Shown here: positions 1 through 64,000 of the stretch, in pieces
Layout: every line of letters begins with the position of its first letter
Numbering within the stretch: the first letter of the stretch is position 1
Assembly: GCA_965112155.1 (NCBI GenBank)
Contig: OZ218099.1
DNA length: 64,000 nt
Source of the DNA: Podarcis liolepis
Lineage: Eukaryota
Direction: 5' to 3' (one strand)
Notes under the pieces: generated by a model
What the model was told of the DNA's origin: nothing
The model's database searches: none
The model's input: the letters and a program-made list of their open reading frames with translations, nothing else
Program-made: the position numbers and the translations under genes

Positions 1-278
1 GTCGTTCGGTCCCAGCTCCTGCCCACCTAGCAGTTCGAAAGCATTCGTAAGTGCAAGTAGATAAATAGGGACCGCTTTATAGCGGGAAGGTAAACGGCGT
101 TTCCTTGTTCTGCGCTGGTGCTGGCTCGCCAGTTGCAGCTTCGTCACGCTGGCCACGTGACCTGGAAGTGTCTTCGGATGGCGCCGGCTAACGGCCTCTA
201 GAGCGAGATGAGCACGCAACCCTAGAGTTGGACACGACTGGCCCGTACGGGCAGGGGTACCTTTACCTTTACCTTTAC
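1..278 (+). mobile_element. Sauria SINE, cut by the window edge
   Basis: Body similar to 59813-60154; (ACCTTT)n tail. Confidence 0.85.
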
Positions 279-646
279 TAATAGATATAAATGATATAAA
301 CTAATAGATATAAATGTTAAAACAATGAAGAAGGAAACAAAGAACCACTAATTCACACATGCCCTCAAATGTAAGTTAAGGGCTAACTAGATTGTAGTCA
401 TTAATGTTAGTGGCAAATTATTGTAATTAAAACAAAACAAAAGCCCTAAAACCAGACAACCCTTAATTTCCTCTTATTTATCTACCTGTAGTGCCCAAAT
501 AATGTCCCTGCACTACTGGGATATCTTCCAGACTTGGCACAACCGGTATATTTCTTGGTGTTCATTTGCTGTTGCTATAAATCATGCAGCCCAGTTCTAG
601 GCAAGTTTACTTACAGTGCAAGACCAAGAAAATTCCATTTGGTATA

Positions 647-880
647 CAGTGGTACCTTGGGTTAGAGACGCTTCAGGTTACAGACGCTTCAGGTTACAAA
701 CTCCGCTAACCCAGAAATACTACCTCGGGTTAAGAACTTTGCTTCAGGATGAGAACAGAAATTGTGCGGTGGTGGCAGCGGGAGGCCCCATTAGCTAAAG
801 TGGTGCTTCAGGTTAAGAACAGTTTCAGGTTAAGCACAGACCTCTGGAATGAATTAAGTTCTTAACCCGAGGTACCACTG
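647..880. mobile_element. Tc1/mariner-superfamily (Tigger/pogo-like) MITE
   Basis: TIRs CAGTGGTACCTTGGGTTA / TAACCCGAGGTACCACTG, TA on both sides. Confidence 0.88.
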
Positions 881-3610
881 TATAGAAATAGGATTGCAGC
901 CTTAGTTGAAGATGTTACAGAGAGCAATGTTTGCTAGGTTTAGTGTCAGCATTAGTAACTTTTGGAGCATAGGTGCATAAATAAGGACACTGATGCTTCT
1001 GTGGCTGCTTCCAACTCTTTAATCTGGAAAGTAAAAACAGACAGTGCATCCATTCAGACATTATAAATTACATGCATTTTATACAACAGAGATTAGTTTT
1101 CATGTGTGTGTGGAGAAACAATAGTGAAGTGGCCTTGAGGTGAGGCTGTACATGTATTATCTGTTGGTAGTCATTCTTCCGTTCATGCTGACGCACATTT
1201 ACAAAATACTAGATCCCACTTGATTCTGGAGTGAAGTATTCTGTTAACTCGGGATCTGCCTTACGCATTTTTCCTAGTGCTTTTCTGTTCTTATAATTTT
1301 AAGGTGCACGTTGGGCCCTTGCCTGGACAGATTTGTGAGCTTGCTAACAGTAGTTCCCTACCCTCCAATTAATTTCTGCAGCTCGTAAGTTTGGCAGCAT
1401 GGGAGGTGGTGGTACCTGGTCAGTGAAGAGGTGGAGTGACTGTTCCTTCTGCTACAAAGAGGAAAGCTTCTGACCTCCTTGTGACTGCTTCAAGGAGGGA
1501 AGTGGCAGTGCAGAAACCTGATGCTTGTTCATGTAATACTATACCATAGCTTAGCATCATGTCTGGATGCAGTGTTACTATAGCGTTCAGTAAAAAGTTT
1601 GGTGTCTGCTTGGCTGTGCACTGTGCGTCTACATTTATTTATTTAAAGGAGTTTCAAAGCTGGTTTAATGGTAATTGCTTTCGGGAATTATAGTTTTCTA
1701 TAGGGGCTGGTATCCAGTGTCTCCTTCCTCTCCTGCCTCCAGAGCAGGAGGATACCTCAGCCCCCCCAGAAGCAGATGTGGGCATGCAGAGTGCTGTATG
1801 CGGGAGGAGAGGAAGGAGAAGTCCTGTTGTGAGTGGAAGTCATTTCCGCTAGCAGATGGGCACAACTGGATATCACCCAGTGTTATTCAAGAACAAACCT
1901 ACAATGTCTGTATAAAACTATAGTTCCTAGGGCTCTTTGGGCCAAGCTATGACAAACAAACCATATTTGAAACCATATTCAGACTGTTTTCCATTCATAT
2001 TATGGATGTACCCAGATGAAATATGTGCAAGCTAGCTGATTAGGTGCTGAATTATCGCAATAAAACATCAAAGGGGAAAAAACCTGGAGACATTTTGATT
2101 AGAGTTTTGTACTCTGCATTGCTTCAGAAACAGCAAAAAGTTACTGTTTTTTAAAATTCTCAGTTAAATGATCATTTGCAGAATCTTGGGGGTTTAATAA
2201 AGATTATCACATTGCATTCCCTTGATCATTTTCAGTTGTATCAAGCGCTGCTGTTCTGCTTGTGCAATAGAAATCCCCCTTTTTCACAACTCCTTTATCC
2301 TGCGGCTCCCTGTGCACCCTTGAAATCTGGTTCAGAGGTTGCTTTTTTAGGTGTCTGCAGGTGCTTTGGGTTGTGCCAAGAAAACAATGAGCTTGGATGC
2401 ATGAATGACTAATGATTTCAGTCTCTGGATTGTTACATCTACAGCCAGTCTTGGGGCTAGCTCAGCCAATACATTTCTTGTCCGTTTAAGTCATCCTAAA
2501 CATTGCTAATAGGTTCAAAGTGAACCAAGGGATCTCTTTGCTAATTGCAACTTTGAATATTAGAGTTTCTTTTTCTAGCAGTTACCCAGTTAAGAGCTGG
2601 TTGTCTGTCTGTTTCCCCAGGCTAGGAAGATTGGAGCTTGGAAGAGAGCTTTTACTTGCATAGGAGCTGGAGGCTCCACCCCTTCCTGGTCTCACCCAGG
2701 CTTTGATCCAAGCAGGTGTTTTCATGCACTTCTCCCTAATAGCCTAATGTGCAGCTTGCTGGGTACTTTGGTGATGGCCTTGAAGTTGCTGCCTTACTCA
2801 CTGTTCCCTCTGCTCCTGTGGCCTTGAGACAGCTGGCATGGCAGCCTCCTGACCCAGGGTACAGGGTAGGGATGTCCAAAGTAAGTGTCTAGTCAGAGTC
2901 ATTCCCAGTGTGGAGATCTGTTGAAGGGTCTCCTTAGTTCTCATCTGAGGAGGTAAGAGATAAGGTCTGGACAGAGTGAAGCCCTGACACTGGTGTATCT
3001 CTAGTGAACCAGGTAGTCTCCTGTTAAAGTTTCATCTCAGCCACATAATCACTTTGTGGACTTAAGAGACCATTCTCTCTACATCAGGCCATACATATCT
3101 TGTTTGCAATATGGGGATGATCATTCTAGATTATTTTATATAGCTGTTGCAAGAATTGTTAAGGTAGTGTATGTGAAGAGCTTTAAGCACTTGAAATTCT
3201 CTAAATAAATTATGAGTATTAATGCTAGGTCCATGTGCTACATTTGTATATGTGATCGCGTACTCAAGGATAGGTGGGATAATTTGTGCAGATAATAAAT
3301 GTCATGTCAGAAATGTCCCTAAATGTTCACATAGGCAACAATTTCAGCAGTCCTTTTAGAAGAGTAATTCTCCAAAACCCTAAATGCAAGGTATTGGCAA
3401 ATTCTTTGGTAGATCTAAAGCTCTGTCGCCAAAACAGTATGTCCTTATTTTATAGTAGTATAAAGCAATGCATAAGAGAAGTGGTTAGAATGTTGTTAGT
3501 CATATAAGTACAGCTAATGGAGTATTTTTTCTATGCTGTGAACTGAAGCAGAAACATAATTGATTTTTAATGTTCCGTGTTCACTCATTAATAAAGAATC
3601 AATTTCTTAG

Positions 3611-5622
<2,012 letters not shown>

Positions 5623-6782
5623 TAAGCACTTTGGAAAGCTGGTGTGAACTGAGGAGGTCCTGTCCCTATTAAAACAGCACACATATCATTACAAATAAGC
5701 ATTAGACATGCCTTTTCAGTTCTGAAAATGGTTAGCTGGCAACGTTAAACTCTTGTTTAATGACTCCACCATAGTCATTTAACTTGTGAAAATCTACTGC
5801 ATATAAAATCACTATTACAATTTATCTTGAGTTATGCAAGAAGCTATGGGTTGTATCCTACAAAACCATTGTGCTTGAGGAATAACTTCCACAAGTACAA
5901 TGGAACTTTTCCTCCCTCCAATGCAGAGGGCACATAGCAGAAGGAGAGTGAGAGAAAGTTCCCTTGGGCTAGAGAAGTCATTCCTCATGCACAATGACTT
6001 AGTTGGATTCAACACAACGTTGTTGTTTTAAAGACTGAGTATTCAACGGTTCATGATGGTGGCAGAACAAGGACAGAAAATAAAATTTTATTGTAGTCAT
6101 CAGGTCAGCTTGTAGATTCAGTTCCAAGATGGAGATTGCAGGCTTAATATGTCCTTCCCAGGGGTTACCAACATTACCAGACTGCAGTACCTGATAGGGA
6201 CTTACGCAGCCTGAAGTCAGCATCTTGGAAGTGAATGTATAAGCTGACCTCTTGGGTACACCAACAGCCTAATTTTTATGCTACTTTTTATTTTAACCCC
6301 TCCCCCCATGCTTTGTTTAACATCTTGCCTGCTGAAGAATTGTTGGGAACTCTAAAGCTTCCTAAGCTTTTGTAACATTTTGGCTGCTCCCAATAAAGGT
6401 ATTGCCTGGCTGTAGATTTTGGAATTTTAACTTAATGATATTATTCCTACCTGGAGGATGGGGGAAAATGCACTCCCTCATGTGTGAAGACATCCACATT
6501 GTACCTGCTTCAGTACGCCATAATTGAAAGCCTAATTACTACCATGTGTACAGACAGTAAAATATGCACATAAGCTATCTCAGTAGCAGATAAAACAATT
6601 CCAGTGGCAGCAGTGTTGCACTTGCTGGGACAGAGGAGGGGCGCAGTCAGGCGGTGGTGAGGTTGGGAAAGCTTTGGTTTGGCTGCAGCTATGCAGATGC
6701 CTAGCTTGGCAATTGACTTTTTTCATAGCTACCACACATGAGCTCCTTTATTTTCACAACCCCCTTCTTTTCTTCCTTGTAG

Positions 6783-6852
6783 AAAAGAGAGTTTGGATAC
6801 TAAAAAGGGGGACAAACCAGAAGGTGAACAAAAGAAGGGCAAGGATGCTAAG
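6783..6852 (+). CDS. CACNA1D: Exon ~18 (70 nt): RKESLDTKKGDKPEGEQKKGKDAK (II-III loop)
   Basis: Pyrimidine tract plus tag acceptor, aag|gtacct donor, phase 2 to 0. Confidence 0.9.
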
Positions 6853-7558
6853 GTACCTTATTTCTTTTCACTTCTGTGTGCTATATATTCTTTAAATGTA
6901 CAGACACCTGCCAGTACTCCAAACTGACTGGTCTCCATCTGTGCTTGTGGTTGTACCTCATGTGGGTTGCCAGGTTCTTAGAATGCACTGAGTCTTCTCA
7001 TATGGTGGGTGCCTATGGCTTTTTTGTATCAAGCCTCAAGGCCACAAGCAAGAGGATTTTCTGCCCAGACGCTTGCATCGATTGTCCCCAGATCTTCTCT
7101 ACTCTGTGTGTGTGTTTAGAGACTCAAATTAGATAATATTTGCAAGTAGTCTGTTTATGACCTGCTAGATTTTATTGGACAGTATCATTAAAATAATAGA
7201 TGGAGTAGAAGGTTTATTTTCTAACATAAAAAAATATTTGATTTTTAATTGTGTATTTATACTCGGTTTATTGAGAGAGTAACAATTTGAGTTAATGGAA
7301 ATCATTGGAATGCTGACGTCTGACCTATACCAAGCTGCATGGGCTCTTTATGAGACAATCCAGCTGCAAGCACATTTTTTACTGCTTATTTCTCCAACCA
7401 GAATTATTGAATTAATTAAAGATTGTAAAGTGTTGGGATTGGGATGGGGCTGCTTTGCGGAGGGCAGAACAGGAAAAAGAGTGGCTTGGTTTAGCGTGTT
7501 GCATCAGTTTACATCTTCCATTTACCTTTCTTCTGAAGTGTTTTTGTTCTTGTAATAG

Positions 7559-7628
7559 GTTACCATAAATGAATACGGAGAAGGGGAAGATGAAGACAAA
7601 GATCCCTACCCACCCTGCGATGTTCCAG
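7559..7628 (+). CDS. CACNA1D: Exon ~19 (70 nt): VTINEYGEGEDEDKDPYPPCDVP
   Basis: taatag acceptor, cag|gtacta donor; Cav1.3 II-III loop motif. Confidence 0.93.
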
Positions 7629-7845
7629 GTACTAATGCACTTAACATATACCAAGAGAAAAAATATTGGGTCAAGTGTACTACATGCTATTTATTAATAC
7701 AACGAAAAAGAAACAGTATAGATTTCACACATTTCAGCAATTATGAAATACTAGCAAGGAATTCCTGGTGCTCCCCAGGATTTTTTTGGAAACCACAAAT
7801 ATATTGTGGTTTTTTTAAATGGATGGTATTTAAATGGATGGTATT

Positions 7846-8110
7846 TGTGAGTTTGGATTTGTCATGCCAAAAATTGGGTGAAGTCACAATTTGGTCTGCC
7901 ATCTTGATTCAAAATGGCACCTGGCATCCAAACATAGATGAAGACTGTTGCCCTCACCTTGGGAACCCTCATGACAAGTTGGCAATGATCAGAGGCACCT
8001 GAACCTAAGCCAAAAAGTGGGCAAAGTCTTGCCAAAGTCACGTTTTGGTCTGCCATCTTGATTCAGAATGGCAGCTGGAGGCCTAACATCAACAAAAATT
8101 CCCACCCCCA
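7846..8110. repeat. Unclassified interspersed repeat with an internal ~55-bp imperfect direct repeat (7881-7935, 8035-8089)
   Basis: aagtcac..tttggtctgccatcttgattca.aatggca occurs twice; the start of the element recurs at ~60840-60880. Confidence 0.55.
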
Positions 8111-9321
8111 TTTCAGGAACCATTATTCTGAGTTTGGCAACGCTATCTCGAGAGGCATCAAAATGCATAGAAAACAGACAAATGGACAAACCATGTTCCA
8201 AACTAAATAACGGACACAGGTTGAGGCAGTTACAGGGATGACTTAAAATAAAATTAAAAGAATCTAGAAGTTGTTCACTTTCCCACTCTTGGGCAATGCG
8301 CTTTCACTTGAATAAGGGCAGTTTCTGTTTCCCGCTGCAGCCCCCTCAACAGAGGACACACTGTGCAGGAGTATGTCCCTGACTCTTCAGAGAGGGTTTT
8401 CAAGGGCATGTGAGCTGACTACATGAAGATAGTGCAGGAAAGAGAAAATCCTTGCCTGAGTGACATGTTTTCTCACGCAACATTCGACTCCAAGCCTGTA
8501 TCTCCTGCATGGGAGCACACCTCTAGATAGATGAAAACATGCAGAGAGTAGTACCATAGCTACTGCACCTGCATTAAGGTGTGCTCACCATCATAGCAAG
8601 GTCGCCACTCCCGCCTATTACTTGCAGACAGGGCAGTGTCCCTGAAAAGTCACTGGCGGGAGTATCATGCAATAATCAAAATGTTCTTGTGGCACATTTT
8701 CAGTGATCTGTGCAACCAAACAAAGGAGTTGGGACAAAGGCGTGTATTGTAGTTGCAGTTGCGTCGCATCTATGGAGAGCTTTACCAGTATTTCATGGGC
8801 AGAGTGGGGGAGGCAGTTTATTTACACCCTGACAGTTGAAAAAAAACTTGTTGCTTTGATTGTGTCAGTAGGGGATGATTCGACCTGCCTGACATTGAAT
8901 TTGTGAAAAGTGCACAGAACAGGAAAGGGAGCGGGCAGTCTAGAAAACATGATCTCAGCTAGAAGCTGCAGACAAGAATTTAAAATTGACATACTGTTTT
9001 TCATTGTAATAACTTATATTTGGGAACATAAAGGAGAGCGCTGTCAAAAGCCCATCTAGGCCAGCATCTCACAGCAGCCAACAACATGCCTCAAATGCAG
9101 GACCTGAGTGCAATAGCCCTCTCCTCATCGGCAACTGGTATTTAGAGACGCATGCCTCTCAGAGTGGAGGCCTAACATCAACAAATGATGGGAACGGCAG
9201 GAATGACCTTATATTAACTAGCATTTGTTTTAAATATCTAGTGGCTATAATCTATTTCCAATATTTTTTCTAGTATTACAAATTTTGTATATACATATTA
9301 AAGAAAGTAATCAATTTGAAG

Positions 9322-9463
9322 TAGGTGAAGAGGAAGAGGAAGAGGAAGAACCTGAAGTGCCAGCTGGCCCCCGACCCCGAAGAATATCTGAACTGAATAT
9401 GAAGGAAAAGATGACACCAATTCCTGAAGGAAGCTCCTTCTTTATTTTCAGCAATACAAACCC
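9322..9463 (+). CDS. CACNA1D: Exon ~20 (142 nt; 139 nt with alternative acceptor at 9325): [48 protein letters not shown]
   Basis: Translation match; tandem AAG-TAG acceptor; cc|gtaaat donor. Confidence 0.92.
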
Positions 9464-9897
9464 GTAAATAACCATTTTATGTATATCCCTTGAATTGTTT
9501 GTTATTAAATAGTACTACCACATTGAGGCTTCCGTATAAAATAGCAACACTTTTTTCTGGCTGCGACAAAAAAAGGCAACAGAATGATGATACAAACCTG
9601 TTTTTCAGATGTGTCATTTCTTTTCAAACCAAACTTCTAGTAGGTTGTTTAAATGATTACGTATTACTTGAATAACATGGTCTGAATAGCAGCTATATCC
9701 AAATATGTGGCTTTTTTAATATCATCCAAGTTATAAAATTTGGCCACTTTCCATAAGATACTCACATATGCTGTCCTATATGATACATATAAATGTACAT
9801 TTTCCAGAATTACTAGTGCAGTTAACAAGACAACATGGGTGCTTTCCAGATGAACAACTTTTTTAAAAAATAAAGCTCTGCAGTTGCTTAGTTTTAA

Positions 9898-10206
<309 letters not shown>

Positions 10207-10693
10207 TGAAATTAAGCAGCATGTGGGTATTTTCTTAAGATTCAACAGGATGTTGGAACCAACTTGGAGATTACAAAAATAGTGCAGAGATTTGTTGTGG
10301 TTGGAGCCTGGAGTCATAGAGTAGCCTCAGTTGTTGTTTTTGTTTTTACAGTGAAGGGGTCTTCGTAAGCTCAGTTACAACACTAATAATATTCAGGATG
10401 TAGAAATTCCTAGTTGGGTGTTGGAAATGTTCTTTGTTTGAAACCCTGCAGACCCGCTGCTGGTCAGCATGAAACAGCATTGAGCTAGATGGACCAGTAT
10501 TGAGCTAGATGGCAGTAGTACATGATGTTATGTGGTAGTGGCACTCACCTGACCTCCTGACAGCTGAGCCCTGTTGCTTCCAGGGAACGAAAGGGATGAG
10601 GCACTGGGGAGGTTGCTATGGTGCAAACTCACTGGCCAGCTTAGCTCTGCTCTGCACATAGATTTTACTTCTATTTAAAGTGGGTGTATAATA

Positions 10694-11038
10694 CAGTGGT
10701 GCCCCGCAAGACGAAAAACTCGCAAGACGAAAAACTCGCTAGACGAAAGGGTTTTGCGGTTTTTGAGCTGCTTCGCAAGACAAATTTCCCTATGAGCTTG
10801 CTTCACAAGACGAAAACATCTTGCAAGTTTGTTTCCTTTTTCTTAACACCGTTAATACAGTTGCGACTTGACTTCGAGGAGCAACTCATCGAACGCGGTG
10901 TGGTAGCCTTTTTTGAGGTTTTTGGTGATTTTTGAAGCGTTTCCAAAACTTTTCCGACACCGTGTTTCGCAAGACGAAAAATTCGCTAGACGAAAAAACT
11001 CGCGGAATGAATTAATTTCATCTTGCGAGGCACCACTG
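10694..11038 (+). mobile_element. Tc1/mariner-superfamily MITE, ~345 bp (family copy 1)
   Basis: TIR CAGTGGTGCC(C/T)CGCAAGA, TA duplication; near-identical to 55790-56134 (inverted) and 60486-60829. Confidence 0.92.
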
Positions 11039-13592
11039 TATGCTGTATGCAACTCTCATGTACAAATGCTGGTATAAATATTGTCTATAGCGTTCATTTT
11101 TTATTTCTAAAATAAAAAAGGCATATTCTAGGCATATTCTACAAAATAATAAATGCTACAAAAAGGTAATTTCAAATCAAGGGTGCATTTGTACATTACC
11201 TATTTATTCAATTTATTACGTGCCCTTTAGCATAAGGTCCCGGGTTGGTCACCACAATTTAAAATACAATATTAAAACAGTATAAACAAACTATTATTGC
11301 CAGAATAGGGTGGGTCCCAGGTGTCAAAAGGCCTGGGGAAAGAGGTGCATCTTCAGCATATGATGGAAACTGCATAATGAAAATGCCACACAACTCTGTG
11401 GGGAAGAAATTCCATAATTTGGAGCTGCCACAGAGAAGGAACTTCTGAGGGTCATGGAACTACCAAGAGGACCCTCTCTGCTCAGAACACCCAAGGGTGT
11501 CTGTAGGGAAGGGGACGGTCTTCCAGATATTTGGGACCTGAGACTATCTCCTGTTTTTGGAGGTGAGCAGTTTATACTTTTTTATATATTTGTGGCAGAA
11601 ATATTTGGTCAAGTGATGAAAGGGTGTTTCTCCAGCTTTTTAAAGTATTTCTCATATATATATATGAGAAACTCTCTCTCCCTATAGAGTTCCATATATA
11701 TATTTTCTCACCTTCTATTTAAACATGAAAATAAATGAGAAAACCTCTCTAACACCATTCTAGGAAAAACACTTATTCCTTTAAAAAAACTCACCTTAAA
11801 AATATTGTGTATGTATGCAGAGAAGAAAAAATCGTAGGTATGGCCCTGCCAACAGAAGGCATTGTTAGAATAATTGTATCCATTCACGGTTGGTGTGATT
11901 TTATTACATGTAAGCACCAAGATCTTTAGTTGTAACAGTGTAATAGGTAGTGCCTATGAAGAAATGGTTTCTACACTAGGTTTAAATCAGCTGCTATTAT
12001 TTAGCTTAGCCCTTTGCCTGAAGTGGCAGACATCCCAACCCAGCATGCCTGGTATAAAGCTTTCTCATGTACAAGCTCAGTAGGGTCCTTCATTCACAGA
12101 AGGATATTGTACAAGTGGTTACAGAGCTCCACATGCAAGGCTGAATAGATGGTTGGTGCTGTCTGTTTTGATAGTGCTGATCATCTGTTTGGGGTGGGAA
12201 TCTGAATCTGTTCTTCTACTTCCCTCATCCCCTTTTATGGACTGGAAGAGGGGACTTGGATGCTGACTCCTCTTGTTTCCAAAGAGGTGAGTGGCATAAT
12301 GGAAGATAATTGCACAAGCCACATTTGTTGGATGGATTGAGTTATGCTACTTATTACAGCCAAATTGTATATATGTCAAGGAAGCACCCCAAAGCTGAAA
12401 TGAGTCTTCTTGGGTTTATAGGAAACTATGTTTGGGTATATAGATGTTAGGATGAATAAATAGCTCGTGAACACAGAATAGGAGAGTCTTTGCAAGCGGC
12501 ATGAACTCTTGTTATTTCATATAGAAGAAATTGCTCAAATGTCTATCAGTCACACTTGCAACTTTGAGAAAATGTTGTTTTGAAGATAAATTCATGCTGT
12601 AACATGATGACATGACAACGCCTGATTGAAATGTTTTTAATTGGCAAAAATGGGTATTTTTTTTCCATGGACACATCAATGTACAGATATACCCTTAAAG
12701 GTTTGCCCTGTGATCTGTGCAAAAAGGACTCCGTGTGTTTAGAGAATTTCTGAAGGTTCTTCCAACCACATCAAGCTGGCTTAGTAATGTATTCTCATTC
12801 AGAATATTTGAATATTCAGTACTCTCTATACGATAAGAACCAAAACCTAAACAATGCAGAGATTGTTTCATTAGTATGGTTATATTATGTTCTGAGAACA
12901 AGTTGCACCTGTTAGTAATTTGTTTGCATTTCTTACAAGGACACTGTGATGACTAAAACATAATGGGTTGAATCCAAATATCACTCCCAGGCTCTGAGAG
13001 CATCGCCCAGGCAGAATTTTACTTGGTGTATGATCCTGCACCAGGGAGGTGACTTCTGCTGATTCCCACCTCACCTACATCCCTCCAGCATTTTATCTCA
13101 TGCTGTCCAGGGGTGGGTGGAGGAGCCTTAGGAAATCCACTGGAACAGTGTAGGAGACACTGTTGGGGTCTATAGGGGGAGGGGGATGTGCAGAATCCCT
13201 CACCATTTTCCCAGTGGGATCATCTGATGGACCAAAAGCCTTCCATGAATGGAAGGAGCCTTCCCAACCATCAAGGGCAAAAGTCTGGGTCCAATACAGT
13301 AATTGCTGTAAGGAAAACAATTTGTTTAAATTGCCAGGTGCCACCTGTACTTCGGGGGGACATTGAAAGATGAAGTGATAACTTTAGAAGTAAGCAAATC
13401 TGTGAATTAGGACAACTGTGAGGCAATTTTCAGTGAAACAAATAAATGTTGTTTGGTCATTGTACATCTATTTATTTCTCTAAATTTACACATGTTCCTA
13501 AAGTAGACATTTCTCTGTATGTGATCAAAGTTGTAAATTGTGGTAGTATTTGTAGATGAATTTCTTACTGTGGCACATGTTATGCTTTGCAG

Positions 13593-13652
13593 ATACTTGG
13601 TTACTTTGACTATGCTTTCACAGCCATCTTTACTGTTGAAATCCTGTTAAAG
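13593..13652 (+). CDS. CACNA1D: IIIS2 mutually exclusive exon 22 (60 nt): ILGYFDYAFTAIFTVEILLK
   Basis: tgcag acceptor, aag|gtaatt donor. Confidence 0.95.
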
Positions 13653-13732
13653 GTAATTAACTGTTAATTGATCCTTGTTAACTCAGACACAGCTTTAGCA
13701 ATAATGTTTGTAACTTTTTGTTTACCTTCCAG

Positions 13733-13792
13733 ATCCTAGGGTATGCAGATTATGTCTTCACTAGTATGTTTACATTTGAGATCATTTTGAAG
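13733..13792 (+). CDS. CACNA1D: IIIS2 alternative exon 22a (60 nt): ILGYADYVFTSMFTFEIILK
   Basis: ttccag acceptor, aag|gtaaca donor; same length and phase as the exon 80 nt upstream, clearly paralogous. Confidence 0.93.
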
Positions 13793-15593
13793 GTAACAGG
13801 TTTACAAAGAAGTTTACTTAAAAAGGATTTTTTTCTGTGTGTCACCTGCCACGAAAAGGCACTTGAAGTGTTCTCCGCCTTTTCACTCAACAACCAAATC
13901 TAAACCTTTTTTTGAAACCAAAGGATATTTTTCGTCATGGTTTTTATTCTATTTTACCTTTGGGTGCATGTAGAAGCTACTTTTTTATCATCACATCAAT
14001 CTGACAGCTCATTTTATCCTTTTTTTCTACTTCCGGTTTGTCAGAAGAAGGAAAACTATTTCACTACGCATGAGCTTTCCTCCTCCCTTTTCTGGCATTT
14101 CAAAGAGAAAGATCTTAAATCTTTTAAAGGAGGAGCATGTAATTACTCATTTCTCTTTCTGAACTATATATTCACAGAGTTAAAATAGTAGACCACTATT
14201 TTCTTGCAAAGGGACTTGCAAGATACTCTACCCTTTCTAAAACCTACTAGGATGCTTTATCTTGGGTATACATTTAAATACACGAAGAGGCATGAACATG
14301 CTTACTTAAATGTATTGCCCATGCATGAGTTCAGAACTGGTATTTCAATGTATAGTCTGTGTACTGATTATCAAGGACATCCACCAGGGGCGCTCAGAAT
14401 TCTGATGTACAGATTGCATTGGTGCACAATTGATGCTGAAGTCAAGCTGCTCCACCATTGCAGAATAAGGAGGAACATATAGAAAATGTGAGCATGCATT
14501 TTGATGCCTTCGAGATTGGGATCATCTGTTGTAGCCACTTCCATCTCAAGTTACTTATTGAGTATTCCTGGATATGACACAGGACCCAGTGGTATTATAA
14601 GAATCAGTACATAAACTTTGCATTTCCAGCTGAGGATCAAACATAATAAATCTATTTCCTGCTTTATTCATATTATTGTGTGTTCTTTTTACAGTGCATT
14701 TTGATTAACACTTGATAATGAAACTAATTGGGCTGTTTACAAGATATGCTCAGTTTGATAAGGGATAAGGTTTTTAGTTTTTAAAACGTTCTGAATGTGT
14801 TTCATATTTCTACCAGTGTAGCATTTCAGAGCATGCTATTTTGAAAAGGGCATGTCTCTTAGCCCTTCTGTTGGCATGTTTTGCCAGGAAAGTGGGAAAC
14901 TATTTAGCATGATATTAGGGGGACTGAAATAAAGGGATATATGGTGTAAAGAAGATTGTTTATATTATAACACAGCTGTTCCTCATTCTAGTGCAGGGAT
15001 TGCTAACCTTTTATTGGCCCAAGGGTCTCATTCAGCCTTGCCCAGGGACCATACACCAATGGTGCATGCGTCTCTCACTCGCACGCACACACACGCGCAC
15101 ACACACACACCACACAGACCCCCTCCTCACCTGAACTGTGCTATGACCCCCAGCCTGCTCATTTCCCCCCTAGGTCAGGGATCAGCCACCCTCTGTTCTA
15201 GTGGATGCTACATTGTGCTATAGCCATTTGAAGTGAATTGTGCCCTAAAATTAGAACACATCAAAAACCCAGAACCTAGCTGTTCAGCATTATGTAACCA
15301 AAAGGAAACATCTGCTACTGATTCCTGAACGTAGTTTCTGGTGGCTTACATTTTGTGTGTGCGCCTGCATTTTTCAGTCCACAGTATTTTATTTATCAGT
15401 GTTGTATTGTGGATAGCCAAAGACAAAATGTGCATTAGTGTTGCATCAATCAAATTCTTTCATTTTGGTCTTTTTTGTAGTATTCCAGTCTCTCCAGTAA
15501 GCAAGATTCATTCAGTGCAAGCATCTTGTAAACAGCCTTGTGAATCAAGCAGAGGTGAAACAAAATAATTAACTATGACCTTTCTGTTTTTAG

Positions 15594-15700
15594 CTGACAG
15601 TGTTTGGAGCATTCCTTCATAAAGGATCTTTCTGCCGAAATTACTTTAATTTGCTGGACTTGTTGGTAGTGGGTGTGTCTCTTGTGTCATTTGGCATTCA
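15594..15700 (+). CDS. CACNA1D: Exon 23 (107 nt): [36 protein letters not shown] (IIIS3)
   Basis: ttttag acceptor, ca|gtaagt donor. Confidence 0.96.
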
Positions 15701-16342
15701 GTAAGTATTGCAATAAATATATTATGGGCTGCTGCTGTTCCTTGTTATGTGTATCTGCAATGTGGTACACATGTAGCACTCATTTCTGTATTTAATGTTC
15801 GCTTTTCCAGTGTGTAGTTTAATAACTAGAAAAATTCTAGCAAAGGAATATCCTGAATAGTACAGGGTCCCTGTACAGCCGGTCATTTATACAAGAATAA
15901 GTTAAAAAGGTGTGCTGTGGGACATAATGGAACTGAAGGCTAAATCTGTTATCTTCCCATTGTGAACCAATCCTGACTCTATTTGCATTTTCTTGACCCT
16001 GCATCTGTATACCCCCATCCTGAGTTCTGTTTCTTAATCTCAAGTAGTGACAAAATGTTGGGAACAGGCCCTTTACCTGTTGCAAGCTTCAGGTTTCATT
16101 AAGTGATTTGTCCTTATGACTGTGATGAAAGTTCTTCCAATAGAAGGTGCAGATTTTGGATCTGTCTGACTTCTTTTCTTTTTTAAAAAGAATCTCTGTA
16201 GAACAGGAGAAGAAAACAAGGAAAGATTCCCCACAGCGCTAGTTAGAAGGTTACAGGTTGCAAATGGGGTGTCATTCATGCTTGATTCTAAGATGGTTCA
16301 CAGTCCCTGTGCTGGAGACAAACCTGACTGGAGCCTGGTCTA

Positions 16343-16540
16343 GTTACAGATAGGTAGCCGTGTTGGTCTGTCATAGTCAAAATAAAAAAGTTCCTTCCAG
16401 TAGCACCTTAAAGACCAACTAAGTTAGTTCTTGGTATGAGCTTTCGTGTGTATCTGAAGAAGTGTGCATGCACACGAAAGCTCATACCAAGAACTAACTT
16501 AGTTGGTCTTTAAGGTGCTACTGGAAGGAACTTTTTTATT
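16343..16540. mobile_element. Penelope-like element terminal (pseudo-LTR) insertion with inverted arms
   Basis: Perfect 71-bp inverted repeat 16380-16450 / 16471-16541; flanking 14-bp direct repeat tggagcctggtcta (16329-16342, 16541-16554). Confidence 0.8.
16450..16487 (+). ncRNA. Minimal type-I hammerhead ribozyme motif (Penelope-associated)
   Basis: gtat-CTGAAGA-a-gtgtgcatgcacac-GAAA-gc-TC-atac: conserved core, helix II, 4-bp helix I, helix III reduced to palindromic AGCU. Confidence 0.7.
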
Positions 16541-16890
16541 TGGAGCCTGGTCTATAACTGTTTCTGCAGCTACTTACCTTGGAACCATTGTTTTATAAAA
16601 GTGGAGTATACTTAGCCCTGTCTAGGATAGATAGATTACTCACAAGTTGCTGAAAGCACTTTGTAAGAACCCCTTGAGCACCCTGTTGGTTTATTTATTT
16701 AACAAAGGAGAAGAGGAAGAGAAGGAAGAATGGAAATAACTCATACACTAATACTTACTCCTATAAGTAAATAAAATTATTTCAAAAGTGATGAGCTGTT
16801 GTGCATGAGTATGACCTAATTTTGTCAGAGCTGATGATGAAATTAAGGGATGGCAAGCTAATGCTTTATTTGTTTTTACTTTTCATCTAG

Positions 16891-16978
16891 ATCAAGCGCC
16901 ATTTCAGTTGTGAAGATTCTGAGAGTTTTAAGGGTCTTAAGACCCTTAAGGGCTATAAACAGAGCAAAAGGACTTAAG
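16891..16978 (+). CDS. CACNA1D: Exon 24 (88 nt): [29 protein letters not shown] (IIIS4 voltage sensor)
   Basis: catctag acceptor, aag|gttgtt donor; periodic Arg/Lys. Confidence 0.96.
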
Positions 16979-17821
16979 GTTGTTATCTGAATTTTCTTTT
17001 CTGAATTACAAACAAATAACATTAGAAACATTAGTTGGCATTTACCATTAGAAACATTAATTAATGTTAGAAACATGAATAAGTCATGCGGGCTTTGGAG
17101 CCAATGTTTATGCTTCCTAGAGTAAAACTGCTTTTCAGCAACTGCTTTTCAGCAACATTTTATTCATTTACATACACCAAAATGTGTACTGGTTGCCATG
17201 TAAGTGCAAGGCAGGCATCTTTAGGAAAGCTATTCCACAAACTGGGTATCACTGTTGAAAAGACCCTCTCCTTTGTTGTTAAATAGTGTGCCTTCCCCCA
17301 AACCCTAATGGGGTCTCCTTTGTAGCCATCATGCATCACAGAGGGTTTCTGCTTCTCATTTTCCTCTGAGTGGTACGCTGCTTGTTATTCCATGTTTCCC
17401 CTGGATCTGGTCCTATCAAATTCCTTGCCCACCTTCTTCCTTGCCCCAGAGCAACAGAAATATTTACACTGAGACAGCTTAGGGAACAGAAAACCTTTTC
17501 CATCTGCTCTAGTTGTAAAGGTTTGTGACTGCAAACCTATACATTTTTATGGGAGTCAGTCCCACTAAACTCAATAGGGCTTGCTTTTGTGTTGGCATTT
17601 CTAGGATCACACTGCTAGCTTCTAGTGAAGCTGTTTCAGATTGCCTAGTAGGGATAGCAACACTACAAAGAGCAGTGTGATCACCCTTTAAGATGCTGCT
17701 CCTTATTGCTTACAAATTCTGAGGATGAAATTGAAAGAGCATTGTTTGGAATGCCAATGAGATCTCTTAATTTGCTAGGCTGCAACCGTATACACATTTA
17801 TCTAGGAGCAAGTGGCCCTTA

Positions 17822-17971
17822 GTTCTGAGCTCAGTCGGTAAAGCATGAGATGCTTAATCTCAGGGTCATGGGTTCGGGCCCCATGTTGTGCAAAAGATTC
17901 CTGCATTGCAGGGGGCTGGACTAGATGACCCTTGCGGTCCCTTCCAACTCCATAATGCTATGATTCTATGA
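17822..17971 (+). mobile_element. tRNA-Lys(CTT)-derived SINE with CR1-type 3' tail
   Basis: gctcagtcggtaaagcatgagatgcttaatctcagggtcatgggttcgggccccatgttg is a decayed tRNA-Lys; followed by ggactagatgacc...cccttccaact...tgattctatga. Confidence 0.8.
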
Positions 17972-18077
17972 CGTGCATTGTAAACAATAATTAATGAAAT
18001 GCAAGTTCATTGAGCATGATGATGAAAACACCCAACGAAAATTGCACTGACCCTTTATTTTCTTGACTTCCCCACAG

Positions 18078-18185
18078 CATGTTGTTCAGTGTGTCTTTGT
18101 CGCTATTCGGACTATTGGTAATATCATGATTGTTACAACTCTGCTCCAGTTCATGTTTGCATGTATTGGAGTCCAGCTCTTTAAG
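18078..18185 (+). CDS. CACNA1D: Exon 25 (108 nt): [36 protein letters not shown] (IIIS5)
   Basis: cccacag acceptor, aag|gtaaga donor. Confidence 0.96.
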
Positions 18186-18364
18186 GTAAGAAGAGAATTC
18201 CAACCCTGCCCCCGCCTCAAACCTAGCAATTCCAGAGAACTGCACTAGTAAATTATTCTTTGCAAGCCTTATTGAACTCCAGTAGAGATGCATGTAAAAA
18301 AAGATAAGAATAGTTAATGGTTCTGTGCCATGGATTCTACTTCCATGTTCTGTTTTATCCATAG

Positions 18365-18417
18365 GGAAAGTTCTATCGGTGCACAGATGAAGCAAAACAA
18401 AACCCAGTGGAATGTCG
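18365..18417 (+). CDS. CACNA1D: Exon 26 (53 nt): GKFYRCTDEAKQNPVECR
   Basis: ccatag acceptor, cg|gtacga donor. Confidence 0.95.
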
Positions 18418-18513
18418 GTACGAACGTTTTCCTCTTAATCTGCCTGAATTGGTGGTTTTTTTTAAAAAAAGCATTGCATTTCCACAGTAGCTATCTGCTT
18501 TTTCCTCCTGTAG

Positions 18514-18660
18514 GGGAATATTTATTGTTTATAAAGATGGAGATGTGGAGAGCCCAATGGTGAGGGAGAGAGTATGGCAGAACAGTGATTTCAACTTTGA
18601 CAACGTGCTTACTGCTATGATGGCTCTTTTTACGGTTTCTACTTTTGAAGGATGGCCTGC
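18514..18660 (+). CDS. CACNA1D: Exon 27 (147 nt): [49 protein letters not shown] (domain III pore loop)
   Basis: ctgtag acceptor, gc|gtaagt donor. Confidence 0.96.
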
Positions 18661-19098
18661 GTAAGTATACCATTTATGAAGGTCTTTGCTGCTATTTTTA
18701 AATAGTGAGCAGCTGCTTATGTTGGACACCATCTTCCTTTCGGCATGATACTTTTGGAAGGACTAGGATCCTTGACTCTCACTGAAGGTAATGGGAAGTG
18801 AGGACATGTCTTAATAACTTTTTTATTATTATTATTTATCCTGGAGATTTTTTCCCCACTTAGGAAGATCAGTGAAATTTCCTGATGATTTTCCAAATAG
18901 ATAATTTAGTCTTTAAATAAAGCTTAAAAATAAATGAATCGAAACCTCTGTATTTTTAATGTAAATTAGGTGAAACTTTTGCAAAACGTGTAAATACAAT
19001 AGTCTTGTTTCATAGTTCCCACCTGCCAGTTGCAACTAGAATTAACACTTTCAGTCTTCTTTACTTTAAATCACCTTCTTTCTATTTTTTTTTTATAA

Positions 19099-19341
<243 letters not shown>

Positions 19342-19687
19342 TAACATGGAAACCGACGTCTAGTATCCGTTGTTTCAGAAGAGGGTGCTTTTCCATTTTA
19401 CTTATTTCTATTAAAGAGTAAATTTCCTCATGAACAATCATTGGATAGTGGTAGAGTGCAGCATGCAGACTTAGGCAACTGAAAAGTTAACCATGGCCAT
19501 ACTACACATTCATGTCTTTCTTTCATAAATAAATTGTTTCAGAAATAGGAAACCCCTCCACATGTGAGGTAGCCCGCATATATTGGAGGTATCTTAGGTT
19601 ACTTCTCTGATGTGAAGCTTGTTTTGATGTTATTTCCAGTTAAATTGTGACCCTCACTGCTATGTTTGAAATTTCTGCCTCTTATAG

Positions 19688-19912
<225 letters not shown>

Positions 19913-20123
19913 TAATGTTAAGCCACTTTGCAGTAGACTTAATTATAATTCAGAATTCTAATTGCTTGTATAATTTAAGGATGAAGCCTTGTGCAGGTGT
20001 TAAAGGCACAAGAACATTCATTAGTTCAAGATTATGAAAAGAACTAAGGGTTGTTTTTTGTTTTTGTTTTTATTTACTGCCTACAAATATTCTGAATAGT
20101 CTTCTCATCTGTTTCATTTGCAG

Positions 20124-20234
20124 CACTATGGGCAGTCTAAACCTTTTAATGATGCAATGGATATTCTAAATATGGTTTTTACTGCAGTGTTTACTGTTGA
20201 AATGTTTCTGAAACTCATTGCATTTAAGCCCAAG
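20124..20234 (+). CDS. CACNA1D: Exon 30 (111 nt): [37 protein letters not shown] (IVS2)
   Basis: ttgcag acceptor, aag|gtaaga donor. Confidence 0.96.
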
Positions 20235-22238
20235 GTAAGAGAATTTGCATTGTTTAGTTAGGATTAGTTATGCCTTTGGATCAGTTCTCTTAAAACCACA
20301 TGTTTTTTCTGTTTAAAGAGACAAATAGCAAACAAGATTTCGTGGTAAAGTATCAGAGAAATCTTCACAGAACTATTCCATCTGATAATGCTGTGCATGC
20401 AACTGCAGGAAATGAGACGTAGAAATGTTTTTTAAATGGTTGCTGAGCAATAGATGCGGTCAGAAGTATATTGCTGTTAAATCCCCTCTTTCTAAATCAT
20501 TCCTTTCTAGAGCGGAAAAGTATTCTCCCACCACCTTAAATTGTACACACACAACACAACAATTATTCATGAACTTTTGTAGACAATACTAAGGTTAAAT
20601 AAATACTATGGATTAGCTAGCACACTTGACCACTTTAGTAGCATAATATCACAAACCACTGTCACATAAATGGTCAAAATTAAAGCTGCTTGAACACACA
20701 AGTATTTACAAATTGGTTCTTTTGACAGCTGTTAGTAAACATTTTCAAAGACACAAGCAGGTTTGAGCAATGGTGAGCACTTCATATAAACCTGAGTTTG
20801 AAACCAAAACTTTTTTTAAAATTCAGAATTTGTTAATTTTATAATTTTGATGTAGATTTCTTATGTACGATCTAATTTCAACCATTTTCTTGTGCCTGTG
20901 GCCTTGCAGTGAGCTTTTGCAGCCTGAGAGCCACATTCCAGAACTGGTTGTGGTCAAGAGCAAAGTGGGTGTGGCCAGCCCACATACACAAACCACACTT
21001 GCACACAACACACATCCATCCATCCTCTCACTGACTCACTCACACACCTGTTTTGTCATGCACAGTTCCAGCCTCTCACTCCCACCTCCCACCCATACAC
21101 ATTTAGACTTAAAAATACTGTACCTTCTATTAGTTCTTAGAGGAATTTCCCACCACACACATCTACTTGCAGTGTGTAGGGCATATTCCTAGAAAGTTAC
21201 AGTGCATGGGGAAGGCTAAGCCTTCCTTCCCCAGCTGTGAAGCTCCCGAAAATAACCCTACATGGCAGGTAGAAGGATGGGAGCCACAGGCTGCATCTGG
21301 CCTTTGAGCCTTGGCCTCCCCACCCTGACTTAAAATGCTGTTTTTTCTTGGAAGGCAAAAAATAAATAAAAAGCATCTTCCTCTTTTTTTGGAGAACAAT
21401 AGCATGCTGCATCGATACTCTTCTCCCTGCAGAAAGGAGTCAGCCTACGTGTTCGTGGAAGTTCCATTGTTGGAACATCCTCTTATTTTATTAAAAGCAT
21501 CTGGGGGAAAGGGGTAATTTGGATAAGGGTGGGGTTCCTCCCCACGTTGATTACTAGCCAGTTACTATCCCCCTTCCTCCAAGGTGCTCTTAGCTGTGAA
21601 AGAGAACTGTATGGATTAAACTCTTAAGTCTGTTAAATTTTCCCCTCTGCAGCTGGTACCAGCTTTGGAAGGGGTAGTTTAGGTGAAGGCAGTAGTGCAA
21701 AGGCAGAGGGTCAGGGCCCCTCACTGTAGCCCTAAACTAAATTGAAGGGGCCATGCCTGGTTTTGGAGAAATTAAACAGCATCAGGAGCATAGGCTAGTC
21801 TTACTGTTAGAAGAGGTGGTCACTTCAGGCGTCAAAGGCAAGGGGCAAAAATGGGTGAGGACCTGTTGAAGGGCAGAGCCATGAAACCTGTTCTGCTTTC
21901 CTTAAGCTAGCCTGCTTTCCTCAGGTGCAGTGGAGGATGTTCTGCTGCTGACAGCATTGAAGTAAGATTAAACTATCAGTTTGGTTGGCTTTCGTATGTG
22001 AAATGGGAGGGAGGGTGCCATCTTGTCCTTCACCTCTTGGGCTGGTCCTGATCAGGTGATCCAACTACAGAACATCCATACCATGCGCAGTGCTTGACCA
22101 TTCTGAATTGGTGATGAGAAATTTACAAATAAAGGTGTTTTAATGCCAGCTGAAACTAATGTTAGATGTATAATTTCATGAAAGACAACTGTTGCCTAAT
22201 TAGATATGGAATTGTTTCCTTTTGCCATTTTGAATCAG

Positions 22239-22268
22239 ATTTGTGTGCCAAAAAAGAAAAGATACCTA
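22239..22268 (+). CDS. CACNA1D: Alternative 30-nt microexon (30a-like) in the IVS2-S3 loop: ICVPKKKRYL
   Basis: tttccttttgccattttgaatcag acceptor, cta|GTAAGT donor, phase 0/0, no stop; resembles the 10-aa chicken hair-cell insert (recalled as IFVRKKERWL). Confidence 0.8.
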
Positions 22269-24173
22269 GTAAGTAGATGTACATTGGGTTTTTGCAGTGA
22301 TGAAAGCTGTGAGATGTGTGATGCAAGTATACTTGCTGTGACTTGTCCATATATTGCATTCTCCCTTTTCCAGAGTCATCTTTATTTCTTTTACTTAGTG
22401 TTATCTATCTATTTATTTATTTATGTTTGCTTGCTTTGGCTTTGCACATTGCTGGGAACAATATTTGTACACGCTGACAGGAAAGGTTTGCCTTAAGAGA
22501 TTGATATGTGACATGTTGTTCCAATATTCTGGCAGTTCCCATAGTATCTCCATTGGACTCATTCCTTCCAAGTAGAAAGTCTGCACAAGACTCTCACACC
22601 ACAATGATAGGGTCTTATAATTGCCTCCTGCTCAGCAACTGATGTTCTGCTTGAGGGGAAGGTTTTCAGCCCATCAGCATTTCTTCAGGAGTGTCTGATT
22701 CCTGTCCATGGTTATCTTCAAATACTTGAAAGTTGTCACATAGGACCCAAACCAATGAGTTCCAAAGCTATGATTCTAATAGAAACATGGCTCACAATGC
22801 TTTATAATGCTTGAAATTCTTTTTTATGCTAATGTTGTAAGAACAGAATGTGAAATTACAAAGAAATAGGCCCTCTCTTCATGGGATAATCATGGGATTA
22901 TCAGGAAAGAACCTGATAATAAAACTCCATACCCTTTAGAGATTTCATTGAACAAATGAGTCTTCAGAAATATCTGGTGGTTTGGAATAACCCAAGTAAT
23001 AAAGTCTGGAAGTGCTAGTTATGCTGGTTTGTTTGTTTTTATTTTCCTTCCCAAATTTGAGATTAAAAGGTACACTAATAGTACAGAGCAGAACTGTTTC
23101 AAAGCTGTTTTAAAAATATTTCTCAATAAGCACACACAAGTAGCTTAAAACTAGCAAGGGGCTTAAATGCTGCCCATTAGCTTTATGTAGTCTGTCTTGC
23201 CTTTCACCATTATGTCACAGTGTTTCTGTTCTGAGCACCATCTTTTTCCATTTCAAATTGACTTGGTTCATTTTCAAGCGCTTCTTAAGGATCCCCCCCC
23301 CCCATAAACAATAGTGGTGATGCATCAGAGTATTGAAGGACATCCTGTACAAGAAACCTGGGGGAGGCAATTTGCAACCGACTGATCTTGCTGCTGCCCA
23401 AGGGTCAGCTTCTCCCCCAAATAGGCATGCTATAGGAATTTGATTTCTGTCATTTCCGGTGCAAACTGACATGGAATGCACACTCTGGACCTAATGTGTG
23501 GATTAAAATCAAATGAGCCCCTGGGATTGTGCACTTATACAAATTTTGTAATCCACTTCTTGGTTCAAAAAATGTACCTCCCCCCCCAAAAAACCCACAT
23601 GTATTTTGGCCTAAAATACATTTAGAAATGTAAATGCATTTAAATATTTCATTAAAAAAAATAATCACAGAATAATGCAGAAGGCAGATGGAATGGATTT
23701 ATGAATAAGCCCGTGTGAAATTGTCACAGTGGGAATAGATTAATCTGCCGATCTCTAGCCGCAGTAGTTTAGGAGAACAGAATAGCCACCCTAAGTTGTA
23801 GTATAGTTTCCAGCCTTTTACCCTTTGGAAAAGGATTGGAAAGTGGACTCCTCTGAGGGCAGGGGTATGGAACATCTGGCCTGTGGGCCTAATCAGACAA
23901 ACCAACAGGATCCAATTTCCACCCTGTCCTGTACAAACCTGTTTACATTCACACAGATTCAGTGCTCTTCAGATTCCTGTCAGCATGTGGGGATCAAATC
24001 ATGTCACATATCAGCCTTTCCTTCAGTAGACAATATTGTTTTGTTTTTCTCATGACACCATGGATTTTTGTTTGAAGTAATTTCTGTTTATGAAAAAACT
24101 AAACAGAAGTATGCAAATATTTTGACATTTCATGTGTAATCACAAACGTTTGCACCCTGCCTGCTCTGTTCAG

Positions 24174-24257
24174 GGCTATTTTAGTGATGCCTGGAACTCG
24201 TTTGACTCCCTCGTCGTTATTGGCAGCATAGTAGACATCGTTCTCAGTGAAGCCGAT
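24174..24257 (+). CDS. CACNA1D: IVS3 mutually exclusive exon, first copy (84 nt): [28 protein letters not shown]
   Basis: gttcag acceptor, gat|gtgagt donor. Confidence 0.95.
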
Positions 24258-24574
24258 GTGAGTATACCCCAGCCAAACCCCTTCAGTCCCACTTCTCTCT
24301 TTTCCGTTTTCCTACTTATTTCTATTATCTGGACAAGTCACAGAATTTGGATATATTTCTAAACTGAATGCAAGCCATTCATAGTTCAGCTATGGCAATT
24401 TAGGAAAACAACTAGCTTCTGTTGGCTTCCCATTTTCTCAGACTTGAGGTGAAAAATGCAGTACTGGTGCATTGCGGAAGCTCAGATTGTGTTTCTGTGT
24501 TATAACACTGTCCTTTTTCTTCTCTTTCTTTTCTGTTTCTGTTTTCTCGTGCTACTGAATGCTTGTCCTAACAG

Positions 24575-24658
24575 CACTATTTCACTGATGCATGGAACAC
24601 TTTTGATGCCTTAATTGTTGTTGGTAGCGTCGTTGATATTGCTATAACAGAAGTTAAT
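24575..24658 (+). CDS. CACNA1D: IVS3 mutually exclusive exon, second copy (84 nt): [28 protein letters not shown]
   Basis: ctaacag acceptor, aat|gtaagt donor; paralogous to 24174-24257. Confidence 0.95.
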
Positions 24659-27600
24659 GTAAGTAACCACCATTCACCCCACTACAAAGTAATTGCTGTC
24701 CATCAGAATAGAATAGAAAAGTAGAAATAGAATTAACGATCCATGAATCCCAACACCTTTTTTTGTTTTGTTTCCGAGGAGTGAATTGTTTTAGTACTGT
24801 GTGAAGCAGTGGTTCTATCATTACCACAGCGATGACTGCTGACAGATGCACAAAAGCTAAGACAGAATGAATTCAAGGCCATCGTATTACAAAGGTGTCT
24901 AAAGGAAATTCAGACCTGTACAACCTGTTGATTCTCCGGTGTTTCATAGTTGACCAACTACAAATAGTAGCTGGGTTGGGGCTGAGTGAACTTCCTGCTT
25001 TGTTCCCTGCCTGGGATTAAAAATAAATGGCTGAGGGGCTGAATTTGATTTGATGACTCATAGGTTGCCTAGACCTGATTAGTGTAAGCAACTGGGGAAC
25101 CTCCATTGCTTTTGGAGAATTCACTTTATTGGCCATGTCTGTGATGCAATTGTAGTGTATTTCTAAGTTATTTTTTTGGAGTTGTTGCTAAGCACATAGA
25201 GCTGCTGATTGCTGCCCTGCCTCCAAATACCTTATTCCTCTTCTCCCAAAGGAAACAGTCTCCATATTTCCATTAGAAGGTAGATAGTTCCCATTTCCTG
25301 AGGGTTATAGAGCTCCACGAAAGATTTTATTCAAGTACAACAGGATTCAAGCAGTTTCCAAATTAGTGGGTTTCCCCTTCTTAGACATTCACTTGCACAG
25401 ATAAATAACCATTCTCTTCCATCATCTCTGAGTTCAGGGTTCTGGAGATTTTTTGAAATCTTAAACCCTCTTCAGACTTAAATGAATTCACTGTTCTTGT
25501 TGTTCTCTGTAAATTAGAGGACAAAGGTCTGAATTGGGAAACTTCCTTGATCGTTGGAGCCTTCCCACACATTTTAGAACTCTAATTTTCCAGGGTTCTA
25601 AAACACATAGGGAACTTCCACAAGTACAAGAGGCTTAGAATTCAGGGGGCCATCCTTCCAACTCATGGAAGAAGACATAAGACTTTCAAAATTGATTCTT
25701 GAATCTTAATACCTAGCAGATGCCATGTGTTATTGTCCCATAGAAATACTGTCCTCTGGCTTTCTGGAGTACAGTGTTCACAAGAAAGCACACAGATACA
25801 ACCAAATTTTTATTTTCATGCATATATCTCACACATGAGGGTTTCTCATCTGAATGAAACTTTGATTGAACAGATTCTCCTCTTTGCCCTTGAGATATAC
25901 ACAGATCTTAGCACATTCTACTGCTCTGTGGCCTCTAAATATTGAAGAAAAGGGGACAGTGAAAGTAGGGCCCAGAAAGTCCCGTCACTGATTATCAGCT
26001 GGTAAAGGTTAGTGGGCACAGATGAAGCAAAGAACTGGGGTGGGTTTGGAGAACCCCCAGAACAGCTTGCATGAGAGGGGAGTGGGGATCATTTTGTCTG
26101 GCAAGCTTAAAACTTCTGCTGATAGAACAGTCAGAAGAATGTGATGTTGGATTCCTCCCTTTCTATTTGCACATTCCTCATTTAGAAGAAAAGTTGCTCC
26201 AGATTCAAAACCTGGACTTCCAGATGTAATAAAATGAAATATTTTTTATTTTTGCTTGCTCTGTGTTTTTGCGTTCAGGGGGCACATAAATATTAGTTCA
26301 CCAAGCAATACTTAAGCCCAAAACATAACTAATTCGGAATAGCAGATACTCAGATGCTCAACCCTATGCAAAAAATAATTTCCTTGAAACCATATCCAGT
26401 TTCTTTAAGAACTGAGCTGCCTACTGTAAACAGAGCTGACAGCTTAACATATATTGTAGTTTACACATTTGACTTGCAATGAATAGATACTTTCACACTG
26501 TGTACTAATAACATCTATAATAATCCGTGTCTTCTTCTTTTAAAGCTAATAATGTCAGGTTATTTATAATCCTAGAAAAATGCCATTCTTGAGAGTGGCC
26601 AAGAAGACTTTAACATTAAAGTTTAATATTTTCAAATACTACCCCCAATTAAATTATACACTATTTTTACTCTAACCTTAAAATGCTATTTTAAACAAGC
26701 AATGTGCCTTCTCTTTGATGTTTTCTTAATCCAGTAATGACTGAAATCCTCTGTAATGAGGGCTTAAAACCTTGTCATATATATTGGGACAGGAATAGAT
26801 TAATACTCCTCACCAGAGTAGTGACCAGATCCATGCCTAATAATTTTTAACTTATCCTTATTCCTTAACTTGTTTTAAAAATGAGGAGGAGGCTGGTTAG
26901 GCATTAGTTTCTGAACTTGGTATGTAGAGCATTGGGCTCATGCACACGTATGCACCACCCTCTCTGGGTAAAAATATTTATTACATTTTTATCCCATCAT
27001 CCTTCCAAGGAACTCAGATTGGTGTAAATGGTTTGCCTTTTCCTGTTTTATTCTCATTCAGCAACCCTGTAGGTTGGGTAGTGTGAGAGAAGATGATTGG
27101 GCCGAAGTTAGCCAATGAGATTTGAAGCTAACCAGGTTTCTCTGACCTGCATCCTGACATACAATTGAGTTCAGCACACTGGCTCTCCAGAAGCATCAAA
27201 CAACTTGGCTAAATACCATATTAATCTGAATTATCGTGGATTTCTCTGAATTTGTTTTGCCTCCCTCTTTTGAAAGAGAGGGTCAAATAGTGGATTCAGA
27301 GAAATCCACGATACAAATTGATGAGCTTTTCTAGTGGGACCAAAATTACTTTCTACTGTGAGGCAAGGAACTAGGGATGATGCATGAGCATGCAAGACCA
27401 CAAAACACATCCCATTTAAAATAAGGTACCATTTGAATTTCCTTTCAGTGTCTCGAGTACCAGCTGTCATCTTTAAATTTGCCTAACTGCATGCTTCTTA
27501 TGTGAAAGCAATGTCTCCATGGTGGTGCATTCTTTGAACTGGAAGTAGCTCTAGGCTCATAAACAAGATGGTGACATCAATTTGCAGGATGGCAACATTT

Positions 27601-30600
27601 GCTATATCAAAATAATATCAATAGTCATTTGTACAAGAACCATTTTGACACATTTATACACGTGAGCAACTTGGACTTCTTAAATACTATTCTATTCTAC
27701 TCTATTGTAGCATTGCGAATATGTGTCAGTCTTATAATATTTGTGATACTCTAGGATTAGGAAATGAAGTTCACCAAGCTTCCAGAGAAACTTTGGGGAG
27801 GAGAGGGACAAGAAACTGCTATAGGATACACTCAAAAGCCTAGAAAATGTCTTGAAACTCCACTTCAATGTTTATTGTTGCATTTGTTTCAGTGAACTCA
27901 GGGACGGGTACCTTAACCTTACAGTAACCCGTCAGATATGTTATGCTAAGAGAGAGCTACTTGCTCTGCAATGAACTTCTAGACCAGTTGGGGTTCCCCA
28001 CATGTAAACCCAGCACTTTAGCCACTACGCCATTCTGAACCAAAGCCTGCAGGGATAGGTGTGTTGTGAGAATTATAGTTCAAATATTGTGCTGTATTGC
28101 GATACTGCTGAATTTCATGCATTTCTGTTGTGTTGTTTTAACTGGTTTTCATGTTCATTTTACTTTTAGAAATTTTTAAAGGCAAGTGAATATATACGGT
28201 ATAAGAGTTTACAGATCAAAAGGTCTGTTAAAGGCCATAACATATCTTTGTATATTTGCTCACATTTTGTCTAAAGGAAATGCCACATTGTACACAAAAC
28301 CCCTGACCGACTCTAGTCATCTAAATGGTTCCATCTCACTCAGACATGTAAGTTATTCGTGAACATTACATTCTGGAGACCAACTATATAATTATTAATT
28401 GAAGGGCCTATTTCGTACCATTTTCCCTTGGATATCCTAGTGGGCCTTAATTGTGCTACACTTCTATACATATGTACTATAAATAACCACCAAACTTTCA
28501 CCTCGCTTGAAAGAAATTAGTTGGAAGATTTCTGAAATGCCGTTTTGGGACATTCAGACGCCTTGGCCCTGTAAGGATTGTAATGTTCTCAATTTTAGCA
28601 TGTCAAGGGTAAGAAGCAATTTGGATGGCTATTGCGGGGTTCCTCAAGAGCATGTTCACTTTGTGTTACACTGCTTGATTTTTTAAAAAGCTTCAGTCAT
28701 GGTGGTGTAGAAGAAAGAATAGGTTGATTTTTTTTAAAATAAATGCCATTTACTTTGCCTGTTTGATGGACTGCTAACAGAAAGCACTGAAGGGGTGCAC
28801 TGTCAGACTTAGTAGTTGTCAGACTTAGTAGTTGTTGAGGTTAGGGCAAGATGTACATAGCCAGTAAGAGCAGAGTCTTAAAGCTGCTCAGAACAACAAA
28901 CAAACATATCCCAAAAGTCTTTCCCAGGTCCTGAAAGTATCAACTGATCTGAAGTTTTCTGCAATTGCAGATCACCTCCTTTCAGCTCCTTCACTGGTCA
29001 GGACCAGGTGGTGGTATTCAGGACTAGGTGATTGCTGCCTTGCTTTCTCACAAGTCCTGACAACTATCTGCTCTCTTATATCTCTTATCTAGTGAACTTC
29101 ATAAGCAGTAAACATGTTTACAATGAAACAGGGTCTCAAGTAAATGGATGGAATTTGCTTAGGAAAACCTAATCATATTGCTATCACCTGAAAAGTTTCC
29201 TGAAAATTATTGAGCAATTATATTTACATGCCACCCATCACCCAGAGGTCACAGGGTTACAACCACAGGCAACATGAACAAACTTAGTTAACAGGACTTT
29301 CTACCTCTAGCTGGTAGTTTTGGGGAGACTGTATCCAGTACACTTCCAACCACTACAGTCCATACATGCCAAGAAGCAAATTACTTGATAATGCTTTAAT
29401 GTAAATAGCATTTTTATATTGCATCTCTGATTCCCAGAGTGGTGAGATATAATTAAATGCTAACTACAGTGGCCCTCTATTTTTCCCTCCCTAATTGTCC
29501 ACAGTGCGTTGGAAAGAGGACTACAGGACCAGTGTCATTTGTGCGCAATCTGGAGGGCAAGGTTCATGCTTCTTTGACATAGGGGGGAAGTAACTGGCTT
29601 TGTTCATTTCCTGCCCTTCCAGTTTTGCAATAAAACGTCAAGCCAGTAGTGTTGAATATGGGGCGTTTTTCTTAAGAAGCACCTAGTTCACTTTGGCACT
29701 AAATGATTGTTAAATAGAAGCAGGAGTAGGCATGAAGAAGTGCAACCGTCCCTCACATGAGTGCTGTTTCATCACAAGGGTGGCTCTTTTTGGAGTGCTT
29801 GTGTAATTTTTATCTAGAATTAATTAACACATGAATACTAAACCAAAACCAACTGAAGCTGGTGTATGTGTTCTTCTTGGTTCATTGATCTTACAATCAC
29901 TTTGTAATATTTTCAGTGACTTTAACTCTGCAGCATTACCTTATTTTGGTTTTTATTATTTTATTTATTTTGTTACTTTTATATTTTTTTGTGTTTCATG
30001 CTTCTTGTTTTTAACACTTTTGTAAGTCACATTAGGCTGTGTTTTAAGTGGAAGGGAGGAGTGTCAGTTATCTGAAACAACCAAATAAAATATCCACCTA
30101 TATAGGATTTAGTGGACTATTATTGTGGTAAATGGTGGCTAGAAGGCACCTTGTATGTCTCTTTCCTGCAACTGCTGCAGCCACCTGGTGCCAAATGTAC
30201 TGCTTTCCTTTCCTTTGGACCACATCAGTGAGGCCAAGAGAGGGGTGGTCTTGCCATCTGGGCAGCCCAGGACCTCCATACACTCTGCCCAGGCTTGTGC
30301 CCTGGGGAGGTCACTTCAGTGCTGCTAATGCAGTAGTTTGACTTCGCCCCCAGAGACACATTCCATTGTTTCTTCAGACAGACTGATGCAAACAAATAGT
30401 GTGAAATTAGAATAAAGATGGAGGTGAGCATGACTTGACCTGGCTAAGGGCATCTCCAGAAAAGGTGTTTTTCCTGAATCCCCAACAATAAACTCAATTC
30501 TGGAGAAACTTTCTTTTTCAATGCTCAGATTTCTGAATCCATTTTTTAAATGGAAATGTGATTCCCCCCCCCCCGCCCTTAGAAAGCAAATCCTTTCAAG

Positions 30601-31080
30601 TTAATAGGGTTATTTGGATCGTAACTGTATAATGATCAGGGCCAGCCCAAAACATTTGGCACCTGAGATGATCCACAAAATGGTGCCCGCTACCCACCAG
30701 GGAGGGGTAAATGAAGATCAATATCAGGAACAAGGGGGGAACAAAGATCTACATTGGGATCTGCTGCTCCTGTCAGTCTTGCCGCATGAGGCAGTTACCT
30801 CACCTTATCTCATGGGTGGACTGTTCCCGATAATGGTTGCAATATAAACTACTGCAATCATTCCCTCTTAATAGCAAATTCAGATGGTTGGATGCCATCA
30901 GTTTAGAAGTGAAACTGGACCGTCCCAAAATGGAAGTAGTTTCCACAGAGGCAGGTGATTTCTTAGGTACTCAGAAGTATATTAGTCCGTTAATTAAAAA
31001 AAGAAGGCATTTTTAGCAATGGTTTGACATGAACCTGTGGGGTTCCAGCTCTTAAAGAATAAATATAACAATTAAACCTA

Positions 31081-31288
31081 TAGATATAAGAAAGTCTACT
31101 CCAGCGGGAAGGTAAGCAGCATTTCCGTGCGCTGCTCTGGTTCGCCATAAGCAGCTTAGTCATGCTGGCCACATGACTCGGAAGCTGTACGCTGGTTCCC
31201 TCGGCCAATAGAGTGAGATGAGCACCACAACCCCAGAGTCGTCTGTGACTGGACCTAACGGTCAGGGGTACCTTTACCTTTACCTTTA
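31081..31288 (+). mobile_element. Sauria SINE, 3' half
   Basis: Matches 1-278 and 59813-60154; (ACCTTT)n tail. Confidence 0.82.
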
Positions 31289-32130
31289 TAGCAACTCACA
31301 CTCCAGTCTGGAAATAGAACTTCCAGGTTCCCACTGATTGCCAAAAGCCTGAGCTCCTGTCTTTGTTGCTGTTTGGCTGTGTGCATGTGTGTGCGCTGCT
31401 ATATAGTCTTGGATTTCTCCACTGTTTTCTATTGGTGGCTAGTATTCAGTCTATCGTTGGTTGCTATCATCTGTGAAGAAAGCGCTAATAGCCAGATATG
31501 AAGATTAAGGGTTTAGAGTGGGGCATGCTTAAGCATGATAGTAGCAGCAGCAGCACTCTCATGGTGTTGTTCTGAACAAACAATCCCATGTCTTGGGCAT
31601 CATAACACTGTCCTCAGCAGTTGCAGGTTAGCTGCCACAAACAGATGATTAAGACTGCTTCGTTTAAAGCCAAAGGAGATACGTGATGACTGGGAGAGAC
31701 AGAGAAAAGTTCCTCTTTTAAGCAGGAAAACAAACAAGATTTTGTGTCATTCTCCTGAATACCTGTCCCACTGTTTGTTTGAGGATGATACGTTTCTTAA
31801 ATATTTGTTTTGCCCTTAATGATTGGACAGATGATTCGCCAACGTGATGCATGAGTCGCACTACTTCTATCAGCAGCACAAGTTGCATTTTTCTAGCTTA
31901 ATGATTGGACGGCAAGCATTCTTAAGAAGGCATACAAAATTAAAAAGTAAACTGAGTACATTCCAGTATAGTGGCCTCCACTGCTGCAGGCAAACTGAGG
32001 AAATTAGTATTGAGAGTTACGATACGTATATGAAATATACAAAATATTTACAGATGCAAAATAGGTGGCGAGAGGTAAGAAGGAAGGTACAGCATGCATG
32101 ATGCAGGGTCCCTGTTCAAGCATTTTAATG

Positions 32131-32244
32131 CAGTGTTCTTCAGCCTTGGGTTCCCAAATGTTGTTGGACTACAACTCCTATCATTCCCAGGCAGGTGATG
32201 ACAGTTGTAGTCCAACACCTGAGAACCCAAGATTGAAGAGCGCT
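32131..32244. mobile_element. Short palindromic non-autonomous DNA element (hAT-like)
   Basis: tgttggactacaact / agttgtagtccaaca inverted core; same family as 36211-36349. Confidence 0.65.
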
Positions 32245-35200
32245 TTTGTAATGAATACACATAGGTTAAGGTGTTCCTGCCACCATCATCCCTTTTGCTC
32301 AAATGGGCACCTGAGAAGGACTGTTGTCTGTTAATTAGGCTGCAGTCCTAACCATACTTACCTGGGAGTAAACACTCCTAAACATAGTGAACCTGTTTTC
32401 TGAGTAAATGTGAGTAAAAGTGTAATATTCAGGTGTGTGTGTGTGTTATTTTAAATGTATTAAAACATTTAAAGATAAGCAAAACACTGCTAGTCTTTAG
32501 CTCACTTGAGGCTGCTAAACTGCAGTTTATAAACAAAGGTTTTTAACATATGGGACATCTGTGTTGCAGAGTGAGCATGCTTTATTTGAGAAACTATTAA
32601 AATAAGATTTAGTAGCCCTCTTCTTCCATAGGCACAAACATTAGGAGACAGTTCCTCATGTGCTTCAGCCAATGTTCAATCAATATTTTGGCGGTCTGTG
32701 TGTCTGCTCAAATAGTGCCTGTGGTTGATATAAGTAGGTCATACTGTAACTTCATAATCATGTGGAGCCTTTAGAAGAGTCTGTCTGTATCTGTCTGCCC
32801 TTTTTTATATCTCAGCTATCTCTGTCTTGTGAGTCTTAACCTCTCCACTCTCTGTATACGTGATTATGTGGTCTGTGCTTTTCTGTCTTGTCCTGTCTTG
32901 CCTGTATTGATTTGCCTATCTGACCACAATATCTTAACTCCCATTCTTCTGTTCTCTTAAGATTAGCAATAAGTAATGATGCGTACAGTGATAGTGAGCA
33001 CTCATAAGAGCACATTAAGAGCATGACTGGATCAGACAGCGGAAGGCATCCTGTCCAAAAGCATGCCTAGCAACCTCTTTCCCACAGTGGCCAACCAGAT
33101 GCCCGTTTATTTTATTTTAGTCAGTCTATATCCTGCCCTATACTCAGATAGCTGTGGATGGGGAACGATAATATTCAACTAAACGCTGAAATCTCAATTT
33201 AAATTAGCACAACACACCAAAAAATACAATAAACCGCATGCCCCCAATATTCAGACAGTGGCACAAGTGCCCAAAGGCCTAAATAAGCAGCTTGGTTTAT
33301 AGTTTCCAGCTGTGTGGAGAAAGCATTCCAGAGCCTATGGGAAGCCCACAAGCAGGCAGTGAGCACAAGAGTCCTCCCCTGTGACTGGTGCTCCTTGGAA
33401 TGTTGCCTCTGACCCTTGAGGTAGACTAGTAGCCATTTGGTAGCCTTATTCTCTATGAATTTAATTGTGTGCACAGCATCAGACTGTACCATAAAGATGC
33501 GCTGTCAACATTTCACAGTTATTTCCTTAACAATGTTCCATTCACTTGGCAGTGCATGCAAATTACTTTATGCAAACAATTTCTTTCCATTCCTGTTACT
33601 ATTTTGTTTGTGGTGTCCCCTTTCTTTCTTTTTTAAAAGCACCAAAGTACAGCTACAAATACTGTTTCCTTTTCTGAACAATCCAGCACCATATTATGTC
33701 CCCACATGACCAATGAGAAATAGTTTAGCTAGGGTGGAGATCTCATGTACATTGCAACAATCTCTCAAGTGGATCATCCATCTCTTTTTCAGGAGAGAAG
33801 TTGTGATTTATTACATTTTTATCCTTCCATTCCTCCAAGGAGCACAAGGCCTAGTTCTCTCCCTTGGGTCTGGTCTGGAAGCTCCATCTGTTGCAGGATG
33901 CAGTGACTAAATTGCTGATGGAGCCAGATAGCTCACAGTATGTGACAACTCTGCTAGAACACTTGTGCTGACTACTCATATGCTACCAGACCAAGTTCAA
34001 GCTTATCGTGTTAATATACAAAGCCCTGAACAATTTGGGCCCAGGACACTTTAAATCCCAGCTCAGTCAGTGATCCTCCTGAGAAGCACTGTTAGTGGTT
34101 CCCCATGTTTCAGAATACCAGCTACCTTGAAATAGAAGTTGAGTCTCTCCCATCTCATGCTGTGGAATACCTCTTCTAACAAAGACATGGCAGGCACCTG
34201 TTTCTGCAAAAGGCAAGAAATCTGCCTCCATCGGATTCCAAGAGGGAATCCGACAACTCGTGGCTCTCTCACTCTACCTCTGGCTCAAGGGTACAACAAT
34301 TCAACAGTTCAATCACAACAATATGGTTAAAAATGCAACTGTGGTTTAGCATTGCATGCACAGCCTTGGGTTTGTGTTTGCCGTCTCCACTTTCCTCCAG
34401 CACAGCTTCAAGGAGAAACTAAACGTTGCTTTAACATCTAATTAATCATAGCTTAGCATTCTGTCTGAGTCATAAACTGTGGTTAATCTTTATGATGGTT
34501 TATTGGAAGAAGCCAGCTACATAACAAGGGCTTAAAGTTGGTTCATTTGAGAATCCTATAGTTATTTAAAATGAAATATCTAACACCCCCCCCCATATTT
34601 CTAAATGTGAAACTCTGGTTAGTTAAAAATGAAAGTTCAGCTCCTTGTGGCCATATTGGATAAGGACTGGGGATCATGTGAGTCAAAACTGTTAGTTGCT
34701 GTTTCTCAAAGATAATTTGCCAAGTATTCATCTCAGAGCCATGGGAAGTGCCCATTCAGCAATTCATCCCCAGTTATTTATTAACTTCAATAGATTTACA
34801 TATATTTGTTCTCTTCTGTCTGTGTTTCTCCTTCCTTCCTTTTTGTCTTTCTCTTCTTCAGAAAGATAGTTGTTGTGTTTCTGCTGCTACCAACCTTACA
34901 GCAGATCATGACACAATTATGTGTTGCATCCCACCAGTTGAAAATCAGTGTTTTACGGAAGCCTTACATAATTTTAGTACATTCTCATAATTCAGCTATA
35001 ACGAATACTTTACTTATTTATAGCAGGCATGCAATATTTGTCACAGAAATGTAAGCTGTAGTGATAAAGCAGAGCTTTTCATGTATTTCCCCCCTTTCCA
35101 ATCAGCATCAAATTATCAAACTGTTCTTGCTTCCTCTTTGTGTTTAAGTTGAATTATTTTCAAAGGTCTTTGCTTTTATTTTAATATATTATGCTCATAA

Positions 35201-35305
35201 TTTTTTCAAGCTACAGGCATTTTTTCTCCTTTATAGTCAACATACATTATTTTTTAAAGGTCTTTGCTTTGATTTTAATATATAATGTTCTTAATTTTTT
35301 TAAAG

Positions 35306-35350
35306 CCAAAGCCAACTGAAACTGTCACTGTCACAACTGATGAGTCTGGG
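35306..35350 (+). CDS. CACNA1D: Cassette exon 32 (45 nt), IVS3-S4 linker: PKPTETVTVTTDESG
   Basis: tttttaaag acceptor, ggg|gtaaga donor, phase 0/0; expected position and length of the Cav1.3 IVS3-S4 insert. Confidence 0.88.
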
Positions 35351-35781
35351 GTAAGATTAGTAAACTGACCCCAGTGATTGATTGTACCTCTACTTGAGTT
35401 TATTCTTTTTACCATGTCTCTTTTCTCCACTGGTTTTTTCTGTATTTTTTTCATGATTGTCCTACTAGAAAGGTGTATGCAGTGATTTGGTTTTGTTGTC
35501 AATGTACCTATCAAACTTTACTACAGACAAACCCAACGTGACCCTATTAACAAACTGGAAAACTTGGAAATGCATGCATTGTGTGAAGCATTTCTACAGG
35601 TCCTGTGTGCTAGCATGTAATTTTTCCTGTCATACCATGTTTATAAAGTGGGAAAAGACCCCCGAGACACATTTTCAAATCTTACCTCTTTCACCTCTGC
35701 ATTTATTGTTGTTTTTCTTTTCCTGAAATGTTGCATGTTTTGCATTTTGCTTGATCTGATGTTTCCGTCCTACCCTTTTAG

Positions 35782-35910
35782 AACAATGAAGAGAGTGCTA
35801 GGATCTCCATCACCTTTTTTCGCCTTTTTCGAGTGATGCGATTGGTAAAGCTCCTCAGCAGGGGTGAAGGGATAAGAACTTTGTTGTGGACATTTATTAA
35901 GTCTTTTCAG
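35782..35910 (+). CDS. CACNA1D: Exon 33 (129 nt): [43 protein letters not shown] (IVS4)
   Basis: cttttag acceptor, cag|gtaagt donor. Confidence 0.97.
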
Positions 35911-36210
35911 GTAAGTTTAATGGTTAAACTCCTAGCTTCTAGGGGTCAAAATACAATCATTCTGAATAGCAGTGACCCTACAGTTATGGCCAATTAGTTA
36001 TGTGAAACAACCACATGGACAGGTGCACATCAAAAGGCAACAGTTGGGTGGAGATATATATTTTCTGTTGAGGACACATACACATAGAGAACACAACCAG
36101 ATCCATTGCACATGATAGTGATCTATGTATCACTTAAACTGTGCACATTTCTTGAGAGTACTCAATCATTTTCACAACAATTTAGCGTGGCATTCCAACT
36201 GAGCCTTAAG

Positions 36211-36349
36211 CAAGAGTAGGGAACCTGCACCCTGCTGTTGTTGTTGGACTCCAACTCCCAGTTGTCCCAGCCAGCATGGCCAACAGTCAGGGATGATGGG
36301 AGTTTTAGTCCAGCAACATCTGAAGGAGCCACAGGTTCTCTACTCCTTG
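36211..36349. mobile_element. Short palindromic non-autonomous DNA element (hAT-like)
   Basis: Ends gagtagggaacctg / caggttctctactc; internal gttgttggactccaactccca / tgggagttttagtccagcaac. Confidence 0.65.
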
Positions 36350-37791
36350 CGTACAGGGGTTAGTGACCTGGCTTAACAAGTCTCCTTTCCCCGGCTAATG
36401 ATATGGCTCTCATTCCAGCAGTGCCAATTCTTCATTCCAATTGTCTGCCTTCATGTTGTTGTTTTTGAATTGTTCTTAAGCAGGTCGAAAATAAGAACTT
36501 TCAGAAACAATTAGATTTTAATCATTTTAAAAATGTGCTTGAAACATTTTGACTTTTACCATAATAGCTGCAGAAGTATTTATTAGCCATAAAGCCTAAA
36601 TTTTTGTCCGTTTAATCCAATGTAAATTTCAGTGAGTTCAAACGGGCTTACTCTGGAGTAAGTGTTCAAAGGATTGGCATTTTAGCATAATATATCATTG
36701 TAAGTATAGGCTATTTATGCATAAAATTATATCTCTCAGTCTGGCTCCACATTTAGTTTTTCTTTTTTAAAATTAAGCCCATGTCCAAATTTGGCTCTTA
36801 CTGGCTCACTGAGAATTCTTGATGTGCAAGGAAACTTTAATCTGATATAACATGTTGCTGCTTCAGCTTTCTAACCCCACTTGATGTTGGGTAATTGTAA
36901 AAGTGGAAACATGAAGTATGATTGCAATCTGCCATTCACGATATGATTATGGTGTGGTACCCAAAAGGATACACAGTTGATATAATCACTAATAGTTTTC
37001 ACACAATAGCATCAGAGCTAGAGGTTTGTAACGTTTTTAGGAACTAGAAATGGTCGAAACTTTCCCATTTGTTCTACTCAAGAAACTAGGTCATGCATTC
37101 TCATGCTTTGAAATTCAAAATGCTGATGGTAGTTTTTAAAACAGCTGGTCATTTTAAAAAGAAATTCAGTGTACAAGGGAGTGTTGTCATTGTCATCATA
37201 ACATTCCAGGGTGAATTACAACCATTTAATAAGGCGATGTTAAAAACAGATTAATGTAATACTAGAATATTTGACTGCGGATCAAGTAGTACTAAAGATC
37301 ATGTATTTATTTTCAGGGGCTTCTTACCACTGGTCTCTGTGGTTCATTAGATCAATCTACTTGTCTGCCAATAGATGAGATACGTAGTTTAAGCCTACCT
37401 GAAGACAGCTTGCCAGCCCTTTAAGGTGGGGCACTCATTTCTCAGAGGTTGAGCACATGCCCTTTGTGGATAAGGTTCCATGTCCAATTCCCAGCATCTG
37501 TGCCATTACAGAAACAGCACTGGCAGAGACCTTTACCTGAGACCCTTGAGAGTCACCAACAAACAGCAGATAGTGCTAGACATGTGGTGTGATTTAGTAT
37601 AAGGGAGCTTTTCGTGTTCATAGCATTTTAAATATCCATACAGGTTTCAGTTCCCAAGCAGAATAGGCCAAACATTTTCAGGGAGCCTGCAGAGAGGGAT
37701 AAATGATTTGAAAACTGCAATCAAATTGCATTGGTAAAATGATGCAAAATAGTTTCAAAGGATATACTGGTTTGTTTGTTTTTCATTTTAG

Positions 37792-37857
37792 GCTCTGCCA
37801 TATGTTGCTCTTTTGATAGCAATGTTGTTTTTCATCTATGCGGTTATCGGAATGCAG
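37792..37857 (+). CDS. CACNA1D: Exon 34 (66 nt): ALPYVALLIAMLFFIYAVIGMQ (IVS5)
   Basis: ttttag acceptor, cag|gtaatt donor. Confidence 0.96.
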
Positions 37858-38822
37858 GTAATTAAAAACCATATTTCGTCTGAAATAAAGAGGCTGTCAT
37901 TGATCAGTTTATAATGTATAGCAACTGCCTACCTCAACATTCCATTCATAGCTTAACTGTGTATGTGTATTCTCTAAAGCAAAGGAGAGGAGCCTTGACC
38001 CATGGGCCTAATTTTGCCTGACATGGGCCCCAATTTGGTATGTGAGGCCATTTTCACTACCCCATCAGCACCTGCCTCATGTGGTGTGGGGCAGATAGAA
38101 ATGACTGGCTCAACTGTGACCGGGTTTCCTTTGGGGAACTTGAACTGGTCCCTGCAGAAAGCATGGTAGAATTCACCACCAGTCAGATGTTGGGTGGTAG
38201 GCTGAATCCTGCTGGATCAGCGGAACTCAGTTGCGAAGTCTGTTGCTGCAGAAAGCAGTTTTTGCACTGTGGTTCCCAAGGTGCTCACCAACCAGCTGTT
38301 TGTCAGGCACTGTGGAAAGTGCTGTGGAAGGGCCTTTGACAGGCATAATAATGACTTCTAGGTGTTGACAGGTGGGTTGTCCTACCTACCTGCCATAGTG
38401 CTAGGGTCAGAGAGTGATCTAGCTTGTTTGGTTCCCCAAACCCCAGAGTAGATTTTCAGGGGAGGCACATGCAGGGAAGGAGCAGAGAGGAAAGTCCTGC
38501 CTTTAAACATGAACTCTCTAATATTTATGGAAGGAAAGTTCAGATCCAAGTCATAGTAGTTTTTTGCAATTTACTGCTATGGCCATGAACACTAACTTAA
38601 AAGGGGCGTAGACAAATCCACATGGAGGATAGTTCTGCCAATAGTTCTCAGCCATGTTGGCTAAGTCTTACCTCTGTTTTCAGTATGCCACCCAATCCCA
38701 GTTGCTGAGATCAAACAATGTGGGGAGGGCTTTTACTTTCAGGATATTCTTATCACCAGACTTATTGGAGACTAAAACAAAATCATATTGGATGGACATT
38801 TGTCCTTTTCTTCTTCTTTTAG

Positions 38823-38915
<93 letters not shown>

Positions 38916-40000
38916 TAGATGTTATCTGTTGTTTTGTTACAATTGACATTTGAGTTATAAAACTGGTAGACAGCAGAGGTTCTAAAATTCTAGGTTTCAA
39001 CTAGGTATAATGTCTATTTCACAATAGTTTGAGGACATTTGAACATATTACACATAAGCATAAATTTCATGTGGAAAGCTATTTGGAGATCTAGAGGGCT
39101 TCATTAACTTAACATGTCTAAGATTCATATACTGATGCTCACTGTATCCACAATGTAAACTGATGGTGGCCTACCATTAGTATTGTTTGCATAGTTTTTT
39201 GTTATTATTCTTTCTCTTTCTTCTTTAATCTTATTTCATTTTTCAAAATTCCTTTTTAATATAGTTAATGCTCACTTTTCAGTGTGATAAATATGAAAAA
39301 GGCCAGTAAGTGAACCTTGATCCAAGATTAAGTGGATCTGTTTGGTCTTCTCTTCTGCTGGTGTCCCTTGAGAGCCACTCAGTGGTACAGAGCGAAGAAG
39401 AGAGGGGCAGTCTTGTCCACTGAGGTCCCAGGATGGCTCTATTTCACCCCCTCTCCAGGATACCTATTGGTTCTTCCTGATCTAACCTTGGCCCAAAAAG
39501 TTTCCAGATCTGGAATGGATCTTTGCCTTGACAATAACCAGACTCCAGCCTTGCCTTGGTGCTGCTTTCTCTTTGCCTGTCAGGCTGTCTGTTCTTCCCT
39601 ACCCTTCTTCCCTTCTACTGTGTTAATTCTGCTATCCTCCTGCCTGCACGTAATACAACACACCTAGACAGTGAAATGTAAAAAAACCACCCTGAGTATA
39701 TGAGCTTGCTTTAAATTATCCCAGTGTACTAGCAAGGAAACAGGATGTTGTAGGCACTCTTTTTAAAGCCTACATCCTTGCAATAAGAAGAACAGGAATG
39801 TTGGCACCTTTAAAATACTGTCACATAAAACACTATTACTATGACGGAAGTTCCAAAACATTCATTTATTTCTGGTTAAACATTAATCCATAGTTATGGA
39901 AGGGAGAATGTCAGAAGGTGCTGCTCTTTCAGTCACAATAGTACGATGACAGGCAACATGCACTTGCTGGAATTTTCCATTCCATGCATCCCTGTGTGTG

Positions 40001-40140
40001 AGAGGAACCCCACTCAGCGGTTTCATGTAGATGTTAAACAGCATGGAGGATAAACTCAGACCCCAAGGAACCCCACATTGAAGGCTCCACAGGGTCGAAT
40101 AGTACTCCCCAAGCATCACCCTCAGAATGACTGCTGTGGG
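40001..40140 (-). mobile_element. Decayed L2/CR1-clade LINE reverse-transcriptase fragment
   Basis: Minus-strand peptide CGVPWGLSLSSMLFNIYMKPL resembles the GVPQGSxLxPxLFNIYM RT motif. Confidence 0.75.
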
Positions 40141-40589
40141 GGTGGGCCTGCCACTGAAGGGGATGACAGTAAAGAGGGTCTCCTCTTTGACCTTTAATTG
40201 TCTGTGGCCTTTTAGAAGGGGTGGGATGTTTTTAATGTATTTTATTCCCCTCGCCCTGGTTTTAATGTAGCCATGTGGGTTTTTTGGTTGGTTGGTTTTA
40301 AGTGTCTTTGGGTTGTCTTGGGCAAGATAAAGTGATGTAACAAATTTAATAACAATGACAACAACAGCAGTGGTGGGCAACCTCCTTTCTGTCAAAGACC
40401 ACATTCTCTGTGGGGTAATTTATGGGCAGAACCAAAGCTATTATGGATGGAGTGAAAGACAAAAGAGCACTGAATTAACTGATTGGGAATAAAGACTATG
40501 CTTATTCCAATTTTCCCCATTTTAATTCCCAATCTTTTGCAGCTCTATTCAGATGCAAGCCTCATCTTACATGATGGGATGGCTTCACA

Positions 40590-40830
40590 TAATTGTAGGG
40601 TTGGAAGGGGGATCCCAAGAACTATCTAGTCCAGCCCCCCTTCAATGCAGGAATCACAGCAAAAGAAAGCCTGACAGATGGCCATCCAAACTCTGTTTAA
40701 AAACCTCCCTGTGAAGTAAAGTCCACTACCTACCAAGGAAGCTTGTTCGAGTAGCTCTTAGCTTTGGAAAATTTTCCCTAATGTTTTATCAGAATCTCTC
40801 TCTTGTAATTTAAAATCATTGGTTCCACTG
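40590..40830 (-). mobile_element. CR1 LINE 3' fragment
   Basis: gttggaaggg...tctagtccagcccc...tgacagatggccatcca is a typical reverse CR1 3' end. Confidence 0.65.
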
Positions 40831-40969
40831 ATTACGCTCAAATAAACATACAAAACTAGTAAGAATAAGAATAATGCATATGGGTTTTTGGTACTATAAT
40901 ACCAATACAGCAACTGCCCTAGAAAGCAACTGAAAGTAAATCCTTTCTAACATTAGTGAAAAATATATA

Positions 40970-41629
40970 CCGTATTTTTCGCTCCATAGGGCACACCTGA
41001 CCATAGGGCGCACCTAGTTTTTAGAGGAGGAAAATACGGAAAAAAATATTTTGAATCAAATGTTGCACTAAACTATTTAAAGCAGCAAAGCGGGCGGCTC
41101 CTGTCCGCTTTGCTGCTTTAAACTGAGCCTCAGAGGAGGGTAGGAAGGGGAACCATGGCTTATCTAAGTCCAGTTAATAATGCTGAGCCTGCTGCATTTG
41201 CCAGCAGAGGATCCATGGTCCCCTTCCTTCCCTCCTCCGTAGTTGCATTGATGGAGGAAAGTGGGAGAGGACCTGCTTACAGGAGTGTAAGCTGCTCCCC
41301 TCCCACATTGCCGCTTCAAAGGGAGCCCGGGAGGAGGGAATCTGCTGCAGCTTCCCCCACCTCATAGAAAAGCCTGCAGGAGCCGCACAGCCTTTAAAGA
41401 GGGCGCCGCTCTTGGGGGCTTTTCCCCCAGGAGGGAGAAGGGACTGATGCGGCCAGTCAGTCCCTTCTCCCTCCTGGAGAAAAGCCCGCAAGAGCGCACA
41501 AAGCTTGTGTGCGGCTCTTGAGGGCTTTTCCCGCCTGCCTCCCCCCTGCATTCGCTCCATAGGACGCACACACATTTTCCCTTGCTTTTTAGGAGGGAAA
41601 AAGTGTGTCCTATGGTGCGAAAAATACGG
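40970..41629. mobile_element. Non-autonomous Tc1/mariner-superfamily element (660 bp)
   Basis: TIRs CCGTATTTTTCGC(T/A)CCATAGG, TA on both sides; GC-rich interior with 18-bp hairpin arms at 41076-41121; followed by (TACA)n. Confidence 0.87.
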
Positions 41630-42117
41630 TATGCATACATACATACATACATACTTGCATACATGGCAGAAGCTTACCAATTTGTTCTCAGATAGTGTAT
41701 TTAAAAGCATTTGTTTGTTTTTATCAAATAAATTATTGCCCTTCCAGCTGTACTGAAACTACATAGAAAGTGGGGACATTTTTAACAGCTAGGAAAATAA
41801 GAAGTGTATTCAGAGGGAGGGAGGGCTGGTTGCCTTTGTCCTCAGGTAGCAAAAGCCTTGGGGTAGCCCTGTGCTAAGACAGCCCGTGACATGGATCCAC
41901 TATATCCATCAATCCAAGGAGATGAGAGGTTGCTTGGATAGGGTGATGGGACTGCATGCTCAACCTCTAGTGCTCTTATACATACATGAACCCTCTACGC
42001 TGTGCACTCCTGTGACAGGTCTGGAGCCCTTGTTAACAAATAAAAAGAACAACAGTATCATTCTAATTGAAAGAATACCATTTGATTCATTTTGTCATGC
42101 TTTATTCCAAATTAAAG

Positions 42118-42277
42118 GTGTGCAACAGGAGAGGCTTGGCAGGAGATCATGTTGGCCTGCATGCCAGGAAAGCGATGTGATCCAGAGTCTGATTTTAACC
42201 CAGGAGAAGAATTCACATGTGGAAGCAATTTTGCCATTATTTATTTCATCAGTTTCTATATGTTGTGTGCTTTTTTG
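42118..42277 (+). CDS. CACNA1D: Exon 36 (160 nt): [53 protein letters not shown] (domain IV pore, IVS6)
   Basis: taaag acceptor, ttg|gtgagt donor. Confidence 0.96.
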
Positions 42278-42614
42278 GTGAGTCCAGAAGCTGGAACATC
42301 CTTAAGCACTGTGATTGGACAGAAAAGAATACAACCCTAGACCCCTTGAAACAACACGTGGTGGTGGTGGTGGGGAGAGGAGATTGCTCCATCTGGCAAG
42401 CCAAAATGTTTGCCTGATGGAATGATCACCTTAGCATGAAATTTAATTCCTGACTATAATTTGATGTGTGTGTGCATATATAAAAAAAAATTTCATTCAC
42501 ACACATTGAATCCCTATATATAATTTGATATATGTATTTAAAATTTTCACACACATTTCTGTGCACACACATATTAATAATTTGCATTTTTCGTGTGAGT
42601 ATAAATGTAATTAA

Positions 42615-42767
<153 letters not shown>

Positions 42768-42775
42768 TAAGTTAG

Positions 42776-43090
<315 letters not shown>

Positions 43091-44151
43091 TGAATTATAG
43101 CCACAGGCTCCTTTCAATCTAATGAAAACCAGGACTTCCTGTTCTTTGTCTTGACTCACTGATTTAGAACAAAATGTGGCTGTGAGTGGTAGCAGAAGAG
43201 AGTATAGGTGCAGCAAAGCTATATTGTCATTCCTTGCTCGCCAGCTTTGACGAGGAAGTAAACAATCCCCATCTGTACCTGTCTAGCCGAAGCTATGCTA
43301 TGCATGTAGAACCTTCCAACATATTTTCATGAATAATGGTGCCTGCTGCTGCTGCTTCTTGGAGGAATGCAGCATACGGCATACATTTGTTTATGATGCC
43401 ATTACGTTTCTGTATAATATTTGTCTTGTTGTAATGGGCTGGTTCAGACACACAGTGGTTTGGTGCTACATCAAGCTGCCATGCTTCAGCAGCTACAAAC
43501 AAAAAAAAATTGCCGTACTGAGTCAGTTCAGAAGTCCTTGCAGAGTGGAATTCTGCCACCAGCTAAGACAAGACAAATGTCCTTCAACTGCCCACAAGGA
43601 GGACATAATGAAGAGAACTAGCACCCTTTGGTTTAACCCAGAATCTGTTAAATAAGATGGTTTTGGAACAAGCAAGGTAAATAGGACCTGCATTATTAGA
43701 TGGGGCTACTTGGAACAAGGCTTACAATGAAAGCATGGGCATTTCAGATCGAAGGATCCAGAGTCATCTATGTGAAGTCACCTTTTTATCTTTAATCCAG
43801 ACCCAAATACTTGTATTTTGGGCAGTTTGGTAATAGATAAGCGTGTAGGCCAAAAGTATCCTGCCAAAATTTATTAGAGTACATTTAGAGCTCATTGATT
43901 TTGATGAAAGAGTTGAAAAGGAATCACCAAAGTTTAAAGCAATAGGACTTGCTTAATGTTGGCTGTATTGTGCCAGATATTCCCCAAATATTCATGCCAA
44001 GTATTAATTAAATGTGTAAAACCATAGGATACCAGCTATTTTAACATTCTAGTATTTGTGTTACACATATACCACATAATGTCTACAATAGATTTTGAGG
44101 ATCAGGCAGAATTTTTTTCTAGTAGGATAAGCCTCTAGTAGATTTTGCTAA

Positions 44152-44751
<600 letters not shown>

Positions 44752-45529
44752 TGAAAAGTTGTACAGACAGTTCTTCTAAGTGTTCCCAGGTGAGTCACTT
44801 GCCATATATCCCAAGCTTTGGGGGGAGGGGGGATATTTTCCTTTGCTCTCAAAAGCGTTATAAGGGAAACCTGCCTTGGACCGTCAAAATTATCTTGTTG
44901 CTTCTCCTCAGATGTCTAAGAAATATTATTAGCCCCTAACTATACAGTACTGCTGACTGCATTTGTGTACCATCCATCTTGTCTGGGTTCTACATTTCTT
45001 GTGCAAATGTAAACTTTCTTTACAGAAGTCAGACCTCTGTCTTTCTCGATCTTTAAGCACTGTTAGGTCAGTAATTCTCATGAGGATCATTGGCTTTTCC
45101 TTCATCACATACAGCGAAATAATTTTCAGAGAAAATTTTACACTTGGTGAAACATTGCCAACTAGTTTCCAGATGACTTTCTGAATCTACACTCTACTTT
45201 TCCTAAGAAATAGGAAAATTTTCTATTTCCACCCACAAAATTTTCTGAAACAAAAGGAGAGGATTTTGGGGAAAGGAGGGGTTTCATGTAAACCCACAGT
45301 TGTATCCTTTTCTGCATGCTGTTCATCCCCTGTTCACATTTGTCCCTAAATCTGTTCACACCACCCTCATAACTGCTCCAGGGGATTGGAGGAACCTACA
45401 CTTCTTCTGAGGAGTGAAGGAGAAGGATGGGAAGTTCCACTGTGCTCACAGAATGTCAGAATAACAAATCATAAAGGCACTGTCTTCACTCTGAATATAC
45501 TTCCTGACGTGGCCAATGAAAGTTTGTGA

Positions 45530-45877
<348 letters not shown>

Positions 45878-47174
45878 TAGTGAGATGATCTCATACATTT
45901 CTACATTTTCAATGCTTACATATTGATACAATTTTGAAAAAATACCATGGCACTAAAATCAGAATAATAGTGTTAATTAAATGATAAATTAAATTATAAA
46001 ATGCAAAAGCATTCATTAAATATTTTAGATGCTTATTTGCTAATTAATGTTGGGAAAACGTATCTCTATTAAATAGAAATATAAACATTTATTTTAGGAA
46101 GATAACATTTGAAAAAATTCTAAATATTGTGATTGTAAATAATTTATTTATGTGTAAACATTTCAGTTTACAGGTTTCAATATAATGTACTGCTAAATTA
46201 ATAGAGCCTATGTTCTGCTCTTATTTTTATTATTGAACATCCTTTTTGATTATGCTATCTGCAGGTAATGAAGTTAGTCCAAATTTGCACTAGGTCAGTG
46301 GACAATTGTGTGCCATTTTTTATAATGTATATATAGAGAGAGATAGAGAGTGAACTTTTTATAGTAAACAGTGAATATAGACTGAATATAGCCCATTTCC
46401 CTCCTCCAAAAAACCCCCAAACAGTTAAATATAACCAAGTTAATCAGGATGTACAGGGTACAGAATTAGTCTTCTGATTTTAATATATAAGCTAGAACTA
46501 ACTAGGTAAGCTATTATTAATTGTCATAAGACAGCATAGCCAAGATTTTATAATATTCTATATATGAAACATATACACCAAGATATATTTTTCTTCAGTA
46601 TAAAATAATGATGAACTTTTGATTGTAAGTGATGTTTTGACTTGCTTTTCATGTTTTAAAAGTGCAGAATCTGTTGCATAATGCAATCCATATCAGTCCT
46701 ATCCCAGACATCCAAGAGACCGATGCATTTCAGTTCATTATGTGGCTTCTTTTATAGCTTACTGTACTTTTATAGTGCTAACTCAGCTTTCAATATGGTT
46801 TTGGCTCAGGTATGGAAGTGACCCTGAGATCACTTCGAGTGGTAGAAGCTGATATCTCTCTGAGGGTGACATTCTCAGTCTCTAGGGGAAAGAGAGCAAT
46901 ACTGGCTGTCCAACTCTTCAGCATGGCGCAAGAAGGAGTATTTGCTTTGTTGCTGGAAGAGCCACTTGCAACTGGCAGCTCAGACTACAGATGGGATGAT
47001 GTCAAATCATATCTAGGGAAATCGAGCTGTCAAGAGAAAACCGATACTGCACATTTAAAACTACTCTGCTCTTTTCTAACCTTACACCTGAGTGCTTGCA
47101 TGGCCTAGATTAATTGCTTTGTTATTGTTGTAACTATGTGCTTGAGCTTTTTCTGCAGCCTCTATTCCTTTCAA

Positions 47175-47244
47175 CTATCAGTCTTTTCAGAATATTCTGA
47201 AGCAATTCTGTTTTAGGGTGGTGGCATGGAATTAGTGTTGCCTC
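47175..47244 (+). promoter_or_regulatory. Intronic editing-complementary sequence (ECS) for the IQ-domain exon
   Basis: 47190-47233 pairs ungapped with exon 41 50067-50110 (32 Watson-Crick + 7 G:U of 44), with flanking helices on both sides. Confidence 0.85.
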
Positions 47245-48571
47245 GGGTCAACTTGATTCCCCTTCTTTTTATTGAAATACAGACACATGCTTCAGAATAG
47301 CGAGCCGTGCCTTCCTAAATTAAGCACATGGAGAGCATTTGTTGAGTGTGCATCTAGAGAATAAACCATAATACATTTTCCTCTACAGAGTGCAATTAAA
47401 GGTTCAGCTCCATTTCATTGCTGCTTTCAAAGTGAATATTGATTTTCCATTTGCATAGACAGCAAAGTACAGTGAACTTGTCTAGAGAAAAAGAATAGAT
47501 AATGCCACTAAAATGCAGAAAACAGAACACTGCCAAACAGGAAGTCTTTCACAACTTTAGGCAAATTGCAGTGAAAAGGGAATAGACATTTTTGCAGCTA
47601 TTCATGCCTGGAAGTTGACATACAGGAAAAAATACATGGAAATGTAATGTTTTATTAAAAACACAAGACAGGAAAGCTGCAAAGTAAACAACAATGTGAA
47701 GAAGACTTTAAGAATTTTGGTTAGTAGGAGAAGTGTAAATACTCCTAAATAAATAAATTACATTTATTTAATTTTTAATGTACTGCAAAGGTTCCAGGAT
47801 TATAAAGAAATGCATTATATAAACCACGGGTTTTTCACAAACTTACATGATAGGTCAGATTCCTGCATTCACTTAAGTATTATCTCTCAAACAGGATGTT
47901 ATAGCTAAGAAAAAGCCAAATCCCTGGTTTTTTTGTGGTGAGCAGACTTAATAAAGGAATAATGAATCTAGCAAGATTAATCATTACTGACCGTAAACCC
48001 ATTTCCTTAATTTACTCATAATTTCCAAGAGGTTTACAATGTCAAATTACTTGCAAATCATCAGGTTCAGTTTAACACTGATTAATTAACACTGCTAATA
48101 TATGATGGAAACAGGAAGAAATGTCACTTAAGTACAGATTCCTTTCTTTTACCCCAAGGTTTTATCTAAATTCCCCATCCTTTAACCTTCAGAGGCCACT
48201 GAAGCCCATCTGCCACCCTCCTGTCTTCTCCCCAAACTTGTTTTGCTGAAATTCGTTCCATTGGGTTTTTCTTTTATGTTGATTTCCACTCTGTTTAAAG
48301 TATGATCACTTCTGCTCCACGGCTTTCCTTCACATATCTAGTTATGTTTGTCTTTCTCAAAAGTCTGGACAGATTTTGTACCCATTGCTGTCCATGAAAT
48401 ATATTGTGGGTATGTCACTTTTGCACCTAGCTTTTTAACAACATCCAGGAACTTGCAAACAAAGCTGCTTTGCAGATGTGAATTGTGTGTATGCCCACAT
48501 TTACACATGCATATATGGTGCAACACCCACCCCAACTTATGGTACAGATAACTCACATCTAACGCTTATTT

Positions 48572-48660
48572 CATAGAATCATAGAGTTGGAATAGACCAC
48601 AAGTGCCATCGAGTCCAACCCCCTGCCAAGCAGGAAACACCATCAGAGCACTCCTGACAT
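48572..48660 (-). mobile_element. CR1 LINE extreme 3' end
   Basis: catagaatcatagagttggaa...gagtccaacccc (reverse of the ATTCTATG tail). Confidence 0.8.
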
Positions 48661-50002
48661 TACGAGATTGCAGCTTTGGCTAACAAAAATGCTTCTTGGT
48701 CTTCCCTTCCAGCTTTTAAGACTTGATCCTGAGTACTGAAGCCCCTAAACTTGCATTGTAATCAATGGAGGTTTATAGACCATGTATCCTTTAATAAGGC
48801 ATGGTGAGAGCAGGCTCAATGATGCTATTTAAGAGTCGGAATGGAACAGACAGGGCTCCCAACCAAGCTCCTTCAAATCTTTTTGTTTCTTGTTTTCTTT
48901 CATAAGATATCCTTTAACATCTTCTAACATAACACATACCACACCAAATCCTATCAGGCCTTACCTGTTCTGGTATATGGTCAATTTCAGGGTTTATTGT
49001 TTAAAGCTATCTACAGTTTAATAATTTGGAATTGCAGATAATGTAAATGGATTAGTTTTGACACACAGACCTCTTTTAAATATAAAATCCATACTTGATA
49101 GACATAGGTAATTGAAACTGACATTTTAAAAACATATATTCCAGTGAAGTGCAGATATCCTTATCTGGCAATTGCCAATAATAGCAAATATAGTCCAATA
49201 ATTAACAATGTCCGCTCATCGTGTTTTGTCTTTTTAAAATAACCTAGCAGCACTAATACTGTCAGATAAATGTAAAAGCTAATGCATGCTGGATAGCATC
49301 TGTAATAACACTTAGTCTTGATATGAACGCTTCACAATTTACCTGCCTTATTAATGATCTAAGATAGAGTTACGTTCTATCTTTGCTGTTATTTTGGAAC
49401 CAATTACTGCCAAAAGAGAGTATTAAATTCTCTCCTAAAAGACTACCGAACTGGACTCTCAGGTGAAAGTTTACCAAATTTAGTCTCCAGGGTTTGCCCC
49501 CAAACTCTGGTTTCCAATGCCTGATATATTACTTAATATGAATATTGCCTGCTAGGTGTTCAGGGAGTGAGATAATTTATATGCCACTTTAATAGGTCAG
49601 ACAGAAACAATAATAATTAGATATATTTGAATTCACTATGGTGATAATTTACTTGAAAGGCAGCAAATATGAAAAGGCCCTCCTCATATTATAGTTTTTA
49701 TAACACTCTGGTTCAAACTGATCAAAGTTTGCATTTTCAGAGTCATGTAGACATTTGCATTTTAAAAGATAATCTTACTTCTTCGAACTTTAATAAATTA
49801 GCATCTTTTCCTTTCTTAGGAAATAGTTCACCTATCAACTGCTTCTACTGCCTAGCCTTGTTTGCCTGCTAAAACTGCTTTATGCTAGATTTAGTCTGCC
49901 TTATTATCAGCAACAACAACAACAACAACAAAAACCCTTGTGCCAATGGCACTGTCACATTTTTTCCTGATTTGGATAAGAGTATATATTGGCTACTAAT
50001 GA

Positions 50003-50197
<195 letters not shown>

Positions 50198-51167
50198 TAA
50201 CTAACCATGTTGCAAGTTTGTTGATAACAACAGGTAAATGACTGTGGGTGCCACAAGGACTGTATTTTATTGAGACATTTTGGGGTCTTCCGCCATTAAA
50301 AGGAGTAAACAATATTGTTCTGTATATTACAAGGTAAGTGTACCAAGCCTTTTTTTTTAAAGAAGTAGCAACTGGTAGCAGAAGCTCTATAATGTTTTCA
50401 AGTAGAAATTGTAAAGGGGGGAGTTAAGCAGCTCTTGAAAACGCAAACTTTTGGTTGACTATTTTATTTCATACTACTCTGCACAAGCCCCTTCTTTCTC
50501 CGAATATCCTAAGATCTGAAAAGCAGACAGTCAGAGGCACACACTGTAAGTAGAGTCAAAGTGGTTTGAACATAGTGTACGTTATCTCCCCCTGAAAGCA
50601 AATGTCTCAAAATACAATGATTCTATATTCAAAGCATTTGCAGTACGTGTTAGAATGCTTCATCTGGACATCAATAACAGACTGAAAAAGCTGAGAGGGG
50701 GAGACACCCTATTCTTATTAGCACCACCATGCAATATGTTTAGGAATGAATAAATACAGTTTCCCAGGAACACTGCTATGGGTGGGTGGATGTAAAAAGA
50801 AGCATTTTCATATCAGTACAAGCAGGTAGGTGGCATATGAATATTAAGTGCTTATTAGAATCCCATTTGTGTTCAGCAGAGGATAGGGAAGTGAAAAGGG
50901 CTTGGAGCCTTATTTTCAGAGAATAGTTGAGAATAACATCTGTCAAGTCCATGTTGCATCAACACTGGAGTTCTGTGGGATAGGGTACTCTGTGATTTTG
51001 TTTGTTTTGTAGAGTGCTGATCTCTCAGAGCTAGTGAGAACCATTTCAAGCCATTCTGCTTCTTAACCCACAATCTCAAAAGATCAAACTTTCCCCCTAA
51101 CAGTTTAAGCACTTTTAGACATAATACATACATGCCACTAGGATAAACTTCACTATGTAAGTGGCAA

Positions 51168-51168
51168 G

Positions 51169-51203
<35 letters not shown>
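51168..51203 (+). repeat. (GC)n(CA)n alternating purine-pyrimidine microsatellite
   Basis: Directly visible. Confidence 0.95.
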
Positions 51204-51205
<2 letters not shown>

Positions 51206-54200
51206 CTCTGCATTAAGTTTGAGGTAGAAACTAGCAAGATATTATGAAGGTTTTCTCCAAGCCAGAAGAGCTAGAAAGGTGCAGTATACTGGGTCATATA
51301 CATAGACCTGCATCTGATGAATTTCTGTACATTTGAATATTTTGAATACCACAGGGACCCTAAGCATGGCCTTTTTCAATCTGCTCTATGCCTCAAGACC
51401 ACAAGGGCCATCGAGTCCAACCCCCAATAGTTCACCTATCAACCTATCATTCACATGTTAGACTAGAGGCATCATCAGCATTAGGGTCATTGCCCAAGGT
51501 CACCTCCCCTATAGAGCTGTTGATGCTCAAACTCACATCAGTATTCAACTTACTCGTTCTAACAATGCAAGGATTTCCACTTGCACACTGGAACTTCCCC
51601 TCCCTTTCCTTTCACGTCTGTACTAGCAGGGTTTCCCCAGCCCTCCGGAGCAGATTTTGGGAAGGCACAGGGAACATGCAGGGTGAGGAAAGGGTGGGGG
51701 GAGCTGCATTACTCAGGAAGAAACGCTTGTGCAGATGGAATGAGATAGTTGGATGACACTGTCAGTTACAGCATTGTCCAGAGCGATGCTCTTTGGAAAA
51801 CCAGTTTCTTTTACTTTGTCTGGCTTGCTCTACAGCAGCTTCACTGAGTACTCTTTTTTGGTACTAATGTGAAGAAAAACTTCAAATAACTTTTCCCTGG
51901 TGTCTTTTACTACCTTGCTTTTATCTCCTCCCATCATATGCTCAGATATCATGTAAAAGCACACTAGCTTTTACGGAGAAGTTAGGTTTTTGTTGCTACA
52001 ACCTGTTTCCCGAATTCTTTCTATCCTTTCTGTGATGTGCTCACTCCACACCCTCCACTTAGTGCAACAGAGGAACAAAATCAGGGTGCGTGCTTCAGAA
52101 TGCTGGACGTCAACTGAAGCATTCTCTGTGTGGATATATATTTGTGTATGGAGGAGTGGCTCCTTTATTGTGTGATTTAGGGAGGTTTGCTATTACAGAG
52201 TTTGAGAACTACAGATCTCTTCTCCCACCCCTACCTTGGTCATACAATAAGAGCTATTGGACCTGCGGGACCACATGGATGTTAAAATGTTATTTTGACG
52301 TAAATACCTTGAGTAATATTTTTTCATGCAAATGTGAGCTAAATTGAAGATTTCATCATGGATCTTAGGAAGAAGATTGATTGGATGACTGCAGTTTATC
52401 ATTAACCCTACCCCAAGCTCTGTGGCTGATTGCCAAACTCTTCCAGTTGTAAAACAGCAATAGTTTCAGTTACAGAAAACCTTCTCAGATGTCATATAGC
52501 AAAGTTCACATATAAGATCTCAAGTGTCATACATAATATTCATATACAAAGTTCATATACAAAGGTCTTTGCTGGCTCTTACTCTGTTTCTTACTACCGT
52601 GAAGGAGTGTGCATAACCAAACTGGTTGTAACTGCTAAGGGTGCATGGCATCCTGAAACATTTTATGTGTTATGAGTCTTATTGTTTTTACTTCGTAGCC
52701 ACGTTGACATGGCATGGTAAGCCAGAAACCATGGCTCGCTGTGTTAAAAAACCATTATCCATAGCTTAGAGTTAGGACTGTGGTTTGTTTTCCTTCCCCA
52801 AAGAACACAATCTGTAGGCAAGATTTTATTTTATTCTTTTGATTACTGATCATGGTTTTTTGGAGCAAAACAAACCATGAGTTCTGTTAAGCCAGGGATT
52901 GTGGTTTGTTTCATCCATGTACTAGCACACAGTCCAAATAGACTCATTTGTGGTAAACCAGGAACTACCAGGGTTCTAAAACACATAGGTACAGGAGGCC
53001 TCATGCTTCCAACATTCACCGTCCAATTTACAGAGGACAACAGGAAAAATGGAGGGCAGAACTGGCATGCTTGTCCCCATAGTTCCCCTCACATCTTTAC
53101 TTAGCATGGTGTCAGAACGCCTGAAGAAGGCCCATTGCTGGATTTGAAAGTTTGTGTTTCATTCTGTACTGTTATTTCCCATGCATACAATCAATAATAT
53201 TTGTGGAGCTCTTCTAAGTATTCTGTGCCTTTTAATGTTCATTGATTATAAGAGATGCTTCAGTATGCTGCTGCTAGTGGTAAGCTTTATCAGCACTGGA
53301 TCACCTGTTGTCTAGCAGCAGACTGATCAAAATCAGGGATATGCGTGGGTTGAAATGTCTGCTGCTCTTTATGCTGTGGGAAGACCCAACATCAGAAACC
53401 GGGGGGAAATCCCCAGAGCCACAAGGAGACCAAGCCACTGTCAACAGGGGGGCATGCCAAGAAATGCAGGTTGTGGTACTCAGAATATATTAACAGACCA
53501 ATAGGAAGACTGGGCCTGAAGTGGAGGTGGATTTTCTCAACGAAGCTCTTTGAGAGGTGGGGAATCCCCAGAGCTGAAACTGGTTTGTGGTGAAGGGCCA
53601 GCCACTTCCCTGTTCTGTGAACTATAGCTGCAAAAAACCTTTACGTACATTGCAATAGCACATGCAAAACTACATGCCCATCAACACCATAAGGAAGTTT
53701 CAGGTAGTGTAGTTTCAAATAACAAAGTTCTGGAGAAAATATAACCATAATGACAACTGCAAAACGTAGATCAACTGTCAACAAAAATACAGTAACTCAG
53801 CTGGAACAGAATTACAGGGATAGGGTGAAGATAACATACGTATGTCTCCCACACCCTCACATGTTGTTTTCCTGGCTTTCAGAACACATGAATAGGGCTT
53901 ATGTTTAAGGCACTTCCTTATACTTTGTCTTAACTCAGCAAGTTAAGCCATGGAGTCACTGTATGTTCGAGATCTTAGCCAGGATTAAGGGAACAAACCA
54001 TGCTCCATGTTTACCTATGGTTAAGCATTATGTTTAGACTAGGCCTTTAAGGCTGCAACCATAAGTTCAGTGTGTGAGAGAGAACCGAAAGTGACTAAAC
54101 CACCACACGCAACATCTTGCAGGCAGGAAGATGGGCAAAGCAGAGCTGCTGTGCTCTTCCATCCTCCTACTCTCAAGAAGTATTTCAATACAACTCTAGT

Positions 54201-55789
54201 GGTATTGTATAGTTAGTAAGTATAGTTTTCTCCCTGATTTGGGGACCTATCGGGAAAGGGAAGGCTATGGATCTTTTGTATCCGTACTTTCCCCTAACCC
54301 ACCCAGGGCGTACCCCCTTTTGGGCCATACACGAGAGCAAGGCCACAGAATTTTCTGTGATGGGGAGAAGAAGCATCCAACACAGGATCTCTGTCTCCAA
54401 GGTTGTGCCTCCTCCACCATATGTCAGGGAGATCTGATGCTTGTTATGGCCCATGGAATGGCCTCCTCCAGACCCCAGAAGGTTGCAGGGCCAATAGCAT
54501 GAGACATTTGAATAAAAGTTAGTTCCAATCACAGAGATCTCAGAAACTAATTTTAGAGTGTCTACCATTTGTCTTCAGTATCAAGATAAGGGTTGGAACT
54601 AGATAAGGATTGAAAAGCACTTGATGGCTATAGTTTCCTTTTTAGAAAATCAGTTGCAGCAAGAACATGTTAAAATTAGTTTGGGTTGAATTATTTATTT
54701 GATGGAATCTTTTGTGAAGGGATTTTCGTTTTCTGAATATAGATGAATTGCTCTCTGTAGTTCAGTATCTATTGGTTCCTATATCGAGAAGTTGGTGATA
54801 TCATGTCTGTTTGTCTGTCTCTCTCTCACACACACAAACACACACACACAATTTTAGCCGTGAGGTAAAGTTTCTTAGACAGTCAAATGAAAACTGAAAC
54901 ATCATGGAGATTTGCTAGTTGCAATAGAAGAAGTCTAGACCTCTAAAAAAATACTGCGATTTAGGCCACAACTTTTATACAAAAGTTACATTTGTGGCCT
55001 GTTAAACCACCAAAAAATGTAACTACTGATCCATATGAAAACAATCTGTTTGATGCTGTGTGGATGAACCACTATGCTTCTCTGCCACTAAATGAAGTTT
55101 CATGTTTCTCCAAAGTACAGTTAATACATGGTTTATAGTTGATAATATAAATCAAATTACAACTTCTTCAAAAACAGCTGTGTCATTACATTCTTTCTTG
55201 AGAACACACTACAAAAATAAGGGGCAGTATTCAACTAAATTTTAGACCCATTGAAATGAATGAACATGACTGAATTAGGTCCATTAACGTCACTGGGTCT
55301 AAATAAAACATAGTTGACTTTTAATAGATTGATATCTCTCATAAGGCGACATCCATACAATCACACCCTACCACAGTATCAATACAAATCAACAGTAAAA
55401 CACATACTTTAGAATACCAACTGGAAGGCCATGTGGAAATAAAGCCCAAGCATGTTCTTTAAGATTTAACCAATAGTTTTATATCCCACTTATGAGCAAC
55501 AGCTCACAGGATAAGGTGGTAAGATCATCTAATTCACCATCTTGCATTGGGATCCTCATTCCAGTTCTGTTGCTATGTTTGTATGCTTTATCTAGAACCT
55601 AAGGAACAAATAAAGTAAAGGTAAGGTAGCCATGATAAATTTTCTTAGACCTGGTTCTTATGCTCACTTAAAACACTCTTCTCATGGTTATTAATGATGG
55701 AGTATTAATGTTTGTATGTTCCCATCTCTAGACCACCCTAAGCCACTTTGGGAGAAAGGATGGGATATAAATAATACTAAATAAATCTA

Positions 55790-56134
55790 CAGTGGTGCCT
55801 CGCAAGATGAAATTAATTCGTTCCACGAGTTTTTTCATCTAGCGAATTTTTCGTCTTGCGAAGCATGTTGTCGGGAAAGTTTTGGAAAAGCTTCAAAAAT
55901 CGCCAAAAACCTCAAAAAAGGCTACCACACCGCGTTCTATGAGTTGCACCTCGAAGTCAAGTCGCAACTGTATTAACGGTGTTAAGAAAAAGGAAACAAA
56001 CTTGCAAGACGTTTCCGTCTTGCGAAGCGAGCCCATAGGGAAATTCGTCTTGCGAAGCAGCTCAAAAACCGCAAAACCCTTTCGTCTAGCGAGTTTTTCG
56101 TCTTGCGAGGCATTCGTCCTGCGGGGCACCACTG
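55790..56134 (-). mobile_element. Tc1/mariner-superfamily MITE (family copy 2, inverted)
   Basis: Reverse complement of 10694-11038; TIRs and TA duplication. Confidence 0.92.
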
Positions 56135-59100
56135 TAATAATAAATCCCCACTTGTCATTCCTACTCATAAAATGAAATATGAACTGGGCCTTCGTGATTA
56201 TTTCCCATAGTCAAACGTATCACTTTGACCCTTGTTTCACCATTTCCAATCTCAATAAACAGCGGCAAAATCACCTAGTAGTACAGGAGCAGGGCTGCAG
56301 TTAACTATCTGTCAGTAAATGATGGAAACTTAAAACTGATGCTCTGCATTCATAGCAAAATAAGTGTTTAGTGGAGCATGAGTAACTTTAATTATTTATG
56401 TCTAATACATAGTATAGAGGTTGCCCTTTCATTACATTTCCGCTGGAGAAGATATGTATGGATTATCTATACCTATGCGGTTAGTCACTTAATGTTATAT
56501 GAAATAGTATCTAATAAAAATGCTTCTTCCTGCATGTAAACTAGAAACACTCACATACAGAGGCGCGCACACACTTTTGTTTAACCTGTGCTATTTTTGT
56601 GAAATGTTTATAACCCTCAATTAGCTGCTGTAATCACGATGGAAATTTAGAAAAGATTATCAATGGCTATCAGATGCAGATGGGGGATTTGTACGTCACT
56701 CTGCTTCAACTTCATTGGTGTGCCATGTTTATAATGGGCTCACATCAAAGCTCAGCTGAACAGCGCCGGGAATTGACAGTAGATCACAGAGCCCTTTGTA
56801 CAGGAAGAGTGAAGGGAACTCAGTTTCAGGGGGGCTGAAATAGGATGGGATCTACGAAGATAAATGGTTCTGAGGATTGCAGACTCGACTACTATGTTTC
56901 TTACATTCACTGCTACAGCGTAGGTGCCCTATAGCTTTTTGGGGGGTGGCATGGTTTTTGGATGTTCTGTATGCTTTTCTAATCAAATGAGTATTGCATT
57001 TTATTTTATTAGGCACTGATTACTTGTAAAGTAAAATTATCAGAATAAGTATGCAGTGAAGTATTTCCTTCACTGTAAATCAATGCAGGTAAGTGACACC
57101 TGAAAGCTAGCAGCAGCCGTTTCAGAACCATGATAAAATTATATTCGATTCCATGGTATCTGCAAACCTTTCAACATTTCAGATGACTTGTTTGGGCTTA
57201 CAGTTCTTATCTACTTTCTAGGCGGTTTCCAGAGAATAGTATAAATAGTCAACCAATGCAAGATTTGTTTTGCTCAATAGTTATACTAATAGAGGTATTA
57301 AATATTGCTTACATGACCTGTTAATGACTCTGTGGATTTTATTAATATAATGAAAGAAGCTTTTTTAAAAGCTATATTTATATAACAATAGAACATATAT
57401 AAAAGTTCAGATATAAAATAAAAATACATAATCTTTTCATTTTTATTTATAGATTAGAATTTCTTTAGGAATGTGATAATTTTTTATAGAGCATAGAAGA
57501 GGAATTGTATGGGAAAGCACTGCAATTTATGTTTGATTATAAGGGCTTTGTGTGTATGTGCAACAGCTTTTGGGGGGGGGGGCATATTTAAAAGCATTTC
57601 CTTCTTAAATCTAAAAGATTACCTCCAAACTGAAGGGAGAGAGAAAGTGTTGATATTTATTAAACCTATCCTAGTTCCAAAGCCAATACATCTTTTCTCA
57701 TATTTAGGATTCATTATGATTATTGTTTGCATTATATTTTTAAATCCATGTAAAGGTGTTTGTGTGCTTACTTCTTAATGACAAATGTGGTAATGTGACA
57801 TCATATTAACTATTGAAGCATTCCTTGATATCATATGATTGCATTTTTAAAAAAAACAACAGATGTGTGCATGTGTGTCCATATTATTTTTTGCTTTTTC
57901 AAAGGGGAAGTTATTTGTGTTTTCAGATATTAGGAACCATATAGTGTGGGTGTGTTGATTACAGCCTTCTTGAAAAATTACCTACGCTTTCCCTTCTAAA
58001 GAACAACCCCATTGAATTATATCAATTAGAGGTTATACTCTTGTGTGTTATGGAACAAACTACTGAAGAAACAGCCCCAATGCGATTAAGTAATTGAGGC
58101 CATTCTGCAATAATTAAGTCCTTGATAGTCAAAGTGCCTCAATCTAGGATTACTTAGTCTCATCATTTAGGATTTATTTAAGATTTTAAAGTAAATTTCC
58201 TTGGGTCTCTCTTCTGACCACTGAGTCTTGGGCTGCTTTCTAGTGATCGGTACAAAACCTGCACAGAGGGCTTTTATTTTGAAGTTTTGATCTAGGAACC
58301 ACACTGTACTTTATTCCTGACCATCCATCACCCTACCCATCCTAGCAAAATGAAAGCAGTTTTAAACGCTGGTGGTGAGCTGGTTCTGGAGCTGGAAACA
58401 CAATCTGTTATATCACTGTTAGACTTTAATATTCGTAAGGGGACAACAAAGTCAGAATGAAGTGTGCTTTTAAAAAGTATCTCTGGGGACGCACAAAACT
58501 GAACTATAGGCCAGGGAGTCCCAAAGTCTTTTCCTGTTCCCACCCCACCCTAGGCTTTAAGGATCATGTTTCATAGGTCTGTGGCATACAATAAATTAAT
58601 ACCCTGACAGCCAGAAGTACCTGAGAGACAGGCAGAACACAATATTCAAGACTATAAAAGGGAAAGTGCATAGACCATGGAATTATTTATGACTGTTCCT
58701 ATTGAATTGTTCAGATGAAGCACTGTAATATATGGTGTCCCTATGCATTATTACTTAGACACAAGCCTTATTGAGTTCAGTGGGATTTGCTCTGAAATGA
58801 GCAGATACATGCTTGCAGATATGGTACAGTAGTCTTCGACCCAAACTTACATTTAGAGACCCATTTCTTAATTTTTGTTACCATATTTGTATGGTGATTA
58901 CTGTTGCACCCTTCATCTGAGTAATGGGTCCCAAACTTATATAATTTTATATAATATTATATAAGCCTTTCATTTAGACTTCCTCAGATGTATGCTTCTT
59001 TCAAGTTACTTGTCTGAGCATTTGACGTAGGCTGAGAACCACTGGATTAAACCACTGTTTTCTTTGAGAGGTACTTATAACCTTGTGGAGACTGGGCTGT

Positions 59101-59812
59101 TCATTCTTTTTCATCCTGTACATGTTACACTAATCTAGCAGGTTTTTACCATGTCAGGTGGAGATAAGGACACATTTCAGGGTGGGAACTAGCATTGATA
59201 AAGTTATCTTGTGATAATTACTCATTTTATCAGGTGACTGACTCTGCAACATGATTTATTACTACTTGCACAAGGGGCTTGAGGCAAAGTCATAGGGAGT
59301 ATATCTCTCAGCTGCACCAGCTTTGATAAAACTGGCCACCTCTAAACGAAAGGTTGAATTGAGGGGTGGGGGAACAAATGGTGACTAAAATAATCCTGAA
59401 GCTGGGATATGGATCCAGAGAGCAAATCTTGGCTACCTGGTGGCTCTGAAAGCTCTTGCTGGAATGGAATTCTTTGGGTCAATGTTTGAAGCATTTTTGG
59501 AAGCCAAGAACCATACAACAAGCCTGGAGAAATTGGGCAGTTCAAGGGAAGACATTACAGCTTTTGAGAGACATTCTATTTGGATATTGGCTAAGGGTTT
59601 CCCCCTTTTGATTCCCATTTGTGGTATTGCTGTTATCAAAGAGTCTCTGGAAACAAATTATTGCCAAAACCAACATCTACTTAAGAACACTGAAGGCAAT
59701 TTTATACTTCCCAAGAAATATAGAGCTTTGGACCAAATAAATAGCTCACTGGAAAAATATACCTTTAATGAGTTATATTCAACAGTGTTTTACTCAAGAG
59801 TATAACCAGTGA

Positions 59813-60154
59813 GGGATGCGTGTGGTGCTGTGGTCTAAACCACAAAGCCTAGGGCTTGCTGATTGGAAGGTCGGCAGTTCGAATCCCCGTGACGGGGGTG
59901 AGCTCCCATTGTTCAGTCCCAGCTCCTGCCTGCCTAGCAGTTCAAAAGCACGTCAAGTGCAAGTAGAAGTCTGGTGGGAAGGTAAAACGGTGTTTCTGTG
60001 CGCTGCCCTGGTTTGCCAGAAGCGGCTTAGTCATGCTGGCCACATGACCTGGAAAAACTGTCTGCGGACAAACATTGGCTCCCTCAGCCTATAGAGTGAG
60101 TTGAGCGCGCAACCCGAGTTCGCGACTGGACCTAATGGTCAGGGGTACCTTTAT
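59813..60154 (+). mobile_element. Full-length Sauria SINE
   Basis: A-box tggtgctgtggt, B-box gttcgaatcc, ggggtaccttta tail; target-site duplication tataa(c/g)cagtga at 59801-59812 and 60155-60166. Confidence 0.9.
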
Positions 60155-60249
60155 TATAAGCAGTGAAATTATTGAACATTACCAGGTAGTGCTCAGCACT
60201 GCTTGGGAATTTTTAGAATTTATTATTTTTTTAAAGTTTTAAGCAGATG

Positions 60250-60483
60250 CAGTGGTTCCTTGGTTCTTGAATGTAATCCATTCCAAAAGTCCATTTTGGA
60301 CATTCGAAAACCAAGACGCAGCTTCCAATTGGTGCAGGCGCCCCGGAAACAAAAGTCAACAGCCACATCAGACATTCGGCTTCTGAAAACTGTTCAAAAG
60401 CTGGAACACTTCCTTCCGGGTTTTCGGCGTTCAGGAGCCGAAATGTTTGAGTACCAAGGCATTTGAGAACCAAGGTTCCACTG
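60250..60483. mobile_element. Tigger/pogo-like MITE (different family)
   Basis: TIRs cagtggttccttggttct / agaaccaaggttccactg. Confidence 0.8.
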
Positions 60484-60485
60484 TA

Positions 60486-60829
60486 CAGTGGTACCTCGCA
60501 AGACGAATGCCTCGCAAGACGGAAAACTCGCAAGACGAAAGGGTTTTTGGTTTTTTGAGTTGCTTTGCAAGACGATTTCCCCTATGGGCTTGCTTCGCAA
60601 GACGGAAACGTCTTGCAAGTTTGTTTCCTTTTCCTTAAAACCGTTAATACAGTTGCGACTTGACTTCGAGGAACAACTCATAGCATGCGGTGTGGTAGCC
60701 TTTTTTGAGGTTTTTGAAGACTTTGGTGATTTTTGAAGCTTTTCCGAAACCGTGCTTCGCAAGACGGAAAAAACCGCAAGACGAAAAAACTCGCGGAATG
60801 AATTAATTTCGTCTTGCGAGGCACCACTG
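60486..60829 (+). mobile_element. Tc1/mariner-superfamily MITE (family copy 3)
   Basis: Same family as 10694-11038; TA on both sides. Confidence 0.92.
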
Positions 60830-60892
60830 TAGTGTAATTTGTGAGCTTGGACCTGTTATGCCAAAAATTGGGTGAAGTTGAAAGTGGATCAC

Positions 60893-61468
60893 TGTCATGG
60901 ACAGGCTGGATGCAGAGGAGTGGTGGGACAAACCAGCTGGGGAATCCCCAGGAGAAGAGGGCTCAGAGCCAGGAGAGTGGTGGTAGGACAACAATGAGTG
61001 GTCAGAGGGAGACTGGCCGGAGGAGATGTCAGAAGCTGAAGAGGTAACGGGGGTTAGTGAGTAGGAACGGGCTGTCGCAAAGAGCATTCCAGAAGCAGAG
61101 GGAGGTCAAGAAGCAAAGTGGAGTCAGGCTGATGAAGAAGCCTGGAAAACTCTCCTTCCTGCTGTTAGTTGCTTCCTCCCTGATCTCCCAGAACACACAG
61201 AGAAATGAAGAGGGCAGAGCAAGAAAGAGCAGGCGAATGAGCCTTAGGCTGCTGGGGAAGAAACCGGGAGAGGGGCCTTAGAGAGTAGTGGGAAGGCAGG
61301 GACTTTCAGTCCTTGCAACTGACTCGTTGGGGCAAGAGTTGGAAAGAGTTGCTGTGATCACTAGGCCTGTACTGTTTTGGTTCCTTTGAATAAAGAGTTA
61401 CCGGTAACTTGAGTGACACTGGGTGTTTTATTGCTGACCTGCTCATGACTCTGGTAGGACTCCTGACA
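60893..61468 (+). mobile_element. Solo LTR (576 bp)
   Basis: TGTCA...TGACA termini, 5-bp flanks atcac/atcgc, AATAAA at 61389-61394. Confidence 0.75.
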
Positions 61469-62199
61469 ATCGCCCTCAGAATTGCAGGCATATCTGCTAA
61501 TGTAAATAAATAGGATTTATTGTATGTACCAACCACATTTGTATTTCATAAATGAATGGATCAAAAATATTAAGAAAGTAATGTGATAGGCCAGATATTG
61601 CGGTGGCGGGGGGGGGGAATCTTTCCTGCAATTTAATATTATTGGTTAGGGGAAATAAAACCCCATACTACATTGATCACCTCATATTGCTATAATTAGA
61701 TGTCAACATTTGATGTCGGATTATATTTATCAATGTTATAATTTGAATAGCCCTATAATCTTTTTTATGTAGGGCTATGTAAAGTTCTGATTAGGAAGAT
61801 GTTCTATGCGTATTAGCATAAAGCTAAAGCTTTGATTTTTCATAAAGACAAAAACAACGTGGTAGGTCAGTCTATGCAACCATATGACTTTCTTGGTACC
61901 AAGTGTGATATTGGGTTGCTTGATGGTGTGTTTGATCCCCTTTTGTTGTGCAAGAATAATACATTATGCTGGTTTTATTCATCCATCATTGCCTCATGCT
62001 CTTCCTTTTAAGATTATTGCAGATAATTCCTCCCCCAATCTTGTTATGAAACTTCCAGTGATTCCTTTAAGGGATGCAAAACCAGTGGAAGGTACTGTGG
62101 ATCATAGTCCAATCACTCACATGAATTTTAGGACAAAGAGGCTCTAGATGTTTGCTTGTCAGTCTTTTGAAAGGATGAATATTTCCATCTGTGAGCTAC

Positions 62200-62537
62200 T
62201 TCTAGGCTGCATCAACAGAAGTATAGTGTCCAGATCAAGGGAAGTAGTAGTACCACTCTATTCTGCCTTAGTCAGGCCACACTTGGATACTGTGTCCAAT
62301 TCTGGGCACCACAATTTAAGAAGGATGCTGACAAGCTGGAACATGTGCAGACGAGGGCGACCAAAATGATCAAGGGTCTGGAAACTAAGCTTTATGAGGA
62401 GTGCTTGAAGAAGCTGGGTATGTTTAGCCTAGAAATTTTGAAACGGGAGAGATATGATAGCCATCTTCAAATAACTTTAAGGACTGTCACATGGAGGAGG
62501 GAGCATGTTGTTTTCTCCTGCTCTGGAGGGTAGGACT
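62200..62537 (+). mobile_element. CR1 LINE ORF2 fragment, frameshifted
   Basis: [28 protein letters not shown] and [10 protein letters not shown] are CR1 ORF2 C-terminal motifs. Confidence 0.9.
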
Positions 62538-63010
62538 TCAGTACATATAGCTTCAAGCTCTTTCAAGACTGGCCTGATTCTGGTCTGTAGTACCAATATT
62601 TTACGAGTGTTGTGGTATGGTGTTTGTTGTGGCTCTCACACTAATGTATATGGTAGAGATTTTTGTCAATGCAGTTGGATTTCTTGGTATGTTTACAAAC
62701 CATGCAAGCAATGCTTGGTCCCAAAGTCTGGTCATCGATTCGTAAAAATCTCTACCAGGAAGCAGGACCATGTTCTTGGAAGTATTTGCACATTCCTCGA
62801 CTGCCAAAGGAGCAATGGCAGCAGCAGCAACACCAGTAAATATATAGGTTAAAGTGGCTTAGAAACCAATCTGAAGTCAACAAAAGCAAGCATGGTGCTA
62901 ATCAAAGGATATAACAAAAACTCTTCACATCAGTCCCTTAACTGTGATGAATCAGAAAGAGAAAAGTTAATTATTTTTTAATGCACAATGATTATGTTTT
63001 ACCCATTTAG

Positions 63011-63124
63011 GCGGGACTAAGGACGCTTCATGATATTGGACCTGAAATTCGGCGTGCTATATCCTGTGATTTGCAAGAAGATGAACCTGAGCAAAATCAC
63101 CATGAGGAAGAGGAAGTATATAAA
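63011..63124 (+). CDS. CACNA1D: Exon 42 (114 nt): [38 protein letters not shown] (long C-terminus, PCRD region)
   Basis: catttag acceptor, aaa|gtaaat donor. Confidence 0.95.
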
Positions 63125-63940
63125 GTAAATGGACATATAACAAATTGGTTGGCTCAAACTTGTGAAATTTACAAAATTATGCTGCCATCCTATACATGCT
63201 TGCTTTGAAGTCCTGTTGAATTCAGCAGGTTGTACTTCTGAGTAAACATATATAGACTGATAGTAAACATTTTTGTTCAACACTTCAATATTTTTTTCAA
63301 GGGGTTCAGTGCATTCTCTTTATGCCTCAGTTCTTTTACTATAGACTCTCTTATGTGAAGCAATTTGCAGTGCATAATTTCCTTACATTATGAGCAGGTA
63401 AGGTCTATTGAAGTCAGTGAAATTTCTCTCTGTGTAATATTTGGACAAGATGTGCTTATTGCACTACAGGAAACAGCCACACATCCAAGGCAGTGCAGAA
63501 AAAGTACATCAAAATTGGGGGGGGGGTAGTCAAGAGGGTATTAATACTTTTAATAATCATGATTTTAAATTAAATTTTAAGTTATTTTCTATAGGCATGT
63601 CACTTGACATGAATTTCACATGAACAGTTAGAATTAAACTATTTTTAATTACAAAAACAGAAGTTCTCTAGAACACATAAAACTACCAAATCAATAAAGT
63701 GATTGTAAATAAAAGCTGCTTGGTGACCTCCCATCTTTCAATGGAATAAAGCAGGGCTGTAATGGCAAAACTAGCAAACAGTTAATTTTGGAAGTTGGAT
63801 GTTCTCATACAACAAAGATCATCTCTATATTTCAAATGTGCAAGGGGTTTGGACTGCATTCCTCCCTGAAATGTCTGGCCAGGACCACTGTAGAATGATA
63901 ACAGCATTTGCAATATCAACCCCAGAAATCTCCTATAGTG

Positions 63941-64000
63941 GTTGTTGTTTAGTCATTTAGTCGTGTCCGCTCTTCATGACCCCATGGACCAGAGCACGCC
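63941..64000 (-). mobile_element. Bov-B (RTE) LINE 3' end, continues past the window
   Basis: gttgttgtttagtcatttagtcgtgtccg...gaccccatggaccagagcacgcc. Confidence 0.75.

Follow-up and report, generated by a model that had tools for sequence, protein, structure and literature searches.

In the basilar papilla of the chicken, Kollmar et al. are said to have found, in 1997, an enrichment of a 10-residue insert between segments S2 and S3 of domain IV (IVS2-S3); in 2017, Bellono et al. reportedly attributed the low threshold to the basic residues that the insert carries. The exon of the low-threshold Cav1.3 isoform of electroreceptors and hair cells is, we presume, the one that encodes the 10-residue insert found here. 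In published accounts, this isoform activates at a lower threshold (PMC9167971), the inner-ear form of Cav1.3 is named the "long isoform" (bioRxiv 10.64898/2026.10.07.757263), and skate Cav1.3 has a lower threshold, activates more steeply and inactivates more slowly (PMC10064067; also PMC5429088, PMC13069148). Chicken, pigeon, sharks and skates are already known to have the exon, and RefSeq contains the exact lizard peptide in three squamates. Here we compare with these systems a locus of the lizard Podarcis liolepis, contained in a window (the whole stretch of DNA analysed) of 64,000 nucleotides. We consider it very probable that this locus carries an ancient optional exon of CACNA1D, which adds 10 residues to the S2-S3 loop of voltage sensor IV and likely lowers the voltage at which Cav1.3 opens in sensory cells of the hair-cell type.

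Host gene and splice signals of the exon

The exon upstream of the insert has as its best PDB match human Cav1.3 (7uhf, residues 1226-1262). The nearest named proteins are the alpha-1D proteins of Podarcis muralis; their alignment follows the window one exon after another, in most cases at 95-100%, and the host gene is therefore CACNA1D. The exon numbers (30, 31a/b and 32) follow the preliminary description of this DNA and general usage. The features around the insert are the following.

20124..20234, + strand: upstream exon, encodes IVS2 and ends ...AFKPK
22196..22200, + strand: candidate branch point CTAAT, its A at about -40 (consensus only)
22214..22238, + strand: pyrimidine tract with UGC at -16 (22223-22225) and AG acceptor (22237-22238)
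22239..22268, + strand: CACNA1D cassette exon, ICVPKKKRYL, IVS2-S3 loop insert (30 nt, phase 0)
22257..22259, + strand: codon 7 of the insert, AAA (Lys); Glu in all six non-squamate variants sampled
22269..22274, + strand: GTAAGT donor of the 30-nt exon
24174..24257, + strand: exon 31a, GYFSD..., IVS3
24575..24658, + strand: exon 31b, HYFTD..., alternative IVS3

The AG, the 30-nt in-frame exon, the GTAAGT donor and the UGC within the pyrimidine tract, all noted in the preliminary description, were borne out. Both junctions of the exon are phase 0, the pyrimidine fraction upstream of the 22239 acceptor is 0.73, and a junction search with the Anolis protein as query recovered the junctions 20234/22239, 22268/24174 and 24257/24575, in exact agreement with the coordinates of the preliminary description. 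The 200-nt stretch around the exon has a single match in the lizard's own genome (1.57 Gb). Scored with splice matrices derived from the 27 U2-type junctions of the gene itself, the acceptor at 22237-22238 ranks 19th and the GTAAGT donor 16th among the 27 sites. In the 54,820 intronic bases, five further AG...GT segments (9-51 nt, multiples of three) have at least the splice score of the exon, and two of them are stop-free in frame 0. These two, at 14130-14138 (9 nt) and 62482-62529 (48 nt), probably match the score of the exon by chance. RNA structure around the exon was nothing special (z = +1.22), and no UGCAUG occurs within 200 nt on either side of it. The splice signals alone do not beat chance, so the case for the exon being real is made by homology.

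Several other features of the gene deserve mention. The intron at 3732-5413 has GTATCCTT at its 5' end and TCCTTAA about 20 nt before its 3' AG, the signature of a GT-AG intron of the minor spliceosome (U12-type). The pair of 60-nt exons at 13593-13652 and approximately 13733-13792 (ILGYFDYAF... and ILGYADYVF...) are alternative IIIS2 exons, one of which is presumably the second hair-cell-enriched event in chicken. At 35312-35350, the 39-nt IVS3-S4 exon has a weak acceptor (score 0.6), with another AG 4 nt upstream of the chosen one; the frame of the window from 35312 reads PTETVTVTTDESG, while Anolis and chicken differ with PKPTETVTTDESG, and given this mismatch the true acceptor may lie another 6 nt upstream, which would make a 45-nt exon. 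About 300 nt upstream of the 30-nt exon, the short stretch 21903-21957 is common to many unrelated contigs, which diverge beyond it, and resembles a fragment of an interspersed repeat.

Conservation and distribution of the insert

Seven variants of the insert were collected.

ICVPKKKRYL: Anolis, Crotalus and Pantherophis, identical to the window
ICVSKKERTL: tuatara
ICVRKKERWL: softshell turtle
IFVRKKERWL: birds, including chicken UniProt isoforms 5-7, and two turtles
LFVPKKERTL: catfish (Pangasianodon)
VCVEKKERWL: Heptranchias and Narcine (shark, electric ray)
VCVKKKERWL: two skates

Among the 127,942 six-frame 10-mers of the window, the peptide of 22239-22268 is the best match for six of these variants and ties for best with the chicken one, and the intron that holds it is the one intron where insert variants map. 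The lizard peptide is identical at 10/10 residues in RefSeq proteins of Anolis (XP_062825988.1 and XP_062825982.1), Crotalus (XP_039216835.1) and Pantherophis (XP_034292970.1). The preliminary description took the exon to be a probable orthologue of the avian IVS2-S3 insert, and this is supported: the chicken peptide that it quotes is found exactly, at the same junction, in UniProt isoforms 5, 6 and 7. Judged from these comparisons of sequence, 22239-22268 is a real optional exon of CACNA1D, orthologous to the known IVS2-S3 insert.

Five positions (V3, K5, K6, R8 and L10) are invariant across the seven variants. Cys2 is present in five of them, with Phe in its place in birds, two turtles and catfish; this cysteine is ancestral and no novelty of the lizard. 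Position 7 is Glu in six variants and Lys only in squamates. Net charge goes from +1 in shark and electric ray, through +2 in catfish and tuatara and +3 in birds, turtles and skates, to +4 in squamates, whose insert is, by this count of residues, the most basic among the seven.

The taxonomic survey drew 379 proteins from protein searches and cluster look-ups, of which the first 344 were tallied; 316 of these were grouped by their printed names, and 28 (alpha-1C, alpha-1F or unclear) were left out. The counts refer to annotated proteins with a readable site after the IVS2 exon, in a sample that one query biased toward inserts. On these terms, the 10-residue insert was present in 4/26 proteins of squamates, 1/1 of tuatara, 3/11 of turtles, 18/63 of birds, 6/21 of teleosts (all Pangasianodon) and 9/10 of cartilaginous fishes, and in none of 44 amphibian and 118 mammalian proteins with a readable site, zeros that, in annotations alone and with such a bias, do not prove loss. 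The preliminary view of a sauropsid-wide exon is too narrow, since the presence of the insert in catfish and cartilaginous fishes dates the exon to jawed vertebrates. The suggestion that gene predictors miss the exon fits Podarcis muralis, where none of the four models has it and where the exon can now be placed as a gain for annotation, but not Anolis, Crotalus and Pantherophis, for which RefSeq annotates it. The next exon after the insert is 31a in 40 of the 41 insert-bearing models, a count to be read knowing that models with both exons list 31a first and that many of the bird models were probably projected from the chicken protein.

Among shorter proteins, sought for transcript-derived fragments, only a bird protein of the existing set has the insert, and none of 35 new proteins does. 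A long insert in a frog is unrelated to the 10-residue one, and a 56-residue insert in camel was counted as not the exon. Eight inserts of 7-13 residues, all starting with Val, at the IVS2-S3 junction of seven bird CACNA1C proteins and one CACNA1F-like protein of Anolis, were left out; they are probably spurious, arising from intron read-through or forced by homology to chicken alpha-1D.

Transcript evidence and regulation

Four runs from related organisms, of unspecified tissue, compared over 19600-24500, gave no junction across the exon; the two raw RNA runs contributed one and five reads, and the other two are contig sets guessed to be RNA, with mainly intronic cover and exonic contigs liable to filtering, while the junctions of 31b lay beyond the stretch compared. 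One contig runs unspliced through the 30-nt exon to 22273. Another, 23303-24257, keeps the intron before 31a and joins the end of 31a to the exon that begins at 35782, so that 31b and the IVS3-S4 exon are left out. This partly spliced contig suggests that the intron holding the 30-nt exon is removed late. RefSeq models include the insert in three squamates, annotated as optional among isoforms; they lend its inclusion in mRNA indirect support and, coming from two snakes and an anole, they suggest that inclusion may not be restricted to the ear.

Wider definitions of microexons extend to about 51 nt. It is possible, although on the whole doubtful, that the 30-nt exon is one of the broadly neural microexons dependent on SRRM3/4, with inclusion throughout the brain and retina of the lizard and no enrichment in hair cells. 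Its UGC at -16 lies near the tract's end, as in the motif that marks Srrm4 targets (PMC3464207; PMC10987577), and the three squamates in which it is annotated have transcript sets that probably lack ear tissue. The same motif, offered in the preliminary description as a mark of SRRM4 dependence, gives no such support, because UGC at -20 to -6 is carried by 7 of the 27 acceptors of the gene, including those of 31a and 31b, and control by SRRM4 is therefore unsupported. Furthermore, the exon exceeds the strict microexon definition of 3-27 nt; in the 11 of 18 files of a mouse supplement that were covered, the Srrm4-regulated exon of Cacna1d is "ex. 41"; and only 4 of the 26 squamate models contain the insert. 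A zebrafish srrm3 supplement had, in the two of its five places covered, only unrelated cacna1da rows. RBM24 is described in PMC10018040 as another regulator of cochlear Cacna1d exons, and the row examined in the supplement of that paper does not mention the 10-residue insert. Control of the 30-nt exon by SRRM3/4 is a guess, one that concerns regulation and can coexist with the low-threshold explanation for hair cells.

Proposed function

In the mechanism that we favour for the low-threshold explanation, the insert, with four basic residues out of ten, lies in the cytoplasmic S2-S3 loop of voltage sensor IV, and would be included mainly with exon 31a and enriched in inner-ear hair cells. Its fixed K-K-x-R cluster, at the inner face of the membrane, likely biases the sensor of domain IV toward activation; the biased sensor would produce a standing Ca2+ current near rest, which in turn would sustain tonic release at ribbon synapses and, together with BK channels, electrical resonance. 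That the lizard exon biases sensor IV is inferred from the published low-threshold Cav1.3 of skates and from the inserts of skates and sharks at the site needed. In a low-confidence AlphaFold model of the domain IV sensor of Anolis (pLDDT 56.8, the insert below 50), the insert lies in coil that joins the S2 helix (36-63) to the S3 helix (83-103); neither this model nor that of a bird fragment of 986 residues (mean pLDDT 42.5, the insert below 50) gave a usable structure of the loop.

Alternatively, the exon could be conserved and yet act in docking, lipid binding or trafficking, with no bias of the sensor; its basic patch may bind anionic lipids, and its juxtamembrane Cys may be acylated. The invariance of the hydrophobic V3 and L10, the presence of Cys2 in five of the seven variants, a net charge that varies from +1 to +4 and the maintenance of Glu7 in six variants would all agree with such a role, which we nevertheless find quite improbable: the phenotype published for the isoform is a lowered threshold of activation (PMC9167971), and Phe takes the place of Cys in birds, two turtles and catfish. 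A reading of the exon as a pseudo-exon arisen by chance, or as a silent relic, present in squamate annotations only through homology to the chicken protein, is highly improbable, for despite its middling splice scores, the five equally scoring segments, the lack of a junction in the four runs and its absence from the four Podarcis muralis models, its peptide is identical at 10/10 residues in lacertid, iguanian and snake, its sites and frame are intact, and it is the best or tied-best 10-mer of the window for all seven variants.

The Glu-to-Lys change in squamates

If the ancestral codon was GAA, the change from Glu to Lys at position 7 corresponds to a single G-to-A change. Our literature search found no paper on this squamate change, although primary papers or bioRxiv supplements may show one. 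A more speculative proposal, which we regard as unlikely, is that squamates fixed this charge reversal in the middle of an otherwise invariant motif, with a Cav1.3 whose opening voltage is even more negative than that of the forms in birds or skates, in a lineage-specific retuning of the hair-cell synapses of lizards and snakes. Net charges from +1 to +4 establish no simple charge scale. If the proposal is true, the squamate Lys7 exon is a mutant made by nature with which the charge model of low-threshold gating can be tested; Lys7 is a cheap natural test of how the charge of the loop sets the activation voltage. Neither this change nor the link to the low-threshold isoform of sharks and skates had been noticed in the preliminary description.

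Comparison with known systems

The closest counterparts are the squamate isoforms in RefSeq (Anolis carolinensis X8/X2, Crotalus tigris X2 and Pantherophis guttatus X7), which have the identical insert at the same junction, followed by 31a, and show no difference from the lizard exon at the protein level. The chicken Cav1.3 insert agrees with that of the lizard in junction, length and phase, with six of ten residues identical, and differs by F2C, R4P, E7K and W9Y (chicken to lizard), for a net charge of +4 in the lizard versus +3. The inserts of the skate and of the shark and electric ray occupy the same junction and also share six of ten residues with the lizard (C2, V3, K5, K6, R8 and L10), but the acidic residue of their K-K-E-R core is Lys in the lizard.

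Lizards are not known to have electroreceptors. The "long" Cav1.3 isoform of pigeon is presumably made with the same exon as the lizard insert, and the bird inserts sampled all have the chicken sequence. No magnetosensory claim is possible for the lizard. According to two later texts (PMC9167971; bioRxiv 10.64898/2026.10.07.757263), the account of magnetoreception by induction in Nimpf et al. 2019 draws on this inner-ear isoform, and general tuning of hair cells is an option raised in PMC9167971 itself. The wide retention of the exon, intact in lizards and snakes, favours a general tuning device of sensory cells over a marker of electroreception or magnetoreception.
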